From the NCBI GenBank assembly GCA_964355645.1, contig CAYHDI010000001.1:28778-92777 (forward strand): DNA of 64,000 bases, written 5' to 3'. The notes under the pieces were generated by a model. That model was not told where the DNA came from, did not search any database, and saw nothing but the letters and a program-made list of their open reading frames with translations. Made by a program: the position numbers and the translations under genes. The number at the start of each line of letters is the position of its first letter. Positions within the stretch are counted from its first letter, which is position 1. Below, one piece after another: positions 1-64,000 of the stretch. This stretch comes from an uncultured Candidatus Saccharibacteria bacterium. GTDB taxonomy: Bacteria > Patescibacteriota > Minisyncoccia > Phycocordibacterales > Zambryskibacteraceae.

Positions 1-252
1 TTTCGTCCATGATTCGCTTCGACCGCCATCTCTCCGAAGAGTTAAGGTCGGTCGGCACCACAAGGAATCATTAGAAAGCAACGAAAGACTGGGAACGCGC
101 TTTGAAACCGCCAACCAGAAACTTACGTGAAAGGTCAAAAGAAGGAAGTCGGTTTCAGATATTTTTAATCAAGGGCACCTACCAGTCGTCAAAAAATTCC
201 AAGGGCCTAAGTTTAGAAGAATATTGACTTCGAGGAAATCCGGCTTTGTGCA

Positions 253-277
253 CCACGACCCCCAATCGTGGTTTTTT
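253..277 (+). terminator. intrinsic terminator hairpin CCACGA-CCCCCAA-TCGTGG followed by T6
   Basis: perfect 6-bp stem plus T-run seen in sequence; ends an upstream plus-strand transcript of unknown identity. Confidence 0.55.
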
Positions 278-314
278 CATAGAATTTGTGTCTATCATAT
301 TTTCCCTCTTTTAT

Positions 315-350
315 ACTCTTCTTACTGCCTATAGGTAATTATTAGCGTAT
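315..350. repeat. 36-bp direct repeat copy A (ACTCTTCTTACTGCCTATAGGTAA..CGTAT), contains palindrome CCTATAGG; abuts stop codon of PaaX-like gene
   Basis: near-identical copy at 919-954; seen directly. Confidence 0.85.
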
Positions 351-916
351 TATGACAAACCAAATTCTTGACGCAAGTGACGATCATTTTCTATCTCATC
401 AGCAATAATATATAAGACATCCTTCCCTACCCCAAAGTCTGTTTTAAGTAACCCAATAATATCTTCACAGTCATAAGGATAAACCCATACACTATCCTGC
501 AATCGATATAATCCTGCTTGATTAAACAGCGAACAAATTTGCTTACGAATCTTCTTTTTCTTTTCTGGGATATCAAAGATTACAAGTCTCCATTTCTTAT
601 CCCATCTCTTGGGTTTATTGAATTTATAATCTGTAATTTCCCATAAACGCAAAACTCTTTCACCTTCATCGGTCAATTGATAACGGCCATTCTCAAACTT
701 GAGCAATCCTCTTTTTGTTAGTTTTGATGCTGAAGACAAAATATATTCATTCTGACGAGCTTTGGGTAATAATCCGAGCCTGTCCATTGCACTCAAAACA
801 TTTGGAGCAACAAGCCCAATGCTCAAAACCCCTGCAACTTGAATAGTATTAAGAACGATTTTCTGCAAATGTTCCCGCTTAGCTTTTTTCTTGTGATTTA
901 TTTCTAATTTACCCAT
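350..916 (-). CDS. PaaX-family-like regulator: N-terminal winged HTH plus C-terminal Cas2-like/PaaX_C domain
   Basis: motif W-RLVIFDIPE...R..I...L...G...LQDSVWVYP resembles PaaX C-terminal (Cas2-like fold) consensus; purine-rich RBS inside upstream repeat. Confidence 0.6.
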   Translation of the reverse strand: MGKLEINHKKKAKREHLQKIVLNTIQVAGVLSIGLVAPNVLSAMDRLGLLPKARQNEYILSSASKLTKRGLLKFENGRYQLTDEGERVLRLWEITDYKFNKPKRWDKKWRLVIFDIPEKKKKIRKQICSLFNQAGLYRLQDSVWVYPYDCEDIIGLLKTDFGVGKDVLYIIADEIENDRHLRQEFGLS

Positions 917-918
917 AC

Positions 919-954
919 ACTCTTCTTACTGCCTATAGGTAAATTATAACGTAT
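919..954. repeat. 36-bp direct repeat copy B, immediately upstream of PaaX-like start codon (carries its RBS)
   Basis: matches 315-350 with ~4 differences. Confidence 0.85.
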
Positions 955-960
955 GTGAGA

Positions 961-994
961 GAAAAAAGAATCCCCGCACCAATTGGTGCGGGGG
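961..994 (-). terminator. intrinsic terminator (minus strand): hairpin CCCCGCACC-AATT-GGTGCGGGG then T6
   Basis: perfect 9-bp GC stem plus TTTTTT on minus strand, directly downstream of small GC-rich ORF. Confidence 0.75.
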
Positions 995-1015
995 CCGCGT
1001 TGTGCGGGTTGCCGA

Positions 1016-1189
1016 CTACTTGTCGGCAGCGTCGAAGAACGGAGCGAGTTCGGCTTCGAGTTCAGGGAATCTCTCAATGAGATCGTCGGTGAGCCGACCG
1101 AGATTCTGGCGAAGTTCCATGACGGCGCTCTTGGGAGGCGCTTCGTTTCGTTTGACATAGAACTCTCCTCCCATTCCTGGGATAGCCAT
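1016..1189 (-). CDS. small GC-rich ORF (57 aa, MAIPGMGGEFYVKRNEAPPKSAVMELRQNLGRLTDDLIERFPELEAELAPFFDAADK), hypothetical
   Basis: ORF below the 60-aa track threshold found by manual translation; ends 20 nt before its own terminator; local GC far above window average. Confidence 0.4.
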   Translation of the reverse strand: MAIPGMGGEFYVKRNEAPPKSAVMELRQNLGRLTDDLIERFPELEAELAPFFDAADK

Positions 1190-1295
1190 TCCTGGCTTGT
1201 AATGGGCATTCCTGCCCGGGAACCATTCTCCTGCATACTATCATGGTTTAGTATAAAAGTCAAGGCTAAATTGGACAATAGTTAAAATATGGCTA

Positions 1296-1400
1296 TAATA
1301 GGTCGCACTATGCTTGAATATAGTGAAATTACTGAACACAAATACATTGTTTTCGAAAATGAGCCGTACGAGGTTTTGGGTGCACACGTCTTTAGAAAAC
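1296..1400 (+). pseudogene. duplicated 5' fragment of efp (first ~35 codons, ~85% nt identity to 3177-3281) fused to a Lys/Arg/Asn-rich tail (ORF 1289-1483)
   Basis: protein MLEYSEITEHKYIVFENEPYEVLGAHVFRKQ identical to EF-P N-terminus at 3177; diverges after codon ~37. Confidence 0.75.
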
Positions 1401-1472
1401 AAGAAGATTTCAAACGAAATCCTAAAAGAAATAAAGGAAAAACTAAAAGAAATTTAACAAACAATTTTCAAA

Positions 1473-2300
1473 CTATTTTGTGAGAGATTGAATCTTGGCG
1501 CGAGTGATTGGACCCATGATTCCTATTGCATCTATCCCATTAGCTTTTTGGAATTTAATGAGAGCTGCTTTAGTTAAAGTACCGAAGGTAATCGTTTCTT
1601 TACCCGTCGAACCGTCCCCTGTTTCTGCAATTAAAAAACCCTGACTATTAAGGAACTTCTGCAGATTCTTCACGTCTTCGCCTTTTGAACCAGAGCTCAA
1701 ATTATGTTTGAAGGAAGTATTTAGAGATGCACTAGTAGTCACGGCTTCAAGAGATGGGTTTGTTTGCATGATAGCAATCTGTGCTTTAAGCTTCGCAATT
1801 AAAGCTTTAATTTCTGCAATAGTGGTTGTGTTGGTGATCGCAGGGGCAACAGGGTTTGCATTTATTCTATGACTAGAGCCACCGCTTGAGCTTGAGAGAG
1901 TAGACAAAGTACAGGTACTTGATGTAGGAGTAACCGTTACTGTCACTGTGCTTCCATTATTGTAAGAAGAGAAAGTGGTTACAGACGCTGAGCTTGAACA
2001 ACTTGCTGAAGTGGTATACAAACCTCCACTCACGCTAGGAGCCAGTACCCTCTTGTCTGATGAACTCACAGTTACAGTTGAATTATCCAAAAGAACAAAG
2101 GTGAAGTTGTCTGCATTAACGATAATAGACTGAACAACAGCACTTGAGCCGGAAATATTGAGATTAATTCCCCCGACAGTGATGACCGTATCTGTAGTGA
2201 GAGTAACGTCATTGTAAGCCCCAAATGCTACAAAAGGCATCAGGCTTATACTCAATCCCAACACCAACGTTCCCAGTAGAACTTTTGTTGTTTTATACAT
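1473..2300 (-). CDS. secreted Ser/Thr-rich protein with C-terminal peptidoglycan-binding (PG_binding_1-like) domain
   Basis: N-terminal signal peptide; C-terminal motif DVKNLQKFLNSQGF...FGTLTKAALIKFQKANGIDAIGIMGPIT matches PG_binding_1 consensus. Confidence 0.7.
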   Translation of the reverse strand: MYKTTKVLLGTLVLGLSISLMPFVAFGAYNDVTLTTDTVITVGGINLNISGSSAVVQSIIVNADNFTFVLLDNSTVTVSSSDKRVLAPSVSGGLYTTSASCSSSASVTTFSSYNNGSTVTVTVTPTSSTCTLSTLSSSSGGSSHRINANPVAPAITNTTTIAEIKALIAKLKAQIAIMQTNPSLEAVTTSASLNTSFKHNLSSGSKGEDVKNLQKFLNSQGFLIAETGDGSTGKETITFGTLTKAALIKFQKANGIDAIGIMGPITRAKIQSLTK

Positions 2301-2339
2301 GGAGTGATGATTAATTATTAAGAATCAGTTAATCTCACT

Positions 2340-3113
2340 CTAGTTACGAATCATTACAATGTTGTATGTCCCAGCAGCAGGTGTACATGCCAATGCGGTC
2401 AATGTTGTGAAATCTAGTTGCAATATATCATTGGCAGATACACGATAACCTGTCATTGGACAAAGTGAAGTTGGAACAGGTCCATTAACGATTATCTTAT
2501 CCGTTGTTAATAAACTAGCAACTGCAAACGTCTGTTGAGTTGTTCCAATCGCGGCCGCAGTGGCAACTGGCGTTATAGCACCAGTCGTGAGAACAGAAAT
2601 TTTCGTAACAGCTGTTCCTCCACCAATTGCTATTGATGTCGCGGTTGCTACACCGAGAGCGGGGGTAATCAATACTGGAGATGTCATCGTTTGCACACCA
2701 GTGAATGTGTTGGCCGCATCGGTACGAGCAATTGTTGCAGATGTACTAGGAAAGGTCATCGTGGTGCCATCAGTACCAGCGAAGGTAAGAGTACTATTCG
2801 CTGTAAGAGTTTTCCCAGTAGCAAGAGTTAACACTCCTGTTCCTGTAGTAATAGTGTTGCCATTAATACTGGTGGCAGTTACCGTGCCTAAAGTGCTAGC
2901 ACCGGTGACTGTTAATGTCCCGCCCGTGTTGATATTGGTACTAATGGTCGTTGCTGCATTTACTATGCCTGTGACAAACAAAACCGAAACAATGACCGCT
3001 AGCCCAACACTAACCGGGCCTCGGCTAACAATCGTATTAAAGATATTTTTTATGGATGTCATGATGTCAAATTTATTAAAGAGGCATAATTCCTCTGCAA
3101 ATAATTGTACCAT
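2340..3113 (-). CDS. secreted Thr/Gly/Ala-rich repeat protein (putative surface/adhesin-like); start probably at MTSIKNIF (3062)
   Basis: signal peptide plus low-complexity T/G repeats; no recognisable catalytic motifs. Confidence 0.55.
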   Translation of the reverse strand: MVQLFAEELCLFNKFDIMTSIKNIFNTIVSRGPVSVGLAVIVSVLFVTGIVNAATTISTNINTGGTLTVTGASTLGTVTATSINGNTITTGTGVLTLATGKTLTANSTLTFAGTDGTTMTFPSTSATIARTDAANTFTGVQTMTSPVLITPALGVATATSIAIGGGTAVTKISVLTTGAITPVATAAAIGTTQQTFAVASLLTTDKIIVNGPVPTSLCPMTGYRVSANDILQLDFTTLTALACTPAAGTYNIVMIRN

Positions 3114-3176
3114 ACTGTTCTTTTATATATTAGGGAAATTGACAGACTGGGGATAACCCATTAAACTCCTATAACC

Positions 3177-3761
3177 ATGCTCGAATACAGCGAAATTACT
3201 GAACACAAATACATTGTTTTTGAAAATGAACCGTACGAGGTTTTGGGCGCCCATGTTTTCAGAAAACAACAGAGAAAGCCGGTGAACGCGACCAAACTGC
3301 GAAGTATGCTGACAGGTAGAATTGTAGAACATTCATTCCATGTTTCTGATAAGGCTGAAGAGGCTGATATCACCAAGAAGGAAGTGAAATATCTTTATAC
3401 GAACAAGGGCGAATTCTGGTTCTGTGAATCGAAAGATCCATCGAAAAGATTTGAACTGCCTGAAGTGATGATTGGAACTGCATCTAAATTTTTAAAACCA
3501 AATACAATTGTGGATGCCATGATTTGGGATGATGGGAAATCTGATGAAGGGAAAATCATTGGCCTGAAACTTCCAATTAAGATGGATTTGAAAGTGACCG
3601 AAGCTCATCCAGCGACGAAAGGCAACACTGCACAGGGTGCAAGCAAAATGGTCGTGCTCGAAACCGGCGCTGAAATCCAAGTCCCTATGTTTATCAAAGA
3701 AGGCGATGTCATTCGGGTAAATACTGACAACGGCGAGTATACGGATAGAATAACTAATTAG
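3177..3761 (+). CDS. efp: translation elongation factor P
   Basis: full-length alignment to EF-P (KLRSMLTG, YLYTNKGEFWF, GEYTDR motifs). Confidence 0.9.
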   Translation: MLEYSEITEHKYIVFENEPYEVLGAHVFRKQQRKPVNATKLRSMLTGRIVEHSFHVSDKAEEADITKKEVKYLYTNKGEFWFCESKDPSKRFELPEVMIGTASKFLKPNTIVDAMIWDDGKSDEGKIIGLKLPIKMDLKVTEAHPATKGNTAQGASKMVVLETGAEIQVPMFIKEGDVIRVNTDNGEYTDRITN

Positions 3762-3788
3762 ATTTAAAGAACTAAAATAAATTTAGTT

Positions 3789-4079
3789 TTAAGAAAATTT
3801 ATTTTCTTGATTATCTTCTAAAATATCAAACAATAATCCAACGAAAATTCCCACAATAATCCAATAGAAGAGAATGAAAATTGGCTCGTGAGCTATCACA
3901 AACGAGACATCTCCGAAAACTTTGTAGATAACCATGAGGGGCATGAACACGGGTGTGAGAAATGGATCAGCGAAGCATCCCTGCCCCGCCGATGCTGGGC
4001 AAGTGATTTTCAAAATGAACAAAACTCCAACGAGAGCTGGAGCGAAGAATGCACCTTGAATGGCATAAGGAATTTTCAT
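3789..4079 (-). CDS. small hydrophobic membrane protein, hypothetical
   Basis: ORF with 3 predicted TM segments. Confidence 0.45.
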   Translation of the reverse strand: MKIPYAIQGAFFAPALVGVLFILKITCPASAGQGCFADPFLTPVFMPLMVIYKVFGDVSFVIAHEPIFILFYWIIVGIFVGLLFDILEDNQENKFS

Positions 4080-4100
4080 GCATAAATTATAACTTATTCT

Positions 4101-4202
4101 GGTAACAAAAAAGCAGTTTTCGTGCCTCTCGGAAAGCTTGGCTTGAGAGGAGAAGTTTTCAACAGAGAACTATCGTGCAAAGAAAACTGCTTTTTTGTTA
4201 CC
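4101..4202. terminator. long inverted repeat (21-nt perfect arms GGTAACAAAAAAGCAGTTTTC / GAAAACTGCTTTTTTGTTACC enclosing a 60-nt structured core); candidate bidirectional terminator or small structured RNA
   Basis: seen directly; T-runs follow the inner stem on both strands; lies between rpsR stop and next gene. Confidence 0.5.
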
Positions 4203-4401
4203 TAGTAATATAAGGCAAGAATCCCATGAACCTTGCGCGTTTGATGGCCAAGGAAATCATTTGTTGAGACTTCGAAGAGATACCACTGCGCTTTTTGGAT
4301 TGAATCCTGGCGTGCGGGGTAAGGAATTTCTTCAAGGTATCTACATCCTTATAATCAACATAATTAATTTTGTGCTCTTTAAGAAAATCTGATTTTTTCA
4401 T
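4198..4401 (-). CDS. rpsR: 30S ribosomal protein S18
   Basis: INYVDYKDVDTLKKFLT...AIKRARFMGFLPY matches S18. Confidence 0.92.
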   Translation of the reverse strand: MKKSDFLKEHKINYVDYKDVDTLKKFLTPHARIQSKKRSGISSKSQQMISLAIKRARFMGFLPYITR

Positions 4402-4425
4402 TTTACTTGTAGCGAGTTAATCGAA

Positions 4426-4875
4426 CTAAAACGGGATATCTTCTGGGCTAATATTTTCTTCAGGATAATCTATGGTGTCTATGGATGGAGCTTCAGGAGC
4501 TGGATTTTCTTTCTTCGAAGCAGTCGAAGATCCTGACGGTACTCCGGAAGGACGGGGTCCGAATTGCACTCTGTCAGCCACAATTTCTGTACGATATTTC
4601 TTCGTCCCATCTGCGGCATCCCAACTTCGAGTTTGCATTCTACCTTCGACCAAGGCACTGGCTCCTTTGCGGAGATACTGCCCGGCTGTCTCAGCCTGTC
4701 GACCGAAAACCACAATATTGTGATAGTCCGCAGATTCTTGTTTCGCTCCATTCTTGTCTTTCCAAACTCGATTAGTAGCTAGAGAGAAAGAACAAACTTG
4801 AATTCCAGATGGAAGAGATTTAATCTCGGGATCTCGAGTAAGATTGCCTATGACTATGGCTTTGTTTAAATACAT
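4426..4875 (-). CDS. ssb: single-stranded DNA-binding protein
   Basis: OB-fold SSB signature (IVIGNLTRDPE...YHNIVVFGRQAE) and acidic C-terminal DIPF tail; start at MYLNK (4875), ORF track extension overlaps rpsF. Confidence 0.9.
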   Translation of the reverse strand: MYLNKAIVIGNLTRDPEIKSLPSGIQVCSFSLATNRVWKDKNGAKQESADYHNIVVFGRQAETAGQYLRKGASALVEGRMQTRSWDAADGTKKYRTEIVADRVQFGPRPSGVPSGSSTASKKENPAPEAPSIDTIDYPEENISPEDIPF

Positions 4876-4882
4876 AAAGATA

Positions 4883-5398
4883 TTATATATTATTTCCAGA
4901 CGTTTCAGTCGTAATTTCTGGCTCCTGGGCTTTCCCGACGCCTTCCAGGGTCGGGACTCCGATCTCTTCGAGCATCGGAGCTTCTTGTGCTCGACGAGCT
5001 TCACGTGCTTCAGCAAAGGTGAAAGTTGTCTCTCGAGGAGCTTTAATGAGCAAGAATCGAAGAATTTCTTCAATTTTCTCTATGCCAGCCTTAATCTCTT
5101 CAACTGCTGAAGGTTCAGCCTCGAATTTCATCCAACCGATATAAGCCTCGTTAACCACATATTTTCTCGCCCCAACAGTTTTGGACATCGAATATGCGAG
5201 TGTCTCGAGGAATGGCAATTCAGAATCTAGAGTCTTGCCTCCAGCTTTTTCTATTGTAGAAACAATTGTAGAGACCACTTTTGGAATATTGTCTTCGGTC
5301 ACACTTGGAAGGACCAAGTATCCGAGTTCATAAACAATAGCTTCCTTGTGGTCTTCTGTAATGGACATGAGTAAATCGTTAATCATTAATAATCTCAT
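4883..5398 (-). CDS. rpsF: 30S ribosomal protein S6 with acidic/Glu-rich C-terminal extension
   Basis: YELGYLVLP...GG...LAYS pattern of S6; classic rpsF-ssb-rpsR order. Confidence 0.85.
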   Translation of the reverse strand: MRLLMINDLLMSITEDHKEAIVYELGYLVLPSVTEDNIPKVVSTIVSTIEKAGGKTLDSELPFLETLAYSMSKTVGARKYVVNEAYIGWMKFEAEPSAVEEIKAGIEKIEEILRFLLIKAPRETTFTFAEAREARRAQEAPMLEEIGVPTLEGVGKAQEPEITTETSGNNI

Positions 5399-5471
5399 AT
5401 GCGCTTCCCCTATTTCAGAGATGCGTACAGAAGCCTGTCCGCCGTAGCCTTGGCGAAGGCGGGAGGTTTGG

Positions 5472-6254
5472 CTACTTTAGCACTAAGTTAAACATTCGGC
5501 AAGTGTTGGAAACTAAGGCTTTTTGGACAGTTTCCAAATCCTCTCCTCTTATTTCAGCGATTTTCTTCACTACCTCTTGCACATAGCTCGGCTCGTTGCG
5601 CTTGCCTCTATAAGGAACTGGCGAGACCCATGGGGCATCAGTCTCGGACATAATCATATTGAGTGGTGCATTCTTAATCACTTCATCATAATCTCGAGCA
5701 AAGGTTATCACTCCCGTGAATGACGTGGTGAATCCTATGGTCCAAAATCTTTTGGCTTGTTCGAGTGAACCGGTGAAAAAATGCAAATCCCCTCGAAGTT
5801 TTGGACCGTACAATTTAGCCAATGGTTCAAGGATTTCGAGAATTTCTTCGTACGCATCACGAGAGTGAATCATGATAGGTTTGTTGTGTTTAATAGCAAA
5901 GTTAATCTGCTCAAAGAAAAGATTTTTCTGTCTTTCAAAGTCTGTTGTTTTGTCTGTATGAAAAAAATCTAGCCCGCATTCCCCTATCGCGACTACTTTC
6001 GGGTGGTTTATTAATTCTTCAAATTTGTCTTCCTCAAAAACTATTTTGGGATCATCGACCGGATGAACACCAATACACGCATAAATTTCTTCGTGTTTTT
6101 CTGCGAGTTCTACTGCCCGTTTAGATGATTCGAAGTCTACACCCACTACAATTGTATGGGTTCCAGTTTCCTTGAGCCGATTGATGACTTCTTCTAAATC
6201 TTCACTGTAGTCAGGCAAATTTAAATGCGAATGTATATCAAAATATTTAGGCAT
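5472..6254 (-). CDS. tatD: TatD-family metal-dependent hydrolase/DNase
   Basis: FDIHSHL, GECGLDF, TDAP motifs. Confidence 0.88.
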   Translation of the reverse strand: MPKYFDIHSHLNLPDYSEDLEEVINRLKETGTHTIVVGVDFESSKRAVELAEKHEEIYACIGVHPVDDPKIVFEEDKFEELINHPKVVAIGECGLDFFHTDKTTDFERQKNLFFEQINFAIKHNKPIMIHSRDAYEEILEILEPLAKLYGPKLRGDLHFFTGSLEQAKRFWTIGFTTSFTGVITFARDYDEVIKNAPLNMIMSETDAPWVSPVPYRGKRNEPSYVQEVVKKIAEIRGEDLETVQKALVSNTCRMFNLVLK

Positions 6255-7706
6255 TTATAGTGAGCTTGTCGAACTATCTTTTCTTAAAAATAATGGTTCG
6301 CTTGGTTTCTTGTTTTCTTTTATTAGTTTCTGTATTTTTAATGCTGTATCAGGCATAAATGGGGCGAGCGCGTCTGCTACTCCACGAAGACCCGTGACTA
6401 ATTCGGAAATAATTTCTTTCGCTTTTTCTGGATCAGTTTTAACTAATTTAAATGGTTCTGTTTCTTGAATTTTTTTATCTAATTCTGCAATTTTTTCCCA
6501 AACTAAATTCATCGCCTTGGCTATTTCAAATTTTTCTAATTCACTTCCAATGGCCAACACTCGGTGTTGGCCAATTGGAACATCCGAATATTTTTCGGCC
6601 ATAGTCATAATTCTTGAGGTCAAATTCCCTATCCCATTCGCTAATCCTGAATTATAAGCTTCATTAAATCTCTCCCAGGTGAAATCGGAGTCTTCAAAAG
6701 TTGAGAGTTCCCTGCACACAAAGTATCTAAGAGCTTCAGCACCGTATTTCTCAACCACTTCTACGGGGTTTATCACGTTGCCTAGGGACTTGGACATTTT
6801 TTGACCATTTGCGCCCTGTATAAAGCCATTTATGACTATTTGATAAGAGGTTGGAAGACCGGCAGACATAAGCATGGCTTGCCACATAGCTGATTGTTGT
6901 CTAAGATTGTCCTTGCCCGCGTATTGAGTTGGATTGCCGTTGGCCCAATACTTTTCAAAATTTTCTTTGTTTTCGGGCCAACCGAGAGTGGAAACATAAT
7001 TAACCAAAGCATCAAACCAAACGTACATCACGTGGTCTTCATCTCCGGGAACAGGAATCCCCCAACTCATTTTTGACTTTAAGCGCGAGATAGAGAAATC
7101 TTCCAGTCCCCTTTCTACGAATGCTTTAATCTCATTAAACCGAAAATCCGGCACTACAAAATTTGGATTATTCTTGTACAAATCCAAAAGAGGTTTTTGA
7201 TATTTAGAGAACCTAAAGAAATAATTTTCTTCTTCTCTTTCTTCTAATTCAAGATTTGTATGAATACTACATCTTCCATTTTCAAGTTCTGAATCCGTTT
7301 TCTCCAATTCACAACCAATACAATATTTAATCTTGTAATTCTTTTTATATATATCTCCATTTGCCTCACATCTCTTCCAAAATTCTTGAGCCGATTTTAT
7401 ATGATGTTCATCTGTGGTGCGAATAAAATGTATTTCTGGGTCAATATGTAAATCAATAAGTATTTGTTTAAAATATTGGACGTATTCATCAACATAGCTT
7501 TGGGGGTCTTTGTTCTCTTCTACAGAACGTTGGTATATTTTTATTCCGTGTTCATCTGTGCCTGTATTAAAAAATACTTCAAAACCAATCAATTTTTTAT
7601 AACGATTTACAACATCGGCTCGTATAAATTCCATAGCGTGTCCTATGTGAGGTTGTCCGTTTACATACGGCAGGGTCGTGGTGATATAAAAACTTTTTCG
7701 GCTCAT
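6255..7706 (-). CDS. metG: methionyl-tRNA synthetase (core only, no C-terminal tRNA-binding domain); contains in-frame palindrome at 6552-6572
   Basis: P-x-x-NG-x-PHIGH, zinc knuckle CxxC, KMSKS. Confidence 0.92.
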   Translation of the reverse strand: MSRKSFYITTTLPYVNGQPHIGHAMEFIRADVVNRYKKLIGFEVFFNTGTDEHGIKIYQRSVEENKDPQSYVDEYVQYFKQILIDLHIDPEIHFIRTTDEHHIKSAQEFWKRCEANGDIYKKNYKIKYCIGCELEKTDSELENGRCSIHTNLELEEREEENYFFRFSKYQKPLLDLYKNNPNFVVPDFRFNEIKAFVERGLEDFSISRLKSKMSWGIPVPGDEDHVMYVWFDALVNYVSTLGWPENKENFEKYWANGNPTQYAGKDNLRQQSAMWQAMLMSAGLPTSYQIVINGFIQGANGQKMSKSLGNVINPVEVVEKYGAEALRYFVCRELSTFEDSDFTWERFNEAYNSGLANGIGNLTSRIMTMAEKYSDVPIGQHRVLAIGSELEKFEIAKAMNLVWEKIAELDKKIQETEPFKLVKTDPEKAKEIISELVTGLRGVADALAPFMPDTALKIQKLIKENKKPSEPLFLRKDSSTSSL

Positions 7707-7713
7707 TGTTTGT

Positions 7714-8766
7714 TTAGAGACTAGAGTCTGAAAAACGGGCGGCTTTGTTTTTCTCCAAGTCGTTTATTAACTCCATGAAAACCGCAGCCACAGGCACGGA
7801 GATGACTATTCCGAGGAAACCGGCGAGTTGTCCTCCAATCAGAAGCGCGAGGATAGAAATCATTGGGGGCACACCTACCACCTTTTTCACTACCAAAGGA
7901 TAAATAAGTTGATTCTCAAATTGTTGAACAATGACGAAAAGTCCAGCCACAATGAGAGCTTGAGACATTCCTCCGCCAGTGAAAGCTACGAGAATTGCAG
8001 GAATGGCGGCCAGGATTGGCCCGAAGAGAGGAATAATCTCAAACATCCCCGCTGCAACAGCCAGGAGAAGAGGGTGTTCAACCCGAACTAGGAGCAGACC
8101 TAAATATACCAAAACTGCAATGATGGCCGCGAGCAGAATTTGTCCCTGCATCCAAAGTCCGATTTTTTTCTTTGAGCGATCCCACAAATCCAAAATATAT
8201 TTTTCTTGTTTCCACGGAGTGACCACTCGGAGGAACATTCCCACCCCATCTTCCTGAACAGCCAAGTAGAAAGACAGAACAATTATGAGAACAAAACTAA
8301 ATACTCCACCAAAAAGAAAAGTGGCACTAGTAAACACTCCGGTTGAAAGAGTTGAGACAAATGAATTGATATGATCAGCGATGCTTTGAGCAGAAATCGA
8401 ATTAGTTACAGAACCGAAGAAATTTGAGAGGTTCGGGTCACTCACGAGAGCTTTTGAATATTCAGGAAAGGCACGAATGAAATTCGAAATTTCTCCGAGC
8501 AAAGGGAGGAATAGGAAATAGAAAAGCCCAGCGAACAATATCCCTGTGATGATATAAACTCCAAGGATGGTTGGTAATCGGGGAAAAGACATTTTCTTCG
8601 CCCAGACAGCCGCCGGTTCAATCGCCGAAGCTATCACTATGGAAACAAGGATGACCAAGACTAAATCCCGAAGAATAAACAGGGCTACCGCAGCCAAAAT
8701 GATGAGGACTCCTCTCACCCAGCTCCCAGTAGTTATAGTCAATTTGTGATTTTCGGCTTCTTTCAT
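7714..8766 (-). CDS. AI-2E family transporter (UPF0118/PerM-like)
   Basis: 8 TM segments and conserved C-terminal VGVPPMISILALLIGGQLAGFLG segment. Confidence 0.8.
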   Translation of the reverse strand: MKEAENHKLTITTGSWVRGVLIILAAVALFILRDLVLVILVSIVIASAIEPAAVWAKKMSFPRLPTILGVYIITGILFAGLFYFLFLPLLGEISNFIRAFPEYSKALVSDPNLSNFFGSVTNSISAQSIADHINSFVSTLSTGVFTSATFLFGGVFSFVLIIVLSFYLAVQEDGVGMFLRVVTPWKQEKYILDLWDRSKKKIGLWMQGQILLAAIIAVLVYLGLLLVRVEHPLLLAVAAGMFEIIPLFGPILAAIPAILVAFTGGGMSQALIVAGLFVIVQQFENQLIYPLVVKKVVGVPPMISILALLIGGQLAGFLGIVISVPVAAVFMELINDLEKNKAARFSDSSL

Positions 8767-10037
8767 TTGCCCAATAATAGCACCTTTTTAAGATTTTTCT
8801 CGTTTCTAATATCTCCTACCACCGCGAGGTTCAGATTCTTGTTTTGGAAAATTTCCTTGGCCACTTTCATGATGTCTTTGGCTGTGACCTTCTCTATTTC
8901 GATTCTCGATTGTTCAGGAGTTTTTATCGAACGTTTCAAAACTTCTTGGATACCATAAAATTCGGCAAGAGAATCAGAAGTTTCTAAGCCCAAGTACATT
9001 CGACCAATCATGAGGTTTTTTGTTTTTTTAAGTTCTGAGACATCTACCGGTTCAGTAGCAAATCTTTTGAGTTCTTTTAGAATAACTTCAATTACTTCAT
9101 TTACACGTTTTGAATTTACACCAACAGCCATTTCAAATGTTCCGTGGTCGGTATATCTGTCAGTTTCAGCATGAACATAGTAGCAAGCCCCCATTTCGTC
9201 TCTAAGTTTATGGAAAAGCCTTGAAGACATGCCTTTTCCTAAAATAGCAGCGAGAACTTTGAGAGTTGGCAAACGTTTGTCAAAAATATTATAAGCTCTA
9301 AAACCCAAAATAAGATGGGTTTGATCAGTTTTTTTGTATTTTATTATAACTTGTGGTGTTTTTTGGATTTCTATAACTTTTTTCTTTGGAGTTTTCTCTG
9401 TGGTAGAAATATCTTTAAAGATTTTCTCAACATCCTTAAAAACTTTTTTTGAATCACATTTACCAGCCACAATTACAGTTGTAGCCTGTGCCACATAATG
9501 CTGTTGGCGATATTTAATAAAGTCTTCTCGCTTCATATCACGAATGACTTCAGCGGGACCCAAAATACTCCAACCGGCCGGTTGATCTCCGTACAAAAGC
9601 TTCATGAACAATCTGCCCACATCTCGTTGAGGCAAATCTTCATTCATTGAAATCTCCTGGAGAATAACTCCTTTTTCTTTTTGCATTTCAGTTTCAGAAA
9701 ATATTGGGTTCAAATACATATCAGAAATAACATCAAGAATTTTATGGTATTGGCTGTGCTCTGCTTTCGCATAATAAGCCGTGAGTTCTTGAGAAGTGAA
9801 AGCGTTGGATTCTGCCCCTAAACTATCTAATTCTTTGTGAATGATAGCGGGGGTTGGTCGGCGTTTGGTGCCTTTGAAATTCATGTGCTCAAGAAAGTGC
9901 GAAATACCACTTTTGTTCTTGGTTTCGTATTTTGAACCCGCTTCTACCAAAACGAGAACCGTCACCGTCTTTGCGTCCTTCATTGGGACAGCCACAATTC
10001 GCATCCCGTTTTTAAGTATTTTCTTTTTATATTTCAT
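8763..10037 (-). CDS. M16 family zinc peptidase (insulinase-like)
   Basis: HFLEHM (HxxEH) inverted zincin motif near N-terminus. Confidence 0.85.
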   Translation of the reverse strand: MKYKKKILKNGMRIVAVPMKDAKTVTVLVLVEAGSKYETKNKSGISHFLEHMNFKGTKRRPTPAIIHKELDSLGAESNAFTSQELTAYYAKAEHSQYHKILDVISDMYLNPIFSETEMQKEKGVILQEISMNEDLPQRDVGRLFMKLLYGDQPAGWSILGPAEVIRDMKREDFIKYRQQHYVAQATTVIVAGKCDSKKVFKDVEKIFKDISTTEKTPKKKVIEIQKTPQVIIKYKKTDQTHLILGFRAYNIFDKRLPTLKVLAAILGKGMSSRLFHKLRDEMGACYYVHAETDRYTDHGTFEMAVGVNSKRVNEVIEVILKELKRFATEPVDVSELKKTKNLMIGRMYLGLETSDSLAEFYGIQEVLKRSIKTPEQSRIEIEKVTAKDIMKVAKEIFQNKNLNLAVVGDIRNEKNLKKVLLLGK

Positions 10038-10061
10038 AGTGAGAAGAGTGTACCAGAAATT

Positions 10062-10097
10062 AAGAATAAAAGAAAAAGGCCACTACTAGAGTGGCGC
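10062..10097 (-). terminator. intrinsic terminator (minus): GCCACT-ACTA-GAGTGGC plus T-run
   Basis: seen directly, immediately 3' of 10086-10277 ORF. Confidence 0.6.
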
Positions 10098-10277
10098 GAG
10101 CTCATCAATCCTGGCCATCAACCTTTCGATGGCCTCCAGATTCTTGGCCCTCAAAGCCGCCTGTTCTGGAGAGAGTGGGGCCATGTGAATGAATGCCAGA
10201 TTCTGCTCTTGGTGTCTTTGAAGATCGTCCATAAGGAGACCAATCTCACTACCAAACTCAGAAGTGCTGCTTGTCAC
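10086..10277 (-). CDS. small GC-rich hypothetical protein (63 aa)
   Basis: ORF with GC well above neighbours, own terminator, inserted between peptidase and glyQS. Confidence 0.4.
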   Translation of the reverse strand: MTSSTSEFGSEIGLLMDDLQRHQEQNLAFIHMAPLSPEQAALRAKNLEAIERLMARIDELAPL

Positions 10278-10330
10278 GATCTTCCTCCCAGGAATGGTCT
10301 ACAACCAACCTACACCTATTTAAACCTTTG

Positions 10331-11551
10331 TCAAATTGTCTCTTTTAGATTCGCAATCTTCGCTCTCTTCTGTTCCCCTGTGTCTCTATCACGAACAGTC
10401 ACCGTATCATCTTTCAAAGTATCAAAATCAATAGTGATGCAGGCCGGAGTACCTATCTCATCTTGTCTGCGATATCTCTTACCTATATTCCCATTATCAT
10501 CAAAAACAATTTGAGGAAAATCTTTCTTGAGCATCATATAAACCTCTCGGGCCTTGGCCACCAACTCTGGCTTGTTTTTCAAAAGTGGAAAGACTGCTGT
10601 CCGAACTGGCGCAATATTTTTTGAAAGTTTTAGGAAACTCCTCTTTTCTCCCCCGAGTTCATCTTCAGTATAAGCCGAGGACAAGACTGCAAGGATTGTT
10701 CGATCCACTCCGAAAGTCGGTTCAATCACGTGTGGAGAAAATCTATCTCCAGATTCTTCATCAAAATATTCAAGCGGTACACTGCTCGAAGCACTGTGGT
10801 TTTTCAAATCAAAATCAGTTCTGTAAGCAAGACCATATAATTCTTTCTTACCAAAAGGAAAATCAAATTCGAAATCTACAGTGCGTTTAGAATAATGCGC
10901 TCTCTCTTCTTCTGGGACTTCAAGTTCATGAATAGAATTTTTCGGCAGGCCGATTTCTTTCATCCAATCAAACATTTGTTCTTTCCAACTTTCGAAAAAA
11001 TCTTTCCAGTCTTTCTCTCGCACGAAATATTCTATTTCCATTTGCTCAAACTCTCGTGTTCTGAAGATAAAATCTCTTGGTGAAATCTCGTTTCTGAAAG
11101 CCTTACCAATTTGAGCCAAGCCGAAAGGCAATTTCGGATGAAAGGCATCAACTACATTTTTGAAATTTACAAACATTCCTTGCGCAGTTTCCGGACGAAG
11201 ATATGAATCAATCGCCTCTTCCCCTGCCCCAACAGCCGTCTTGAACATCACATTAAACTGCTTCCCTTCTTCGGTCGGATCGACGAATCCAGCCACATGT
11301 CCGGACGCTTCCCAAACTTTCGGATTCATAATAATAGCTGCATCAATCCCGAACATATCATCTCGGTTTTCTACAAATTTTCTCCACCACAAAGATTTGA
11401 TATTGTTTTTTAAAGTGACACCCAAAGGCCCATAGTCCCAAGTACCAGCTAGTCCGCCATAAATCTCTGAACCTTGAAAGATAAATCCGCGTCTTTTGCA
11501 GAGCGATATAACCTTGTCCATGAGTTCCGAATCTTTGGATATCATTTCCAC
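10331..11551 (-). CDS. glyQS: glycyl-tRNA synthetase, class II dimeric (GlyQS) type
   Basis: RRGFIFQGSEIYGGLAGTWDYGPLG N-terminal signature. Confidence 0.9.
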   Translation of the reverse strand: MEMISKDSELMDKVISLCKRRGFIFQGSEIYGGLAGTWDYGPLGVTLKNNIKSLWWRKFVENRDDMFGIDAAIIMNPKVWEASGHVAGFVDPTEEGKQFNVMFKTAVGAGEEAIDSYLRPETAQGMFVNFKNVVDAFHPKLPFGLAQIGKAFRNEISPRDFIFRTREFEQMEIEYFVREKDWKDFFESWKEQMFDWMKEIGLPKNSIHELEVPEEERAHYSKRTVDFEFDFPFGKKELYGLAYRTDFDLKNHSASSSVPLEYFDEESGDRFSPHVIEPTFGVDRTILAVLSSAYTEDELGGEKRSFLKLSKNIAPVRTAVFPLLKNKPELVAKAREVYMMLKKDFPQIVFDDNGNIGKRYRRQDEIGTPACITIDFDTLKDDTVTVRDRDTGEQKRAKIANLKETI

Positions 11552-11570
11552 AATATTAGCTATTTTCAGC

Positions 11571-13490
11571 CTATTTCACAACCACATCATCTCCTTGAAC
11601 AAATCTTGAATCAGAAGAAAGTGTGGTATTCACTGCTTGATTTGTAAGGTTTACCACTTTGCTCGTGAAGGTATCCGTACCGGAGAAAGAGATGTTGTTC
11701 ACGAGAGTTGGGACACTTCCTATTTGTCCGATGGATGGAGTGAGAGAAACTTGAAACGAAGCGGTGCGGAGTGGAGAATTGAAGCCTGCACCTGAATTTA
11801 ATTTGTTTAAAGACCAAGTGATTGTATTGTTGTTCGAATTGTAAGTGATATTTTCTGTAGAGGTGGCTGCGCTCAACCATTTCACATTCGGACCCAGGGT
11901 CGCAGTCACAGTAGGGGAATCTATATCATTCTGTGTATTGCTTAGGCTAAAGGTAATTGTATAAGTCGTAGGTTTCTCGGCTTTAGGAGGTAGTGACCCG
12001 GAATTTCTAAATGGTCCTTGAGAATAATAGGCCTTGGATGAAAGAGAAACTTGTGAGGCTATCTTCACCAAACTATTCTCGCTTACGGTTATGTCTCCAA
12101 ATCCACCTCCCTGAGTGGTACCCACAAAGCTTGCTTGAATACTGATTTGAGGATTCTTCGTCGTTGTAGGTAAATTCGCCAGAGAAGCGAAGCTGAAGGA
12201 AACAGTTCCCCCATCCCCCGGGGCCAGGGTACTCAAGGAATCGTTGTTGTCTTGGGACCAAGTGATGGTGTTGTCCGAAGAATTATAAAACCCTCCGCTC
12301 TGAGCGACCACAGAGAAACGATCAAGCGTGTTGCCCGAGAGTTTAATCACAATCCTTGAATTCAAAAGTGTTGAGGGTAAATTGTTTTGAAAAGAAATGT
12401 TTGATTGAATCGCTTTCCCCGCAGGCGCTGAATACGAATCTGAATTTTCTCCATTGAAATCTATTTTTAATCCGATATTCGGTCTGTTCAGAGAAATAGT
12501 CTTTGAAGTTTGAGCTAGAGCCGTATCAAATTTGTTTGAATTGTCCGCGCTTGCAATTCCGGCATAAAAACGAAAAGTTCGTTCATCTTGATTTTCCCCA
12601 GTGAGTACGCCTTTAATAGAAATGATTTTTTTGTCCCCCGGAGCAAGGTCGCCTAGGACCCAAAGATTGTTGTCCGAAGTGAGACTCGTTGGAGCAGAAG
12701 AAACTGGAGTAAATCCATACGGGTATTCACCTTTGACTACCACATTTTTTAAAATATTAGTCGAATTGGCGAGAACTGTGAGGGTAGTGGTGAAAGTATC
12801 CCCCGATGTGATGGATGATGGTTGATCAACAGAGAGAGTCACGGGCGTGGTACCCACCGCAATTTGATAAACTTTGGTTTTGTTGAAGGTCGCATTCGAA
12901 CCTTTCACTTGATATTCAATATTAATATTTATTTCTTTGATGTCACCTGTTTGACCGAATAGCACTGCTCGCTCTGTCTCGGTGACGCTCTGGCCCAAAC
13001 CCACGGAGCCTATGGCCACTTTTGTATGACTTAAGGCTTGAGAAACATCATCGGCACTTCGAGTGCCCTCCGGATAATCCACGGACATATTGGCCATTAC
13101 CAAATCGGCATTGTTTTTGTTGGTGATAATAATATTCAATTCAACAGGATCGCCGGCTGAAGCGGAGACTGGACCATTCACTGCGATGTCTAAATTCTTC
13201 GAAGAAATAAAATTGCCCCCTCCGAAATAAATAAAGGCTGCAATCGCTCCGGCCAAAACACAAAAGATTAAAGCAAAAATAAAAATCTTTTTCATCATTG
13301 GGTGGCCCTCAATAGGTTTGCGTTCATGGGCCAGAAGTTCATCCAGTTTGGGTGATTGAAAATTTTCTCCTACTTCTCTCGGTTCTTCGACTGTCTCAAT
13401 CTTCGAGCGCGTATCCTCCGGCGCCTTGTACAAAGTCCGCGAATAAAGTTCATCATTCAATTCCCCAACCTTGCCTTCGTTTTCGTTCAT
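11571..13490 (-). CDS. membrane-anchored surface protein with DUF11/CARDB-like repeats (repeated LAPGD motifs)
   Basis: cytoplasmic N-term, one TM, large extracellular repeat region. Confidence 0.6.
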   Translation of the reverse strand: MNENEGKVGELNDELYSRTLYKAPEDTRSKIETVEEPREVGENFQSPKLDELLAHERKPIEGHPMMKKIFIFALIFCVLAGAIAAFIYFGGGNFISSKNLDIAVNGPVSASAGDPVELNIIITNKNNADLVMANMSVDYPEGTRSADDVSQALSHTKVAIGSVGLGQSVTETERAVLFGQTGDIKEININIEYQVKGSNATFNKTKVYQIAVGTTPVTLSVDQPSSITSGDTFTTTLTVLANSTNILKNVVVKGEYPYGFTPVSSAPTSLTSDNNLWVLGDLAPGDKKIISIKGVLTGENQDERTFRFYAGIASADNSNKFDTALAQTSKTISLNRPNIGLKIDFNGENSDSYSAPAGKAIQSNISFQNNLPSTLLNSRIVIKLSGNTLDRFSVVAQSGGFYNSSDNTITWSQDNNDSLSTLAPGDGGTVSFSFASLANLPTTTKNPQISIQASFVGTTQGGGFGDITVSENSLVKIASQVSLSSKAYYSQGPFRNSGSLPPKAEKPTTYTITFSLSNTQNDIDSPTVTATLGPNVKWLSAATSTENITYNSNNNTITWSLNKLNSGAGFNSPLRTASFQVSLTPSIGQIGSVPTLVNNISFSGTDTFTSKVVNLTNQAVNTTLSSDSRFVQGDDVVVK

Positions 13491-13516
13491 GTATTAAGTA
13501 TATCAAGAAAAAGGCA

Positions 13517-14026
13517 CTAATCCGCTAGATGACTGGCCTCCAAACCTTTATTAATAGCCTTAATTAGGTCCTTTTTAGGAAGTTTTAAATCAACTTCTTT
13601 TAAATACCCAAGATGGAAAAGAATTTGTGAGACAAAATGAATTTCAAACATTTCATCTCGACTAGCAAGAACGGTTCTTGCTAGAATTTCGCGTGTCGCT
13701 TCAAAAAGTTCTGGATTCGGGGCTTCGCCTTGAACTAATTTCTCAAGAAGTATGAGGGGTTTCAAAATTTCAGGTGTTGAAAGAATAGTCTTTATAAATT
13801 CTGCAGAAGTGATTCTCCAATATTCTTTGCCCCGTACAAGAGAAACCGAAACAAAGGAAATCGGCTCGAGTAATCCTCGAAGCTTGGAATGCCCCTTCCT
13901 CACCCCCGTCGCTGTGGCTCTTATTAGCCCCAAATCCTTTGTGAGTATTGAATAAACCCTATCCGCTTCGCGTAGAGGCCTGTATGAGAGCACCAAACCT
14001 TCTGTGGTGTGTATTGTGTAAGACAC
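13517..14026 (-). CDS. recO: DNA repair protein RecO (short form)
   Basis: N-terminal OB-fold pattern EGLVLSYRPLREADRVYSILTKDLGLIRATATG. Confidence 0.65.
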   Translation of the reverse strand: MSYTIHTTEGLVLSYRPLREADRVYSILTKDLGLIRATATGVRKGHSKLRGLLEPISFVSVSLVRGKEYWRITSAEFIKTILSTPEILKPLILLEKLVQGEAPNPELFEATREILARTVLASRDEMFEIHFVSQILFHLGYLKEVDLKLPKKDLIKAINKGLEASHLAD

Positions 14027-14045
14027 AGAAATTAAAAATTATGAA

Positions 14046-17000
14046 TTAAGAATTACGAATTGTGATATTCGTAGCCCTTTTAATCTCTTCATTATATTTC
14101 TTAAATATTTCTCTTTCTTCATCTGGCACAACATAAGACATCACATCTTTTGGTTTTAGATTCTTTTCTTTTCTCATTTCTTGAATCGAACGAATAATGT
14201 CTCGAACTTTGCCTTCCTCGGCAAGTTCTGGAGTGATATTTGAATCCACTAATACATCTTCAGAAACTACATATTTAATTTCTTTTACATTCACTTCATC
14301 TTTTATAAGTTCTTCATAAACATCTAATCGTTGCATTGATAAAGATTGAAGCGGTTGTCTTATTTTGATTCCGGCTTTTGCTCTTGCTTCTAAACCTCGA
14401 GAAACAATCTCTCTCGTTTTATTCATTCTTGAGATAATATCTCCATTTACATTTTTATCTTCTAAAGGCCACACATCCAAATGCACACTTTCCAAATCCT
14501 CTTCTGTTCGAAGTTTCTGATACAGTTCTTCTGCATAGAATGGAGTGAATGGTGCGAGGAGCTTAGAAATTGTTTTCAAGACAAAATACAAAGTCTGCTT
14601 CGCATCTTCGTCTCCTTCTTTGATTCGCTCGCGGGAACGACGAAGATACCAAGTCGAAAGGTCATCGACGAAATCTCGAATGGCACGGGTAGGTTCGAGA
14701 AGTTTGTAGTTATCAAGATTCTCTGTAGTTAACTTAATTAACTCATTCAATCTTATGAGAATCCATTGGTCGAGAATATTTCCACTCCCCGACACCCCAC
14801 CCTTGCCCTCCCCTTGATAAGGGGAGGGTTGGGAGGGGTCAGCATAAAGTTCATAGAAAGAATAAATGTTGTCGAGCATATTGAATACTCGTTTATTAAC
14901 TTCATCCACCGTCTTGTCATCAAAGTTTTTTGAATCCCCTGGTTGATTGATTGAGTACATCCAGAAACGCACCGCATCTGCGCCGTGTTTCTCCATAGAT
15001 TCAAACGGGTCTACCACATTACCCACTGACTTGCTCATTTTTTTGCCTTCCTTGTCCAAGAGTAAACCGAGGCAAATCACATTTTTGTAGGCTGCACCTC
15101 GATTCATGAGCACTCCTATCGCGTGCATGGTATAGAACCATCCACGAGTTTGATCAAGTCCTTCAGAGATAAAATCAGCTGGATAAAGAATTTTTGAGAA
15201 ATCCCCCGCTTTTTCTCGATTGTCAGAATCTTGAGAGAAAGGCATTGAACCGGAATCAAACCAAACATCCATCACTTCCTTCACTCGTTTGTATTCCTTC
15301 CCATTTTTCTCTAGGACAACTTCATCAATAAATGGTTTATGCAGATCAAGTTCAAAATTCGCGTTGTGCGGAAAAGGAACAAAATCTATTTCTTTTATTT
15401 CTGCATTCTTAGGATAATTTTCTGCTTCTATGTCATCCCCTATTTGTTCAGCAGTCAAACCTTTTGAACCAAGAATCATGTTCATGATTGGGGCACCATG
15501 ACTTATAAACAAAATATTTTTACCTGAATATTTGTTTTCATATTCTTCTAAGACTGTCATCACCCGAAACTTTGTATCGGTATAATTTTCCCCATCAGGG
15601 TTATTTTGTTTGTATCTATCTGAATAATGTTCATATCTAACCAAAAAATCATCCATTTTTTGGTTTTGATATTTATGGCCCGGATCAAATTCAATCAAAC
15701 GGTTATCTACGATGATTTCATTTTCGAAACCAATGGTTTCTTTAATAAGTTCTGAAGTTTCTTGTGCTCGCAGAATTGGAGAACGAATAATAATATCAAT
15801 TTTCTTATTCTTCAAACTTTCGGCCATTTTTTTCACTTGTTCTATACCCAACTCCGTCAAATGATTATTTGGATCTCCTTCTGAATCCCAAACCTTATTC
15901 ACATTATTCATGGCTTGACCATGTCGAACAGCGAAATATTTGTTGCCGGATTTTTTGGAATATTTCTTCAGGGTTTCAACCGAATCAACGACGATTCTAT
16001 CCTTCCCATCTATTGATGATTCTGCAAGCCAGATTGGAAGAGGTGTGCCCCAATATCTTTCTCGACTAATGGCCCAATCTTTCGCTTCTCGGAGCCATTC
16101 ACCAAAACGACCTTCCTTAATGTGAGAAGGTTCCCAATTTATCTTTTCATTTTCTTTGACCAATTTGTCTCGGAGCTCTGACATCCTGATGTACCAAGAA
16201 TCACGGGCATAATAAATCAATCGAGTCTTGCATCTCCAACAAAACGGATATGAGTGAGTATAATTTTCTTTCTCAAAAAGCAAGCTCCGATTTTGTAAAT
16301 CTTTCAAAATATCTACTGCCAGAGTTTCGTCCACCACCGAACGACCTTCGAGCCAATCCGTGCCTTTCATAAATGTTCCTTCCGGAGTGACTAGGTGAAC
16401 CTTTGGTAAGCCGACTTTCGTCCCAAGTTCGAAGTCATCTTGTCCATACATCACAGCTGTATGTACAATGCCCGTCCCATCTTCGGTGTTCACAAAATCC
16501 GCAGGGTAAACCCTGAAAGCCTTATCATCTTTTTTAATAAATGGATAAAGCGGTTCATATTCAAGGCCGACCAAATCCTGACCTTTAATTTTCTCAATAA
16601 TCTCGTATTCTCCTTCAACCACTTTCAATCTTGATTCAGCCAAAATTAAAATTTCATTTTCTTTTTTTATTTTTACATAATCAATTTTCTCCCCCACAGC
16701 AAGCCCGACGTTCCCCGGGAGAGTCCACGGTGTAGTGGTCCAAGCAAGCAAATATGTTCCCGGCTCATCGACTAGTTCAAACTTCGCTGTAATGGTTAAA
16801 TCCTTTACATCTTTGTACCCTTGAGCAAGTTCGTGGGTTGAGAGAGTGGTGCCACAACGCGGACACCAAGGTACAACTTTGTAATCTTTATAGAGTAAAT
16901 TCTGCTTTTCAACTTCGGAGAGAATCGACCAGATAGATTCCATAAACGGATTATGATAAGTCACATACGCGTTGTCATAATCCGCCCAATATCCCATACG

Positions 17001-17426
17001 GTCGCTTAATCTTCTCCATTCATCCACATAAGTCCAAACGGATTTTTTGCACTCATCATTAAATTTCTCTACGCCGTATTCTTCAATTTCTTTTTTGCTT
17101 TTTAGTCCAAGCTTTTTCTCCACTTCGAGTTCTACAGGTAAACCATGAGTATCCCAACCAGCTTTTCTGCGGACATGAAATCCGCGCATGGTTTTGTAAC
17201 GCGGAATAGCGTCCTTAAACGCGCGAGCTTCGACGTGATGAATACCCGGCTTGCCGTTCGCAGTCGGGGGTCCTTCATAAAACACAAATTCACCCTTGTC
17301 AGCGGGCTTCTTTAGAGTCTTTTCAAATATTTTATTGTCTTTCCAGAACTGGAGAATTCTTTCTTCTCTCTCTGATCTGGTAAGCCTTTTATCTTCAGGT
17401 TTACCCTGAGTCTCATCGAAGGGCAT
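14046..17426 (-). CDS. ileS: isoleucyl-tRNA synthetase with inserted histidine-phosphatase domain and in-frame palindromic element
   Basis: class I motifs (P-x-x-NG-x-xHHV, W-ISRERYWG, KMSKS); 190-aa RHG...SHG insert at 15372-15938; palindrome at 14796-14839. Confidence 0.9.
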   Translation of the reverse strand: MPFDETQGKPEDKRLTRSEREERILQFWKDNKIFEKTLKKPADKGEFVFYEGPPTANGKPGIHHVEARAFKDAIPRYKTMRGFHVRRKAGWDTHGLPVELEVEKKLGLKSKKEIEEYGVEKFNDECKKSVWTYVDEWRRLSDRMGYWADYDNAYVTYHNPFMESIWSILSEVEKQNLLYKDYKVVPWCPRCGTTLSTHELAQGYKDVKDLTITAKFELVDEPGTYLLAWTTTPWTLPGNVGLAVGEKIDYVKIKKENEILILAESRLKVVEGEYEIIEKIKGQDLVGLEYEPLYPFIKKDDKAFRVYPADFVNTEDGTGIVHTAVMYGQDDFELGTKVGLPKVHLVTPEGTFMKGTDWLEGRSVVDETLAVDILKDLQNRSLLFEKENYTHSYPFCWRCKTRLIYYARDSWYIRMSELRDKLVKENEKINWEPSHIKEGRFGEWLREAKDWAISRERYWGTPLPIWLAESSIDGKDRIVVDSVETLKKYSKKSGNKYFAVRHGQAMNNVNKVWDSEGDPNNHLTELGIEQVKKMAESLKNKKIDIIIRSPILRAQETSELIKETIGFENEIIVDNRLIEFDPGHKYQNQKMDDFLVRYEHYSDRYKQNNPDGENYTDTKFRVMTVLEEYENKYSGKNILFISHGAPIMNMILGSKGLTAEQIGDDIEAENYPKNAEIKEIDFVPFPHNANFELDLHKPFIDEVVLEKNGKEYKRVKEVMDVWFDSGSMPFSQDSDNREKAGDFSKILYPADFISEGLDQTRGWFYTMHAIGVLMNRGAAYKNVICLGLLLDKEGKKMSKSVGNVVDPFESMEKHGADAVRFWMYSINQPGDSKNFDDKTVDEVNKRVFNMLDNIYSFYELYADPSQPSPYQGEGKGGVSGSGNILDQWILIRLNELIKLTTENLDNYKLLEPTRAIRDFVDDLSTWYLRRSRERIKEGDEDAKQTLYFVLKTISKLLAPFTPFYAEELYQKLRTEEDLESVHLDVWPLEDKNVNGDIISRMNKTREIVSRGLEARAKAGIKIRQPLQSLSMQRLDVYEELIKDEVNVKEIKYVVSEDVLVDSNITPELAEEGKVRDIIRSIQEMRKEKNLKPKDVMSYVVPDEEREIFKKYNEEIKRATNITIRNS

Positions 17427-17441
17427 TGTGGGCTTATCTTA

Positions 17442-19046
17442 TCACATCCTTTCTGGAGCGGGAATACCGAGGATAGTTAAGCCGTTTTTCATGACTGTAT
17501 TGAAAGCGCGAGTGAGAGCGATGAGGTATGAAGATTCTGGTTTGTCAGAAATGATTTGTTCGTTCGCATAAAGATTGTTGAAACTACCTGCAATTTCGGT
17601 TAAATATGTAGTAAGAAGATTTGGAGAATATTCTACACACGCTCGTTCAACAATTTCTGGGAATCTATAAAGAAGTTTTTCAACTACACGCACCTCACCT
17701 ACCGCAAGCGGTCCCCCCTCCCCTTGCCAAGGGGAGGGCTGGGAGAGGTGTACCTTAGCTTTCTCTAAAATTGAACATGTTCGCGCATAAGCATATTGAA
17801 GATAAACACCAGAATCACCTTCGATTGAAACCGATTTTTCTATATCAAAAATAATATCGTTGCCGACTGATTGACGAAGAATCATATATTTTATTGCTCC
17901 TATGGCTACTTGTTCATCGCCTTTTGTTTTTTCCTTCACACTCTCGATTAAAGTTTCTGCCTCTAATGCACCACCAGATCTAGAACTCATTTTGCCCGTA
18001 GGTAAGCGGAGCATACCGTGCCCAATATGTTTGGTAATCTCTGCGAGTTTGGGAGAAATAAGTTTAAGTGCTTGAAGCAACACTTTAAAATAAGCATTGA
18101 CCTCATTGCCCGTCACCACGATTGATTTGGTGTATGGATATTTCTCAAACTTTATTGGGGCTAAGCCAAGTTCTTTGGCTTCATAGGTTGGGATACCTTC
18201 TGAATTTATAAAGACACGAGTATGAAGCGCTTTATCATAATTTTCTGCATGAAAGACAACGGCTCCATTCTCCCCTGCTTCGAAAACTTTTCCCATATTT
18301 TCCTCTACGATTTTCTTGCCTCTTGGAGCTGATTCCGATTCAAAGAAAAAATAGTCAAAATGACTGCCTAATTTTTTATAAATAGAATCAAAATATTCTA
18401 AACTAGCTTTTCTACCTTCATCATAAAGTTTGTTTATAGATTCATCCGAACGATTATATATCTTTTTATTTATTTCTTGGATTTCTTTTCTGATATTCTC
18501 ATCTTCTTCAAATTTCTTATTCCCAAAAACATACGGCTCATTTGAGCCTTGCATTGTTCCCCAGACAGCTTTGGCTACATGAATTCCCACATCACCTTGG
18601 TAGCAAGCTTGTTTCACTTCGGCGCCGTTCCATTCAAAAATATTCGCGAGTGTTGAACCAACTACATTGGGCATAAGGTGACCAATATGGAATGACTTGA
18701 AAGGATTTGGGTCGGTGTGCTCCACCATCACCTTCTCTCCTTTTAAACTTTCATTCTTTCCAAATTCACTACCCTTCTCTACAATCTCTCCAATACTTCT
18801 CTTGAAAAATTCCTTGGATAAATAAAAATTTATGAAGCCGGACTTCAATTCTACTTTTTCAATCTCACTTGGGTGTCGGACAGCCAAGTAATCAACAATC
18901 TCCTGGGCCTTCTTGGAAACAATTCCAGCGTTGGTTGTATAGTCCCCGAAAGCAAGGTTCGTTGGGTGTTCTACTATGAATTTGGCGTTTTTAGTGCCAA
19001 CACTTTCTAAGGCCTTTTTGACTAGATTTTCTATAACTTTTTTCAT
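17442..19046 (-). CDS. argS: arginyl-tRNA synthetase with in-frame palindromic element (17714-17750)
   Basis: FHIGHL HIGH-motif, catalytic core and DALR anticodon-binding C-terminus. Confidence 0.9.
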   Translation of the reverse strand: MKKVIENLVKKALESVGTKNAKFIVEHPTNLAFGDYTTNAGIVSKKAQEIVDYLAVRHPSEIEKVELKSGFINFYLSKEFFKRSIGEIVEKGSEFGKNESLKGEKVMVEHTDPNPFKSFHIGHLMPNVVGSTLANIFEWNGAEVKQACYQGDVGIHVAKAVWGTMQGSNEPYVFGNKKFEEDENIRKEIQEINKKIYNRSDESINKLYDEGRKASLEYFDSIYKKLGSHFDYFFFESESAPRGKKIVEENMGKVFEAGENGAVVFHAENYDKALHTRVFINSEGIPTYEAKELGLAPIKFEKYPYTKSIVVTGNEVNAYFKVLLQALKLISPKLAEITKHIGHGMLRLPTGKMSSRSGGALEAETLIESVKEKTKGDEQVAIGAIKYMILRQSVGNDIIFDIEKSVSIEGDSGVYLQYAYARTCSILEKAKVHLSQPSPWQGEGGPLAVGEVRVVEKLLYRFPEIVERACVEYSPNLLTTYLTEIAGSFNNLYANEQIISDKPESSYLIALTRAFNTVMKNGLTILGIPAPERM

Positions 19047-19104
19047 TTGTCTTTGAATCCATCATACCCGAAATAAGCCAATAAAAAAGCCCGAGTCCGA
19101 AGAT

Positions 19105-19734
19105 TCAGGCAATAGCACGAGAAACAGCTTTGTATACATCTTCAGCTACTACTTCGAGCGGGCGATTCGCATCAATCACTACCGCATTGTGACGAGCGGC
19201 AAATTCGAGGAAGCCTCGGCGAACGTTCTCGAAAAACTCCAGAGGTCTGTCGTCGAACTTGTCCGCCTCAGTCGCATCCTTGGTTGCCTGGTGACGTTCG
19301 TAAGCAGTCTTGGGAGCAACATCGAGGATAACATAGAGATAGGGACTCACATCCTTTGAGACAACATACTCTCTAAGAACATTAAAAAGAGATCTCAAAT
19401 AATGAGCGTCCTCTCCCCACAAGTTGTAAGCATCGGTCGAACTATCAAACCGATCGCAGATAACATTTACGCCAGCTAGCAGGGCTGGAATAATCGTCTC
19501 TTCGATGTGGGCCCGACGAACCGCGAAGAAAATAAGCACATGGCTCAAAGGACTTAGGACAATCTTGCCTTCAAGCAGAATCTTCCTGACTGCCAGCCCG
19601 AAAGCCGTACCACCCGGCTCACGAGTGAACAAAGTAGTTTCTTTCGAAAATTTCTGTTCCAGCATCCTTATGATGCTGGTCTTGCCGGACTTGCCGAGTC
19701 CATCGATGACCACAAACCTGCCTTTCTTGTACAT
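19105..19734 (-). CDS. tmk: thymidylate (dTMP) kinase-like nucleoside monophosphate kinase
   Basis: P-loop DGLGKSGKTS and DRF..S..AYN lid region. Confidence 0.75.
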   Translation of the reverse strand: MYKKGRFVVIDGLGKSGKTSIIRMLEQKFSKETTLFTREPGGTAFGLAVRKILLEGKIVLSPLSHVLIFFAVRRAHIEETIIPALLAGVNVICDRFDSSTDAYNLWGEDAHYLRSLFNVLREYVVSKDVSPYLYVILDVAPKTAYERHQATKDATEADKFDDRPLEFFENVRRGFLEFAARHNAVVIDANRPLEVVAEDVYKAVSRAIA

Positions 19735-19796
19735 GCAAACCCCCCGAGAATGTCTTCCAACACTTTACTCACTTTTTATATAAAAGCAAAACTATC

Positions 19797-20219
19797 TTAC
19801 TTAACATCCACCCCCATTGACCTTGCGGTACCTTCAATGATTTTCATCGCAGCGTTTAAGTCGTTCGCATTGAGGTCAGACATTTTCTTCTCTGCAATTT
19901 CTTTCACTTGAGTTTTGGTGAGTGTGCCGATTTTCTTGGTGTTCGGAGTACCCGAACCTTTCTCTTGTTTTAAAACTTTTAATATCAAATTTGAAGCTGG
20001 CTCTGTTTTATAAGTGAGATGATATGTCCTGTCTTCATAAACTTCCACAATTGTAGGCACTGTATCTCCGATGCGATCCTTCGTCTCATCATTAAAACGC
20101 TTGACAAATTCGCCGATGTTTATACCCGCTCCTCCGAGAACTGGACCGAGAGCTTGTCCGGGCACAGCTTTGCCCCCAGGAATCTGTAATTTGAGAATTT
20201 TTGTAACTTTTTTGGCCAT
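19797..20219 (-). CDS. rplK: 50S ribosomal protein L11
   Basis: full-length L11 match. Confidence 0.93.
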   Translation of the reverse strand: MAKKVTKILKLQIPGGKAVPGQALGPVLGGAGINIGEFVKRFNDETKDRIGDTVPTIVEVYEDRTYHLTYKTEPASNLILKVLKQEKGSGTPNTKKIGTLTKTQVKEIAEKKMSDLNANDLNAAMKIIEGTARSMGVDVK

Positions 20220-20241
20220 ATATGTAGAGCGACAGAATAAC

Positions 20242-20787
20242 TTAGATTTTCTTGATTTGCAAGAAATCTAATTCGACAGGGGTCTCGCGACCGAACATCG
20301 GGACGAGGACTTTGACCTTGCCTCGTTCGCTGTCTACTTCTTTAATCTTGCCTTCCAAATCTTTGAACGGACCGTCGATGATGAGAACTGCATCATCCGG
20401 CACAAGGTTGATGGTGTGAGTCACCTTGTCTGCATTCATTCGAGAGAAGAGAGATTCGACTTCCTTCTCTTCAACAGGTACAGGATAAACTCCGGAACCG
20501 ACGAAGCCGGTCACGCGCGGAGTGTTGCGAACCACGTACCAAGAATCATCCGTCACAATCATATCTACGAGGATGTACCCCGGATAAATTTTCTCTTCTT
20601 CCTCGACTCGCTTGCCTCCTTTGATTTTTATTTTCTTTTCAGTTGGAACTATGACGTTGAAGATTTTGTCTTCCATGCCCAAGGATTCAATGCGCTGTTT
20701 GAGATTTCTCATCACCGCGTTCTCGTATCCAGCATAAGTATGAATCACATACCAATGTCTTCCTTCAGAGATTTTCTGTTTGGTCAT
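20242..20787 (-). CDS. nusG: transcription antitermination factor NusG
   Basis: NGN domain WYVIHTYAGYE and KOW motif. Confidence 0.9.
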   Translation of the reverse strand: MTKQKISEGRHWYVIHTYAGYENAVMRNLKQRIESLGMEDKIFNVIVPTEKKIKIKGGKRVEEEEKIYPGYILVDMIVTDDSWYVVRNTPRVTGFVGSGVYPVPVEEKEVESLFSRMNADKVTHTINLVPDDAVLIIDGPFKDLEGKIKEVDSERGKVKVLVPMFGRETPVELDFLQIKKI

Positions 20788-20799
20788 GGTTAATTAATT

Positions 20800-20982
20800 T
20801 TAAAGAACGAACTTTTGAATAATGAGAGTGAAGATGTAGTCGAAGAACCCGAGGAAGAAAGCAGTGAAAATCGAAATGGCTATCACAATAATGGTGAAAG
20901 CGATGGTTTGTTTGCGGGTGGGCCAAGAGACGTGTGCGAGTTCCCCTCGAGTATCCTTGATGTAGTCGATGAATCTGTTCAT
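20800..20982 (-). CDS. secE: preprotein translocase subunit SecE
   Basis: VSWPTRKQT plus single TM; ORF track extension upstream (to 21183) is GC-rich read-through, true start MNRF at 20982. Confidence 0.8.
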   Translation of the reverse strand: MNRFIDYIKDTRGELAHVSWPTRKQTIAFTIIVIAISIFTAFFLGFFDYIFTLIIQKFVL

Positions 20983-21034
20983 GGTGTTTGGTATTAAAAA
21001 ACGCCCCGTGGCGTCAATATATAGTACTACGCTA

Positions 21035-21083
21035 TTAAAAAAATTGCAAACAAATAGGCCGGTCGCAGAGTCTGCGACCGGCC
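21035..21083 (-). terminator. intrinsic terminator (minus): 12-bp stem GGCCGGTCGCAG-AGTC-CTGCGACCGGCC plus T-run; second small hairpin+T-run at 20995-21015
   Basis: seen directly downstream of GC-rich ORF 21134-21670. Confidence 0.7.
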
Positions 21084-21133
21084 ACCTAATATCTAGGATT
21101 TTGTGCAAACTACTTGCCTGTCTATGCGCAGGT

Positions 21134-21670
21134 TTACCTGCCCGCGATTTTTCTCGCCAACGTAAACGTGCGGGAAGAGACACCGCACTCTAGCGCTTCC
21201 TCTACCTCGAACAACTCCCTGATCGCCTGAACGTGCGTCACTTTTCGGCCATCGATCATGGTGACCGTGGTGCCCGCTAAACCAAATCGATCTGGATATG
21301 GTTGCACACGCACGAGCACCTCCATCGCTGCACCGATGGAACCATGCTCCCCGAAATCCACGACCGATGTCTCAATGATGTGACTTCCCCGGCGCCACCT
21401 CGCTTCCACGATCCTCTCTGATGTAGCTGTGGTTACCGTCGCCATGAGACCCCAGGCATCGAATTGGTAATTCCTCCTCGACGCCGTGCCTGTGGAATCT
21501 GCCCAGGTGTCAATAGCATTGGGCACCCACCACACATCAAGCGGTGGAACACTAGCGAATACTCGCGCCACGATTTCATAAAAACTTCGCGCAGCGTTTG
21601 GATCGGTCGCACATGACAAACATTCGATTCTCTTTACTCTCACTGTATTATCCTCACGACTTGTGCCCAC
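21134..21670 (-). CDS. GC-rich hypothetical protein (178 aa), compositionally foreign
   Basis: long ORF with strong terminator; no recognisable motifs. Confidence 0.5.
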   Translation of the reverse strand: MGTSREDNTVRVKRIECLSCATDPNAARSFYEIVARVFASVPPLDVWWVPNAIDTWADSTGTASRRNYQFDAWGLMATVTTATSERIVEARWRRGSHIIETSVVDFGEHGSIGAAMEVLVRVQPYPDRFGLAGTTVTMIDGRKVTHVQAIRELFEVEEALECGVSSRTFTLARKIAGR

Positions 21671-21900
21671 TTGGCAGTGAGCGTTTCTCGCTACGAGGAT
21701 AGACTAGAATAGTCTTCGCCATAGCTTCAAATTTACGAGTGTGCAACATCGAATGTTGCACAATTCATACACTCAAAGCTGTGGCGAATTGTGTTTGCAA
21801 GTAGTTAAAGAACTTAACCACATTTAGTATACACCTTTTATGTGTTTTGTCAAGGACTTTCTTGAGTACCAAAAAGAGCCTTGTTTATAGGCTCATTTTA

Positions 21901-21978
21901 CGCCCCCTCTTAATGTAAGAGGGGGTTGGGGGTGTTATAACCCCTCCCTTACCCTCCCCTTATATTAAGTGGAGGGAA
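21901..21978. repeat. two tandem GC-rich palindromic elements (CCCCCTCTTAATGTAAGAGGGGG-TTGGGGGTGT and CCCTCCCC-TTATATTAA-GTGGAGGG) of same family as in-frame inserts in ileS/argS
   Basis: seen directly; shared CCCTCCCC...GGGGAGGG TTGGGRG core. Confidence 0.8.
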
Positions 21979-21998
21979 ATAAATTCGTCAGGACGATT

Positions 21999-22799
21999 CT
22001 AGCGAATCTCGTAGGTCACAGTCACACTTGCAGTCACTTTGTTCTCCCCTGCTGGAATAGTTGGGGTTGAATCTACAGATTTCATCATCGGGCTTGCACC
22101 ATACCCCATGCCATAAATCGGAGTAGGGTTGTTGAAATTATCTGTGTACCCAACAACACGTACAATCCTGACACCGAGATTCTTGGCCAAATCATCTGCC
22201 TTAGCCTTCGCATCAAGAATGGCTTTCGCTCTCGCTTCATTTTGATTTTTGTTTGGATCATCCGTGGTGAAGTTTAAACCAGAAATATTTGTGGCTCCCT
22301 TGTCTCCCACGAGAGCAAGGGCCTTGCCCGCATCAGATGTCTTGCGAATTTTCACTGAGACGCCTTGATTCACTGTATATCCGTCGAGCACTTGTTTGGA
22401 TGGAGGACAATATCCGTTTGAGCAGAGAGACGAAACGTTGGTGTAGGAATATTTCGGATAAACAGAATAATCAACCGTCTTGATATCCTTCTCATCAACT
22501 CCTAAATCTTTCAATCCGGCGAAGATTACGTTTGTATCTTTCGTCACTTTGGCTTGTGCTTCAGAAACAATTTTCGCATCGGCGGAAACACTGAAGGTAA
22601 AGGTGGCAATGTCCGGCACAGAAACCGATTCGCCTTGTCCGGTCACCGAGATAGAATTATAAACAGCATTAACATTCTGCCAATCTTTGAAAGCATTGAG
22701 AGTCGCCACAATCAGAAATATCCCGAGAATCAGAAGGGCGAAAGAACCTCGTTTGAAAAATTTGTTCGCGTCTTCACTTTTCATGTTTTCTCTGTCCAT
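21999..22799 (-). CDS. SIMPL/DUF541 domain protein (YggE-like), membrane-anchored
   Basis: N-terminal TM plus SIMPL pattern. Confidence 0.7.
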   Translation of the reverse strand: MDRENMKSEDANKFFKRGSFALLILGIFLIVATLNAFKDWQNVNAVYNSISVTGQGESVSVPDIATFTFSVSADAKIVSEAQAKVTKDTNVIFAGLKDLGVDEKDIKTVDYSVYPKYSYTNVSSLCSNGYCPPSKQVLDGYTVNQGVSVKIRKTSDAGKALALVGDKGATNISGLNFTTDDPNKNQNEARAKAILDAKAKADDLAKNLGVRIVRVVGYTDNFNNPTPIYGMGYGASPMMKSVDSTPTIPAGENKVTASVTVTYEIR

Positions 22800-22845
22800 A
22801 GAAATAAAATTAGTATATTAATACTCTAATTCTAGCATACTGACT

Positions 22846-23514
22846 TTAACTTCGTCTCTTGCGTTTGAAAACTCCTTTTTCTTCAAGGAAAATATTGAAA
22901 ATAAGGGCCACAAAGCTGACCGAAAGGAGTCCGAGGGCTACCCCAGCGAGGATATCGAGTGACCAATGCGCCCCGAGATAAATCCTCGAGAATGAAATGA
23001 GTCCTCCTCCAACTACACAACCAACAACCAAGAGAGTTTTGCTCAAAGCTGTTTTCGTCCAATCAAAGAATGAATAAGCGGTGGTGAAGAAGAAAGCTGT
23101 GGAAATAGTTGCATGTCCTGATGGGAAACTCCAACCAGAAATACCAATCAGCGCCGCATCAGGACGAGCCATGTGGAACGTATCTTTCAAAATAAAAAGA
23201 GCGAGAAAGGCAATGATAATTGAAACCACATAAAGAAGAGCATCGTACGTATCTTTGTGAATGAGCAAAACTATGGCAAGAAAAACTGAAGCAAAAGCCA
23301 GAACATAAGGGTTCGCCACATTAGTTACCCAAATCATAAAAGTAGTTAGTTCTGGTTGTCGTAGAGAAACGATGACAGTTTCTATGGCCGTATTAAACGG
23401 AGTAAGCTCCGTACCCGAAATCAAACCTTCAATAATTACGATTAAAGCACCACCCGACAGGATATAGACTAATAGGAAAAATAGATTTTTCGCCCAATTT
23501 TTAAATGGAGTCAT
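22846..23514 (-). CDS. PAP2-family membrane phosphatase
   Basis: KDTFHMARP ... SFPSGHA ... SRIYLGAHWSLD tripartite PAP2 motif. Confidence 0.88.
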   Translation of the reverse strand: MTPFKNWAKNLFFLLVYILSGGALIVIIEGLISGTELTPFNTAIETVIVSLRQPELTTFMIWVTNVANPYVLAFASVFLAIVLLIHKDTYDALLYVVSIIIAFLALFILKDTFHMARPDAALIGISGWSFPSGHATISTAFFFTTAYSFFDWTKTALSKTLLVVGCVVGGGLISFSRIYLGAHWSLDILAGVALGLLSVSFVALIFNIFLEEKGVFKRKRRS

Positions 23515-24050
23515 AGATTTGGAGTTTCCGGTCTTGTTATCTGCACACCGATTTTCTCTTGAAGCATATCTCGCATTTCTCCTGCAAGTTCTTTGTCTAT
23601 CGCTTCAATCACTACTTCAGAGAAACCTTCCTGGCCCGCGTCTTCGTGTCCGGCGGTGGTCATAACAATCTTGCTTAAACCCAAAAGCTGGAAAGTGGGA
23701 TTTCTTTCGATATTTATATCTTGAATTTGTTTGTAGGGAATGGAAGTTTCTCTTTTTTTAATCAAACCTCTTTTCATCCGAAGATCATATTCTTCGAAAG
23801 TAAACGAGTATTTTGAATAATTAAGCCACCCGACGATGAAAGTAATGGCAAACAAAACAATCGTCATCAAAATCAAAAATGAAACGATGGAAGAAATAGT
23901 CGGTTGAGCGGATAATAGAGGTAAAACATCTCTAAACAACATCACAAAAATAGTTAGAATGAGAGCAATCCCTGGGATTTTGGATTTTTCCAAACACAAA
24001 ATCACGAAAGCTCTTTTGCCCAAATGTGTTTCTTGTCCTTTGGTAATCAT
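23511..24050 (-). CDS. membrane protein with bacterial PH (bPH_2/YdbT-like) domain
   Basis: two TM segments then PH-like region; 4-nt overlap with PAP2 gene. Confidence 0.6.
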   Translation of the reverse strand: MITKGQETHLGKRAFVILCLEKSKIPGIALILTIFVMLFRDVLPLLSAQPTISSIVSFLILMTIVLFAITFIVGWLNYSKYSFTFEEYDLRMKRGLIKKRETSIPYKQIQDINIERNPTFQLLGLSKIVMTTAGHEDAGQEGFSEVVIEAIDKELAGEMRDMLQEKIGVQITRPETPNL

Positions 24051-24082
24051 AAAAGAGAGACGAGTTCAATTATACTCCTCTT

Positions 24083-24484
24083 TCATTCTGTGGTCGCTCC
24101 GTCGAATTCTGGTCCATCTGCTTCAGCTTCTGCTTTGGTTGCACGTACTACTCCATCTTGGTGATGAGCGGGAGAATAAATCGTATAAAGTTTTAATTCG
24201 TTGTCCGATGATGTGTTAATCACATTGTGCTTTGAGCCGGCCGGCACGATGACGGCATCTCCGCCCGAGACATCATAAGTAGTTTCATTAATAACGATCT
24301 GACCATTACCACTTTCAAAACGGAAAAACTGATCATTGTCCGGGTGAACTTCTGAACCAATCTCTTCTTTCGGTTGAAGACTCATGAGCACAAGCTGGCT
24401 GTGCACTGAGGTGTACAAAACTTTTCTAAAATTTGTATTCTCAAGCGTCGCTTGTTCAATATTTTGTTTAAATCCTTTTTTCAT
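24083..24484 (-). CDS. cupin-domain protein
   Basis: cupin_2 two-motif pattern G-x5-H-x-H ... G-x5-P-x-G-x2-H-x3-N. Confidence 0.75.
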   Translation of the reverse strand: MKKGFKQNIEQATLENTNFRKVLYTSVHSQLVLMSLQPKEEIGSEVHPDNDQFFRFESGNGQIVINETTYDVSGGDAVIVPAGSKHNVINTSSDNELKLYTIYSPAHHQDGVVRATKAEAEADGPEFDGATTE

Positions 24485-24505
24485 AATTTACAGTATACCA
24501 AACAA

Positions 24506-24580
24506 TGGGGTGACTACTGGGAGTTGAACCCAGACTGAAAGCTCCACAAGCTTTAGTGCTACCGCTACACCATAGCCACC
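24506..24580 (-). tRNA. tRNA-His (anticodon GTG) with G-1 and encoded CCA
   Basis: manual cloverleaf: acceptor GTGGCTA/TAGTCAC, anticodon loop TTGTGGA, C73, extra 5' G. Confidence 0.85.
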
Positions 24581-24594
24581 ATTATGCGCACGAT

Positions 24595-25164
24595 TTAATT
24601 ATAACTCGGCGCGGACTCCTTTATACCAGACTTGTGGTTCGAGAGTCGAGCCAAGGCATAAAGAATACTTGAGAGACGATTCATGAATTGAAGGGTTTCT
24701 GCGCCGAGCTCCACCGCTTTTAGCGGGGCCCCGCCAGAGGCGGTGGTTACTCCAACCACTCGCCTCTCAGCTCGACGGGCAATGGTTCGAGCCACATCGA
24801 ATGTCGCACCGAGCTCCGTACCTCCAGAGATGAAGAAAGTTTTAATCGGAGGCATTTCTTTCTCTGCGAGGTCAATCCAATTTTCAACTTCTTTCACTTT
24901 CTCGCCAGAGAGATGCTTGTCCGCTCCGGCTACTTCGGCTTGAACCATGAACAAATTTTCTTGAAGACGATGAACAATTTCTTCGAAACTCTTTTCTCCA
25001 ATTTTAAATCCGGCTTCTGCAGACTTAACTTTGCACAAACCCAAGAATGAATTTATCTCATCGAGAGAACCGAGGGTCTCGGCAATATTCGAGCTCTTAG
25101 AAACCCTTTGGTCACAGCCAAAAGTTTTCGTTGTTCCATCATCACCCTTCTTGGTATAAAGCAT
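24595..25164 (-). CDS. PduO-type ATP:cob(I)alamin adenosyltransferase (MMAB family); contains palindromic element at 24721-24756
   Basis: YTKKGDDGTT N-terminal signature. Confidence 0.85.
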   Translation of the reverse strand: MLYTKKGDDGTTKTFGCDQRVSKSSNIAETLGSLDEINSFLGLCKVKSAEAGFKIGEKSFEEIVHRLQENLFMVQAEVAGADKHLSGEKVKEVENWIDLAEKEMPPIKTFFISGGTELGATFDVARTIARRAERRVVGVTTASGGAPLKAVELGAETLQFMNRLSSILYALARLSNHKSGIKESAPSYN

Positions 25165-25172
25165 AAACTCGG

Positions 25173-25415
25173 TTAAACCTTTTGGACTTCAGTACCTTCT
25201 TTGACTTTCTGTTCGGTTCGCAAGCCAATGATTTTGCCGACACCCGCTTTCTCTACCGGCTGATGGTCAATTTGAAGCGAATCTACATCTTGTTCAAAGT
25301 CGGCACCATGACCTTCAAACTTCACTCGATCGCCAACTTTCAAAGCAGACTTCAGCTCCACGATAGCCACCCCCAAGTGATCATAATAATGTGTAACTTT
25401 GCCTATCTTTTTCAT
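25173..25415 (-). CDS. small hypothetical protein (80 aa)
   Basis: ORF only. Confidence 0.4.
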   Translation of the reverse strand: MKKIGKVTHYYDHLGVAIVELKSALKVGDRVKFEGHGADFEQDVDSLQIDHQPVEKAGVGKIIGLRTEQKVKEGTEVQKV

Positions 25416-25455
25416 ACCACCTAATTATACACCCTGTGCGCGGGACAGGAATTGA

Positions 25456-25537
25456 ACCTGCATGCCTTTCGGCGCTACCACCTCAAGGTAGTGCGTCTAC
25501 CAATTTCGCCACCCGCGCATCGCGTTCACAATAACAG
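25456..25537 (-). tRNA. tRNA-Leu (anticodon GAG), type II with long variable arm
   Basis: manual fold: anticodon stem CTACC/GGTAG, loop TTGAGGT. Confidence 0.8.
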
Positions 25538-25565
25538 GAATGTGAGTACTCTTCAAGAATAATAA

Positions 25566-25639
25566 GTTTTCGTGCCTTGCGCAGGCCGACGGGCCGAGCA
25601 GAGCAAATTTCTAGCAAGAAATTATGTGTGCAAAGAAAA
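25566..25639. repeat. 74-nt conserved element, copy 1 (93% identical to 31298-31371); contains hairpins GGCC-GACG-GGCC and AATTTCT-AGCA-AGAAATT
   Basis: seen directly; 5 mismatches in 74 nt. Confidence 0.85.
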
Positions 25640-25643
25640 ATTA

Positions 25644-26033
25644 TTATTCTGAAGTTACTGTGGCTTCAGTTTCAACCTCTTTGGCCATACGAGTATTGCG
25701 CATCTGGCGACGAATATCCTTGGCTGCTTTGTCTCGAATATGATAGAGCTTGGCTCGACGAACCTTTGAACGCTTCACTACTTCGATTTTATCAATCATT
25801 GGAGAATAAAGGAGGAAAGTTTTCTCTACCCCTACTCCTGAAGCGACTCGGCGAACGGTGAAAGTAGCTCCCGCTTCGTGGCCGTGCTTGCGCGCAAGCA
25901 CGAGACCCTCGAAAGCCTGCAGGCGAGTCTTACCCTTTTCCTGAATCTTCTGCCAGACACGAGTAGAATCACCCGCTCGAAAATCAAGCTTGGCTCTTTC
26001 CTCCGTATTTACTGGTGAATGCACTGTTTTCAT
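25644..26033 (-). CDS. rplS: 50S ribosomal protein L19
   Basis: RLQAFEGLVLARKHG...TFTVRRV...GVEKTFLLYSPMIDKIEV matches L19. Confidence 0.9.
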   Translation of the reverse strand: MKTVHSPVNTEERAKLDFRAGDSTRVWQKIQEKGKTRLQAFEGLVLARKHGHEAGATFTVRRVASGVGVEKTFLLYSPMIDKIEVVKRSKVRRAKLYHIRDKAAKDIRRQMRNTRMAKEVETEATVTSE

Positions 26034-26063
26034 AAGTCAGACCAATTTAACACGTAGTGCTCT

Positions 26064-27137
26064 TTATGGCAAATCCCTAACAAATTTTTTATATCTATGA
26101 ATCAAACTTCGCATGCTTTGTGATTTTGTATGAGATAAATGGCCTAAATATGAAGAAAAGGATTGATTGAATTCTCCTTTTGTTGATTTTCCATTTTGTA
26201 AGTTATAAGTCATTTTTCCTAACTTTTTTTGTATTCTTTTTTTAGTTTTAGTTCTAGGCACAACGTGATAAGGCATTGCAACGGCTCCTAAAAAATCTAC
26301 ACCTTGGAGAAACGAACGGATACTAACCTTACTTGGATGTAATTCGAGCTTTAAATGTTCTATTAAAAACTTTTGTATAGGATAGATAAATAGATTCAAT
26401 TTTTCACGACTCGAATCAAGGATAACAAAATCATCGCAGTATCTAATGTAATTTTTACTTATTTTGGTTTTAATAAACCAATCAAACTTGTTCATGTATA
26501 CATTAGCGAAAAGCTGACTGGTAACATTACCGAGAGGTAAACCCTTCCCTGATATTTTATGAAAGGTATCAATTATCTTCGCCAATAAATCTAAGGTTTT
26601 CTTGCATTCAATTTTTTCTTTTAGGAGATTATTTAAAATATTGTGGTTAATTGAATCAAAAAACTTTCGTATATCACACTTGAGCGCATAGGTCTGACCT
26701 GTGTAGTTTCGACTGATTTTTCGAGACATTTTGACAAGTCTATCTATACCTGCATGAGTACCCTTGCCCGTTCTACTAGCATACGAATCAAAAATAAAAT
26801 CATTATCAAAAATTGGATACAAAACCTGATGGATGGCTTGATACAAAACCCTATCTCGAACTGAGGCTTTATGAATCTTTCTTGGTTTTGGATCACGAAT
26901 AGAAAAAGATGTATATCCATCACATGTCCATTGTCCTGAAATTAGTTCTTTTTGAAGCCCAAAAATGTTATTCTCAAGATTGAGAGAAAAATTTACAATA
27001 TCAAGTTTTTTGTTTTTGTTTTTTTTGAATTCTCGCCAAGCGAAAAATAAATTCTCGAGCGAAATAATTTTATGGAAAATACTTCTATCAAGACCCCCCC
27101 CCCCAACGGTATTTTGGTGGCTCCGATTATCGTTCAT
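26064..27137 (-). CDS. DGR-type reverse transcriptase (first ATG 27137; ORF track start 27143 is TTG)
   Basis: RT domains with LPLGNVTSQ (DGR-specific I/LGxxxSQ motif 4) and YCDDFVIL (YxDD); no maturase/endonuclease domains; N-terminal GGGG encoded by (G)11 tract. Confidence 0.88.
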   Translation of the reverse strand: MNDNRSHQNTVGGGGLDRSIFHKIISLENLFFAWREFKKNKNKKLDIVNFSLNLENNIFGLQKELISGQWTCDGYTSFSIRDPKPRKIHKASVRDRVLYQAIHQVLYPIFDNDFIFDSYASRTGKGTHAGIDRLVKMSRKISRNYTGQTYALKCDIRKFFDSINHNILNNLLKEKIECKKTLDLLAKIIDTFHKISGKGLPLGNVTSQLFANVYMNKFDWFIKTKISKNYIRYCDDFVILDSSREKLNLFIYPIQKFLIEHLKLELHPSKVSIRSFLQGVDFLGAVAMPYHVVPRTKTKKRIQKKLGKMTYNLQNGKSTKGEFNQSFSSYLGHLSHTKSQSMRSLIHRYKKFVRDLP

Positions 27138-27461
27138 GTGCAAAAATTATATCAGGAATTATACATAATCGCCGAACAAATTCCGAAGCGAGATAAGCTT
27201 GGCCTACATGCCGAGATTGAGAAAACTTGTATCAAAACACTCTCACTCTGTATTCAGGCATCACTGGCTTCTAAAGGTGACAAATTTTCTTTAATTCGTG
27301 ATATAAGAGTATTAATAGAAACAATGAAATACCTTATTCGCGTTTCTCATGAACTTTTAATCATTAATCAGAAAAAATATATTTCTTTGGAATCAAAACT
27401 GCAGGAAATTTCTAAGATGGCTAACGGGTGGGAGAGATATGCAACAAACAATCCCGCTTAA
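27072..27461 (+). CDS. avd: Avd-like accessory variability determinant (four-helix-bundle, TIGR02436-like), antisense to RT; possibly starts at GTG 27112
   Basis: IPKRDKLGL...KY...L.EI.KM.NGW pattern of Avd/four-helix-bundle family; (C)11 tract 27094-27104 in N-terminal codons. Confidence 0.7.
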   Translation: MENTSIKTPPPNGILVAPIIVHVQKLYQELYIIAEQIPKRDKLGLHAEIEKTCIKTLSLCIQASLASKGDKFSLIRDIRVLIETMKYLIRVSHELLIINQKKYISLESKLQEISKMANGWERYATNNPA

Positions 27462-27482
27462 GCGGGATTGTTGTAAAACTTC

Positions 27483-27590
27483 GGGAACCGAGGTTCGAAT
27501 TGCGATTCGTCGGAGCGTACCAGTTCACGTTCGACTTGTCGTCGTTCCAGTTCGCGTTCGGCACGTTGCCATTCGAATTGCGAGAACCTC
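27483..27590 (-). repeat. DGR1 template repeat (TR)
   Basis: 108-nt match to VR 27833-27940; ~17 of 18 differences at TR adenines (minus strand); TR ORF is Asn-rich. Confidence 0.85.
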
Positions 27591-27763
27591 CGTTGCTCTC
27601 CTCCGTCCGTATCACCGAAAGACGTTTGCCTTTCTGCGTTTATGAATTTCTCGCGGTACTCTCGAGCGTTGTGTTGAAGAAAGCAAGCAGTTTTGTTTTA
27701 TTGCGATAAATTGTTATTCAAAAGAATCAATTAAACAATCGCGTAAATATTATATATGAAAAT

Positions 27764-27790
27764 CCGCCAAGCACACGAGGTGCTTGGCGG
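27764..27790 (-). promoter_or_regulatory. GC hairpin CCGCCAAGCAC-ACGAG-GTGCTTGGCGG ~30 nt 3' of VR1, preceded by conserved TTATATGAAAATC; DGR homing-associated stem-loop candidate
   Basis: perfect 11-bp stem; equivalent motif+hairpin at DGR2. Confidence 0.6.
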
Positions 27791-27816
27791 AGGGTTAAAG
27801 AGAAAAGATGCAAGGT

Positions 27817-28524
27817 TTAGACACAAACCCTGCGGGAACCGAGGTGCGAATCGCGACTCGTCGGAGCGTACCAGCCCACGCCCGACTTGCCGCCGCCCCC
27901 GTACGCGCCCGGCACGTCGCCACTCGAATCGCGAGAACCTGAATTGAGTGTCCAGGTCTGGCGGTCGGGATGGTGGCCGTGCTTCAGGAAATACATCGCC
28001 GAGAACAGCGCGTACTCGAGATGAGTCGATGTCTTGATGCCCATCTCGGCGATTTGGTTCGCCGATTTGTTCATCAGATTCTCGTCCGGGGTTTCCGAGT
28101 CGAGCATCAGCACGACGTACGAATCATTCCCGGGATTGCGCTCGTCCTTGTGGGTCGGAATGGCAAGATCGAGGGAGTCGCTCGTGTACTTCCAACACGG
28201 GAAGAGTTTCTTCCGAGCTTGGAACACGTCCTCCTTCGGTTCGCCATTCGTCCACTCGACGAGCTCGCGCATCATGGGTACCGCGAGGTACTGCCGAGCA
28301 TCCGGGGCCCGCGGGATGAAAAGGTTCGAGAAGTCCAGGGCCTTGCCGAAGAGCTTTTCGTACAACACCGACATGAACGAAACGTCGATGTTGCTGTCAA
28401 CCACTTGCGTGGCGACAGCAACCTTCTTCACCAGAGCGTCCCGAAGACGCCGAGCGAGAAGCGAAGGATTGCTGATGTAGCGCTGTTGCTCCTTCGTTGT
28501 GAGAAGTGGCAACTGCGCGAGCAC
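27817..28524 (-). CDS. DGR1 target (variable) protein; VR at 27833-27940 encodes C-terminal CLec-like NSGSRDSSGDVPGAYGGGGKSGVGWYAPTSRDSHLGSRRV
   Basis: VR/TR pairing; GC-rich gene; no signal peptide evident. Confidence 0.8.
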   Translation of the reverse strand: MLAQLPLLTTKEQQRYISNPSLLARRLRDALVKKVAVATQVVDSNIDVSFMSVLYEKLFGKALDFSNLFIPRAPDARQYLAVPMMRELVEWTNGEPKEDVFQARKKLFPCWKYTSDSLDLAIPTHKDERNPGNDSYVVLMLDSETPDENLMNKSANQIAEMGIKTSTHLEYALFSAMYFLKHGHHPDRQTWTLNSGSRDSSGDVPGAYGGGGKSGVGWYAPTSRDSHLGSRRVCV

Positions 28525-28717
28525 AGCACCCCCCGAAGGTGAGCGTCTGCTTGTGGAGCTCGGGCGTGAATGGAGCTTTCCCAGCGCGTGGCATGGTTTC
28601 TTCTCCTCGTTGTAGATGTTCAGACAGAAGCTCAGGTGCTTCTTTGTCTAAGTCTGATTATATCACACTCTATTATAAAAAGCAAGTTTCCAAATGGTTC
28701 ACCACCTTGGAACCAAT

Positions 28718-29449
28718 TTATGGCTTAAAATCTATCTTTTTAAAGGCTTCTAGGAAATCCTCTGGGAAATTGGCCAACACTCGGTGTTGACCACCTTTAG
28801 TATCTACGAACACTACCTCTCGAGCATGAAGGGCAAGACGCTTGAATCCGAGCATCATGGGTTTAGTCGAGGCATAGAGTTTGTCTCCTATCACTGGTCG
28901 TTGAAGAGATTGAAAATGCACCCGAATTTGATGCGTGCGGCCAGTCTTCGGCTTGGCTTCCACAAGAGTTATCCCTTCTGCCCGTTTGAGCACTCTAAAG
29001 TATGTGACCGCATCTCTCATCTCCCCCGTGGCTCCTCGACCAGCAGAATATTTGCGAAAATCGCTCGGGCTCTTGCCTATCGGCATGCTGAGTGTCCCAT
29101 GGTTTTCTTTCATGTTGCCGTACACAAATGCATAGTAAGTTTTTTGAATTTTTCTATCAAGAAATTGCTTTTTTAGACACTCGAAACCTTTTTGAGTTTT
29201 CGCCAGGAGAAGAACACCAGAAGTATCTCGGTCCAGACGATGCACAATCCCACTTCGATCAATAATCTCCCCACCCTCAAGTCGAATCATTTCTCCCACA
29301 TTCTTCGCTTCAGGATATTTTTCTACGAGCCATTCCGAAACAGATGGCTCCTTGGTCCGTCCATCACTATGCACCACAATCCCCGCCGGTTTGTTCAGTG
29401 CGAGAATATCTTCGTCTTCATAAATAATGTTGGGTGTGAGATCGGTCAT
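28718..29449 (-). CDS. RluA-family pseudouridine synthase; contains in-frame palindrome at 28771-28790
   Basis: HRLDRDTSGVLLLAK catalytic motif. Confidence 0.88.
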   Translation of the reverse strand: MTDLTPNIIYEDEDILALNKPAGIVVHSDGRTKEPSVSEWLVEKYPEAKNVGEMIRLEGGEIIDRSGIVHRLDRDTSGVLLLAKTQKGFECLKKQFLDRKIQKTYYAFVYGNMKENHGTLSMPIGKSPSDFRKYSAGRGATGEMRDAVTYFRVLKRAEGITLVEAKPKTGRTHQIRVHFQSLQRPVIGDKLYASTKPMMLGFKRLALHAREVVFVDTKGGQHRVLANFPEDFLEAFKKIDFKP

Positions 29450-30117
29450 TTGTTTCCAAGAATAATATCACCAATTCTTTCAATCCATCCTTTGATGGTT
29501 AAAAACAACTTGGTGTCCTGTATTGAAATATCAATCGTACCGAAGGGTAAGGTTTTCCTTTTTTGTGAGCTTGCACTACTTGGTTTTATATAAGTTTTAT
29601 AAAATTGTTTCTTTGGTATACCAGATATTTGTGACCAATACTTTTCAATTTTGTTTATATCAGCACCTTCAAAAGTGTGTATATGGGCATGAAATTTCTC
29701 TTCAGAGACCCGACATATCTCCCTAAAAAATCTCATCATTACTTTTATAATTCTTGGATCACTATTCGCTAAGCTAACAGACCAATTGCCCGCTTTTCTT
29801 CCCTCTCCCCAATATATCATTGCTCCTACAAGTTTGAGTTCTTTTTTTGATATAGTCAAAAAATCCTCTTTGGCTAAATTGATTATCACTTGTCTTTTTT
29901 TGTTTTCATTAATGACCCGACTGGTTCGGCGTCGTTCTATAGATTCCATACTTCTTCCTCTTTCAGAAATTGTGTTCCTTTGAATGTCTGTGAGCAAAAT
30001 ATCCCGCGTCCAAAAACTAACACTGGCTTTTGAATAACCGGTCTCCTTTACAATTTGATTCATTGATTTACCTTGTTTACGCAAGGCTCTCGCTCGCTCC
30101 CTTTCTTTTATTTTCAT
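29446..30117 (-). CDS. HTH-domain protein with possible degenerate LAGLIDADG-like core, adjacent to tRNA cluster
   Basis: N-terminal HTH (ALRKQGKSMNQIVKETGYSKASV); LVGAMIYWGEGRK weakly LAGLIDADG-like; layout similar to 47124-47966. Confidence 0.35.
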   Translation of the reverse strand: MKIKERERARALRKQGKSMNQIVKETGYSKASVSFWTRDILLTDIQRNTISERGRSMESIERRRTSRVINENKKRQVIINLAKEDFLTISKKELKLVGAMIYWGEGRKAGNWSVSLANSDPRIIKVMMRFFREICRVSEEKFHAHIHTFEGADINKIEKYWSQISGIPKKQFYKTYIKPSSASSQKRKTLPFGTIDISIQDTKLFLTIKGWIERIGDIILGNK

Positions 30118-30197
30118 AAGTAGAGTATAACATACATAATAGAGATACTCCAGTCCAAACTTGAGATTTACCTGATTTAGTGTATAAATTAGGTGGC

Positions 30198-30273
30198 GCG
30201 GGATTAGCTCAGTTGGTAGAGCAGTCGCTTTACACGCGGATGGTCACAGGTTCGAGTCCTGTATCCCGCACCA
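30198..30273 (+). tRNA. tRNA-Val (anticodon TAC), CCA encoded
   Basis: manual cloverleaf; acceptor GCGGGAT/ATCCCGC; loop TTTACAC. Confidence 0.85.
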
Positions 30274-30281
30274 AACCAAGT

Positions 30282-30365
30282 GCCGAGGTGGTGAAATCGG
30301 TAGACACGCAGCGTTCAGAACGCTGTCACCGCAAGGTGGTAGGAGTTCAAGTCTCCTCCTCGGCA
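30282..30365 (+). tRNA. tRNA-Leu (anticodon CAG), long variable arm
   Basis: acceptor GCCGAGG/CCTCGGC; anticodon loop TTCAGAA. Confidence 0.8.
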
Positions 30366-30390
30366 CAAAAATGTGTTAATTTGAATGCAC

Positions 30391-30462
30391 GTCCTCGTAG
30401 CTTAATGGATAAAGCAGTGCTCTTCTAAGGCATTGATGCAGGTTCGATTCCTGCCGAGGACA
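30391..30462 (+). tRNA. tRNA-Arg (anticodon TCT)
   Basis: acceptor GTCCTCG/CGAGGAC; loop CTTCTAA; T-loop TTCGATT. Confidence 0.8.
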
Positions 30463-30575
30463 CAAAATTAAAAAATGCCGACTTTGGTTGGAGTTTTTTA
30501 ATTATTTTGAACAAAAAATAAGTCTGTGCTAGGGTTAATTTAGGCGAAACAGATCACACCAACCTTGAGGACAAG

Positions 30576-30914
30576 ATGTGCTCACCAATGACAGCATGGC
30601 ATTACGCCATTATCCGAATGGCATTCGCTGTTGCGGTTAACAGGGTGTTCCCGAACATCAGACTGGATGAGACAAAAATTGGGGTCAAATGGAGTGAGCG
30701 TGGAGACGTCAGCTTCCAAGTTAGCGCCGACCACACTGATGGTCGTACTTTTCAAGGAGAAGTTCGCCCCCAATGGATACAAGATTACAGTCGTTGGTGT
30801 CTTGTTGAACTGAGAGGGCATCAAATACCTGTAACAGGCAGAATTCAAGGTGAGAAGCCTGGTGAAGTATGGTATGTCGGATATGAATATTCCAAAATGA
30901 CCCAAAGCGCCTAG
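30576..30914 (+). CDS. hypothetical protein (112 aa), moderately GC-rich
   Basis: ORF followed by terminator AAAGCGCCTAGGCGCTTTTT (30904-30930). Confidence 0.4.
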   Translation: MCSPMTAWHYAIIRMAFAVAVNRVFPNIRLDETKIGVKWSERGDVSFQVSADHTDGRTFQGEVRPQWIQDYSRWCLVELRGHQIPVTGRIQGEKPGEVWYVGYEYSKMTQSA

Positions 30915-30940
30915 GCGCTTTTTCTTTTTTTTAAAAATAA

Positions 30941-31267
30941 TTATTTCACTTTCAATCCAACGGGTACATCGTCTGCGACTCGGAGAAGAGAGAAAACTTC
31001 ATCGTTAGAGACAGCGAGAATCATCGCTTCGCTTGTAAGACCCATGAGGGCGCGGGGTTCGAGATTCGTGGCAAACGCACATTTCACTCCAACTATCGCT
31101 TCGGGTTCAGGGAAATACTTTCTAATACCAGAAACGACTGTACGGGGCTTCTCTTCGCCAAAGTTCACCGTAAGTTTAAAGAGCTTGTCGCTTCCTTCGA
31201 TGATTTCCGCAGACACAATTTCACCTACACTTATTTCTCCTTTTTTGAATTCATCTATAGTTATCAT
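30941..31267 (-). CDS. stand-alone tRNA-binding domain protein (CsaA/Trbp111/MetRS-C-terminal-like)
   Basis: OB-fold pattern VGEIVSAE...KL.KL.VNFGEE..R.VVSGI. Confidence 0.75.
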   Translation of the reverse strand: MITIDEFKKGEISVGEIVSAEIIEGSDKLFKLTVNFGEEKPRTVVSGIRKYFPEPEAIVGVKCAFATNLEPRALMGLTSEAMILAVSNDEVFSLLRVADDVPVGLKVK

Positions 31268-31297
31268 TTCAATATTATATCAGAAGCAAAGTAATTG

Positions 31298-31371
31298 GTT
31301 TTCGTGCCTCGCGCAGGCCGACGGGCCGAGCGGAACAAATTTCCAGCAAGAAATTATGTGTGCTAAGAAAA
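31298..31371. repeat. 74-nt conserved element, copy 2
   Basis: 93% identity to 25566-25639. Confidence 0.85.
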
Positions 31372-31752
31372 TCAATTATTTTGCGAGTCTAAATAGCTTT
31401 TAAGTATCAAAGCGGCTGCGCTTGCATCATTCATCGCGGTTTTGCCTTGAATCTGTTGGGCTTCCATCGAGGTATAAACTTCCGAATGAAAGACTACTTC
31501 TAGTCCATCTTCGCCGAGAGCATCGGCGAACTTCACAATGTCCTCCATGATTGGGTTCATCTTACCTTTTAAATTTTTCGACTCCCCTATTACTACTTTC
31601 TCTATTTTATTTTCTTCAATAAAGTCCAAAACAGTTCTCAATAAATTTTCATCATTCGGCAGAACCATTCTCGGCAAGGCAAACTCCCCCGCTTCGTCGG
31701 TCGAGGCGATTCCCACCCTCTTGGAACCAAAATCTATGGCTATTAACTTCAT
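31372..31752 (-). CDS. ruvX: Holliday junction resolvase-like YqgF/RuvX
   Basis: MKLIAIDFGSKRVGIASTD N-terminal signature; start at MKLIAIDFG. Confidence 0.85.
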   Translation of the reverse strand: MKLIAIDFGSKRVGIASTDEAGEFALPRMVLPNDENLLRTVLDFIEENKIEKVVIGESKNLKGKMNPIMEDIVKFADALGEDGLEVVFHSEVYTSMEAQQIQGKTAMNDASAAALILKSYLDSQNN

Positions 31753-31777
31753 AAGGGCATTATAGTATAATAATCGC

Positions 31778-32008
31778 ATGACAAACATAACAACCATGAT
31801 TGAGTGGTTCAACACTCATCCAACCCTTGTATTCGCTTTAGTAATTTGGTCTCTTATTTGGAAAGGTCTCGCTCTCTGGAAATCCGCCGAACTTAGACAG
31901 AAGTATTGGTTCATCGCTCTACTTGTTCTCAACACTTTCGGTATCCTCGAAATCATTTACATCTTCCTCATCGCCCGCCGATACAAAGTCGAAGTGGTTG
32001 AGAATTAG
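31778..32008 (+). CDS. small membrane protein (2 TM), hypothetical
   Basis: ORF only. Confidence 0.45.
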   Translation: MTNITTMIEWFNTHPTLVFALVIWSLIWKGLALWKSAELRQKYWFIALLVLNTFGILEIIYIFLIARRYKVEVVEN

Positions 32009-32057
32009 GTTTGAACTGAAGGTAAAATTCTGGCACATTTTGTGGTATACTGGATGA

Positions 32058-32519
32058 GTGACTGAGGAATACAAAAGACATCCAAATACTAAATGCTGTA
32101 TTTGTGGAAAGAGTATTTATAAGAGGCCATCAATAATTAAAGCCAACAAAGGCTTGGTATTTTGTAGCCAAAAGTGCTATGGATTTTCGTGTCGTAAGGA
32201 AATACCTTGTATTGTCTGTGGAAAAGCAATCTTGGCCGGACTTAACAAAAAAACCTGCAGTAGGAAATGTTCAAATATTTACAGAACTGGAATTAAATAC
32301 AAAATTGGTAGACCAAATGACAAAGCTGAAAAAGCTAGACATTTAAAAATAAAATTGCTTAGGGAAAGAGGAGAGAAATGTGAAAGGTGCGGTTATTCAA
32401 AGGGCAAAATATTGCAAATTCATCACAAAAATTGTGACAGAAATGATAATCATTTAGATAATCTAGAGATTGTTTGTCCAAACTGTCATTATGAGGAACA
32501 TTATTTAGAAAAAAGTTAA
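32058..32519 (+). CDS. HNH endonuclease with N-terminal Cys-rich zinc ribbons
   Basis: C-terminal HHKNCDRNDNHLDNLEIVCPNCH HNH motif. Confidence 0.8.
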   Translation: MTEEYKRHPNTKCCICGKSIYKRPSIIKANKGLVFCSQKCYGFSCRKEIPCIVCGKAILAGLNKKTCSRKCSNIYRTGIKYKIGRPNDKAEKARHLKIKLLRERGEKCERCGYSKGKILQIHHKNCDRNDNHLDNLEIVCPNCHYEEHYLEKS

Positions 32520-32565
32520 TCAAACAAATAAGTGCCAAAATAAGAGCATTCTGGTATTATCGTTA

Positions 32566-32656
32566 ACAAGGAGGAGTCGCATAGAGGCCTAGTGCGGTAG
32601 TCTTGAAAACTACTATACCGAAAGGTATCGTGAGTTCGAATCTCACCTCCTCCGCC
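32566..32656 (+). tRNA. tRNA-Ser (anticodon TGA), long variable arm, CCA encoded
   Basis: acceptor GGAGGAG/CTCCTCC; loop CTTGAAA. Confidence 0.85.
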
Positions 32657-32731
32657 AAGTTTAACACTCAGTTAATGTGTTCTTTTAATTCTATGTCTTC
32701 TTTTTTCTTATCAAATTTAACAATAAAGATA

Positions 32732-33022
32732 TCAAAAAAAACCTTTTTGTCCCAAAACTCCATATCCCATTTTTGAGATTTTTGGCATAAAGCCCACTTC
32801 CATATCATAATTCCATCCACCAACATTTAGTTTAACCTTATGAAGAAAATATTCCCCTTCTACCCCATCTACTATTCCAAATGTCGTTCTTTTTATTCCA
32901 GTAGTAATATCTTTTATCCCTATTAGCTTAGCTATTTCTGCTTGAAAAATACATTCATCTGCCCCCGAATCAAGCAAAGCAAAATACCCAATTGGGTTAT
33001 TATTCTCATAAGAAACTTTCAC
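32732..33022 (-). CDS. retropepsin-like (clan AA) aspartic protease
   Basis: ALLDSGAD active-site motif. Confidence 0.7.
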   Translation of the reverse strand: MKVSYENNNPIGYFALLDSGADECIFQAEIAKLIGIKDITTGIKRTTFGIVDGVEGEYFLHKVKLNVGGWNYDMEVGFMPKISKMGYGVLGQKGFF

Positions 33023-33087
33023 GGGGATAATTGGTCTTAAAGTTTTTTAGTCAACTTTTATATAAGGAAATTTCATTTCCTTTTTAA

Positions 33088-33303
33088 TTACCCAATATAT
33101 GTAACAACAGCTTTTGGTATTTTATTCAAAAACACATCTTTGTGACCTTTTTTGTTTGCTGATTCCAAAGCTGATTTAGCACTTTTACCAAAACCAACAA
33201 CTGTGAGCTGATCGCCTAAAATGGCCACCCACATACCTTTGTATTTCTTATACATTTTAGACCAATCTTTTTTCATAGAATTTATAACACCCATAATAAC
33301 CAA
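33088..33303 (-). CDS. small hypothetical protein paired with retropepsin gene
   Basis: ORF only. Confidence 0.4.
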   Translation of the reverse strand: MVIMGVINSMKKDWSKMYKKYKGMWVAILGDQLTVVGFGKSAKSALESANKKGHKDVFLNKIPKAVVTYIG

Positions 33304-33341
33304 AAATTAGTAATCTTTCAATCTTTTATTTTTAACCGTAA

Positions 33342-33737
33342 TTACCCCTTAAACTCAATCTCGAATCTATACATACCCATTCCGCAGGAGCCGAGGATGG
33401 TTGAGGCTTGTGGGCTACCCAAATCAATATTCGTGGCACCAGTTTGAGGAAGTAATTTCGAGATATTCATACTCGGGATTCGCACAGATGAAGAACAATC
33501 GAACGAGCCGTTGGTATCAAATTCAATGACCGTAGGAATACCCGCTTTGGCCACACTTCTGCGGGGCTGATATCCTCCTCGGGCTTGAATCTTTATAATT
33601 TGCTTGCCGTCTACAATACTTACGTTGTTTGCATTAACTTGGCCAACCGCAGACGATGTTCCACCTCGATTAACCATGAAGATTGCTCCGACGATAATCA
33701 CTCCGGCGATAATGATTGAGATGACTGTGCCTTTCAT
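33342..33737 (-). CDS. membrane-anchored protein with Cys/Met motif (CGMGM), possible metal-binding; first gene after copper cluster
   Basis: N-terminal TM; weak cupredoxin-like features only. Confidence 0.4.
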   Translation of the reverse strand: MKGTVISIIIAGVIIVGAIFMVNRGGTSSAVGQVNANNVSIVDGKQIIKIQARGGYQPRRSVAKAGIPTVIEFDTNGSFDCSSSVRIPSMNISKLLPQTGATNIDLGSPQASTILGSCGMGMYRFEIEFKG

Positions 33738-33749
33738 AGAGGTATTGTA

Positions 33750-34790
33750 CTAAAAATTAAAAATTGGCGGTAATATCCCAGCGATAACTAAACTATTAAT
33801 AATATTAAACAAAGCGAAAATTATCACAATCAGTCCGGCTGATTTAAAGAAAATACCAGATTTAGAATTATTTTTAATACTAAACGAGCTGAAGCTAATC
33901 AAAGCAAGGATCGGCAAGGTCCCAAGCGCGAACGAAAGCATGGTCAAACCACCTTTCAAAAAACTTCCGGTAGTGAGTGTAAACAACTGCATTGATTGAG
34001 TAAATCCGCATGGCAGAAAGAAAGTGGCGACTCCCACAAGCATTGGGGTAAGGGTGTGATTTAATTTAGAAACCCCGTGCGCATGTCGAGCAATAAACTT
34101 CGGCATGGATGGCTGAAATTTCTTCGCCCAAGGAAAAACGTCCAAGAGATTCAATCCTAAAACAAGCATCACCAACCCAATAATTAAACCCAAGATAAAT
34201 GAAGCAGAAGTGCTCAGAGTAAATGCTGAACCCAAAGCTCCTATGATACCCCCAAGGACAAAAAATGAAACGATTCTCCCACCGTGGAACATGAGCTGAG
34301 GCTTCACTCGATCCCCTTCCTTCGCAAAGGTGGCGGACATGGAGAGAAGCAATCCCCCAACCACAGCTGCACATGAAGAAAGTGAGGCTATAATTCCAAT
34401 CACAAACGCTGTCCCATAATTCACATCACTGACCTTCACCAAATTTATTAAACCAAGTCTTTGCAAGAGAACAAACAGAATTACAAAACCCAGAGCAATC
34501 GGTAAAGCCATTTTTAAATCTCTCCATTTCGCTTGATGTTTAATTTTTTCTACTGAAATGGTATAGCCGTGTTTGATTGTTGTTTGAGTAAGCTCGTTTG
34601 TGATTTGTTCTGGGGTTTTATTTCCGAAATCCCCCACAATTTCAATTTGATGATTTTTGAGACTCGGTTTGATAGAAGAAAGATTCGACAATTCCTTTAA
34701 TTCACTTTCAATCACAAATTCACACGCCTTGCAGTGCATACCCTGAACATGAAAGGTGTATGTTTTATTGGGTTTAGTCACAAAGACCAT
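33750..34790 (-). CDS. heavy-metal-associated (HMA, GMHCKAC) domain fused to multi-TM permease (TauE/SafE- or DsbD-TM-like)
   Basis: MxCxxC motif and ~8 TM segments. Confidence 0.65.
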   Translation of the reverse strand: MVFVTKPNKTYTFHVQGMHCKACEFVIESELKELSNLSSIKPSLKNHQIEIVGDFGNKTPEQITNELTQTTIKHGYTISVEKIKHQAKWRDLKMALPIALGFVILFVLLQRLGLINLVKVSDVNYGTAFVIGIIASLSSCAAVVGGLLLSMSATFAKEGDRVKPQLMFHGGRIVSFFVLGGIIGALGSAFTLSTSASFILGLIIGLVMLVLGLNLLDVFPWAKKFQPSMPKFIARHAHGVSKLNHTLTPMLVGVATFFLPCGFTQSMQLFTLTTGSFLKGGLTMLSFALGTLPILALISFSSFSIKNNSKSGIFFKSAGLIVIIFALFNIINSLVIAGILPPIFNF

Positions 34791-34845
34791 CCTAGCACAA
34801 AACCCTTTCTAGCTTAATTTTCTCCAAACAAACCAATGATAATAA

Positions 34846-35790
34846 TTATATTCCACACCCGCTTTGCTGTCTTGGGGCAGGAGCAACAGCGGACGTATCC
34901 GTATCAACCCCGCATCCACCAGCGTTTTGTGGACTACTCGGCAAAGTAACTTGCGAAGCAATCCTCGCGTATCCTTGCGCGCTAGAATAATTTGCCCCTA
35001 GTATCTCTTGCGGATTTACATTTTCCCACTTAACTCCTTTGACCGACTTCATGTATGTCGCAATGGTCATATATGTATTCGGGAACCAGTATGAATTCAC
35101 AACCAAAGCAGTTTTCCACATCTCTTGTTCACTTGCTCCTTGTGAGGCCATGAGTTCAAGCAGACCGAGCATGGCCATCCCATGATTACAATCCGGAAAG
35201 TGCGTAGAATTTCCGCAACACGGCCTATAAATTCCCCGCGAAACCTTATCCACAAGTGCTTGTTGTTCTATCGTCAGATTAAAGAACTTGTGTTTACTAT
35301 AATGATTCATCGGATTACCTTGAGCCATGGTCCATCCGCCTGTTGAGGCGAAGTTTTGAGCCCCCCCATATCTTGGGTCCATCATTTCTCCTTCTTCTAA
35401 AATGGGATTTTTGTTTGCCAACCCAAGAGCCCAAAATAGATTGAGCAAATAACCTGAATTTTCTTTTGTAATTTTTAATTTACCCGTATTGTTTCCTTCG
35501 AGTAATCTTGAATATTCTTGAGTAAATTTTCCACGATTTTCATAAATCGATTTGAATTTGGCTTCATCAACGGCTCCGCTTTGCACAAGTTGCGACCCCA
35601 AATCCCCCCACGAAACCGGCAATTCTACACCGGCTGTAGGCAAAACGGTTTGTTCGAGAACAGAGACTGGCAAAGACACCTCTTTCGCATCACTTTGAAC
35701 ATTTTTTGAACTATAAAAGATACTTCCAGAGAGAAGAACCCCAGCGACAACAATGGCCATCGGAATAGTGTATGTGTTTTCGTTTTTCAT
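34846..35790 (-). CDS. secreted hypothetical protein (314 aa)
   Basis: signal peptide/TM at N-terminus; no motif recognised. Confidence 0.45.
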   Translation of the reverse strand: MKNENTYTIPMAIVVAGVLLSGSIFYSSKNVQSDAKEVSLPVSVLEQTVLPTAGVELPVSWGDLGSQLVQSGAVDEAKFKSIYENRGKFTQEYSRLLEGNNTGKLKITKENSGYLLNLFWALGLANKNPILEEGEMMDPRYGGAQNFASTGGWTMAQGNPMNHYSKHKFFNLTIEQQALVDKVSRGIYRPCCGNSTHFPDCNHGMAMLGLLELMASQGASEQEMWKTALVVNSYWFPNTYMTIATYMKSVKGVKWENVNPQEILGANYSSAQGYARIASQVTLPSSPQNAGGCGVDTDTSAVAPAPRQQSGCGI

Positions 35791-35802
35791 TTTTGCTTTT
35801 AA

Positions 35803-36048
35803 TTATTCCTTGCAACAATCAACCAATCTGCTAATAATTTCTTCCATCGACCTTTTTTCGTCCGAACGCTTTGAGGACACAGAAACTCCAACTGCCCTTA
35901 ACCTTTTTATCGTTTCTTTTATACCAGACGACTTCACTGCGTTGAGAATAAGACGGCGCTGTTCGCATTTCTCACAATGAGGTATATGGAACGACTTGGC
36001 TATCTTGGCGATCATATCACCGAGTCTAATTTGTTGTTTGTTGTCCAT
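35803..36048 (-). CDS. small hypothetical protein with CxxC
   Basis: ORF; HCEKCEQ motif. Confidence 0.4.
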   Translation of the reverse strand: MDNKQQIRLGDMIAKIAKSFHIPHCEKCEQRRLILNAVKSSGIKETIKRLRAVGVSVSSKRSDEKRSMEEIISRLVDCCKE

Positions 36049-36060
36049 AATTTTGATTGA

Positions 36061-36654
36061 TTATTTTAATTCTCCAATTTTAGTGAAGAGTATGTCGTTC
36101 GCAATAGCCATGTTTGGATCATCAAGCACGTATCTCACTATCCCGTTCTTGTCTATGAGCACATAAGTATGACCGGGCAAAATTCCTTTGTGCATTGATG
36201 AAGCCGTGGTTAACATACCGAGTTGTCTGGAAGCATAGGTATTCACATCAAACAGAGTGGTTGATTTGGCCAGCTGGGGCATCTGCATGATGGCTCTTTG
36301 CCAATCACCGACAGAGTCTGCCACCACCGAGATGGCCTGAATTTCATCATTATTGAAGCGTGGATCGCCCCCGAATGCCGCAATCTGGTTCCAACAAGCC
36401 GGATAACACATCAGTCCTTCATTGAAGAAAAGGACCACTGTTTTCCCTTTGAAATCCGCCAGGGTGTATACTCTCCCATTTTTGTCCAACAATTTTATTT
36501 CTGGCATAGGTTTGCCCGCAAGATCGCTCGGAGTACTAGCCGAGGCTTGTGAACCTTGACCCTGCGGAGAATTTTTGGACAAGAAGTATCCAAGAAGCAA
36601 AACGATAATCGCAAATAGAGAAACAATAATGACGGTCGATTTATTGTTGTTCAT
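36061..36654 (-). CDS. thioredoxin-fold redoxin (TlpA/AhpC-TSA-like), membrane-anchored
   Basis: redoxin fold with CYPAC active-site region. Confidence 0.65.
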   Translation of the reverse strand: MNNNKSTVIIVSLFAIIVLLLGYFLSKNSPQGQGSQASASTPSDLAGKPMPEIKLLDKNGRVYTLADFKGKTVVLFFNEGLMCYPACWNQIAAFGGDPRFNNDEIQAISVVADSVGDWQRAIMQMPQLAKSTTLFDVNTYASRQLGMLTTASSMHKGILPGHTYVLIDKNGIVRYVLDDPNMAIANDILFTKIGELK

Positions 36655-37507
36655 TTTTTTGTTTTTTATACTGCTTAATAAACACCCGAGAAACCCAAAT
36701 CACAATCCCAATAAAGACAACAGCCCAAACATATTCAGGAATTAAAGTCACGAAACCATTAATGGCGCCCAGAAACTTTGCATTCCACAAATTCATTTCC
36801 AACTGATAGCTTGAATGAGTGAACAACTTATTGTTGAAAGCCAAATAAGTAATATAACCACCCATAAGCAGAAAGATTAGTCCAGAAATTAATTCGGAAA
36901 CAGTAATGCTCCAACTGAAACTACCGACTCTTAACCCAACAGTTTTCTTGATATTAGTAAATCTTTCGGTCAGATTAACTTTGTCCAAAAACACTGCGAT
37001 GATGAAGAGTGGCAAGGTCATTCCGATCACATAAGCCAGAGTATAGAGTGCCCCCCAAATCATTGTGCCACTGGCGACCGAGAGAGTGATCACTCCAGCC
37101 AAGACCGGTGCACAACAGGTAGTGGCGATGGCCGAGAATATTCCCAAAACATAGATTGAGGACACATGTCGTTTCATTCCATCACGAACAGAGGTTGGAG
37201 TAGCAAACTTTTTGCCGAAAAGCATCATTATTCCTAACCCAATCAAGAAGACCCCACCGACAGTGAAGATAATGTTGTGATATCGACCAAAAAGTTGGGC
37301 CAAGAATGAGGCCCCCAAACCGATTGGCAAGAAGACAGTTAACACTCCCAAGAAAAAAACAAAAGTCATGAAGAAAATTTTGTATTTTTCTTTGAAGATA
37401 TTACCGAGATAAGACGGAAGCAAGACAGTGATACAGCAAGGAGCGAAAAGTGCAGCGACCCCGGCCACGAATGCGGCTATCATTGATGTTCCTACAAGGA
37501 TTCCCAT
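36641..37507 (-). CDS. CcdA/DsbD-transmembrane-domain-like thiol-disulfide transporter
   Basis: multi-TM with paired Cys in TM1 (APCC) and TM4 (TCCAP). Confidence 0.6.
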   Translation of the reverse strand: MGILVGTSMIAAFVAGVAALFAPCCITVLLPSYLGNIFKEKYKIFFMTFVFFLGVLTVFLPIGLGASFLAQLFGRYHNIIFTVGGVFLIGLGIMMLFGKKFATPTSVRDGMKRHVSSIYVLGIFSAIATTCCAPVLAGVITLSVASGTMIWGALYTLAYVIGMTLPLFIIAVFLDKVNLTERFTNIKKTVGLRVGSFSWSITVSELISGLIFLLMGGYITYLAFNNKLFTHSSYQLEMNLWNAKFLGAINGFVTLIPEYVWAVVFIGIVIWVSRVFIKQYKKQKNEQQ

Positions 37508-37626
37508 AATAGTTATTAATTAATTTGTAATGTTGCAATTTGATTATTGATTTGTAAGATTAACCCAAACACAAAAAGTCCAAACAAGGACTTGGTATCG
37601 CTCAATAGACTCTAAGGATAGAGGTA

Positions 37627-38058
37627 TTAAGCGCTTAGATATTGAGATGGAGAATGCTCAAACAAAGAAAGCCAGCGGGTTATTTTTCTGATACTCTGAA
37701 AGGCTTGGAGGGAATCTTGGAAACGTTTTTTGATTAATCTATCGGGTAAATTTGGTTTGATGAAGAACTCAAAAAGCAAACTAATAGAAACAAGGAGCAA
37801 GGCCAGGATTGCCATCAGCCCGAAATTTGCGGTGATATTCAAAAACGATTGATAAGAAAAGATATGATGAACCGCCGAAGCGATGGTGTTCTGCAGACAA
37901 TTTATTGTTTCAACAAATGAAAATGGGCAATCACCGAGCATACTTCCATCCGATCGATGAGTCATCTCGAGGGCCCCAAAGAAGACCGATGCGAGAAAGG
38001 TGACGAGGATGAGTAGGGCTATAGTTTTTTTGGTAGTGAATGACATCGGTTTTTTCAT
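37627..38058 (-). CDS. membrane protein, hypothetical
   Basis: ORF with 2 TM. Confidence 0.4.
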   Translation of the reverse strand: MKKPMSFTTKKTIALLILVTFLASVFFGALEMTHRSDGSMLGDCPFSFVETINCLQNTIASAVHHIFSYQSFLNITANFGLMAILALLLVSISLLFEFFIKPNLPDRLIKKRFQDSLQAFQSIRKITRWLSLFEHSPSQYLSA

Positions 38059-38068
38059 TTTAACATTT

Positions 38069-40429
38069 TTAGCTTATTCTTTTTAACCGTAGCGAATTTA
38101 AGACAACACTAATGCTACTAAAGGCCATGGCGGCACCGGCAAAAATCGGATTGAGTAAAATCCCAAAAAACGGATAGAGAGCACCCGCCGCGATAGGAAT
38201 AAAGGCAACGTTGTAGAAGAAGGCCCAAAATAGATTTTGTTTGATGATTCTCATCGTTTGTCTGGAAATCTGAATCACCTCGGAAATAAGCATGAGATCT
38301 CCTCTCATAAGAGTGATGTTCGCTGACTCCATGGCGATATCCGTTCCTTCGCCCATTGCAATACCAATGTCTGCCTGAGTAAGGGCTGGAGCATCATTTA
38401 TCCCGTCCCCTATCATGGCCACAATTCTTCCCTGCTTTTGAAGTTCACGAACTTTTTCTGATTTTTTGTCCGGTAAAACTTCACTCATCACATTGTCTAT
38501 ACCAACTTCCTTCGCAATGGCTCTGGCCGTGCGGTCATTATCTCCCGTGAGCATCCAAACATCAATATTATTTTTTCTCAGGGCTTGCACTGCTTTAATC
38601 GACTCTTTTTTCAAAACATCAGCCACCGCAAGTGCCCCCTTAACCTCTCTATCAACCGCCAGGATCATGACAGTCTTGCCTTCATTTTCAAGTTTACTAA
38701 TACCCTCTTCATACACAGAAACATCAAGTCCAATATCAATCATCAAGGCCCTATTGCCCAAATAAGCTTCAACCTTTTTGTCTTGAATCTGAAGAAAACC
38801 TTTTAAACCTTTTCCTGAAATAGCTTTGAAGTCTTCGAGTTTATACAATTCAATCTTTTCTCTTTGGGCTTCCTCAATAATAGTTTGGTCAAGCGGATGA
38901 GATGACTTTTGATCCAGGCTCGCTGCGTATTGAAGGATGGCTTGGGCCAAAGGATGTTCAGATCGTTGTTCTAATGAAGCGGCCAGATGAAGAATTTCTT
39001 TCTGATGGCCACCGCCAAAAACAATAATGTCTGTTAGCTGGGGTTCACCTTGAGTTAGAGTCCCCGTCTTGTCTAAGATGACGGTGTTTATCTTGTTCGC
39101 AATTTCAAGAGAAGTAGCGTCCTTAATTAAAATTCCTCGAGTCGAAGCTGTGCCTGAAGAAACCATAATAGCCATGGGTGTGGCCAGCCCAAGAGCACAC
39201 GGGCAAGCGATGATTAGCACCGCCACGAAATTCACCAAAGCAAACGTGAAGGCAGGATTTGGCCCAAAGAAAAACCAAACGGCGAAAGTAAGACCGGCAA
39301 CCACAAACACAGCAGGAACAAAATAAGAAGAAACTATGTCAGCCAACCGTTGAATCGGGGCCTTAGAACCCTGGGCCTCTTCAACCATTTTAATAATTTG
39401 AGAAAGGACAGTATCCTTCCCAACTTTCGTGGCTTGGAAAGTAAACGCCCCAAATTTATTTATAGTGCTTCCAATCACAGCACTTCCAACTTTCTTGTGC
39501 ACCGGCATTGATTCTCCGGTTACCATTGATTCATCAATTTCTGAATCTCCTTCGACTATTTTCCCATCTACAGGTATTCTTTCTCCGGGTCGAACCACAA
39601 CTAAATCACCCACCTGAACTTCAGAAATGGAAATTTCAATTTCTTTATTATCTCGAATAATTTTCGCAGTTTTTGGTTGCAAACCAACAAGTTTTTTTAT
39701 CGCCTCCGAAGCCCGACCTTTCATCAAAACTTCGAAATATTTTCCAAGAAGAATAAGAACGATAATAATGGCTGAGGTATCGAAGTAGAGTGCCGGGGTC
39801 AAACCACCTCTGGTGAAAAAGACTGGGAAAATGGTAACCGCCGCGCTGTACAGATACGCAGCCAATGTTCCTATGGCAATCAAAGTATTCATATCGGCCG
39901 AGCGATATTTAATGAGAAGTTTAAGCCCGCTATAGAATTGGGACCCGATCCAAAACTGCACTGGTGTAGTCAGAGCGAAAAGCACCCAATGATTGTTTAA
40001 AATTTGTGGGACAAAGGTAAACCATTCTGGGAAACTGCCTAAAAATATAAGGATAGAAAGAATACCCCCAACAACCAATTTGAGTTTCATTTCCTTTATC
40101 TGACTTTCACGTTCCATTTTCATATGATCATGGTGTGGTGAACCCATACCCATATCATCCTCGCTCGTCTCTGGACTTTTTGGGTCTTCTCTGATTTGAT
40201 GAGCAATCGCATCTGTGTTTTTAGAAAAAAGATGATACCCAACATCTTCGACGGCCTTTGAAAGACCGGGCTCGGAAATAATATTTTCATCAAATTCAAT
40301 TAAGGCCGATTCTGAAGCAAAATTAACCGAAGCTGAATGCACTCCGAGTGTATTTTTGAGCGCGTGTTCAATCTTTGAGACGCAACTTGCGCAATGTATG
40401 CCTTCTATTCTGAACGTTTCTTTTTTCAT
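38069..40429 (-). CDS. copA: copper-translocating P1B-type ATPase
   Basis: N-terminal HMA GIHCASC, CPC, DKTGTLT, GDGINDAP. Confidence 0.92.
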   Translation of the reverse strand: MKKETFRIEGIHCASCVSKIEHALKNTLGVHSASVNFASESALIEFDENIISEPGLSKAVEDVGYHLFSKNTDAIAHQIREDPKSPETSEDDMGMGSPHHDHMKMERESQIKEMKLKLVVGGILSILIFLGSFPEWFTFVPQILNNHWVLFALTTPVQFWIGSQFYSGLKLLIKYRSADMNTLIAIGTLAAYLYSAAVTIFPVFFTRGGLTPALYFDTSAIIIVLILLGKYFEVLMKGRASEAIKKLVGLQPKTAKIIRDNKEIEISISEVQVGDLVVVRPGERIPVDGKIVEGDSEIDESMVTGESMPVHKKVGSAVIGSTINKFGAFTFQATKVGKDTVLSQIIKMVEEAQGSKAPIQRLADIVSSYFVPAVFVVAGLTFAVWFFFGPNPAFTFALVNFVAVLIIACPCALGLATPMAIMVSSGTASTRGILIKDATSLEIANKINTVILDKTGTLTQGEPQLTDIIVFGGGHQKEILHLAASLEQRSEHPLAQAILQYAASLDQKSSHPLDQTIIEEAQREKIELYKLEDFKAISGKGLKGFLQIQDKKVEAYLGNRALMIDIGLDVSVYEEGISKLENEGKTVMILAVDREVKGALAVADVLKKESIKAVQALRKNNIDVWMLTGDNDRTARAIAKEVGIDNVMSEVLPDKKSEKVRELQKQGRIVAMIGDGINDAPALTQADIGIAMGEGTDIAMESANITLMRGDLMLISEVIQISRQTMRIIKQNLFWAFFYNVAFIPIAAGALYPFFGILLNPIFAGAAMAFSSISVVLNSLRLKRIS

Positions 40430-40441
40430 ATTTTGGTTAAA

Positions 40442-40741
40442 TTATTTTCGCTTCAGCTGATAAACTTTTAAAATTTCGTTTACGACAACATTCTTCTTGC
40501 CCTTCTTCATCTGAGGAGCAACGCAAGTGGTCAAATGATTTTCCATAATAATATCTTCTATACTGGAGAGAGCCTGTTTCACCGCGCTTGTTTGAGTGAT
40601 GATGTCTATGCAGTAAACTCCCTTCTCAATCATTTCTTCCAAACCGCGAATCTGGCCCTCAACAATCTTGAGACGGCGAATTAATTTTTTGTTCTGTGTG
40701 TTCATGACTACCATACTATACCCCCCAAGGGTATTAGTCAA
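40442..40741 (-). CDS. csoR: CsoR/RcnR-family metal-sensing repressor
   Basis: W-x-Y-C-x-D...H-L..C pattern (VYCIDII...ENHLTTCV). Confidence 0.85.
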   Translation of the reverse strand: MTNTLGGYSMVVMNTQNKKLIRRLKIVEGQIRGLEEMIEKGVYCIDIITQTSAVKQALSSIEDIIMENHLTTCVAPQMKKGKKNVVVNEILKVYQLKRK

Positions 40742-40784
40742 GTCAGAAATCTGTTAAACTATTCTTGTCTAATTTCAACTCTTC

Positions 40785-41432
40785 ATGGCTAAACCAAAAC
40801 TTATTGTCTTTTCATCGGGGACCAAAACTGGCGGAGGGAGCGGTTTTGAAAATCTTGTAAGGAGCGCTGAGAGTGGGGTGCTTAAAGCAGAGATTGTGGC
40901 TGTTGTTTCTAATCATGAAGCCGGGGGTGTGAGAAAAAGGGCCAAACGACTCGGTGTGCCGTTCGTTTTGTTCCAAGGGCCCTTCGAGGCAAGCGAATAT
41001 CAGAAAATTATTAGAGAAACTGGGGCAGAATGGGTCGCTCTTTCAGGCTGGTTAAAGCTTGTAGTGGGACTTGATCCAGCGAGAACATTTAATATTCACC
41101 CGGGACCCCTACCTCGTTTTGGAGGCAAAGGGATGTATGGATACCATGTTCATGAAGCGGTGGTGGAAGCATCTCGGCGTAGTGAGATAACACATTCGGC
41201 CGTGACCATGCATTTCGTTACCTCCATTTATGATGAGGGTCCAATTATTTTCTCATTACCTGTGGAGATTTTGGCAGATGATACGGCTGAAACTCTCGGA
41301 GCCCGAGTTTTAGAAGCCGAACATGAGTGGCAACCGAAAATCACAAACATGATAGTGACTGGTGAAATATCCTGGGATAGCAAAGATAGACAGAGTTTGA
41401 AGGTACCTACTGACTACAAATTTCTGTTATAA
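40785..41432 (+). CDS. purN: phosphoribosylglycinamide formyltransferase-like (formyl transferase family)
   Basis: NIHPGPLPRFGG and SGW motifs. Confidence 0.8.
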   Translation: MAKPKLIVFSSGTKTGGGSGFENLVRSAESGVLKAEIVAVVSNHEAGGVRKRAKRLGVPFVLFQGPFEASEYQKIIRETGAEWVALSGWLKLVVGLDPARTFNIHPGPLPRFGGKGMYGYHVHEAVVEASRRSEITHSAVTMHFVTSIYDEGPIIFSLPVEILADDTAETLGARVLEAEHEWQPKITNMIVTGEISWDSKDRQSLKVPTDYKFLL

Positions 41433-41439
41433 TTTTCAT

Positions 41440-41910
41440 ATGGCTAAAGAGATCTTTAAAATCGAATGGGATGCTCATGTATACGAACACAAAGAGCGTT
41501 CTTCGGATTGGTTTTGGGCTGTGGGCATCGTGGTCGCTTCCCTCGTCATAGCCGCTATAGTTCTCGGGAATATTATTTTCGGTCTACTCATCATCGTGGG
41601 CTCCTTCGCTCTTTCTCTTTTTATTAATCGTCCGCCGGAGATTATTCATATGATTATTGATGAGAACGGGGTAACCCGTGCGAATATTCGCTATCCATAC
41701 AACACTCTGCATTCATTTTGGATTGACGAAATCCACCCACACAAAAAAATCATTCTCCGTTCGCAGAAAATGTTCATGCCTCTTATTATTGTTCCTTTAG
41801 GAAACGACACAGACCCAGAAAAATTGCAGGAGCTTCTGCTCAAAAAACTCCCGGAAGAATATTATTCCCTCCCTTTCGTCGAAAAGATTTTGGAATACTT
41901 GGGGTTTTAG
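41440..41910 (+). CDS. membrane protein, hypothetical
   Basis: ORF with 2 TM. Confidence 0.45.
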   Translation: MAKEIFKIEWDAHVYEHKERSSDWFWAVGIVVASLVIAAIVLGNIIFGLLIIVGSFALSLFINRPPEIIHMIIDENGVTRANIRYPYNTLHSFWIDEIHPHKKIILRSQKMFMPLIIVPLGNDTDPEKLQELLLKKLPEEYYSLPFVEKILEYLGF

Positions 41911-41938
41911 TTTCTCTGTGATAGTCTTTTCGCGTATA

Positions 41939-42010
41939 GCTCCCATCGTTCAATGGATAGGACATAACTTTGCGGAAGTTAAAATGTAGGTTCGATTCCT
42001 ACTGGGAGCA
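41939..42010 (+). tRNA. tRNA-Arg (anticodon GCG, G37)
   Basis: acceptor GCTCCCA/TGGGAGC; anticodon stem TAACT/AGTTA; loop TTGCGGA. Confidence 0.75.
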
Positions 42011-42056
42011 CAAAAGACAGAAACATCTCGCCTGCGCGAGATTTTCTGCTTTTGTG
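42011..42056 (+). terminator. intrinsic terminator: ATCTCGC-CTGC-GCGAGAT within longer IR, followed by TTTTCTGCTTTTGTG
   Basis: seen directly after tRNA-Arg. Confidence 0.65.
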
Positions 42057-42182
42057 CTGGACGGAGCGATGTTTCGAGAGCACGAGAAACCGCGAGTCAG
42101 GGTCGTGGAAATTTCCGAGCGACGGCAAGGAAATTATCTATGACCACAAGCTAACGATATAAAACCGTAGTATCATAAATAT

Positions 42183-42470
42183 ATGTTTGGATTCGGAAAC
42201 AAATACTCAAAAGAGAAGTTCGACGACCTAGAAGCAAGTCGCCTTAAAACCGAAGGGGCGATAAGAGATTCTGATGAAATCCTCACAGAAATCGCAGACT
42301 TATCATCCAGTTCAGAATTGAACAGAGCTTTGCATAGAAGCGACGAAGAGGACGAGAGACGTAGATTGGAAGAAAAAAGGAATGAGCTTGCTCGTATTAA
42401 AACTGAAGAAGAAAGATTGCTAAGATTGGCAGAAAAAGAGGCCTATGAGAAATTAGACCGAGCTGCCTAG
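42183..42470 (+). CDS. charged coiled-coil hypothetical protein
   Basis: ORF only. Confidence 0.4.
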   Translation: MFGFGNKYSKEKFDDLEASRLKTEGAIRDSDEILTEIADLSSSSELNRALHRSDEEDERRRLEEKRNELARIKTEEERLLRLAEKEAYEKLDRAA

Positions 42471-42490
42471 AGAAACTTTCTAGGTTTCTA

Positions 42491-42754
42491 CTATTGAATC
42501 TTTCTTATCATCCTCGAGAGACGGGATTTCTTGCGAGAAGCGGTGTTCTTGTCCAAAGTGTGACCTTTGACCGCTTTGTCTAAAGCTTTTTGGACTGAAC
42601 GCATCATCACCATCGCTTCTTTCTTGTTTTTGTCTGCGATTAATTTCTTCAAAGACTTTAAAGACTTTTGAACTTTAGATTTTCGAGCAATATTAAATTC
42701 TCGCTTTCGGAGCGAGCTTCTGAGAGCTTTCTTGGCACTGCGTGTTATAGGCAT
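42491..42754 (-). CDS. rpsT: 30S ribosomal protein S20
   Basis: MPITRSAKKALRSS N-terminus; ORF track extension upstream not used. Confidence 0.88.
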   Translation of the reverse strand: MPITRSAKKALRSSLRKREFNIARKSKVQKSLKSLKKLIADKNKKEAMVMMRSVQKALDKAVKGHTLDKNTASRKKSRLSRMIRKIQ

Positions 42755-42858
42755 GGGGCTTATAGTAGTCAGTAGACAGTAAATAGTCAAGTTTTTGTTA
42801 TCTATTTTTTGTTTTCTGTCTACTGTTTACTATTTACTATTTCCTGTATTATTTCTAT

Positions 42859-43440
42859 ATGATTGCCACTCTAAAGGGTCTGGTCACCCACAAGGATCTC
42901 CATATGCTCATAGTTGATGTGAAGGGTGTGGGCTACAAAGTTTTCGTCCCCACAGACACCGCTCTCGACGCCCTGCCGGGTCAAGAAATTTCACTTTGGA
43001 CCTATCTCTCCGTGAGAGAGAACGCTCTTGATTTGTTCGGATTTAAAGATAAAGAAAATTTGGATCTTTTCGAACTACTCATCGGAATTTCGGGTATTGG
43101 CCCGAAAACGGCCCTCGGAATACTGAATGTCGCTTCCCCATCGATGCTTAGACAAGCAGTAGCCGAAGAAGATACTTCGTATCTCACTCGAGTTTCTGGG
43201 ATTGGCAAGAAAAATGCAGACAAGATTGTTCTCGAACTTCGAGACAAACTAATCACCACTTCGGCAGACACGGGTCTAAACATGCGGGCAGAAGGTGATG
43301 CCTTGGAAGCCCTTGTTTCCCTCGGCTATACAGAACGTGATGCACGCGAAGCTTTGAAAAAAGTCCCAAATAATCCGCCAGCTGGCGGAGAAAACCCGAG
43401 CGAACGAGTGAAGCAAGCCCTAAAAATACTTTCCAGGTAA
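42859..43440 (+). CDS. ruvA: Holliday junction branch-migration protein RuvA; contains in-frame NPPAGG palindrome (43374-43389)
   Basis: N-terminal OB domain and two HhH motifs (GIGPKTA, GIGKKNA). Confidence 0.9.
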   Translation: MIATLKGLVTHKDLHMLIVDVKGVGYKVFVPTDTALDALPGQEISLWTYLSVRENALDLFGFKDKENLDLFELLIGISGIGPKTALGILNVASPSMLRQAVAEEDTSYLTRVSGIGKKNADKIVLELRDKLITTSADTGLNMRAEGDALEALVSLGYTERDAREALKKVPNNPPAGGENPSERVKQALKILSR

Positions 43441-43441
43441 A

Positions 43442-44722
43442 ATGCTCGACAACATTCTTCGTAGAATCAAGAAATTCATCCCGAAGGAGCTTTTCAATGC
43501 TCTCGCGCCAATTTATCATTTCGGGCTCGCTTTGGTTGGCGCACTTATCTATCGCTTCCCTTCGAAGCGAATCACGGTCATCGCGGTCACGGGCACGAAA
43601 GGCAAATCTTCAACGAGCGAAATGCTCTCTTCAATCTTTGAAGCTAACGGGAAGAAAACTGCGCTCCTCAACACCATCCGATTTAAAATTGGAGACAATT
43701 CAAAACCCAACACTCGCAAGATGACCGTGCCTGGACGATTCTTTGTCCAAAAATTTATTAGACAAGCAGTTGATGCACATTGCGATGTGGTCATCCTCGA
43801 ACTTTCAAGCGAAGCATCCAAGCAGTTTAGACACAAATTCATCGACCTCGATGCTCTCGTCTTCACCAACCTTTCGCCAGAGCATATCGAATCACACGGT
43901 TCGTTCGAGAAATACAAACAGGCCAAGCTTTCTATCGCCAAGGCTCTTTCGAGAAGTTCAAAGAAAAGAGTGATTGTGGTCGTGAATGGGGATGACAAGG
44001 AATACAAAGCTTTTTTGAACTATGGAGTTGATGAAGCTTATTCGTTCTCCATAAAAGATGCTGGGTTATACAAAAATGATTCGGATGGATTGAAGTTCGT
44101 CTTTCGCAATACCACCATTGCTTCACCTCTTGTAGGAATTTTCAATTTGTACAACATGCTCGGAGCAGCCACGCTCGCAAGCGCCTTCGGGGTTAAGGCC
44201 GAAAATATTAAGAAGGGATTAGAAGGTCTTTCTATCATTCGAGGACGGGTAGAGTTTATAAAATCAGAAAATCAGAAGCAGGATTTTGATGTGGTGGTGG
44301 ATTATGCGCACACTTCCGGTTCACTCGAAGCACTTTATAAAACCTTTGAAGGTAAGAAAAAAATTTGCGTACTTGGAAATACTGGAGGAGGGAGAGACAA
44401 ATGGAAACGGCCCGAGATGGCGAAAGTGGCTGATGAATATTGTGATGAAGTTATCTTGACTAACGAAGATCCTTACGACGAAGACCCGAAGAAAATTATC
44501 GAAGATATGCTTCCAGGATTTGCGAAAAGAAAAGTAACTATCATTATGAATCGCAGAGAAGCCATTCATGAGGCTATCAAACGCGCGAAGAGAGGCAATG
44601 CGGTTTTAATCACGGGCAAAGGCACTGACCCGTACATCATGGGTGCTGACGGAGAGAAAACTCCGTGGAGTGATGAAAAGGTTGCACGAGAGGAATTGGA
44701 GAAAATTTTGGAGGTTAAATAG
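43442..44722 (+). CDS. murE: Mur ligase family protein, MurE-like (lacks N-terminal domain)
   Basis: VTGTKGKSST P-loop; GGGRDKWKRPEM and DYAHTSGSL. Confidence 0.75.
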   Translation: MLDNILRRIKKFIPKELFNALAPIYHFGLALVGALIYRFPSKRITVIAVTGTKGKSSTSEMLSSIFEANGKKTALLNTIRFKIGDNSKPNTRKMTVPGRFFVQKFIRQAVDAHCDVVILELSSEASKQFRHKFIDLDALVFTNLSPEHIESHGSFEKYKQAKLSIAKALSRSSKKRVIVVVNGDDKEYKAFLNYGVDEAYSFSIKDAGLYKNDSDGLKFVFRNTTIASPLVGIFNLYNMLGAATLASAFGVKAENIKKGLEGLSIIRGRVEFIKSENQKQDFDVVVDYAHTSGSLEALYKTFEGKKKICVLGNTGGGRDKWKRPEMAKVADEYCDEVILTNEDPYDEDPKKIIEDMLPGFAKRKVTIIMNRREAIHEAIKRAKRGNAVLITGKGTDPYIMGADGEKTPWSDEKVAREELEKILEVK

Positions 44723-45059
44723 TTTTGCGCGCAATCATAGCAAACTGCATAAAATATGGTTCCAGGGCTAATAATGAAGTGTTGTACTCCTTTCCTCCCA
44801 AAACCGCATCGGCAAAAATTTCCCTTGAACGAACAATCTCATTCAAGCGAAGAGCCCATCTTTTGTCCTTGATGGTCAAATTAAACAAATCCAGAGCGCG
44901 AATCACTGCTCCCCAAAACAAATCCTGATCCTTGTTTTGCCATTTGGCAGAACGTCCAACTTCACTTCCAATATTCCCTAATTGCTCTGCTAGAGACATC
45001 GAGAACCATCGGCTTTCTGATACTGTTCTTTGCATTTTATTTAACCAAATTATTAACAA
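44715..45059 (-). CDS. hypothetical protein (114 aa)
   Basis: ORF only. Confidence 0.35.
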   Translation of the reverse strand: MLIIWLNKMQRTVSESRWFSMSLAEQLGNIGSEVGRSAKWQNKDQDLFWGAVIRALDLFNLTIKDKRWALRLNEIVRSREIFADAVLGGKEYNTSLLALEPYFMQFAMIARKTI

Positions 45060-45179
45060 TCATTCTTATTTTGTTTTGATTACATCACCGTATTGTTCGT
45101 GCGCCAAGGCTTTTAATTCATCGTGGGTTATCGTCGAATCTTTGATAATTTTCGTTTCCATTGGTCCGTGTATTATACC

Positions 45180-46070
45180 TTAGATAAAGAGTTTCTGATG
45201 AACTGGGCAGAAATGTGCACTGCGGGTACCAACAACAATTCGTTTGATAATTCCTTTGCATCCAGGTTTCAAACATTTCAAACCGGTTCTTTGATACGCT
45301 CGGTGGTAATCTTGAAACTTCCCTTTCTCTCCGTTGATATTTCTATAGTCGAACATCGAATCACCACCAAAATCAATTCCCTTTTTCAAAGTTTCTTTCA
45401 TCGCTTTGAACATTTCTTTCAATCCGCCAGCTGGCGGATTTTCTGGAATCGCCTGCACAATAGAGAGTGGATGAACGGACGTACGCCAGAGTATTTCGTC
45501 AGAATAAATATTCCCTATTCCCACAATAATTTCTTGGTCCATCAATACAGTTTTGATTTTGCCTTTCGGTTTTTTCAGTAATCCTTCTTTGAAAATTTCA
45601 AAAGTAAATTTCTTGTCTAGTGATTCTGGCCCAAGATGCAGAACATGGAGAGATTCGTCTAATTTGTCCGTTGGAATGAGAGTAATCTTCGCAAACTTGC
45701 GCATATCAGAAAACGCAAGATGTTTCTTGTTGTCTAAAGTCAAATCAAAGTGAATAAACGAGGCATTCTTCGGTGGATTGTAGAAAAAGTGGCCCGTCAT
45801 CTTCATGTGAACGAGAATAGTTTCGTGATTATTCAAATCTATCAGAACATTCTTACCTCTTCTTCTAGCTTTCAAAATTCTCGCCCCAACAATTTTCTTT
45901 TTGAATTCTTTAAAATACTTTGAATTCTTAATCTGGTTTTTATTGAAAATTGAAAATCGTGAATTGTAAATTTTCGAGCCATAGTCCGTCCAAACATCTA
46001 AAATCTTCCGACCCTTCACCGTTCGGTTCAAGCCATTCACTGTTGTTTGGACTTCTGGAAGTTCGGGCAT
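45180..46070 (-). CDS. mutM: formamidopyrimidine-DNA glycosylase (Fpg/MutM/Nei family); in-frame NPPAGG palindrome at 45423-45438
   Basis: MPELPEVQT N-terminus, H2TH, C-terminal CxxC-x-CxxC zinc finger. Confidence 0.9.
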   Translation of the reverse strand: MPELPEVQTTVNGLNRTVKGRKILDVWTDYGSKIYNSRFSIFNKNQIKNSKYFKEFKKKIVGARILKARRRGKNVLIDLNNHETILVHMKMTGHFFYNPPKNASFIHFDLTLDNKKHLAFSDMRKFAKITLIPTDKLDESLHVLHLGPESLDKKFTFEIFKEGLLKKPKGKIKTVLMDQEIIVGIGNIYSDEILWRTSVHPLSIVQAIPENPPAGGLKEMFKAMKETLKKGIDFGGDSMFDYRNINGEKGKFQDYHRAYQRTGLKCLKPGCKGIIKRIVVGTRSAHFCPVHQKLFI

Positions 46071-46071
46071 A

Positions 46072-46542
46072 TTAGATAAGGTTAAACAATGCGATACCTG
46101 TGGCCACCGAAACATTCATCGATTCTTTCTGACCTCGCATGGGGATTTCTATTATTTCATCACACTTGTTAAGAAACGACTTTGAAATTCCTTCGACTTC
46201 ATTACCCACTACTAGTGCAAACTTCTCTAGACTTTTGACTTTAAGACTTTTCAACTTTATAGACTTCTTGTCCTGCTCCAATGCAATTATTTTGTACCCT
46301 TCTTTTTTAAAATTGTTTATTGTCAATTGAATTTTGTCTATGTATTCCCATTTCACAAATTCCTCCGCGCCTAAGGAAACCTTGATGAAATCTTTACGTT
46401 TGCGCCCGAATCGGTCAATAGGAGTCGGGGTTGTGCCTACTAGGATAATTCTAGAAACCCCGAGACAATCAGCGGTGCGAAAAATAGAGCCAACATTAGC
46501 CACACTGCGTATATTGTCGAGAATTAAAATACATTCCCTCAT
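46072..46542 (-). CDS. SpoU/TrmH-family RNA 2'-O-methyltransferase
   Basis: SPOUT motifs (NVGSIFRTA, LVVGNEVEGIS, IPM.G..ESMNVSVA). Confidence 0.85.
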   Translation of the reverse strand: MRECILILDNIRSVANVGSIFRTADCLGVSRIILVGTTPTPIDRFGRKRKDFIKVSLGAEEFVKWEYIDKIQLTINNFKKEGYKIIALEQDKKSIKLKSLKVKSLEKFALVVGNEVEGISKSFLNKCDEIIEIPMRGQKESMNVSVATGIALFNLI

Positions 46543-46567
46543 ATCTTGAGTATGCTATCATAAATAC

Positions 46568-46972
46568 ATGCTTAATCCATTCCCAGAACTTTTGAGTTTC
46601 TCCCCACTTGCTCCTTTCATTCTTCGCCTTGTCTTGGGATTAATTTTCCTTGACCTCGGGATACTTAAATTCAGAAGTGAACGGGCAAGGTGGATTAAAT
46701 CTTTCCAAGCTCTTCATTTGAATCCGGCGGAACTTTTCTTGATTATTTTCGGATTGATTGAAGTGGTAGGAGGAGCTTTCTTGCTCATTGGTGCATGGGT
46801 TCAGATTTCGGCTCTCGCATTTGTCCTGCTTGTTGGTTTGGAATTCTTTGTTGAATACAAAGATAAATCTGTTTTGAAACGTGATTTTGTTTTTTATCTT
46901 CTCGTCCTCACTATCGCCATTTCCCTTCTCCTCTCCGGCGCTGGTGCTTTCGCGTTTGACGTTCCGCTATAA
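46568..46972 (+). CDS. DoxX-family membrane protein
   Basis: 4 TM with DoxX pattern. Confidence 0.7.
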   Translation: MLNPFPELLSFSPLAPFILRLVLGLIFLDLGILKFRSERARWIKSFQALHLNPAELFLIIFGLIEVVGGAFLLIGAWVQISALAFVLLVGLEFFVEYKDKSVLKRDFVFYLLVLTIAISLLLSGAGAFAFDVPL

Positions 46973-47063
46973 TCTCGACAAATAATAGTTTTTCAGCTAT
47001 AGTTTTTTTACTTTTGTATTATCCACAAAGGTAGAACCTGCGTGTGTTATAATATTAAGGTAA

Positions 47064-47136
47064 GCCCCCATAGCTCAATGGTAGAGCATTCGCCTTTTAA
47101 GCGATCGATCATGGTCCGATTCCATGTGGGGGCACA
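47064..47136 (+). tRNA. tRNA-Lys (anticodon TTT), atypical T-loop
   Basis: acceptor GCCCCCA/TGGGGGC; anticodon loop CTTTTAA; D-arm GCTCAATGGTAGAGC. Confidence 0.7.
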
Positions 47137-47966
47137 TGAATATTTTCGGTCAAAAATGTTTGGCTTTAAGGAGGTTGGGACACACATTGACTGAAATCTC
47201 TAAAATCACTGGTAGACCAAAGTCTTCGGTCTATGGATATATACAAAATATACCGTTAGATACAAAAAAACTAAAGTCTATAAAACAGGCCTCTGGTATT
47301 AGAGCCCGGAAACTTGCTCAAGATAGAAAAGGCAAAAGTAACAGAATTTTCAAAAAGTTTAACGCTTGGAATAAAGATACGATAAACATAGTTTCTCATT
47401 TTTTATTTGATGGAGAGATTAAAAAAGAAGGATGTATTTATAATAACCGTAACACTTCTTTGGTTCATGGGGTAGAAAAATCCATGAAAAAAATCTATGA
47501 CTTTAAGCCTAAATATTATTTTAACAGCAAGACCGGGGTAAGCAGAGTATCTTATTTTAATGTTGTTCTTGGTGCATATATGAAAAATAAATCAGAAGAA
47601 TTATTGAGGGAAATTTTAAATTTACCAGTGAACCTAAAACGAATATTTTTGCGTGCTTTTTTTGATGATGAGGGGTGTATGGATTATAGACCAAAACGTA
47701 ATCTCAGAAGAATACGGGGCTATCAAAAGAACAATAAAATTCTTCATCTAATCCAAAAATTGCTCAAAAGCTTTGATATCGAATCTTCTATAATTCCACC
47801 TAATGAAGTGGTTGTTTCCGGTAAAAAAAATCTGCAAAAATTTCAAGAAAAAATTAATTTCTCGTCCGGTGTAAAAATCAACGGGAAACGACCAAACAGT
47901 ATCTGGAAAAAATCTCTAGAGAAACGAGGTTTGCTTGACCAAGCCATTCGTTCTTTTAAAACTTGA
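47124..47966 (+). CDS. LAGLIDADG-type homing-endonuclease-like protein with N-terminal HTH, abutting tRNA-Lys 3' end
   Basis: two LAGLIDADG-like motifs (SHFLFDGEI, LRAFFDDEGCMD) plus HTH. Confidence 0.6.
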   Translation: MWGHMNIFGQKCLALRRLGHTLTEISKITGRPKSSVYGYIQNIPLDTKKLKSIKQASGIRARKLAQDRKGKSNRIFKKFNAWNKDTINIVSHFLFDGEIKKEGCIYNNRNTSLVHGVEKSMKKIYDFKPKYYFNSKTGVSRVSYFNVVLGAYMKNKSEELLREILNLPVNLKRIFLRAFFDDEGCMDYRPKRNLRRIRGYQKNNKILHLIQKLLKSFDIESSIIPPNEVVVSGKKNLQKFQEKINFSSGVKINGKRPNSIWKKSLEKRGLLDQAIRSFKT

Positions 47967-47991
47967 TACTGATTCCTGCTGGGCGCACCAG

Positions 47992-48435
47992 TCATAGCCT
48001 CAAAAGTATTTTCTCAATCAAAGTCTCAATCTCTCCTATTCCACGGCGGGCGTTGTGGTAGCCAACAACGAGAGATTCGGAAAGATTTTCTAGTTCATCT
48101 TTAGAAAAATTCTTCGCATAACCTTTCGCTTTTTTGTACGGGAATTCTTTCATCTCGGTCTCTGAATAATCCTTCGTGCGCGAAGCGATGAGCATCGACT
48201 TCACTATCCAAACAATTTTCCAGAAAATTTCTTCACCCACCATGCCCGAAGCAAGAGCTTTTTGATACAAAACCCAAGCCTTTTTCTTGTTCCTTGCTCC
48301 TACAGCATCGGTCAGGGAAAAAATATTGAAATCAGAGTGTTTGGATTTTATTTCATCGGTTTCCTCAACTTCTTCAACAAAATCAACATCCACCACTTCT
48401 CCAAAAATATTTTTGTGATAAAAGTCGTCGCTCAT
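47992..48435 (-). CDS. DNA polymerase III delta subunit (HolA) C-terminal-domain-like protein, short
   Basis: weak pattern match to HolA domain III. Confidence 0.35.
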   Translation of the reverse strand: MSDDFYHKNIFGEVVDVDFVEEVEETDEIKSKHSDFNIFSLTDAVGARNKKKAWVLYQKALASGMVGEEIFWKIVWIVKSMLIASRTKDYSETEMKEFPYKKAKGYAKNFSKDELENLSESLVVGYHNARRGIGEIETLIEKILLRL

Positions 48436-48437
48436 AT

Positions 48438-50855
48438 TTATATGCGTTTCATCTCACCCCAATTCTTACCCGCAGAAGCTTCGGACACAATAGGCACTCC
48501 GTAGGTTTCCTTGCCCGACATCACATTCTCCATAATTTTCTTAAATTCTTTCGATGTTTCTTCGATTAAAGAATCTTTCACTTCAAAAACAATTTCGTCG
48601 TGCACATTAAGAATGGGGCAAACATCTTTCTCCCATTTTTTCTTTTTTATTAGTTTATCAATTTCGTTCATCGAAATCTTCACGATATCGGCTTCTGTCC
48701 CTTGAATCGGCGCATTAATAGCCATCCTCTCTGCCGAGGCGCGAATGAACGGAAGAGGAGACTTCAAACCAGCGAAATATCTTCTGCGTCCAAACATCGT
48801 TTCTGTATAACCCTTCCTCTCTGCCTCAGCTTTTGTATGATCCAAATATTTTGAGAGTCCCGAGAACGTTTTGAAATAATTATTATAAAATTCCTGCGCT
48901 TCTTGTCTGTTTGTACCTAAATTTGTTTTCAAAGCATTCACCCCCATGCCGAACAACACACCGAAGTTAATCACCTTGGCTTTTCTTCTCATTTCTTTGG
49001 TTACTTCATTTTCTGAAACTTTGAAAACTCTAGAAGCTACCCCCGTATGAACATCTATCCCTTTTTTGAAAATCTCTATAAGGTTTTCATCTTTCGAGAG
49101 AATAGCTGCAATGCGAAGTTCGATTTGAGAATAATCAAGAGAGAGAAGTGAGGAACCTTTCTCGACCACGAATGCATGCCTTATGGCTTGGCCAAGTGCA
49201 GATTTAGTCGGAATATTCTGCAAATTAGGGCTCTCTGAAGCCATTCTTCCGGTAGTGGTGCCGGCTTGAAGAAAATTTGAATGCAGACGAGAATTCTGGT
49301 CTAGAAGTTTCGGGATTACATCAATATAAGTTGAAAGGAGTTTCTGAAGTTCCCGATAACCCAAAATCTTTTCAATGATTGGGTGTTTGTCTTTGAGCTT
49401 CACTAATTCTGATTCTTTGGTCGAGAATCCGCCGGTCGCGGTTTTCTTCTGTCTCTGTCCTGCGAGGTTTAATTTTACAAACAGAATTTCCCCGAGTTGT
49501 TTGGGCGAATTGATATTAAACTCTGTGCCTGATTCTTTCCAAATTTCTTTCTCAAGACGGGCAAGTTCTTTGTGATAATCCGTAGAAAGTTTTTTGAGCG
49601 CCTCTGCATCAATCTTCACTCCGTGTTCGTTCATTCTTTCTACCACTTTCATAAGGGGTTTCTCTATCTCATCATAAATATTTTTCACGCCTCGCTTGGA
49701 CAACTCGGTGTCTACGACCTTCCAAGCGTCTTTGATATTTGAGGTTTTCGTGAAGTCAAAAACATCCTGAATAGTTGGGGTAGTTAAATTTGAATCTATG
49801 ACCCACAAAGCAAGTGTGAGTTCTTTCTCTTCTTTTGTATTTGTGGGCAAAGTTGCAGAAATTCGATCGGTGTCGGAGCCCCCGGTAGAGAGGGTAAAGC
49901 CGTCGACATTTCTGCGACTTTGCCCACTGAGTAACATCTTTACTCTCTCCCCCATTGTTCTAAACTCAAGTTCTTTGAAAAGTTCAATTAAACTTTCTAC
50001 AACCAAACTTTCTTTCCACGGCTTCGGTAATTTAAAATCAATCGGCGCATCACGACGAATGGTAGCCAAAGTTTTCGAGAACAAGGCTTCTTCTTCGTTC
50101 GCCAACAACAAATCTCTCACGCGTTCGTTGATTCCGGCCTTCTTGTATTCCCCATTCTTTTTCAAAGCTTTATACATTTTCTCCACTGTCCCAAATGTGG
50201 TGATGAGTGAAGTAGCTGTTTTCTCTCCGATGCCTTTCACTCCGATAATATTGTCAGAAGGATCCCCTCGCAAACCCTTATAATCAGGCAAAAGTTCAGG
50301 CCCGAAACCAAACCGGGCATTAACTGCCTTCTCATCATAAAGAATTGTGTCTCGAATCCCTTTTTTCAAGGTATAAACTTGAACTTTCTTGTCGTCCACG
50401 AGCTGAAGAGTATCCATGTCGCCCGAAGCAATAATAATTTCCGTCTCTTTGTCCTTTTTTAATTTCTCAACAATCGTTCCGAGAATGTCATCTGCTTCAA
50501 ATCCTTTCTCTGAATAAATTGGGATGCCCCAAGCTTTGAAAATATCTTTTGAACGTTCAAGCTGAAGCACAAGGTTATCATCCGTCTTGGCTCTACCCGC
50601 TTTGTAAGCTTCATAAGCTTCGTGTCTATGAGTCGGTTCGGGCAAATCGTAGCAGGCCACGATATAATCCGATTTTAATTCTTCAATAATCTTGATGAGC
50701 ATGGTCACCACGCCGTATAGAGCCCCCGTCGGTTCACCTTTCGAAGTAGAAAACTCCGGAAGAGCATGATACGCACGATGAATAATCGCGTGAGCATCAA
50801 GAAGAACCAGACACTTTCGACTTTCAACTTTCAACTTTTTAATATTAGTCTTCAT
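48438..50855 (-). CDS. polA: DNA polymerase I (5'-3' exonuclease + polymerase)
   Basis: 5'-nuclease N-terminus (LVLLDAHAIIHRAYHAL), DYSQIELRI motif A, RRKAKVINFG motif B, HDEIVFE motif C; start likely MKTNIKKL. Confidence 0.92.
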   Translation of the reverse strand: MKTNIKKLKVESRKCLVLLDAHAIIHRAYHALPEFSTSKGEPTGALYGVVTMLIKIIEELKSDYIVACYDLPEPTHRHEAYEAYKAGRAKTDDNLVLQLERSKDIFKAWGIPIYSEKGFEADDILGTIVEKLKKDKETEIIIASGDMDTLQLVDDKKVQVYTLKKGIRDTILYDEKAVNARFGFGPELLPDYKGLRGDPSDNIIGVKGIGEKTATSLITTFGTVEKMYKALKKNGEYKKAGINERVRDLLLANEEEALFSKTLATIRRDAPIDFKLPKPWKESLVVESLIELFKELEFRTMGERVKMLLSGQSRRNVDGFTLSTGGSDTDRISATLPTNTKEEKELTLALWVIDSNLTTPTIQDVFDFTKTSNIKDAWKVVDTELSKRGVKNIYDEIEKPLMKVVERMNEHGVKIDAEALKKLSTDYHKELARLEKEIWKESGTEFNINSPKQLGEILFVKLNLAGQRQKKTATGGFSTKESELVKLKDKHPIIEKILGYRELQKLLSTYIDVIPKLLDQNSRLHSNFLQAGTTTGRMASESPNLQNIPTKSALGQAIRHAFVVEKGSSLLSLDYSQIELRIAAILSKDENLIEIFKKGIDVHTGVASRVFKVSENEVTKEMRRKAKVINFGVLFGMGVNALKTNLGTNRQEAQEFYNNYFKTFSGLSKYLDHTKAEAERKGYTETMFGRRRYFAGLKSPLPFIRASAERMAINAPIQGTEADIVKISMNEIDKLIKKKKWEKDVCPILNVHDEIVFEVKDSLIEETSKEFKKIMENVMSGKETYGVPIVSEASAGKNWGEMKRI

Positions 50856-51279
50856 ATTCAATACTCCTCGCATTATCTCCCAAGTGCCCAAAGAAAATTT
50901 TCTTCGCCTCGTTTGGAATAATTCCTTGCACTTTTTCTGGCCATTCAATGAGAATTAAATTCTCTGGTTCTTGAATTATTTCCTCCCAGCCCAAATGTAG
51001 AAGTTCTGAATCTTTTTCCAACCTATACGCATCAATATGAATCAAGTTTTTGAAACCTTGAAAATCAATCGGGTAAATTTTCTCTATTACAAATGTCGGG
51101 CTTTGCATTGTTTCCTTCACTCCTAAAAAACTTCCAACCGCTTGAGAAAACGCCGTCTTGCCCGAACCGAGCTCTCCAGCAAGCGCAACTACGACGGCTC
51201 GGTCCCCAGATTTTAATCCTTCTATAAACCCCCGTGCCACTTCGCCCGTCTCCTCCAGACTCTTAGAAATATGCTTCAT
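50845..51279 (-). CDS. tsaE: tRNA threonylcarbamoyladenosine biosynthesis ATPase TsaE
   Basis: GELGSGKT Walker A. Confidence 0.85.
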   Translation of the reverse strand: MKHISKSLEETGEVARGFIEGLKSGDRAVVVALAGELGSGKTAFSQAVGSFLGVKETMQSPTFVIEKIYPIDFQGFKNLIHIDAYRLEKDSELLHLGWEEIIQEPENLILIEWPEKVQGIIPNEAKKIFFGHLGDNARSIEYED

Positions 51280-51698
51280 TTCTCTATTGTACCATTTTGA
51301 GCTTCTGGTGCTCTAAGGATTGTTTGAGTAAGTTTATTTGTATTCCCGTGTTTCAACAGCCCTAAATAGGACTGGGTGGTTTCTTGGTTATTTTGGCTAT
51401 CTTTGAGTCTTTTAAACATTCTATTTTTTGTACTAGTTCTCAAAATTCTATAATCAGAAAAATGTACCCACCCCAGAAAATCAATACCTGAAACTAGGGT
51501 TTTAATGGAAACTTTGTTTGGATGTAATTCAAGTTTAAGAATCTGGTTTAGATAACATACGATATATCGCATGTTAAGCATAAGATAATTTTTGTTTTGA
51601 AAGAACTTTCGCACATCACATTTCAATACCCAACATTGTTTTGTGTTGTTCTTGGAAACTTTGTATGAAAATTCTCTAAACCTGTTCATATGATACAT
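51276..51698 (-). pseudogene. degenerate DGR reverse transcriptase remnant (140 aa; lacks domains 1-2 and motifs 4/5 incl. YxDD)
   Basis: N-terminus ~RT1 FAWREFKK fused to ALKCDIRKFF region; C-terminus ~RT1 thumb (LELHPNKVSI...GIDFLGW). Confidence 0.7.
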
Positions 51699-52076
51699 AA
51701 TATCGCGACCCCCCCCCCCGCAAAAGCACCCGAGGTGCTTTTTAAGGGAAGAGCAACTTATAAATATTGGCTTCAGTTATATAAACAATTTCGGAAACCA
51801 GAACGTTTTGGACTCGGTGAAAAAATAGATACACTGTTTCTAGAGGTATTAGAACTTATCTATACAGCAATCTATTTAGAAACATCAGCGAAAATACCAA
51901 AACTTGAGCTCGCTATTCTTAAATTAGACAGAATAAAATTGTTCTCTGAAATTGCTTGGGAAAATAAACTGATACTCACAGATAAATACACTCTTTTTCT
52001 AACACAACTTCAAGAAATCGGCAGGCAACTTTCCGGTTGGAAGAAAAGTTTGATAACAAAAACTTCCACCCTATAA
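51690..52076 (+). CDS. avd: Avd-like four-helix-bundle protein (paralog of 27072-27461), (C)11 at 51709-51719
   Basis: RKPERFGL...KY...L.EI....SGW pattern; ATG overlaps RT-remnant ATG in CATATGATACATATG. Confidence 0.7.
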   Translation: MIHNIATPPPAKAPEVLFKGRATYKYWLQLYKQFRKPERFGLGEKIDTLFLEVLELIYTAIYLETSAKIPKLELAILKLDRIKLFSEIAWENKLILTDKYTLFLTQLQEIGRQLSGWKKSLITKTSTL

Positions 52077-52100
52077 AAAGCGGAAGAAAATATATAGTTT

Positions 52101-52210
52101 CGGAAAAGTACCACGTTCTCGGCATTCCAACGATTCGAGTTCTCGAGCTTGTTGACGTTCACGTTCCAGCCATTCGAGTTCCGGTTCACGTTGAGAAAGA
52201 ACACTGACGC
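52101..52210 (-). repeat. DGR2 template repeat (TR)
   Basis: 110-nt match to VR 52491-52600 with ~26 differences, all but one at TR adenines (minus strand); Asn-rich TR ORF. Confidence 0.85.
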
Positions 52211-52412
52211 TTTTGTACAACAAGCCATCTATGCCACTACCCCTTGATCACTCTCGAGGTTGTATCGTATTCGGAATCTCTATTCCTTAGTTTGTTATAC
52301 CAACTGTTTATTTTTTTGTGAGTCGTGACTTACGACTCGAGCCCACCACACTAAGCGTAACAGCGAAGTGTGCCAGTGTAGCCTGATTTTATTATATGAA
52401 AATCGGGTGACT

Positions 52413-52438
52413 CTTGCGAGTCACCCGAGTAGTTTTGT
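52413..52438 (-). promoter_or_regulatory. GC hairpin TCGGGTGACTC-TTGC-GAGTCACCCGA preceded by TTATATGAAAATC, ~45 nt 3' of target2 stop
   Basis: perfect 11-bp stem; same arrangement as DGR1. Confidence 0.6.
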
Positions 52439-52483
52439 TTCTGGCCCAGATCAGAAGTGACCAAGGGTCAAAGAGACAGAGGT

Positions 52484-53143
52484 TCAGTTGCGGAAAAGTA
52501 CCACGCCCCCGGCACGCCAACGATTCGAGAACTCGAGCCTGAGGACGAACACGCGCCAGCCAAGCGAGCGCAGGTACACGTCGAGAAAGAACACCGACGC
52601 TCCATCGAAGATGGGAACCAAGTTCGCCCAACCGTCCGTGCGGAGGTGGAAGGGGTTCTCACCCCGGTCACAAGCAACGAGCATGTCGTCGACCTGCTTG
52701 GGAGAGAAACACTTGCCACACTCGACGAGCGTCCCCGCGACAAGATCGAGATTCTTCTCGATGCCGAGGTGCTCGACGGACATCTCAATGAAGTTCATCT
52801 CTGCACCGAGCTGGTAACTCGACGCACGACCTTCGATCATCGCCGGCACGGACTTCCGAAGCCAGTTGTCTAGATCTCCATCACGGTAAACGATGTGCTT
52901 ACCGCGGAAGAGATCCTTGGTCTTGCACTCGCCGACTGCTTGTACGGTGATGTTCGTGGCGAGAGCGATGAGGCTGGCAACGACTGCCTTGAAGCGGTTC
53001 TTGATCGCCTCACCCCAAAGTCTGATGGCTTCGACGGTATTCTGAATCGCCCACTGTGCATCCTCATTCGAGAACTCACGGATGGACGACTGGTGTTCGA
53101 CCACGAGGCCAGCGAGCTTGTACTGCTGTTGTTCGGTTGCCAT
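52484..53143 (-). CDS. DGR2 target protein; VR 52491-52600 at C-terminus (...NRWRAGGVVLFRN)
   Basis: VR/TR pairing; GC-rich. Confidence 0.8.
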   Translation of the reverse strand: MATEQQQYKLAGLVVEHQSSIREFSNEDAQWAIQNTVEAIRLWGEAIKNRFKAVVASLIALATNITVQAVGECKTKDLFRGKHIVYRDGDLDNWLRKSVPAMIEGRASSYQLGAEMNFIEMSVEHLGIEKNLDLVAGTLVECGKCFSPKQVDDMLVACDRGENPFHLRTDGWANLVPIFDGASVFFLDVYLRSLGWRVFVLRLEFSNRWRAGGVVLFRN

Positions 53144-53358
53144 TGTAGGCGTCTCCGTTTTTACAGCATGAATGCCAGAGGACTACCGGATTGGTAGTCA
53201 TAGCCAGAAAATGCCTAGAATTAAGCACCTTTTGGCTATGACCACCTGCAAGTTAAATTTGAAGGAACTTACTGCCCTCTATTATACACATAATTAGTAT
53301 CCTGTCAAGTTTAGAAAAATAAGCTTAAATTTAGAGCTCTTTAGAGTATAATTAAAAA

Positions 53359-55041
53359 ATGTTAATTTTCGATGAAGAAAAGGAAAAAGGGAAAGTGGAA
53401 ACACTCCTTAGACAAGAAGAAGAAAACTTGGCTTCGACTCTTTCGGCCAAATATGGTGTGCCGTACATTGACCTTTCGACTCATCCTATAAACATTGATG
53501 CTCTTCGAATAATTAAAGAAGCAGACGCGCGGGCTTCGGATACGGCGGCCTTTAATATCACAGACAAAAAAATAGATGTGGCGGTTCTTTCGCCTGCAAA
53601 CGAGAAGACTCTTCAAACCATGGAAGATTTGAAAGGTCGAGGATTTATTCCTCAGATGTATATGGTCTCGCACGCTTCTCTAAACAAAGTGTGGGACAGG
53701 TACAAGGATTTGTCTTATTCCTCAGAAACAAGTTCAGGCGCTTTGGATATTTCAAACGAAGACATTCTCGAAATGATGAAGAAGGTCGAGACCCTTGAAG
53801 ATGTGAAGAAACTCATCGAAGGAGTGCTTTCGATGAAACGCGCCTATAGAATTTCAAAAATTCTTGAAATAATTCTCGCCGGTGGTATCGCTCTCAAGGC
53901 CTCGGACATTCATATCGAACCGGAAGAAATCGCGGTCCGATTGCGCTATAGACTCGACGGCGTGCTCACAGATATTTTGAAATTTGATAAGGAAACCTTC
54001 GAACTTTTGCTCTCGAGAGTAAAATTGATTTCAAATTTGAAATTAAATACCAAGGCTCGAGCCCAAGACGGACGCTTCTCTATTAAACTCAAAGACACCG
54101 AAATTGAAATTCGTACTTCCCTCCTGCCTGGACCATACGATGAGTCCGTCGTGCTTCGTATCCTCACTCCGGAAGCCATCTCCGTACCTCTCGAGGAACT
54201 CGGCATTCATCCTCGACTGCTTGAAGTCTTGAAGAAAGAAATAACCAAACCGAACGGCATGATTCTCACCACTGGACCAACCGGTTCAGGAAAAACAACA
54301 ACTCTCTACGCCTTCCTGCGCAAAATTTATACTCCAGATATAAAAGTGATTACTATAGAAAATCCGATTGAATATCACATTAAAGGAATTGTTCAAACTC
54401 AAACGGATGAAGCGGGAGACTATACTTTCGCTTCAGGACTCAGAAGTGCTTTGCGCCAGGACCCCGACGTCATCATGGTTGGAGAAATTAGAGACAATGA
54501 GACGGCTGAGGTGGCGGTGAACGCTGCGCTCACCGGACACCTTGTGCTCTCAACTCTACACACGAATAACGCCGCGGGTTCATTCCCTCGTCTCTTGGAC
54601 CTCGGAGTAAATCCAAAAGTTATTTCTTCGGCTTTAAATGTTTCTATCGCCCAAAGATTGGTGAGGAAACTTTGTCCGGTTTGCAAAAAAGAAAAAATAT
54701 TAATCGGCAAGGATAAAGATTTGATTGAAAGAGTTATTTCTGAAATCCCTGATACAAGCTATCTCGAAGGAATTCAGAAAGAAAAAGTTTGGGAACCGGT
54801 GGGTTGTAAGGAGTGCAACAACCTAGGCTTCAAAGGCAGAATAGGTGTCTACGAAGCCATACAAATTGACAACACCATAGAGAAAGCGGTCATCGAAAAC
54901 CCGAGCGAGCGCGACATCGTCCTCGCGGCCAAACCACAGAAACTTTTGAATTTGGTGGAAGATGGAATTTTGAAAGTTCTCGCAGGAGTCACTTCAATCC
55001 CCGAACTCGAACGCGTCGTAGACCTTTCAAGAACAGAATAA
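53359..55041 (+). CDS. pilB: type IV pilus / type II secretion ATPase (PilB/GspE family)
   Basis: GSPII_E N-domain, Walker A GPTGSGKTTTL, Asp box, His box, tetracysteine motif. Confidence 0.9.
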   Translation: MLIFDEEKEKGKVETLLRQEEENLASTLSAKYGVPYIDLSTHPINIDALRIIKEADARASDTAAFNITDKKIDVAVLSPANEKTLQTMEDLKGRGFIPQMYMVSHASLNKVWDRYKDLSYSSETSSGALDISNEDILEMMKKVETLEDVKKLIEGVLSMKRAYRISKILEIILAGGIALKASDIHIEPEEIAVRLRYRLDGVLTDILKFDKETFELLLSRVKLISNLKLNTKARAQDGRFSIKLKDTEIEIRTSLLPGPYDESVVLRILTPEAISVPLEELGIHPRLLEVLKKEITKPNGMILTTGPTGSGKTTTLYAFLRKIYTPDIKVITIENPIEYHIKGIVQTQTDEAGDYTFASGLRSALRQDPDVIMVGEIRDNETAEVAVNAALTGHLVLSTLHTNNAAGSFPRLLDLGVNPKVISSALNVSIAQRLVRKLCPVCKKEKILIGKDKDLIERVISEIPDTSYLEGIQKEKVWEPVGCKECNNLGFKGRIGVYEAIQIDNTIEKAVIENPSERDIVLAAKPQKLLNLVEDGILKVLAGVTSIPELERVVDLSRTE

Positions 55042-55332
55042 TTGCGACAGACGAATAAACGCTGTCAATCATTGCTAACTCTTTCTTTCTGTGAATAATT
55101 GAAGGAAGGAGAGAAGCTCAAAAGCATAAATCTCCAAGCAACACTTTCAACCCGGAAGTTAAAAGTTAAGCGAGGCTTTCTAGGATAGTCTCAGAAAGCA
55201 TGAGGCCCCCAAGAACGTCCTCAAAGGAACGCCCGAAGTGCCTTGCGGCGGTTGTTGCTTAGAGATTTATGATTTGGAGCACTATTTGGAGAACAAAAAC
55301 CTCACTCAGTATCCTAGCATATAATAAATTTT

Positions 55333-56385
55333 ATGTCAAGTAAAAAGTCGCCGGCCAAAAAGATTACAAAAGGGGTAAATCCGCCAGCTGGCGGAGAAAG
55401 CGAAGAGGTTTTTGTAGGTGAAGAGCTTCGTCCCTCAAAATGGGATGATTATATTGGTCAAAAAGCGATTAAAGAGAATCTCCGAATCCTCCTCCAAGCC
55501 GCCTCAGAACGTGGTACTCCGCCTGAACATATCCTGTTTTATGGCCCCCCTGGGCTCGGGAAGACCACCCTGGCGCATTTGATATCCAAGACGACAGGAA
55601 GAGCCATGAAGATTACCTCGGGCCCCGCTCTCGAGAAGGTGGGTGACCTTGCTTCAATCCTCACGAACCTCACTCCAGGAGATATTTTATTCATTGATGA
55701 GATTCATCGCTTGAACAAAACTATTGAAGAAGTCCTCTACCCCGCGATGGAGTCCGGTTCACTCGACATCATTATTGGGAAAGGCCCTTCGGCTCGAACC
55801 ATTCAACTTGAACTCCCGCCTTTCACTTTACTCGCGGCTACCACCCGCGTCGCGATGATTTCTTCTCCGCTTCGTTCAAGGTTTTCGGGCGGAGTTTTTC
55901 GATTAGAATTTTATACAGATGAAGAAATAGAAAAGATTGTGAAGCGCTCGGCGAAAATATTGGGTGTAGAAACAGACGGCACCGCAGAAAAAGAAATTGC
56001 CAAGCGAAGCAGATTCACCCCGCGCACGGCCAACTACTTTTTGAAACGTGCGCGAGACTTCGCCCAAGTACACAAAAAAACTTTGGACAAAAATACCGTT
56101 GAGGAATCTCTGAAACTTCTCGGAATAGATGAGATTGGACTTTCTCCGTCGGACAGAAAACTTCTTGAAACTATGGCGAAGAAATTTAATGGTGGCCCCG
56201 TTGGTCTCGGTACTCTCGCCGCAGCTCTCTCCGAAGAAGAAGCGACCATCGAAGAATTCAACGAACCATATCTTATTCAAATGGGAATGATTGAACGTAC
56301 CCCGCGTGGTCGTACACTCTCCGAGGCCGCGTATCGACATCTGGATATTCCCATTCCCAAAAATTTACAAGAAAAGCTGTTGTAA
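55333..56385 (+). CDS. ruvB: Holliday junction helicase RuvB; NPPAGG palindrome in N-terminal tail (55380-55395)
   Basis: GPPGLGKTTLA Walker A, FIDEIHRL sensor, winged-helix C-terminus. Confidence 0.92.
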   Translation: MSSKKSPAKKITKGVNPPAGGESEEVFVGEELRPSKWDDYIGQKAIKENLRILLQAASERGTPPEHILFYGPPGLGKTTLAHLISKTTGRAMKITSGPALEKVGDLASILTNLTPGDILFIDEIHRLNKTIEEVLYPAMESGSLDIIIGKGPSARTIQLELPPFTLLAATTRVAMISSPLRSRFSGGVFRLEFYTDEEIEKIVKRSAKILGVETDGTAEKEIAKRSRFTPRTANYFLKRARDFAQVHKKTLDKNTVEESLKLLGIDEIGLSPSDRKLLETMAKKFNGGPVGLGTLAAALSEEEATIEEFNEPYLIQMGMIERTPRGRTLSEAAYRHLDIPIPKNLQEKLL

Positions 56386-56390
56386 CTAAC

Positions 56391-56870
56391 ATGGAAGATT
56401 TATCAAACTACAATAAGCTACGAGAAGATTCCTTAAATTTCTACAACAATATTGGAAAAATATTTTCTCCGATTTTCAAGGAAGAAATTTATTTCAGCGC
56501 AGAAGGATTCAATCATATTGTTTTCAAAGGATCACGATCAGAAAGGGAAAAGTCGTCTCAAATATTAAGATTCAAACTTTTACCTCTAGCCACAAAGCTA
56601 ATACAAATATCAACTACCTATCAAGAATTCGAGGAAACACTAAAAGAGTTTGAGGTTAAAAGTTATAAAAAACGAGTTAGAAAAACACGACCTGTGAAAT
56701 ATTGGGGTATCATTGCCATTATTGACGGAAGAAAAATTAAGGTGATTGTTAGAAAAATCGGAGACAATGGTCACCTTCATTTCTGGAGTATTGTACCAGC
56801 ATGGATGACAAACAAGTATCGCGATATAAAACTTTTTAGCACAATGAAGGGAAACCCTGAAGAAGATTAG
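56391..56870 (+). CDS. hypothetical protein (159 aa)
   Basis: ORF followed by terminator CACCGCCAGAGGCGGT (56881-56908). Confidence 0.4.
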   Translation: MEDLSNYNKLREDSLNFYNNIGKIFSPIFKEEIYFSAEGFNHIVFKGSRSEREKSSQILRFKLLPLATKLIQISTTYQEFEETLKEFEVKSYKKRVRKTRPVKYWGIIAIIDGRKIKVIVRKIGDNGHLHFWSIVPAWMTNKYRDIKLFSTMKGNPEED

Positions 56871-57042
56871 AAACAAAAACACCGCCAGAGGCGGTATCTT
56901 TGTTGTGCCTGCCTTCGGCTTAGCTTATAGCCGAATAGGGCTGACGCCCCACAAGCACATCCTCATTGTACCCCATGTGGGTACCAACTGTCCACACCTT
57001 ATCCAAAGTGTAAACTTTTATAAAAATAGCCCGCTAAACGGG

Positions 57043-57282
57043 CTATTGAAAATCTTCTCCATAATGACCTTCCTCTTCTTTTTTTTGAAGCTCTTTCAAA
57101 GCTTCGTACAAAATACCCGCTGCTTTTTGATTTCCTCTTTGCAAAAACCTCCATCCTGCTTGCTCAACCATCGTCATGGTCGATGACCAGATCCCCATCT
57201 CTTTCCACTTTGTCAAAAGCTGTGTATCTCCTTCAAGAGACCGCTCGAGCGCTCCATCTGAATACTGGATCCTTGGTCGCAT
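57043..57282 (-). CDS. small hypothetical protein (79 aa)
   Basis: ORF with terminator 57014-57046. Confidence 0.35.
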   Translation of the reverse strand: MRPRIQYSDGALERSLEGDTQLLTKWKEMGIWSSTMTMVEQAGWRFLQRGNQKAAGILYEALKELQKKEEEGHYGEDFQ

Positions 57283-57400
57283 CTTTCAAATCTCCAGTTA
57301 AGTGGTTTAAAGCCACAATGAACTTCTGCCCTGACTATGCCTATTTAATATTTATTGTCAAGCCATTGGAAACTTCTGTTAAAACCTATAAGCTATCTAT

Positions 57401-57931
57401 ATGTCAGGTCACAATAAATGGTCAAAGATTAAGAGGCAGAAAGAGGGCACAGATGCGGCTAAGTCTAAAATATTTGGGAAGATGGGAGCCTTGATTGCCT
57501 CTGAATCAAGACGAGCAAAAGGTGATACTTCTTCCCCATCGCTTCGAGCCGCGATTGAAAAAGCTCAAGGATACAATATGCCCAAAGATACAATTGACCG
57601 CGCGGTGAAGAAAGGTCTCGGTGCAGATGCAGAAACTATGGACGCTATTACCTATGAAGCCTATGGTCCGGGCGGTTCGGCTTTGATTATTGAAGCTCTC
57701 ACTACCAACAGAAACAAAGCGGCTCAAGAAGTGAAGCATGCTCTCGCTCTCCATGGATTCGAACTTGCCACACCCGGTTCGGCCACTTGGGCTTTCAAAA
57801 GAGAGCACCACGAGTGGATACCCACGATGACTATTCCCCTTTCGCCCGAAGACGAAACTATTTTAGAAAAAGTTATAAATGATTTAGAAGAAAATGAAGA
57901 GATTCAAGAAGTCTATACCAATGCAGAGTAA
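57401..57931 (+). CDS. YebC/PmpR-family protein (short)
   Basis: MSGHNKWSKIKRQK N-terminus. Confidence 0.8.
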   Translation: MSGHNKWSKIKRQKEGTDAAKSKIFGKMGALIASESRRAKGDTSSPSLRAAIEKAQGYNMPKDTIDRAVKKGLGADAETMDAITYEAYGPGGSALIIEALTTNRNKAAQEVKHALALHGFELATPGSATWAFKREHHEWIPTMTIPLSPEDETILEKVINDLEENEEIQEVYTNAE

Positions 57932-58478
57932 ACCAGAAGTCGAAAGTCGAAAGTCGAAAGTGTTGGCGATTGATCCTGGGTTTGATCGAATTGGGATAGC
58001 TATTCTTGTGAAGGAGGAAACAAACCCCACTTCGCCAAGGCTTCGAGGGGCGAGGGAGAAGCTTTTGTTTTCTGAATGTATCCTTACAAACAAAAAAGAA
58101 ACTCAATCTGAAAGATTAAAACAAATTGGTTTAGAGATTAAAAAAATAATAAAGAAATGGCATCCGAAAAGTTTGGCTATAGAGAAATTATTTTTTAATC
58201 AAAACACTTCGACCGCTCTACGAGTAGCCGAAGCGCGCGGAGTAATATTGTACGAATCAATTTGTGCTGGGCTCGAAATCTTCGAATACAGTCCCCAGGA
58301 AATAAAGCTTGCCGTCACAGGATATGGGAAAGCCGGCAAGAAAGAAGTGGAAACTATGACTTTAAGACTTTTGACTTTAAAGACTGCCCCTAAATATGAT
58401 GATGAGATGGACGCTCAGGCGATTGGTATCACTCATCTCGTTTCTTATAAACACAAAAGATTGCTATCCACAGATTGA
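57894..58478 (+). CDS. ruvC: crossover junction endodeoxyribonuclease RuvC
   Basis: VLAIDPGFDRIGIAIL catalytic N-terminus. Confidence 0.85.
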   Translation: MKRFKKSIPMQSKPEVESRKSKVLAIDPGFDRIGIAILVKEETNPTSPRLRGAREKLLFSECILTNKKETQSERLKQIGLEIKKIIKKWHPKSLAIEKLFFNQNTSTALRVAEARGVILYESICAGLEIFEYSPQEIKLAVTGYGKAGKKEVETMTLRLLTLKTAPKYDDEMDAQAIGITHLVSYKHKRLLSTD

Positions 58479-58551
58479 AGCTCTAGTTTGTTTGCAAAAG
58501 ATACGGGCATTTGCTACAAATATGGAGTTAAAAATAAAACGATAATACAAA

Positions 58552-58734
58552 ATGGACGATCTTTTAAAAGATGACCTTAAGGACGAAGAATTCGACGACC
58601 CGTTCCTCCCAGGCAAGAAACCTGTAGTTCCTCTTGATGAAGAAGACCTTGATCCGAATACTGTTTCAATTGATGAAATCATAGACGAAGAGGAAGAAGA
58701 GGAAGAAGGATTCGGCGACGTAGATGAAATGTAA
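58552..58734 (+). CDS. small acidic (Asp/Glu-rich) protein
   Basis: ORF followed by terminator ATCCGTCACT-AACA-AGTGACGGAT T5 (58751-58778). Confidence 0.45.
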   Translation: MDDLLKDDLKDEEFDDPFLPGKKPVVPLDEEDLDPNTVSIDEIIDEEEEEEEGFGDVDEM

Positions 58735-58864
58735 GAAAAAATCCGTCACTAACAAGTGACGGATTTTTGCATTTTCGCACGAAAGAACAACTGTGAAGGT
58801 TCGAAGTAACGGGTCAACTCCTCCAAAGATCTAGGGGCTTACACTCCAACTAACGCCCCCTCTT

Positions 58865-59674
58865 CTACCTTTCGAAATATCTCTCTGCTTCTTCCCTTTC
58901 ATCAAGAAGTGGTGAGTGTAGGTTACGTGTGTGCAATTCTCTTTCAATCGTGTGCATACGTGTGGCTTCTCTTTCGCCTGCTTCTCTTGCGTGTGCATCG
59001 TGAAGCTTCTTTGCTCCCTTCTTCCGAGCTCTGACAACTGCCAGTTCTCGTTCTCCGAGTTCCTTTCGGAGTTCGGATATCAACTGAATCAACTCAACTT
59101 TGCTTTTCTGTTCAAGCTTCTCGCTTTTCACAATGGGAGCGAGAAAGATCCACCCGCCGTTACGATTGAGTTCCTCATCAGGGTCATCCTTACACTCTGC
59201 GGTATGCCACCACTCGGGACCGCTAGGGCAAATACTGAGATGGAGAATGGTGCCGAGAAAAGGCCCGTCGTTTTTTTCAATGACAATGGGCTCGTGCATA
59301 ACAACAAGCCACTCCACTCCCATCTTCTTCAAATCTTCCCCAGAAAGAGATTCGGAAAGAAGCGAGGCAACTTCAATCGGAGGGATTTGACAGTTAAGAC
59401 CAATTGCTACTGCCGCAACTTCTGCCTCCGACGGATCCTCGGGAAATTCTGTACCCTTGATAACGACGGGTTGATAAATTACACCTGTCGTTAGGCGAGA
59501 ACTTTTCTCGAGAAGCTTATTTACTTTTCTGTCATCAAAGGAATACTCTGTCTTCAACATTTTGATGAGCTTTTTCGAAATCCGACCGCAGGAAATAACC
59601 GGAGGAAGGTGGAGAAGCTGAATCTTTTTCCTTGTCTTAGACACAAAATCCTCACTTTTCAAGGTTCGAAACAC
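58865..59674 (-). CDS. hypothetical protein (269 aa)
   Basis: ORF only. Confidence 0.4.
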   Translation of the reverse strand: MFRTLKSEDFVSKTRKKIQLLHLPPVISCGRISKKLIKMLKTEYSFDDRKVNKLLEKSSRLTTGVIYQPVVIKGTEFPEDPSEAEVAAVAIGLNCQIPPIEVASLLSESLSGEDLKKMGVEWLVVMHEPIVIEKNDGPFLGTILHLSICPSGPEWWHTAECKDDPDEELNRNGGWIFLAPIVKSEKLEQKSKVELIQLISELRKELGERELAVVRARKKGAKKLHDAHAREAGEREATRMHTIERELHTRNLHSPLLDEREEAERYFER

Positions 59675-59862
59675 TAGAACAGGAGAGATTCCTGATCCAT
59701 ACCAAAAATTCCTTGAGAGTTCTAAGTTTTACGTCCGTGAGCTCACAATATTTATAGGACGACCTATCTGTCTTACTTACTATTAGACTAGCATAGTCTG
59801 GGTTTTTTGTCAAGCATTCTTTATTTCACCTCAAAATAGGGTTACAATGACACAAGTTAAAC

Positions 59863-60327
59863 ATGAAAAAACTCACTTGGGAGAATATAGAAATAATGAC
59901 AGACGAATTGGCCACAAAAATTAAAACTAGTGGTTTTAAACCTGATTATATTATCGGCATCACAACCGCCGGGTTAATTCCCCTTTATTTTATGGCAAGG
60001 AAATTAGATAACATACGTAATATTTTAACTGTATCAGTAAACTCTTATGATAAGGACAAGAGAAAAAATTTAGAAATTTTATACTTACCCGAAATAGATT
60101 TGAGTAATAAAAAAGTATTGCTCGTAGATGAAATTTCAGGCACTGGCGACACACTAAAAAGCGTTTCCAATATTTTAGTTGATAAATACAAAGTAGGAGA
60201 GTTAAAAACGGTTACTTTGGTTGTGTCGAAGAGCAGTAAGTTTTATCCTGACTTCTACTCTTTGGAAGACGGGAGTGATTGGGTTGTGTTTCCTTGGGAC
60301 AAACATGAGTTTCCAGAACACTTCTAA
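59863..60327 (+). CDS. phosphoribosyltransferase (purine PRTase-like)
   Basis: PRPP-binding motif VLLVDEISGTGDT. Confidence 0.8.
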   Translation: MKKLTWENIEIMTDELATKIKTSGFKPDYIIGITTAGLIPLYFMARKLDNIRNILTVSVNSYDKDKRKNLEILYLPEIDLSNKKVLLVDEISGTGDTLKSVSNILVDKYKVGELKTVTLVVSKSSKFYPDFYSLEDGSDWVVFPWDKHEFPEHF

Positions 60328-61508
60328 AGTATTTCTATTTTTATAAATCTTCGTTTCCCTACTTTCAAAATAATATCTGACATTACTGTTTCGTCCGCGG
60401 ATTTAATCGGTTCGCTCGTTTCCGCGTTTGTGATGGCACCTTCATCTATGAGTCTTCGCCACTCACTTTTGGATTCAACTATTTTTTCAGCAAGCAAGGC
60501 GTCGATTATTTTCGACCCAAGCATAACTTGAACAACCGGAACATCGTTTGGAATTTTTCTCTCTGAGAAAGTTTTGATAAAATTTTCTTCGGCAAACTTG
60601 GCCGATTTTTCTCCGTGATACAACGCGACAATTTCTCGAGCCAAATGCATCTTGGCATCTTTGGGATGAAGTTTCTCACTCTCGAGATCTTCTGATATCT
60701 TTTTTATTTCTTCTTCAGAAACTCTGGTGCACAATTCAAAATAAATTAACATTTGAGCATCAACAATACTCATAACCTTCCCGTACATATCATTCGGTTC
60801 AGCGTTTAAATTTATTGTATTTCCCCAGCTTGAACTCATCTTGCGACCGTCCAAGCCCTCTATGAGCGGGCTCATAATGATTGATTGTGGTTCCTGCCCG
60901 TACTTCACCTGAAGAGTTCTACCGGCCAAAAGATTAAACCTCTGGTCCGTTCCTCCAAGCTCTATATCAGCTTTGACGGCGACGCTGTCGTATCCCTGCA
61001 TAAGCGGGTACAGAACTTCTCGAAGCGAAACCCTCTTCCCTGCATCTAATCTTTTTTTAATATTCTCTCGATCTATAAAATCAGAAACCGAAAAGCAGTC
61101 GGCCTGTTCTCCTATCTCTCTAAAAGTTAAGGTCTCGAGCCATTCACTGTTTTGCCTCAATTCCGCTTTGTCCAAATCAATAATCTTGCCAATTTGTTCA
61201 AAATAAGTTTTTTTGTTTTCTTCTATTTTTTCTTTGTTGAGCATTGGACGCTCGCTGTCTTTGTCCGAAGTATCTCCGATGATACCAGTGAAATCCCCAA
61301 TGATTAAAACCGCGATATGCCCGTCCTTTTGAAAATCTCTGAGTTTGAGGAGGGGGATAGAACGTCCAATATGAATATTTGGGCTCGTTGGATCAATTCC
61401 TAGTTTAATACGAAGCTTCTTGCCCGAGTTTAATTTCTCTTGAAGTTCTTTCGCCCCGATGATTTCGGACACCCCGCGGGTCAAAAGGTCGTTTTCTGTA
61501 GATTTCAT
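60324..61508 (-). CDS. tyrS: tyrosyl-tRNA synthetase
   Basis: class I HIGR and KMSSS motifs. Confidence 0.88.
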   Translation of the reverse strand: MKSTENDLLTRGVSEIIGAKELQEKLNSGKKLRIKLGIDPTSPNIHIGRSIPLLKLRDFQKDGHIAVLIIGDFTGIIGDTSDKDSERPMLNKEKIEENKKTYFEQIGKIIDLDKAELRQNSEWLETLTFREIGEQADCFSVSDFIDRENIKKRLDAGKRVSLREVLYPLMQGYDSVAVKADIELGGTDQRFNLLAGRTLQVKYGQEPQSIIMSPLIEGLDGRKMSSSWGNTINLNAEPNDMYGKVMSIVDAQMLIYFELCTRVSEEEIKKISEDLESEKLHPKDAKMHLAREIVALYHGEKSAKFAEENFIKTFSERKIPNDVPVVQVMLGSKIIDALLAEKIVESKSEWRRLIDEGAITNAETSEPIKSADETVMSDIILKVGKRRFIKIEIL

Positions 61509-61540
61509 ATAGGTTCAATTTAACATGTTAGAATGAATTA

Positions 61541-63751
61541 ATGAAGTTTTGGAAATATTTGCCTGGTTGGAAAAACAAGCTTCTTTTTGTTGTCTCAGCC
61601 GGTCTTGTCCTCCTAGGAATTCTTTTCCTGTGGGCAGCCACTCTGCGAGTCCCGGACCTTTCTGATTTGGCCACAAGGAAAGTGGTCCAATCGACCAAGA
61701 TTTATGACCGCACAGGGCAGATTCTCCTCTATGATATGTCTCAAAACGTGAGACGCACTCTTGTACCTTTTGAAGACATTTCTCCGTATATTAAAAACGC
61801 CACTCTGGCCATAGAAGACAAGAATTTTTATACTCACGGAGGCGTCGACCCTCAATCAATCCTTCGAGCAATATATGTAGACATCACGACCCTATCTACA
61901 AAACAGGGTGGTTCAACTATCACTCAACAGGTGGTGAAAAATTCTATTCTGACAGGAGACAAAACCGTCACCAGGAAACTAAAGGAGCTGGTTCTCGCTC
62001 TTAAACTCGAAAAGGTCTTAACCAAGGACCAGATTTTTAATCTTTATCTAAACGAAATTTCTTATGGTGGAAGCATTTATGGCGTTGAGGAAGCTTCTGA
62101 AAACTTTTTTGGCAAACCAGCGAAAGAAGACACTTTGACGGAAGCGGCCTACCTAGCCGCAATGGAAAACGCGCCGACTTTTTATTCTCCGTATGGACCG
62201 AACAGAGACAAACTTGAAGCTAGAAAAAATCTAGTCCTCAGAGAAATGCTCAACAACAAATTTATCACTCAAGATGAGTTTGATAAATCAACGAAAGAAA
62301 CCGTCACCTTTAAACCAAAAGAAAATACCGGCGGAATCAAGGCCCCACACTTTGTTTTCTTTGTTATTGATTATCTGGTAAAAAGATATGGGGAGGATGT
62401 TCTCGACACAGGTGGTTTGAAGGTCACGACCACTCTCGACTACGATATCCAATCTAAAGCTGAAGTTTTGGCCAAACAATACGGTATAAGCAACCAAGAA
62501 AAATTCCATGCGGACAATGATGCGGTAGTGGCCATAGATCCAAAGACAGGAGACCTTCTCGCCATGGTTGGTTCTCGGGATTATTTTGACAAAACGATAA
62601 ACGGCAACTTCAATGTGGCCACAGCACATAGACAGCCAGGTTCAACCTTTAAACCTTTTGTTTATTCGACTCTTTTCAACAAAGGATATACTCCTGAGAC
62701 AATCCTCTTTGATGTCCCGACCCAATTCAATCCTTCATGCGCCCCTTACAATACTATCGATGATGCTACCCGAAGCGCTGATGGTTGCTATGCCCCAGTT
62801 GATTATGATGGAAATTATCGAGGCCCGATGACTATTCGCGATGCCCTCGCTCAATCAATCAACATTCCCGCGGTTGAAGCCCTCTATCTCGCGGGAGTTC
62901 AAAATTCTCTAAATTTGGCGAAGGATATGGGCATAGACAAACTGGCCTCGTCTGATCAATACGGACTTTCCCTCGTCCTTGGTGGTGGTGAAGTTTCTCC
63001 GCTTGATATTACTTCGGCTTATTCAGTCTTTGCTAATGATGGAATCCGGAATCCTTACAATTTAATTTTAGAAGTTCAAGATGAAAACGGACGAGTCCTT
63101 GAAGAGGCTTCTTATTCTCCTAAACGCGTCCTTGATGAAGAAACGGCTAGAAAAATCTCAAGCATTCTTTCTGATAACGTGGCCAGGACTCCTGCCTATG
63201 GGGCAAATTCTGTTTTGTATATTCCGAACCAAGATGTCGCGGTCAAAACAGGAACCACGAATGATTATAAAGACGCATGGATAGTCGGATACACCCCGAA
63301 CATCACGGTGGGCATGTGGGTTGGAAACAACGAGAACACCCCGATGGACAAAAAGGTGGCCGGATACATCGTAGCCCCAATGTGGAGAGATTTGATGGAT
63401 CAGATTCTTCCGAATCGGCCTGTGGAATCTTTTGTCTCTCCGACTCCCGATGAATCGACAATTAAACCGGTGCTTCGCGGGGTCTGGCAGGGAGGATTTT
63501 CAAATCTCACCTCAAACAATAATCAAACAACAGAAATTATTTCCGGGGGGGTTCATTCAATTCTTTATTGGGTAAACAAAGATGACCCTCGAGGGCCTAT
63601 TCCGTTTGATCCGTCTAATGACCCTCAATTCAAAAATTGGGAATATTCTGTTCGCAATTGGGTTGTCTCGCATGGAATAAAAGACAATCCTGTTTATCGC
63701 CCTGTGTTAACAAACTTTGGAAAAGAAACTTCAACCACTACTCCGTTTTAA
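61541..63751 (+). CDS. class A penicillin-binding protein (glycosyltransferase GT51 + transpeptidase)
   Basis: EDKNFYTHGGVD GT51 motif; STFKPF (SxxK); N-terminal TM. Confidence 0.9.
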   Translation: MKFWKYLPGWKNKLLFVVSAGLVLLGILFLWAATLRVPDLSDLATRKVVQSTKIYDRTGQILLYDMSQNVRRTLVPFEDISPYIKNATLAIEDKNFYTHGGVDPQSILRAIYVDITTLSTKQGGSTITQQVVKNSILTGDKTVTRKLKELVLALKLEKVLTKDQIFNLYLNEISYGGSIYGVEEASENFFGKPAKEDTLTEAAYLAAMENAPTFYSPYGPNRDKLEARKNLVLREMLNNKFITQDEFDKSTKETVTFKPKENTGGIKAPHFVFFVIDYLVKRYGEDVLDTGGLKVTTTLDYDIQSKAEVLAKQYGISNQEKFHADNDAVVAIDPKTGDLLAMVGSRDYFDKTINGNFNVATAHRQPGSTFKPFVYSTLFNKGYTPETILFDVPTQFNPSCAPYNTIDDATRSADGCYAPVDYDGNYRGPMTIRDALAQSINIPAVEALYLAGVQNSLNLAKDMGIDKLASSDQYGLSLVLGGGEVSPLDITSAYSVFANDGIRNPYNLILEVQDENGRVLEEASYSPKRVLDEETARKISSILSDNVARTPAYGANSVLYIPNQDVAVKTGTTNDYKDAWIVGYTPNITVGMWVGNNENTPMDKKVAGYIVAPMWRDLMDQILPNRPVESFVSPTPDESTIKPVLRGVWQGGFSNLTSNNNQTTEIISGGVHSILYWVNKDDPRGPIPFDPSNDPQFKNWEYSVRNWVVSHGIKDNPVYRPVLTNFGKETSTTTPF

Positions 63752-63752
63752 A

Positions 63753-64000
63753 TTATTTATAAAATATTTTAGAAATCTTTTGTCCGGTAAGAGCTCTAAC
63801 TCGAGCAAGAATTTCTTGTTCGTGGAGACGAATTTCATTTTTTTTAATCGGCGAGGAATTTATTTCTAAAACAAATTCTTTGATATTTATTTCTTCCGGA
63901 GAAAGATTGATTCCAGCGACAGAATCAATCGCAGAGATAACCGACTCTTTGGCCAAAACATTTCTACCGATAGATTTTCTAAACCGGCCGAGGAGAGATT
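63753..64000 (-). CDS. hypothetical protein, 5' end beyond window
   Basis: reading frame continues open to window edge; ORF-track M at 63956 is TTG. Confidence 0.35.
   Translation of the reverse strand, partial: SLLGRFRKSIGRNVLAKESVISAIDSVAGINLSPEEINIKEFVLEINSSPIKKNEIRLHEQEILARVRALTGQKISKIFYK

Follow-up and report, generated by a model that had tools for sequence, protein, structure and literature searches.

A homopolymeric G/C tract lies in the overlap between the divergent 5′ coding ends of the RT and avd genes of Patescibacteria DGRs, and we lean towards the reading, at a probability of roughly 0.6, that this conserved contingency tract reversibly frameshifts the RT and usually also Avd; its reversibility and its heterogeneity within populations are not backed by read data. 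The cellular restraint of DGRs is largely unknown, and an unrestrained DGR keeps rewriting its protein and could yield promiscuous cDNA, while in CPR bacteria, which are particularly rich in DGRs, no DGR regulation is known to us. If the reading is true, DGRs would have their first described genetic control element in a conserved slippage tract that gates both RT and Avd, and phase variation would control hypermutation, one mutational bet-hedging device upon another. In assemblies, roughly two thirds of the RT/avd genes concerned appear frameshifted and risk being mis-annotated or discarded as pseudogenes, and the tract state would provide a simple predictor of DGR activity, testable in existing metagenomes.

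Anatomy of the two DGR loci in the window

The window, which is the whole 64 kb stretch of DNA analysed, harbors two DGR loci. In the first, the DGR reverse transcriptase RT1 occupies 26064–27137 on the minus strand (357 aa, RVT_1 match of 87.3 bits) and avd1 occupies 27072–27461 on the plus strand (129 aa from the ATG at 27072). The RT1 start is most probably the ATG at 27137, which gives an overlap of 66 nt with avd1, rather than the TTG at 27143, back to which the ORF stays open, and public records list the same protein with the same length of 357 aa. The motifs LGNVTSQ and YCDD were read in the translation, and RT1 satisfied the criteria of a DGR-type RT. Tract 1, (C)11 on the plus strand and (G)11 on the minus strand, lies at 27094–27104 within this 5′-end overlap, where it encodes PPP in Avd1 (codons 8–11, T-P-P-P) and, in the identical codon register, GGGG near the N-terminus of the minus-strand RT1. 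RT1 has no in-frame start in the interval from the G tract to the conserved ENLFFAWREF motif, and a change of one nucleotide in either direction truncates RT1 to 15–48 aa and the ATG-initiated Avd1 to 31–41 aa.

The second locus contains avd2 at 51690–52076 on the plus strand (128 aa from the ATG at 51690), with tract 2, again (C)11/(G)11, at 51709–51719 in codons 7–10. Its RT is only a remnant of 140 aa (51276–51698, minus strand), which was aligned by BLASTP to RT1 residues 133–171 and about 216–350 only; both the fingers at the N-terminus and the catalytic YxDD have been lost to deletion, there is no Pfam match and the DGR-type RT criteria failed. Read along the minus strand, tract 2 precedes the first ATG of the remnant by 11 nt and therefore falls outside the ATG-initiated RT2 ORF; the truncations computed for RT2 were left out of account for this reason. 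Because RT2 is a deleted remnant, tract 2 can affect Avd2 alone.

Apart from these two tracts, no homopolymer in the window exceeds 8 nt; the window has a G+C content of 41.5%. C11 was present in all three assemblies of the window's strain, obtained from independent runs, and sequencing error is therefore rejected for the tract length of the window; the sole C10 variant came from a 1x contig, and a C7-A-C3 variant of tract 2 was seen at low coverage. Both avd products are members of the Avd family but not strict equivalogs: they exceed the gathering score of 40 bits of Pfam bAvd (PF22296) with 57.1 bits for avd1 and 41.3 bits for avd2, and match NCBIfam DivGenRetAVD (NF033474) with E = 4.6e-16 and 3.5e-16, respectively, at a score of 59 bits, which is below the equivalog cut-off of 80.

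The TR1 template repeat is located at 27475–27637 on the minus strand, with an ungapped core at 27479–27589, and VR1 at 27826–27985 on the same strand (core 27830–27940), at the 3′ end of the target gene 27817–28524; 20 core TR/VR mismatches fall at TR adenines. A perfect 26-nt palindrome (hairpin) at 27447–27472 spans the avd1 stop codon directly 3′ of TR1 on the minus strand. TR2 (52083–52211) and VR2 (52473–52601), both on the minus strand, show 24 of 31 mismatches at TR adenines and the remainder at the 3′ edge, with VR2 at the 3′ end of the target gene 52484–53143. Both loci thus satisfy the TR/VR criterion of a DGR, namely adenine-biased differences and a VR at the 3′ end of the target ORF. 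They also share the B3 architecture, TR-(avd)-RT, in which the interval between TR and RT holds an avd gene of opposite orientation, as published for 90% of CPR DGRs (Wu et al. 2018, PMC5758913), and the RT was divergent from avd in 83 of 83 evaluable related loci. The antisense avd is therefore already known, while the homopolymer tract is probably new.

The sequence-only reading had placed the (C)11 runs at the coordinates given above, and these were exact. It had also put PPP within the first 12 codons of both avd copies (within the first 11 in fact) and GGGG in the RT1 N-terminus, had judged the plus-strand ORFs to be Avd-like and sequencing error to be unlikely, and had predicted that a change of one nucleotide would frameshift RT1 and the ATG-initiated Avd together. 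All of this held, the last at locus 1 by the computed truncations, the Avd assignment by the Pfam bAvd check that it had itself proposed, and the tract length by the three independent assemblies; the NCBIfam model likewise gave E of about 4e-16 for both ORFs but below its strict cut-off. The overlap, put at about 65 nt, nearly held. Avd antisense to the RT was confirmed, but its description as non-canonical failed in view of the published B3 architecture, as did the treatment of RT2 as an RT gene, given its missing YxDD and its ATG downstream of the G tract, and the sequence CATATGATACATATG given for locus 2, which is actually CATATGATACATAAT.

Conservation and length variation of the junction tract

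A run of C6 to C15 was detected at the equivalent site in 99 unique related Patescibacteria loci, with C9 as the mode: three loci each carry C6 and C7, nine C8, 47 C9, 22 C10, 11 C11 and two C12, while C13 and C15 occur once each. The tract-bearing loci span many Patescibacteria lineages, with Avd identities to the window down to about 30%, and their hosts are tiny groundwater (CPR) bacteria. In 485 kb of related loci, 106 of the G/C runs of 8 nt or more were junction tracts against only five elsewhere, which excludes chance as their source. The Avd ATG lies 3–30 nt upstream of the tract in nearly all loci, and the RT lacks a canonical start codon from the tract up to its ENLF.AW.EF..GK motif in almost all loci, so RT translation must cross the tract. 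An RT start downstream of the tract, including one with the G run as a Shine-Dalgarno mimic, was rejected on the same ground. A role of the tract as a promoter spacer is unsupported, the tract being downstream of both ATGs; a promoter and terminator scan around the junction was uninformative (three promoter-like sites against 2.0 expected). The first criterion of a contingency locus, namely that a homopolymer of about 8 nt or more lies within the reading frame, past the start codon but ahead of the gene body, is satisfied.

Among the 83 evaluable loci, both genes are in frame in 28, as at locus 1 of the window with its C11, neither in 41, only the RT in 12 and only Avd in two, and the Avd leader is distributed over the three registers as 30/35/16. 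The RT is out of frame in 43 loci; in 41 of these its body is complete, and all 41 are uninterrupted, with at least 316 codons and a median of 337 in OFF loci against 339 in ON loci, and the reading of out-of-frame loci as pseudogenes was therefore rejected. For Avd, no canonical start was found between the tract and the Avd core in 42 of the 53 out-of-frame loci. The tract-less relatives (seven sequences, about four lineages) have both genes in frame in every case, with overlapping ATGs, an in-frame excess that is significant by sequence (Fisher p = 9e-4) and by lineage (p = 0.016).

Length changes were also observed directly. Three pairs of assemblies without a single mismatch over 2.3–3.4 kb differ solely at the tract, these being L010 (C9) and L110 (C6) over 3369 nt, L023 (C9, OFF) and L115/L117 (C8, ON) over 2349 nt, and L059 (C10) and L066 (C9) over 3349 nt, while L114 (C8, ON) and L122/L125 (C9, OFF) share 99.1% identity. 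Tract length was discordant in five of 16 replicate groups, and OFF lengths recur in independent assemblies, one of them at 65x coverage, although some length calls from low-coverage metagenome assemblies may be wrong. The second criterion of a contingency locus, length polymorphism on an identical background that changes the frame and leaves the gene intact, is thereby satisfied. Contig ends and one N-gap accumulate at the tract, which is only an indirect hint of length heterogeneity. The anatomy of the junction, the conservation of the tract, its length polymorphism on identical backgrounds and the frame consequences are shown by these data. The earlier claim that the tract is a slipped-strand substrate is supported by the length polymorphism between otherwise identical assemblies, by near-random frames with intact bodies and by the in-frame state of every tract-less relative; that the changes represent replication slippage at a high rate within populations is inferred.

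The tract could instead be a by-product of dual coding without any regulatory role, in which Pro-Pro-Pro opposite Gly-Gly-Gly forces CCC/GGG, and loci out of frame would reflect either miscalls in assembly or DGRs that died recently. A direct reading of the sequence agrees that in register 0 CCN opposite GGN forces a pure C/G run, and homopolymers are error-prone in sequencing, some variants coming from 1–2x contigs. This explanation is hardly tenable, since the lengths are not multiples of three and at least one gene is out of frame in 55 of 83 loci, OFF lengths are repeated in independent assemblies at up to 65x coverage, the complete RT bodies of the RT-out-of-frame loci are intact (41/41), VR turnover persists in OFF lineages, and PPP/GGG is dispensable, given SPP/GRR and other residues at this site in tract-less relatives.

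Also remote is the possibility that the G run works in cis as a nucleic-acid element of the DGR, its coding effects being incidental. It might form a G-rich structure, serve in RNA priming or processing, or belong to the TR-spacer RNA to which RT-Avd binds. In favour of this, the position of the tract is strongly conserved, and the G run shares the strand of TR1, from which it lies some 375 nt downstream; it would be co-transcribed with the TR if a single transcript extends to the RT. Against it, the length ranges from 6 to 15, tract-less relatives retain complete cassettes, and the tract is far from the 3′ end of the TR, which is where the spacer of the Bordetella phage acts. A scan of the whole window with Rfam returned tRNAs only, and neither an RNA family nor another RNA signal was found at either DGR.

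The proposed switch, VR turnover and rival explanations

In the mechanism that we propose, RT and avd are transcribed divergently with 5′ coding ends overlapping by 30–70 nt, and the G/C homopolymer lies in this shared overlap downstream of both ATGs, so its length sets the frames of the RT and the ATG-initiated Avd together. The tract would be hypermutable through slipped-strand mispairing: a gain or loss of 1–2 bp would shorten the RT to fewer than 50 aa and Avd to about 30–40 aa, a second slip would restore both, and a 3-bp change would merely add or remove one Gly/Pro. Adenine-directed hypermutation might thus be switched ON and OFF, heritably and reversibly, by the tract as a contingency locus, which would couple two proteins that are obliged to act as a complex. 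Locus 1 of the window would be in the ON state, and at locus 2, which is without an RT, the tract would gate Avd2 only. The use of the switch by cells as a regulator is inferred. Against the switch, the 34% of loci with both genes ON equals the fraction expected from neutral drift of tract length, and no sign of selection for the ON or the OFF state was seen at the consensus level among the 83 evaluable loci.

Between-sample differences of related loci were confined to the VRs and fell at TR adenines in 8/8, 7/7, 19/21 and 19/20 cases, and judged by these the related DGRs are likely active. Consensus-OFF lineages also showed A-specific VR divergence between samples (L122 against L125, and L018 against L127), whereas the three assemblies of the window's own strain were identical, VR included. 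Both the intact gene bodies in OFF loci and the recent A-specific VR turnover are shown. The turnover occurred in ON and consensus-OFF lineages alike, so the relation of tract state to VR turnover did not separate switching from recoding, and the divergence in consensus-OFF lineages requires either rapid switching or frameshift bypass. Unaligned blocks in L082, L083 and L085 were considered as a second VR and rejected, being target-gene deletions of 54 nt and about 118 nt.

Such a bypass, by transcriptional or ribosomal slippage, is the main rival of the switch. This recoding would consist of RNA polymerase slippage or of a tRNA-Pro/tRNA-Gly shift on CCC-C/GGG-G, and some in-frame RT and Avd would be made at any genomic tract length. 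Expression would then be low and independent of frame, at a level set by the tract, while the tract drifts neutrally in DNA length. It is favoured by the near-random frames (30/35/16, with 34% both in frame) that nevertheless accompany 41 of 41 intact out-of-frame RT bodies, and by the recent A-specific VR change in consensus-OFF lineages. The modal C9–C10 approximates the RNA:DNA hybrid length of an elongating polymerase, and the '+1 nt' class (35 loci) exceeds the '+2 nt' class (16), which is consistent with a +1 shift at CCC-C, where tRNA-Pro is prone to +1 shifting. However, documented bacterial transcriptional slippage is mostly on A/T runs, and DNA-level length changes on identical backgrounds were seen directly, so switching occurs regardless. 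We regard recoding as unlikely, without transcript or protein data, and it is not mutually exclusive with switching.

A narrower alternative holds that in the window's sublineage only RT1 is gated, Avd1 and Avd2 starting past the tract (at TTG 27114 or GTG 27117 and at GTG 51735, respectively) with the PPP leader outside the functional protein. The sequence-only reading had named GTG 27112 as the alternative Avd1 start, which is corrected to these two in-frame codons. In support, the Avd HMM matches start at residues 18–24, past the tract (residue 18 for bAvd in avd1), an in-frame GTG occurs at codon 16 of both avd1 and avd2, and several public gene calls of close homologs begin with 'MAPII...' at this GTG. 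Against this, the codon-16 position is GTA in L004/L068, 42 of the 53 Avd-out-of-frame loci family-wide have no canonical start between tract and core, Avd of the tract-less relatives starts at the upstream ATG, and a clear Shine-Dalgarno is absent before either candidate start. We incline slightly against RT1-only gating; the escape remains possible in the window's sublineage, while most other sublineages have no such start.

The coupled switch also admits a bolder reading, which we consider as likely to fail as to hold, in which an entire clade of Patescibacteria DGRs carries a built-in, bidirectional contingency switch and evolvability itself is phase-variable. One slippage event in the RT/avd overlap would stochastically and heritably toggle hypermutation, co-regulating both subunits. 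If true, this would account for why activity appears low, and was reported as below average, in the Patescibacteria-only DGR clade 2 (Roux et al. 2021, PMC8144416).

Comparison with known systems

The window loci share with the CPR B3 DGRs (PMC5758913; RT clade 2, PMC8144416) the order of target-VR, TR, reverse-strand avd and RT, a bAvd-family gene, the RT motifs [LIV]GxxxSQ and YxDD, A-specific TR/VR differences and Patescibacteria hosts. The searchable text of these two papers does not mention an RT/avd 5′ overlap or a homopolymer therein, and in the literature searched no link of DGRs to homopolymers, slipped-strand mispairing or phase variation was found, though a mention in the main CPR-DGR paper, Paul et al. 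2017 (Nat Microbiol), is not excluded.

The DGR of Bordetella phage BPP-1 (mtd-VR, avd, TR, brt) likewise has an RT and Avd, a TR/VR pair, adenine mutagenesis and a GC hairpin downstream of the VR, which is found in the window at 27763–27791 and 52403–52428. It differs in that avd is co-directional and upstream of TR, with no gene overlap and no homopolymer, and its cassette is not known to contain a genetic ON/OFF switch.

Programmed slippage and +1 frameshifting systems (dnaX of Thermus, mxiE of Shigella, endosymbiont poly(A) rescue, and tRNA-Pro at CCC-C) also have a long homopolymer separating the start codon from the gene body and likewise keep intact bodies in out-of-frame genomic copies. 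They mostly involve A/T runs of fixed genomic length, whereas the DNA length of the DGR tract varies.

The poly-G/poly-C contingency loci of Campylobacter, Neisseria, Haemophilus and Mycobacterium share with the DGR tract a G/C run of 8–11 nt in the 5′ part of the ORF, isogenic length polymorphism, frameshifted but otherwise intact genes and a modal length of 9–10. Unlike these loci, the DGR tract is shared by two overlapping genes that diverge on opposite strands, would gate a mutagenesis machine rather than a surface or restriction-modification function, and is hosted by uncultivated CPR bacteria.

Two DGR loci and their C tracts

Across the whole 64 kb (41.5% G+C), only two homopolymers exceed 8 nt, namely the plus-strand (C)11 tracts at 27094-27104 (tract 1) and 51709-51719 (tract 2), near the starts of the avd1 and avd2 ORFs, respectively. 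Both tracts had been pointed out in the sequence-only reading, together with an Avd assignment of the plus-strand ORFs, and both claims held. The avd1 (27072-27461, 129 aa) and avd2 (51690-52076, 128 aa) products score 57.1 and 41.3 bits against bAvd (PF22296), exceeding the Pfam gathering threshold of 40 bits, and match NCBIfam DivGenRetAVD with E~4e-16, yet under the strict equivalog cut-off of that model.

All remaining cassette parts lie on the minus strand at both loci. Locus 1 comprises target gene 1 (27817-28524) with VR1, the TR1 core (27479-27589) and RT1 (26064-27137/27143), which matches RVT_1 at 87 bits and carries the LGNVTSQ and YCDD motifs, while locus 2 comprises target gene 2 (52484-53143) with VR2, TR2 (52083-52211) and a 140-aa RT2 remnant ORF (51276-51698). 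The TR/VR mismatches cluster at adenines of the TR, with 20 such positions in the core of DGR1 and 24 of 31 mismatches in DGR2, which identifies both repeat pairs as genuine DGR repeats; no Pfam or NCBIfam model matched either target protein. The start of RT1, which had been placed at TTG 27143, was corrected to ATG 27137 (MNDNR...) as indicated by homologs, so that avd1 and RT1 overlap by 66 nt. An alternative Avd1 start proposed at 27112 failed, the in-frame alternatives being TTG 27114 and GTG 27117 (GTG 51735 for Avd2), and the avd2/RT2 junction sequence was corrected to CATATGATACATAAT.

RT2 had also been taken for an RT gene, which failed. It can be aligned to RT1 only at residues 133-171 and about 216-350 (motif A plus thumb), and no Pfam model matches it. 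With its first 130 residues gone, as well as the YxDD region, RT2 is a deleted remnant and no working RT. Tract 2 sits 11 nt upstream of the first ATG of this remnant and thus lies outside any ATG-initiated RT2 ORF. At locus 2, Avd2 is still intact and TR2 and VR2 differ in an A-specific way; since RT2 does not work, we infer that this locus is probably served in trans by RT1, 25 kb away. One Hainich H52 contig covering locus 2 (L134:690-700, equivalent to 51709-51719) reads CCCCCCCACCC, a synonymous C>A that interrupts tract 2 and would stabilise the in-frame state; its coverage is only 2x, and an error is possible.

Several other structures were observed around the cassettes. A perfect 26-nt palindrome at 27447-27472 spans the avd1 stop codon and, read on the minus strand, directly follows TR1; it might terminate transcription in both directions or belong to the TR-spacer RNA. 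The Avd C-termini of homologs (..NSPQGELL) appear to encode a similar GC hairpin. GC-rich hairpins at 27763-27791 and 52403-52428 (12-bp and 11-bp stems), 26-55 nt downstream of the target genes/VRs, are like the inverted repeat downstream of the IMH in other DGRs. A cluster of three tRNAs (30198-30462, plus strand) lies ~2 kb from DGR1, with five further tRNAs dispersed across the window.

Conservation of the tract at the avd/RT junction

Related loci were fetched via aligned Avd1 homologs, 51 from GTDB genomes and 80 from JGI metagenomes, and their hosts were Patescibacteria/CPR wherever a name was given. After removal of duplicates, a C run of at least 6 nt was found at the equivalent position in 99 unique loci, with lengths of 6 (3 loci), 7 (3), 8 (9), 9 (47), 10 (22), 11 (11), 12 (2), 13 (1) and 15 nt (1), and it was still present where Avd identity to the window fell to about 30%. 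On the plus strand, only a few codons separate the run from the conserved Avd segment APII.H downstream of it; on the opposite strand, it directly precedes the conserved RT N-terminus (..IF..IISLENLF.AW.EF..GK). In 485 kb of related loci, 106 G/C runs of at least 8 nt fell at the junction versus 5 elsewhere. C11 was also recovered for the window's own strain in two further independently assembled runs; among relatives of that strain, one carries C8, in frame (L136), and another C10 (L135), the latter being weak evidence from a 1x contig. One locus with a C13 junction tract has additional C11 and G15 runs about 170-190 nt away (L019:2792-2825), and its RT frame is open for just 45 codons past the tract.

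A canonical in-frame RT start between the G run and the conserved ENL motif was essentially never found in the related loci, so RT translation must initiate upstream of the run and pass across it. In many loci an in-frame RT ATG lies 19-45 nt upstream of the run, often as M[ND][ND]R, whose reverse complement gives the conserved His codon of Avd. On the plus strand, an ATG for Avd precedes the C run by 3-30 nt in nearly every locus. L001, L004, L055, L068 and others have a second RT ATG on the minus strand, in another register (M[IT]GAT...) and 26 nt before the G run; in such sublineages RT is in frame for two of three tract-length classes and ATG-initiated Avd for one of three.

The tract-less relatives (L015/L108/L112, L029, L020, L025, L111, L042 and L045) have ATG starts for both genes with a 5′ overlap of 30-42 nt, except L045, and encode ordinary residues at the tract position, e.g., SPP opposite GRR. 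RT and Avd are both in frame in 7/7, and we interpret these relatives as the ground state of the junction.

Reading frames, length polymorphism and rival explanations

Of the tract-bearing loci, 83 could be evaluated: both genes are in frame with their ATGs (ON) in 28, neither in 41, only RT in 12 (via a second ATG in another register) and only Avd in 2. This differs significantly from the tract-less relatives (Fisher p = 9e-4 by sequence, 0.016 by lineage). The Avd leader frames 0/+1/+2 occur in 30/35/16 loci; the Avd ATG is out of frame in 53 loci, 42 of which offer no canonical start after the run and before the Avd core. The 43 loci with RT out of frame nevertheless keep their RT bodies, which are complete in 41, all 41 being uninterrupted (≥316 codons), with a median of 337 codons versus 339 in the in-frame set.

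Tract length was discordant in 5 of 16 replicate groups. Zero mismatches were found between L010 (C9) and L110 (C6) over 3369 nt, between L059 (C10) and L066 (C9) over 3349 nt, and between L023 (C9, both genes OFF) and L115/L117 (C8, both ON) over 2349 nt; ON and OFF lengths also separate L114 (C8) from L122/L125 (C9) at 99.1% identity and L073 (C10) from L087 (C11) at 96%. The same out-of-frame length recurs in independent assemblies (L082/L083/L085, L122/L125, L005/L070, L018/L127 and L003/L065, the last at 65x coverage), so these are real consensus states and not random miscalls. Contig ends pile up at the run, where 13 of 40 left-truncated contigs stop within 130 nt of the Avd core, compared with 4 of 48 on the other side of avd; length heterogeneity among reads, or a coverage drop, would give such breaks. 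Some contigs have their first base within the run or just past it (L034:1-15; L106 and L121 at their 5′ ends), and an N-gap abuts a C10 tract at L012:2941-2950.

Three readings fit these data poorly: that PPP opposite GGG merely forces CCC/GGG by dual coding, that out-of-frame lengths are assembly errors, and that the run has a structural RNA/DNA role. They are disfavored by the lengths that are not multiples of three, the reproducible OFF states, the intact bodies, the substitutions tolerated in tract-less relatives and the 6-15 range.

The DGRs of the related loci are active, and those at OFF loci are not dead. Between replicate assemblies, substitutions are nearly confined to VRs at TR-adenine positions (8/8 for L008 vs. 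L077; 7/7 for L115 vs. L117). All 21 mismatches over 2527 nt between L122 and L125 fall within the VR, 19 at TR-A, and the otherwise identical L018 and L127 differ by 32 mismatches, all within the second VR, although both pairs are out of frame at consensus; for L114 vs. L122, 20 of 21 mismatches are within the VR, 19 of these 20 at TR-A. Either the tract flips on the time scale of VR turnover or the frameshift is bypassed. The second VR of L018 (252-453) matches the TR and lies beyond the 3′ end of RT. In L023, a Portnoybacteria MAG, the VR is a run of 140 N (3801-3940) where L115 and L117 carry two different sequences, and was evidently either too heterogeneous to assemble or masked. The otherwise identical L082, L083 and L085 differ from one another by 54-nt and about 118-nt deletions in the target gene, outside the VR (2660-2860).

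The best-supported model, to which we assign a probability of roughly 0.6, is that the junction tract is a contingency tract; the proposal of a slipped-strand substrate is thus supported by comparative evidence and remains unproven at the read level. Slipped-strand mispairing would reversibly alter the run length, frameshifting RT and, in most lineages, Avd at once. At locus 1, which under this model is ON at C11, changes of ±1 or ±2 are computed to truncate both proteins (15-48 aa for RT1, 31-41 aa for ATG-initiated Avd1), while ±3 only adds or removes Gly/Pro. The main rival, which is less likely and does not exclude a contingency tract, is that either RNA polymerase or the ribosome slips on the run, so that some in-frame product is made at any length; it would account for the near-random frame distribution and for VR turnover in OFF lineages. 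For the window's sublineage only, Avd might instead start at the TTG/GTG just past the run, leaving RT1 alone gated. Gene callers frequently picked this start; however, L004/L068 have GTA at that position and most other lineages lack such a codon, and we lean against this alternative.

Comparison with known systems

The antisense avd had been regarded as non-canonical, which failed, as this layout is already known from CPR: architecture B3, TR-(avd)-RT, whose avd lies on the reverse strand, makes up 90% of CPR DGRs (Wu et al. 2018, PMC5758913). The window cassette belongs to this B3 class, the counterpart of RT clade 2 in Roux et al. 2021 (PMC8144416), a Patescibacteria-only clade whose apparent activity is reported there to be significantly lower than average; this would suit many populations sitting OFF, though the link is circumstantial. 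A full-text literature search for DGRs linked to homopolymers, slipped-strand mispairing, contingency loci or phase variation returned nothing (Paul et al. 2017 was outside the search), and such terms are absent from both papers cited here. What appears to be new is not the antisense avd but the proposed homopolymer gate: judging from the literature searched, a single homopolymer lying where the 5′ ends of two divergent genes overlap, gating hypermutation and conserved across a clade, appears to be an undescribed combination. The tract itself behaves like the poly-G/C contingency tracts found within genes of Campylobacter or Neisseria.

Follow-up and report, generated by a model that had tools for sequence, protein, structure and literature searches.

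Two DGR cassettes among housekeeping genes

The window, by which we mean the whole 64-kb stretch of DNA that was analysed, carries two DGR cassettes whose target genes, variable repeats (VRs) and TRs all lie on the minus strand. The target gene of the first, DGR1 (27817..28524, −), encodes 235 residues, in a translation from the list of open reading frames that ends with GVGWYAPTSRDSHLGSRRVCV before the stop codon TAA (27819-27817), and carries VR1 (27830..27940, −) in frame at its 3′ end, i.e., at the C-terminus of the protein. VR1 is a 111-nt match to TR1 with 19 mismatches, 18 of which (95%) fall on TR adenines in the minus-strand reading. The cassette further comprises a reverse transcriptase, RT1 (26064..27143, −; Pfam RVT_1, 1.5e-24), whose start codon is uncertain, and the accessory gene Avd1 (27072..27461, +; Pfam bAvd, 2.8e-15), which runs on the strand opposite to the TR and the RT. 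In DGR2, the target gene (52484..53143, −; 219 residues; stop codon TGA at 52486-52484) ends in VR2 (52486..52601, −), a 116-nt match to TR2 with 23 mismatches, 22 of them (96%) at TR adenines; Avd2 (51690..52076, +; Pfam bAvd, 2.4e-10) is again found on the opposite strand, and the RT is represented by a remnant of 140 residues (51276..51698, −), which aligns to residues 133-171 and 216-350 of RT1 and is without the N-terminal part and the stretch between these two blocks. Given this concentration of mismatches at TR adenines, both TR/VR pairs are genuine, and the combination of an RT, an Avd and a TR/VR pair with adenine-biased mismatches, the VR lying at the 3′ end of a gene, identifies both cassettes as DGRs, DGR2 with an RT remnant only.

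Read on the minus strand, each cassette begins with the target gene and its VR, followed by the stop codon, a gap of 25-55 nt, a hairpin, TTTTCA(TA), TATAAT, a further ∼160-180 nt and the TR, after which come another T-tailed hairpin, avd in the opposite orientation and the RT. This gene order, target-TR-(avd reversed)-RT, appears to be the 'B3' architecture of Wu et al. (2017; PMC5758913), which according to these authors accounts for 90% of CPR DGRs. Relatives of RT1 are 43-56% identical to it, the named ones coming mostly from Patescibacteria/CPR MAGs, and the closest found in a search for close relatives with stepwise compensatory changes reach 56% identity in genomes and 54% in metagenomes. 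Within the window, Avd1 and Avd2 are 24% identical and the two targets are unrelated to each other; to judge by these comparisons, the two cassettes are old and highly divergent. Of the TR2 adenines, 22 are still mismatched in VR2, although the RT of DGR2 is a 140-residue remnant, and DGR2 is either decaying or dependent on RT1 in trans, despite an identity of only 24% between Avd2 and Avd1.

Both DGRs are surrounded by housekeeping genes (L19, pseudouridine synthase, TsaE, PolA) and are therefore chromosomal and not obviously phage-borne. The window also encodes eight tRNA genes, three of which are clustered at 30198-30462 (+), the others lying at 24509-24579 (−), 25437-25518 (−), 32570-32654, 41939-42010 and 47064-47134 (+). 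A public contig (Logan ERR3654040_182595), hereafter L083, corresponds to window positions 26975-29961, is 100% identical over the DGR1 region and has an identical Avd. The gene caller applied to L083 chose the plus-strand ORF 27970-28542 and not the VR-bearing target on the minus strand, so that the target protein is probably absent from protein databases. Elsewhere in the window, the GC-rich palindrome CCCTCCCCTTGnnAAGGGGAGGG occurs twice inside large minus-strand ORFs, and a similar one, CCCCCTCTTAATGTAAGAGGGGG, occurs once with similar G-rich flanks (14806-14828, 17716-17738 and 21903-21925); these palindromes may be a small repeated element.

Hairpin, T-tract and AT-rich motif downstream of the targets

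An earlier note on this DNA had pointed to an AT-rich motif and an 11-bp GC hairpin downstream of both VRs. At DGR1 this holds exactly as described: the plus strand reads ATTATATATGAAAATC and then CCGCCAAGCAC-ACGAG-GTGCTTGGCGG at 27764-27790, and a flanking T·A pair extends the stem to 12 bp (27763-27791). On the strand of the target gene, the hairpin is TCCGCCAAGCAC-CTCGT-GTGCTTGGCGGA (27763..27791, −; 12 bp, 8 of them G-C), the proposed intrinsic terminator stem of this gene, and directly 3′ of it follows the T-tract TTTTCATA (27755..27762, −), which would be the U-tract of the terminator and is included in the terminator-like listing. At DGR2 the sequence reported before, ATTATATGAAAATC with TCGGGTGACTC-TTGC-GAGTCACCCGA, is present, yet it is located at 52403-52428, 10 nt lower than the 52413-52438 given for it; its minus-strand form is TCGGGTGACTC-GCAA-GAGTCACCCGA (52403..52428, −; 11 bp, 7 G-C), with the T-tract TTTTCA at 52397..52402 (−). 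The hairpin starts 25 nt after the stop codon in DGR1 (stop at 27817-27819) and 55 nt after it in DGR2 (stop at 52484-52486), the latter in place of the 45 nt claimed, and is separated from the end of TR/VR homology by 38 and 57 nt, respectively.

The two hairpins have predicted RNA folding energies of −22.2 (DGR1) and −21.0 kcal/mol (DGR2), and structure prediction, which had been proposed as a check, shows them to fold far better than shuffled sequences, with z-scores of −6.1 and −5.1 as RNA and of about −8 for both as DNA. A terminator scan ranks both among the strongest candidates of the window, with a U-tract that is short by E. coli standards at both sites (4 T, or 5 T of 8 in TTTTCATA). 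Perfect stems of at least 11 bp with a loop of 3-8 nt are found at 6 distinct places of the window, compared with ∼0.17 expected from Markov simulations. Roughly seven T-tailed hairpins are present in all, of which four belong to the two DGR cassettes; the other three or so, at 21057-21083, 30904-30921 and 58737-58768, are without the motif, which speaks against motif and hairpin together being widespread at non-DGR gene ends in these 64 kb, as would be expected of a generic terminator.

That the AT-rich motif is shared is correct, yet on the functional strand it does not precede the hairpin, as had been thought, and instead lies 3′ of it, where the hairpin is followed by TTTTCATATATAAT in one cassette and by TTTTCATATAAT in the other; the coding strand thus reads TTTT-CA(TA)-TATAAT. 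Allowing for one mismatch, we find the 13-mer TTATATGAAAATC nowhere in the 64 kb but at these two sites, at equivalent positions, against an expectation of 0.35, and with at most two mismatches it is not enriched in the window (6 occurrences vs 4.9 expected). Its composition suggests two consensus signals packed together, the U-tract (TTTT) and, after CA, TATAA(T), which probably explains why two very divergent cassettes share it. When the two intergenic regions were aligned globally with MAFFT, the hairpins came out misaligned, and the alignment was set aside.

Hairpins, repeat tracts and TR RNAs in related loci

We compared 58 related Patescibacteria DGR loci with TR/VR pairs, setting the 130 nt after the VR-bearing gene against those that follow each of the other ORFs with 100 or more residues. 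In a permissive scan (hairpin with dG ≤ −12 and a T-tail within 130 nt of the stop), such a structure follows 49 of the 58 targets (84%) and 99 of the 566 other genes (17.5%; p 4e-25). A strict scan for near-perfect stems with a T-tail, in which G·T pairs and one internal mismatch were tolerated, finds it after 31/58 targets and 23/566 other genes, or 11/304 when the latter have free downstream space, and in an independent metagenome set it follows 24 of 33 targets (73%) and 34 of 268 other genes (13%). The hairpin is near-universal in this DGR clade and is not common at other gene ends, in line with the earlier proposal of a conserved cis element; the element is associated with DGRs, and its stem changes in sequence while it stays paired. 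DGR targets are followed by terminator-like hairpins at least about 5 times as often as are the other genes of these genomes, an enrichment that a purely generic terminator would not lead one to expect, unless selection acts specially on the insulation of the TR RNA, and that a homing signal would show as well. The median distance between stop and hairpin in the relatives is 45 nt. In three of them (L018, L023 and L043), an identical junction, TTTCAT(A/G)TATA(A/C)T, follows an unrelated stem, and in two others (L115 and L140) the hairpin-TTTT-TATAAT grammar is also found at sites downstream of the RT, apparently outside the cassette; this grammar is generic.

The stems in the window are both fully Watson-Crick and carry no strand information themselves. 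In the related loci, a strand-symmetric search, which superseded a test biased by hairpin finding and an outward-extension test with too few events, gave a better fold on the sense strand in 22 loci and a worse one in 3, with 39 G·U pairs in sense vs 6 in antisense; controls were symmetric (45 vs 42). This bias points to a structure that is selected in RNA (or in the sense single strand) and not to a symmetrical cruciform. Stems in the relatives have 8-21 pairs, with a median of 12 and a mode of 11-12 (22 of 50 loci), so that the 'same length' ascribed to the two stems of the window, which have 12 and 11 bp and not 11 bp each, is the modal length of the group. Loops measure 3-9 nt and include UUCG, CUUG and GNRA tetraloops, and no conservation of stem or loop sequence was found across the related loci.

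The corresponding element of BPP-1 has a stem of 7-10 bp, a 4-nt GRNA loop and a distance of 4-34 bp to the VR (Guo et al., 2011; PMC3240598), and myDGR searches for hairpins of this type (PMC6602519). The hairpins of the window depart from this description in stem length, in the 4-nt GRNA sense loop and in distance, and none of 50 related hairpins combines all of its features: a GRNA loop is present in 3/50 relatives and in 0/25 of the second (metagenome) set, and the distance from VR to hairpin is 24-115 nt, falling within 4-34 in 11/50. Loops, stem lengths, distances and the T-tract all differ, and the analogy to the homing stem-loop of BPP-1 that the earlier note had drawn breaks down on these points.

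The stretch from the stop codon to the hairpin is, on the sense strand, poor in A (18% vs 33%) and rich in T and C, and is made of degenerate yCTTKKwyC units; of 111 CTT-to-CTT distances, 74 are 7 or 8 nt, where shuffled sequences give ∼5, as are 31 of 53 in the second (metagenome) set. Within 135 nt downstream of VRs, clusters of at least 3 CTT units are concentrated ∼60-fold. Such a tract follows the VR in 35 of 61 related loci (at the same position in L002-L163) and is present in both cassettes of the window, at 27792..27816 (−) in DGR1, where ACCTTGCATCTTTTCTCTTTAACCC has CTT units 7-8 nt apart in an A-poor pyrimidine tract, and at 52429..52483 (−) in DGR2, where the A-poor tract includes CTCTTTGACCCTTGGTCACTTCTGATC. 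The repeats do not act as back-up stop codons in all frames, as 81 stop triplets compare with 78 ± 6 in shuffles, and the tract does not pair in a locus-specific manner with the 5′ part of its cognate TR RNA, cognate combinations being no better than non-cognate ones (median rank of the cognate 18.5 of 50 for the sense tract and 23 of 50 for the antisense). CTT clusters at window positions 148-219, considered as a possible third DGR target, lie in an apparent coding region and do not mark such a target.

Downstream of the T-tract, the relatives have a TATAAT-like hexamer followed by conserved sequence that begins with GGCTGTTAAATTG or GGTAGTAGGC. TAnnnT is found 5-8 nt upstream of the conserved RNA 5′ domain in 39 of the 41 loci with a placeable start, compared with 6.7% for random anchors in the same sequences; its spacing from the RNA helix is 6 nt in 29 loci and 7 nt in 8, and the position counts of the hexamer over the 41 loci are T40 A41 T25 A34 A28 T40. 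In the helix itself, 11 of 14 predicted pairs covary (e.g., GGC/GCC, GAC/GTC and GCGAT/ATCGC), and the GGC…GCC of most relatives corresponds in DGR1 to GCGAT…ATCGC. Taken together, hexamer and covarying helix have the look of a −10 box and a transcription start. The proposed −10 hexamer of the TR1-RNA promoter, TATAAT at 27749..27754 (−), lies 6 nt upstream of the conserved 5′ stem, with a predicted start at G 27742; that of TR2, TATAAT at 52391..52396 (−), has its predicted start at G 52383 (GGCT…). The stem-loop domain at the predicted TR-RNA 5′ end (27703-27742, −, in the window) is conserved in an alignment of 17 loci (A4), and a second class of TR-RNA loci starts with GGTAGTAGGCGAATA…CCGAATCCAGTATCC.

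No −35 hexamer is found 16-18 bp upstream of TATAAT in either cassette (CGTGTG in DGR1 and TCGCAA in DGR2, with at most 3/6 matches), because this region falls inside the variable hairpin, and a two-hexamer promoter scan lists neither of the two TR-RNA TATAAT sites. The TTGACC units of the repeat tract are −35-like, yet at the wrong distance for such a role. Canonical promoters do occur in this organism, as shown by a perfect sigma70 consensus, TTGACA-16-TATAAT, at 53281-53308 (−), which precedes the target gene of DGR2 by ∼140 nt.

The predicted stand-alone TR1 RNA of ∼300 nt (27440..27742, −) would comprise the 5′ stem-loop domain (27742-27703, GCGAT...ATCGC), TR1 (27589-27479) and a 3′ hairpin (27472-27447) followed by TTGTTG, and the predicted TR2 RNA of ∼330 nt (52056..52383, −) would include TR2 (52211-52096) and a 3′ hairpin (52086-52063) followed by TTTTTGTT; the ends of both are predicted ones. 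A hairpin with a T-tail follows the TR in 54 of 61 loci, and in the window it lies 7-9 nt after each TR (27447-27472 and 52063-52086, −), oriented for the TR RNA and not for the convergent avd gene, which ends inside or beside it. In the 60 nt upstream of the TR, compared in all loci, the motif YGGTG-N(4-6)-RGAYGG (e.g., TCGGTGATACGGACGG and GGTAGTGGCATAGATGG) is conserved in both RNA classes at 20-35 nt before the TR; in the window it is located at ∼27600-27625 (−) and ∼52225-52250 (−), and it is a candidate recognition site of the RT/Avd complex. In a search of Rfam no family matched, and there were only sub-threshold hits to the terminator ends of sRNAs.

Interpretation and comparison with known systems

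We regard it as probable, at roughly 0.65, that the element is the intrinsic terminator of the target gene adjoining the promoter of a stand-alone TR RNA of ∼300 nt, that is, the junction of two transcription units in a 'B3-type' DGR cassette of Patescibacteria (CPR). The GC-rich hairpin and the T-tract would act as a Rho-independent terminator in the nascent target mRNA, and TATAAT, 6-8 nt beyond, would be the −10 element of a sigma70-type promoter without a recognisable −35. This promoter would fire a stand-alone template RNA of ∼300 nt from a start 6-7 nt downstream (about 27742 to 27440 in DGR1 and 52383 to 52056 in DGR2), made up of a structured 5′ domain, the YGGTG…GGAYGG motif, the TR and its own terminator of hairpin and T-tail. 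The terminator between the two units would keep transcription of the target gene from running on into the TR RNA, the 5′-most nucleotides of which are already paired, and its high frequency upstream of TR RNAs is plausibly due to the 5′ end of this RNA having to stay defined for such pairing. Four features of an intrinsic terminator are present, namely a stable GC-rich stem-loop, a T-tract 3′ of it in sense, a position after the stop codon in the same orientation and, in the relatives, strand-specific pairing. It is from this anatomy, together with its strong link to DGR targets, a fold that is biased to the sense strand and a −10 consensus at a fixed spacing from a covarying RNA 5′ end, that we infer actual termination, the transcription start and the rationale of insulation.

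The hairpin may instead, mainly or additionally, be the CPR counterpart of the DGR hairpin/cruciform of BPP-1 and Legionella, needed by the retrohoming machinery for target recognition, with the terminator look secondary or co-opted; we consider this possible, if rather unlikely. It would accommodate the strong and specific association with VR 3′ ends (84% vs 17.5% and 73% vs 13%), the free stem sequence with its pairing kept, as in BPP-1, where structure matters and not the sequence of the stem and longer stems are partly tolerated (PMC3240598), and the additional, DGR-specific CTT-repeat tract between VR and hairpin; moreover, a hairpin after the VR is experimentally required for retrohoming of BPP-1 (PMC3240598), which would make a second role at the DNA level conceivable. 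However, the features that are critical in BPP-1 fail here, with GRNA loops in 3/50 and 0/25 loci, distances mostly outside 4-34 nt and longer stems, and a sense-strand T-tail, which BPP-1 is without, is the rule. The G·U pairs turn many of the stems into poor cruciforms, 14-27% of apparently active relatives are without the hairpin, and the same type of hairpin with T-tail accompanies the TR, which is no homing target; in DGRs at large, such repeats are present in only 34% (Wu et al., 2017; PMC5758913). More doubtful still is a composite target-recognition module in the VR 3′ flank of CPR DGRs, distinct from the GRNA-loop cruciform of BPP-1, in which an A-poor array of CTT units 7-8 nt apart and a sense-strand hairpin with T-tail would couple cDNA retrohoming to termination or pausing on the target gene, e.g., via an exposed non-template strand or a repeat-bound protein.

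A hairpin that is not a terminator, and that stabilises the 3′ end of the target mRNA, marks a site of its processing or serves as a protein-binding operator for the TR promoter, seems improbable to us. The short U-tract would fit such a role, as would the location of the hairpin, whose 3′ end is 17-24 nt away from the predicted start in 21 of 36 loci, so that it takes up the position of a −35 and could influence the promoter; over all, however, the distance from hairpin to start varies between 15 and 76 nt, the T-tail is nearly always present, and stem and loop have none of the sequence conservation that a specific binding protein would need. Very little credit can be given to coincidence, or to the recent duplication of one cassette, as the source of the likeness between the two sites. 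The window holds only two copies, and at two mismatches the 13-mer occurs about as often as expected (6 vs 4.9), yet at one mismatch both occurrences (vs 0.35) stand at equivalent positions, the arrangement recurs in dozens of loci, and cassettes so divergent show no recent copy: with Avds only 24% identical and unrelated targets, consensus signals account better for the 13-mer in both than a recent duplication would.

Under the preferred reading, a terminator abutting the TR-RNA promoter, the layout of hairpin, T-tract and −10 box recurs in candidate-phyla retroelements and is a known kind of signal, not a new one; hairpins after VRs have been described since 2011, and a terminator and a promoter delimiting a target gene and a template RNA are ordinary. 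The contribution lies in a clean map of transcription for the DGR layout that is commonest in CPR, with a predicted self-contained template RNA of ∼300 nt. This map provides coordinates at which RNA ends can be tested, and a rational starting point for the reconstitution of DGRs from uncultivated organisms. A near-universal post-VR terminator also calls for caution against labelling every hairpin after a VR a 'homing cruciform'. The more interesting by-products are the structured, stand-alone TR RNA that is predicted and the CTT-repeat tract, the sole feature that could hint at clade-specific target recognition.

With Rho-independent terminators, the hairpins of the window share a GC-rich stem of 11-12 bp, a loop of 4-5 nt, a T-tract on the transcribed strand and a position tens of nt past the stop codon, and those of the relatives share stable tetraloops and G·U pairs favouring the sense strand; they differ in the short U-tract (4 T), in being far commoner after DGR targets and in the A-poor CTT-repeat tract in front. 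The proposed promoter resembles sigma70-type −10 elements in its perfect TATAAT in both cassettes, and in the almost invariant T1, A2 and T6 of the relatives, 6-7 nt from a conserved start, and is unlike such promoters in having no −35 at 16-18 bp, a T-tract and hairpin upstream and a TGn extension in some relatives only. The closest parallel for the RNA is in Trichodesmium, whose TR is transcribed from a start site of its own as an abundant ncRNA (Pfreundt et al., 2014; PMC4143802): the template is a discrete small RNA from its own promoter there, of 265 nt, and would be one here, with ∼300 nt predicted, although start and size were measured in Trichodesmium and are predicted here from the −10 box, the conserved 5′ helix and the 3′ terminator, and the gene order there differs from the B3 order target-TR-(avd reversed)-RT.

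Like the hairpin/cruciform of BPP-1 and Legionella (Guo et al., 2011; PMC3240598), the element is a GC-rich inverted repeat 3′ of a VR, free in sequence, kept in pairing and associated with DGR targets. In the phage genome, however, the BPP-1 hairpin reads TAG-CGGGGCC-GAAA-GGCCCCG and then CCAAGG, an 8-bp stem with a GAAA loop that starts at the stop codon beside the VR end and has no T-tail, whereas the stems of the window, of 11-12 bp, have loops CTCGT and GCAA, are separated from the VR end by 38 and 57 nt and are followed by a T-tail, and the fold of their relatives is sense-strand specific. Group IIC introns, whose targeting of terminators Guo et al. already set in parallel with DGRs (PMC3240598), are likewise retroelements related to the DGR RT that use intrinsic-terminator hairpins as landmarks, with the difference that here nothing is inserted downstream of the hairpin and diversification takes place upstream. 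Wu et al. (2017; PMC5758913) weighed a terminator function for DGR hairpins as well and found terminators in only a minority of all DGRs; in the DGR clade studied here, unlike in that whole, terminators are the rule.

Follow-up and report, generated by a model that had tools for sequence, protein, structure and literature searches.

A perfect palindrome in three genes

The question raised by this locus is how one perfect 16-nt palindrome, TCCGCCAGCTGGCGGA, came to lie inside ruvA, fpg and ruvB and to be read in all three as N-P-P-A-G-G. The stretch of DNA analysed here, hereafter the window, is 64 kb long and comes from an ultra-small groundwater Patescibacterium of the Hainich aquifer. Exact matching bore out the original prediction of a threefold, in-frame recurrence: the window holds exactly three copies, all within long ORFs, in one common codon phase and in repair or recombination genes (Table 1). 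Together with the AA on its 5' side, the 16-mer forms an 18-mer, AATCCGCCAGCTGGCGGA, that is also found at all three places. In fpg the palindrome is longer, reaching 20 nt (10+10 nt as against 8+8 nt for the 16-mer), and this copy is predicted to form a DNA hairpin of -8.1 kcal/mol. It is the 16-mer itself that forms the conserved unit, the flanking AA of the 18-mer perhaps being derived from the target.

The palindrome has a GC content of 0.75, as against 0.415 for the window. No degenerate copies were found elsewhere in the window at up to three mismatches, and its six-frame translation contained no other NPPAGG-like peptide at up to one substitution. That the recurrence is not a matter of chance, as had been claimed, is supported by 100 dinucleotide-preserving shuffles of the window, which gave 0 matches to TCCGCCAGCTGGCGGA. 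The same three copies are present in four independent assemblies of the organism (L122-L125) from different sequencing runs, and thus are not an assembly artefact.

Table 1. Positions of the palindrome copies, their host genes and other features in the 64-kb window
Feature	Position	Strand	Description
Palindrome copy 1	43374..43389 (18-mer from 43372)	.	(N)PPAGG, RuvA residues 172-177 of 193
Palindrome copy 2	45423..45438 (18-mer from 45421; 20-nt form 45421-45440)	.	(N)PPAGG, Fpg residues 211-216 of 296, minus strand
Palindrome copy 3	55380..55395 (18-mer from 55378)	.	(N)PPAGG, RuvB residues 16-21 of 350
ruvA host gene, 193 aa	42859..43440	+	Pfam RuvA_N/HHH_5/RuvA_C on identical gene in L122; PDB matches 7oa5, 1ixr
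fpg/mutM host gene, 296 aa, start MPELPEV	45180..46070	-	100% match to P0001; Pfam Fapy_DNA_glyco, H2TH; PDB match 1tdz
ruvB host gene, 350 aa	55333..56385	+	Pfam RuvB_N/AAA/WHD_RuvB on same gene in L122; homologues found
DGR hairpins	27763-27791, 52403-52428		None of the three palindrome copies has TR/VR nearby
LAGLIDADG gene	47124-47966		No palindrome half-sites flanking the gene

Several candidate links between the palindrome and other sequences of the window were rejected. The hairpin directly 3' of VR1 (the first in Table 1) has GAAAATCCGCCA...TGGCGGA in common with the palindrome. A connection to the DGR was nevertheless not supported, as tblastn with its RT and Avd proteins found a single match in the 800 kb of palindrome-bearing loci, one that we judge coincidental. 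A link to the LAGLIDADG gene failed for want of flanking half-sites, and derivation from a tRNA is weak, resting only on a 7-mer, TCCGCCA, that matches the 3' end of tRNA-Ser; an Rfam search of the window recovered tRNAs only. With respect to the restriction motifs that had been suggested, the PvuII site CAGCTG does lie within the palindrome while an AlwNI site does not, and counts of CAGCTG in the window (9, with 10.1 expected) show neither avoidance nor enrichment. The palindrome had also been described as a second family of in-frame palindromic insertions. A first family does exist, in the form of CCCTCCCCTT-N3-AAGGGGAGGG in IleRS and ArgRS, although its origin by insertion could not be shown, the ArgRS copy being located in a naturally variable linker.

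Empty sites in homologous proteins

Conservation of NPPAGG among orthologues would have refuted the idea that the copies are in-frame insertions, and ortholog alignments revealed no such conservation. All 119 Fpg homologues (60-89% identity) lack the peptide, reading IPEK-NLKEMF in place of the IPE-NPPAGG-LKEMF of the window, and it is likewise missing from 119/119 RuvA homologues (K-(K/E)I-EN as against N-NPPAGG-EN) and from RuvB relatives at 92-95% identity. Because NPPAGG is absent from every one of these Fpg and RuvA homologues, and because the closest relatives (89-95% identical) have "empty" sites, we conclude, on the basis of sequence comparison, that all three window copies are insertions.

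The copies had been proposed to occupy flexible regions, which was upheld for the variable N-terminal tail of RuvB and for Fpg, where alignment to a solved structure places the copy just past the H2TH motif, at a 4-residue alignment gap relative to Lactococcus Fpg (1tdz). In RuvA, alignment to 1ixr locates the copy in a loop within C-terminal domain III rather than in the proposed linker between domains II and III. The same signature of four additional residues was recovered by alignment to solved structures in MetK and TatD of unrelated members of the Candidate Phyla Radiation (CPR), while one SufS gene aligns as +6 aa and not +4.

Junctions of empty and filled alleles

Ancestral junctions were inferred from the nearest empty alleles, which are 5-11% diverged at the protein level. 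In Fpg, the empty allele CCG GAG AAA AAT TTG (L121) corresponds to the filled CCA GAA AAT CCG CCA GCT GGC GGA TTG. In RuvB, GTG GAG AAA AAT GAA AGC (L421), with a second empty allele reading GCT AAA AAT GAA GGT (L418), stands against the filled GTA AAT CCG CCA GCT GGC GGA GAA AGC, and in RuvA, AAG AAA ATA GAA AAT (L126), with AAG GAA ATA GAA (L422) as its second empty allele, stands against AAT AAT CCG CCA GCT GGC GGA GAA AAC. At all three sites, AAT plus CCGCCAGCTGGCGGA thus takes the place of two codons, Lys-Asn (AAAAAT) or Lys-Ile (AAAATA), a net gain of 12 nt or four residues, which can equivalently be described as the 16-mer in place of four target bases. Because the exact ancestral sequences are unknown, this "16 for 4" is not a unique description: "18 for 6" and "15 inserted plus one codon lost" fit just as well.

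No target-site duplication was found in the empty and filled pairs; three to four target bases are lost instead, which is a mismatch with standard transposition. We know of no transposition chemistry that moves a 16-bp unit while deleting four target bases. The copies are flanked on both sides by DNA that is A-rich on the same strand. The sequence GAGAAAAAT has just 6 occurrences in 128 kb (both strands of the window), yet two independent empty sites bear it, which speaks for a preferred target.

History of the copies in the window lineage

Within a cluster of RuvB proteins at least 90% identical to one another, four lineages carry the insertion and three members lack it. Empty sites are also found in L417 and L418, at 92-95% identity. 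The copy is perfect in the window (NPPAGG), whereas it differs by one mismatch in L419 (CAC CCG CCA GCT GGC GGA, HPPAGG), by two in L420 (AAT CCG CCA ACT GGC GCA, NPPTGA) and by four in L416 (AAT CCG TCG GTC GGC GGA, NPSVGG). It follows that the RuvB copy is old, has been passed on vertically and is decaying, non-synonymous changes included. The window, L416 and the empty L417 are roughly equidistant from one another at 83-85% nucleotide identity, and the syntenic 21 kb of L417 contains no copy of the palindrome. In another Hainich well, a more distantly related RuvB (72% identity) carries AAT CCG CCG GCT GGC GGA in its tail, one synonymous change away from the palindrome. Across 430 kb around ruvB in 80 relatives, we found a single degenerate copy.

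The Fpg and RuvA copies, by comparison, are confined to the window lineage. A sister organism in sample SRR22388057 has the RuvB copy and empty Fpg and RuvA sites, so that, if its three contigs represent one genome, the Fpg and RuvA insertions are younger than the RuvB copy and the lineage has experienced at least two waves of insertion. That the old RuvB copy is still perfect in the window hints that gene conversion or selection maintains it, and this counts against a purely selfish element, which would have no need of maintenance.

Distribution across genomes

Beyond the window, an exact-match search located AATCCGCCAGCTGGCGGA at 120 loci or more in a collection with one genome per species, where uniform base composition would lead one to expect about 17, and AT-rich DNA fewer. 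Because this count is a lower bound and the scan included no matched control palindromes from the same collection, it does not yield genome-wide densities. The analysis covered the 64 kb of the window and 8-kb pieces of the other genomes. Among the 120 matches listed, 69 (~58%) carry a CPR or Patescibacteria label in the record title and come from many classes, including Saccharibacteria, Microgenomates groups, Parcubacteria groups, Berkelbacteria and WWE3; the others listed are mainly Bacteroidota, MAGs labelled as Gammaproteobacteria or Bdellovibrionales, and Elusimicrobia, all taxonomic labels being those on the database records. The loci among these matches have a median GC of 0.40, with 99/120 below 45% GC. 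Several of the genomes listed yield multiple loci, one of the listed matches lies in a closed genome (CP011213) and some lie near contig ends. Closely related genomes mostly lack the palindrome.

Viral contigs gave 55 matches to the 16-mer, as compared with 91, 14 and 47 for three composition-matched control palindromes; such control counts indicate that raw numbers of matches in large databases are not evidence in themselves. Of the matches to the palindrome, however, 10/55 lie in viral contigs below 45% GC, as against 4/152 of the control matches. A virus-borne origin was rejected: the viral matches are within the control range and most are in GC-rich phages and in the RQLA frame, so that they look like chance or ordinary coding sequence.

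Host genes and reading frames

When ORFs with the 16-mer and a length of at least 150 aa are sorted by frame, 40 have it as PPAGG, 13 as RQLA and 7 as SASWR, many of the RQLA and SASWR cases being at ORF edges or in doubtful ORFs. When only Pfam-annotated hosts are counted, the PPAGG frame outnumbers the other frames by roughly 32 to 3. These PPAGG-frame hosts include tRNA synthetases (CysRS, GluRS, AspRS, LeuRS and another class II enzyme), other proteins of RNA metabolism and translation (TsaD, MiaA, the CCA-adding enzyme, Pth, PNPase and methionine aminopeptidase), the tails of the chaperones DnaK (two copies) and GroEL, secretion proteins (SecA, SecD and SecF), metabolic enzymes (MetK, SufS, glutamate dehydrogenase and glycosyltransferases) and DNA-related proteins (RecJ, RmuC, TatD and a conjugative coupling protein).

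In CPR, the majority of copies are intragenic. Some copies are intergenic: two genomes have one upstream of fusA, at orthologous positions, and others lie between rpmI and rplT or upstream of pilin paralogues. An all-against-all comparison of the 250 nt on either side of 140 copies revealed no shared flanks save for local paralogous duplications, and nothing in common except an A-rich composition. The flanks being unrelated, the repeated or mobile unit is the palindrome alone, and membership in a larger element was not supported, no shared body having been found around these copies.

A proposed mobile repeat without coding capacity

We lean towards the interpretation, with somewhat better than even confidence, that TCCGCCAGCTGGCGGA is a non-coding, non-autonomous "micro-palindrome" that spreads by copying to new sites within AT-rich genomes and also passes from one lineage to another. 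The identity of its sequence in unrelated genes and distant lineages, its origin by indel at an A-rich target and its patchy, multi-copy spread fit a mobile repeat, as do its repeated activity in one lineage, its decay after insertion and its lack of coding capacity. Counted against this reading is that only three copies were seen in the 64 kb of the window genome.

In this scheme, the palindrome arrives by insertion or replacement at A-rich sites, AAAAAT or AAAATA becoming AAT-CCGCCAGCTGGCGGA, and is then inherited vertically and decays by point mutation, which we regard as shown; the steps that follow are inferred. Insertion itself may be blind to the reading frame, as a net gain of 12 nt would keep any gene in frame. 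Survival would be limited to copies that are read in the Pro-Pro-Ala-Gly-Gly phase and are located in a surface loop or a disordered tail, where they are presumably harmless to the host. The predominance of this frame would thus be due to selection on host proteins acting as a filter, PPAGG being a benign peptide in loops and tails and the products of the other two phases, SASWR or RQLAD, not. Intergenic copies could persist as hairpins, often at terminator-like positions, and some of them may have been co-opted in that capacity. We hypothesize that the palindrome, in duplex or hairpin form, is recognized and integrated by a trans-acting, sequence-specific enzyme that is itself horizontally mobile. 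Candidate kinds are nucleases, recombinases and HUH-type enzymes; no gene has been identified, and a mobilizing enzyme for the palindrome was not found.

Alternative explanations

The alternative that survives best, though we still rate it as unlikely, dispenses with a dedicated enzyme. Within a genome, the palindrome would spread when replication switches template, or when short-patch gene conversion takes place, between the A-rich microhomologies beside existing copies (AAAAT to the left, GAA or A-rich sequence to the right). Stalling of the polymerase at the hairpin would favour such events, and ordinary recombination would carry copies between lineages. Replacement of target bases without duplication, A-rich flanks on the same strand on both sides, the stable hairpin and the failure to find a transposase-like partner or a larger element would all follow naturally from such a process. 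What it leaves unexplained is the presence of an identical 16-mer in unrelated genes of dozens of CPR classes, Elusimicrobia and other phyla. Moreover, other GC-rich hairpins at these loci show no comparable spread: the stem of the palindrome occurs 133 times in 800 kb of palindrome-bearing sequence and the next most frequent stem 5 times.

A selected DNA or RNA signal, whether an uptake sequence like Neisseria DUS or Haemophilus USS, a protein-binding site or a terminator or attenuator hairpin, is suggested by the nature of the window copies, which are all in repair or recombination genes and all perfect, with no decayed copies in 64 kb, as well as by the intergenic copies at fusA, at rpmI-rplT and upstream of the pilin paralogues. 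DUS are biased towards genome-maintenance genes, and CPR bacteria are believed to depend on DNA uptake. The apparent repair-gene bias, however, fails outside the window, where hosts are housekeeping genes of all kinds and nucleic-acid repair or nuclease genes make up only 3 of about 33 annotated hosts. The density of about one copy per 21 kb is far from the roughly one per kb of DUS and USS; near relatives lack the palindrome, apart from the one degenerate copy in 430 kb; and copies arise from indels and not through the point-mutation drift expected of uptake sequences. Because copies are sparse, absent in relatives, arbitrarily positioned within genes and, in orthologous RuvB, free to decay even non-synonymously, a functional signal is disfavoured, and we consider it improbable.

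Selection might instead act on the peptide, with NPPAGG gained repeatedly as a flexible linker or as a protease or modification site. While dominance of the PPAGG frame in real genes and the placement of copies in loops and tails are in keeping with this idea, all copies found use one set of codons (synonymous versions would be missed by searches with DNA patterns), the same DNA is also intergenic and in other frames, and orthologous copies drift to NPSVGG and NPPTGA; for these reasons we hold peptide selection to be very unlikely. The hosts are, in addition, functionally unrelated, and the window offers no second peptide of this kind.

Chance, or an artefact such as an adaptor or chimeric junction, scarcely deserves credence: GC-rich 16-nt palindromes are not rare in huge databases (14-91 viral-contig matches for controls) and some matches lie near contig ends, yet zero copies are expected in the window, the four independent assemblies agree, the reading frame is kept every time, matches come from many laboratories and assemblers, the closed genome included, and orthologous copies decay as if descended from one insertion.

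Relation to known repeat families

A mobile micro-palindrome invites comparison with described repeats. Rickettsia palindromic elements (RPEs; Ogata et al. 2000, as summarised in PMC10969869) are ~100-150 bp in length, comprise ten families, sit in-frame within metabolic genes and are confined to Rickettsia. They are among the closest analogues of the palindrome (PMC10969869): both are in-frame palindromic repeats in unrelated housekeeping genes of small AT-rich genomes, translated where the fold permits, non-coding, and without a known mobilizing enzyme. The palindrome meets the RPE-like criterion of in-frame residence in unrelated conserved genes at sites tolerated by the fold, and does not meet that of a ~100-150 bp element of families 1-10, as its unit is 16-20 bp. 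Unlike RPEs, it adds four residues and is identical across many CPR classes and some other phyla, although no comparison with RPE sequences was made.

Mitochondria of yeast (GC clusters) and of Neurospora (PstI palindromes) likewise contain short GC-rich palindromes that invade AT-rich DNA (PMC8811140; Yin et al. 1981 as cited there). GC clusters are reported (PMC8811140) to form in-frame insertions in var1, to diverge fast after insertion and to be deemed mobile without a known enzyme; unlike the palindrome, they are described there as longer, mostly intergenic, organellar and species-variable, with terminal AG/TAG repeats read as target-site duplications. GC-rich invasion of AT-rich DNA, in-frame insertion and decay are all met by the palindrome, as judged by its GC content relative to that of the window, the 99/120 listed loci below 45% GC and the RuvB series, while terminal AG/TAG repeats are not met at its copies. 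Further differences are the loss of target bases and the identity of the sequence across phylum-level lineages.

The palindrome also resembles MITEs and RAYT-associated REPs in being non-autonomous, multi-copy, composed of an inverted repeat and able to form a hairpin. MITEs are much longer, generate target-site duplications and have a parent IS element, whereas REPs are extragenic and begin with a conserved GTAG. Terminal inverted repeats are present only in the trivial sense that the whole unit is an inverted repeat; neither a target-site duplication nor a related autonomous IS or larger body accompanies the palindrome, the profile of its flanks is without GTAG and, as noted, it is chiefly intragenic in CPR. 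HIP1 of cyanobacteria and DUS/USS occur about once per kb in every member of a clade and arise by point mutation. The palindrome shares with them over-representation of a short motif across a clade and tolerance in particular reading frames inside genes; it is, in contrast, sparse, patchy and derived from indels, and with 3 copies in 64 kb and one degenerate copy in 430 kb of 80 relatives it does not meet the expected density. The three copies do not meet the criterion for a DGR target-site hairpin either (a hairpin 3' of a VR with a TR).

The palindrome thus fails the defining tests for MITEs, REPs, DUS/USS and HIP1, and it is distinct from RPEs and GC clusters in its tiny size, its fixed gain of 12 nt without duplication, its identity across phylum-level lineages and its CPR hosts. 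Full-text literature searches for the sequence, for the NPPAGG peptide and for palindromic elements in CPR returned nothing relevant, and no published description was found. In sum, its behaviour resembles that of a mobile DNA repeat, the smallest so far observed within genes.

Implications

If the preferred interpretation of a mobile repeat is true, 16 bp suffices for such an element, far under the usual sizes of MITEs, REPs and RPEs, and the element crosses phylum-level boundaries in the Candidate Phyla Radiation and beyond. Its copies would serve to date and orient events of DNA exchange and insertion in organisms that are mostly unculturable, they would point to sites in RuvA, RuvB, Fpg, tRNA synthetases, MetK, DnaK and GroEL, all essential proteins, that tolerate the gain of four residues rich in proline and glycine, and the defined target (AAAAAT) and product offer a handle for seeking the responsible enzyme by comparing element-rich with element-poor genomes. 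For annotators, the palindrome is a caution that what looks like a small lineage-specific "insertion" in a CPR protein can be repeat DNA and not an adaptation.

More tentatively, and as a possibility to which we give only limited weight, CPR/Patescibacteria and some bacteria of other phyla from the same scan may share a horizontally transferred, sequence-specific DNA-writing activity that replaces about four bases at AAAAAT-type sites with a fixed 16-bp palindrome. Were this so, the palindrome would be the smallest known mobile genetic unit, moved by a class of enzyme not yet tied to transposition. Under such an activity, the core proteins of carriers would be remodelled four residues at a time.

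Diversity-generating retroelements and an adjoining hairpin

The region 26064-28524 is a complete diversity-generating retroelement (DGR), comprising a reverse transcriptase, an Avd-like ORF, a template repeat (TR) and a target gene that carries the variable repeat (VR), with the Avd assignment resting on judgment by eye, without Pfam confirmation. Every TR/VR difference inside the repeat falls at a T of the plus strand, that is, at an A of the coding strand. A second DGR target locus occupies 51690-53143, and here too the differences between TR2 and VR2 are adenine-specific. This target island, of approximately 1.5 kb, is missing from the syntenic 21-kb stretch of a relative (L417).

Features identified in the window
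Feature	Position	Strand	Remarks
CCCCGCACCAATTGGTGCGGGG	972-993		long perfect or near-perfect palindrome
CCCTCCCCTTgatAAGGGGAGGG	14806-14828		in IleRS; read PSPYQGEG
CCCTCCCCTTGcCAAGGGGAGGG	17716-17738		in ArgRS; read PSPWQGEG
GGCCGGTCGCAGAgTCTGCGACCGGCC	21057-21083		long perfect or near-perfect palindrome
DGR reverse transcriptase	26064-27143	-	YCDD motif
Avd-like ORF, first DGR	27072-27461	+	by eye; no Pfam confirmation
AACAATCCCGCTTAAGCGGGATTGTT	27447-27472		long perfect or near-perfect palindrome; overlaps Avd-like ORF stop codon
Template repeat, first DGR	27479-27589
Target gene, first DGR	27817-28524	-
Variable repeat VR1, first DGR	27830-27940		3' end of target gene
Free-standing LAGLIDADG_3 protein	47124-47966		HTH at N-terminus
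bAvd, second DGR locus	51690-52076		PF22296
TR2	52096-52211
Hairpin	52403-52428		directly 3' of VR2
VR2-containing gene	52484-53143	-
VR2	52486-52601		inside the VR2-containing gene

An intergenic hairpin, TCCGCCAAGCACacgagGTGCTTGGCGGA, is also found directly 3' of VR1 (27763-27791; 12-bp stem, -16.2 kcal/mol). When compared with the 16-mer palindrome of ruvA, fpg and ruvB, it is identical in the outer 7 nt of either arm as well as in its GAAAAT left flank, and it has a 12-mer in common with the fpg copy. Judged from sequence alone, this likeness could be a product of chance (roughly p = 0.01) or could mark a real relationship, and neither reading is settled.

Other elements, hairpins and palindromes

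Next to the tRNA-Lys gene (47064-47135) lies the LAGLIDADG_3 gene, the position of which is taken by an IMPDH gene in L417. The three long palindromes listed in the table occur once each in the window.

We also identified a second family of GC-rich hairpins within genes, with one copy each in the IleRS and ArgRS genes. Both copies are preceded by Ser-Gln, and each lies within a longer GC-rich stretch of its own. An origin by insertion is not demonstrated for the ArgRS copy, because its site is a naturally variable linker. In the isoleucyl-tRNA synthetase itself (14046-17426, 1126 aa), residues 499-662 form a histidine-phosphatase domain (His_Phos_1) that lies within the catalytic domain.

The 16-mer palindrome in other genomes

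Among other genomes bearing the 16-mer palindrome, a Parcubacteria DnaK (L029, 4615-4681) has two copies, 51 nt apart, in its disordered C-terminal tail (NPPAGGG...HPPAGGE), and a Wildermuthbacteria GroEL (L102, 7368) has one copy in its Gly/Met-rich tail. A cluster of paralogous type IV pilin-like genes on a Patescibacteria contig (JBMNNJ010000001; L089, 4100-7800, and L101) possesses repeated AT-rich upstream regions, each with the palindrome or a degenerate version of it (CCCGCCAACCGGCGGA, TTCGCCAGCTCGCGGA), and some of these upstream palindromes are lengthened to a terminator-like palindrome of at least 30 nt.
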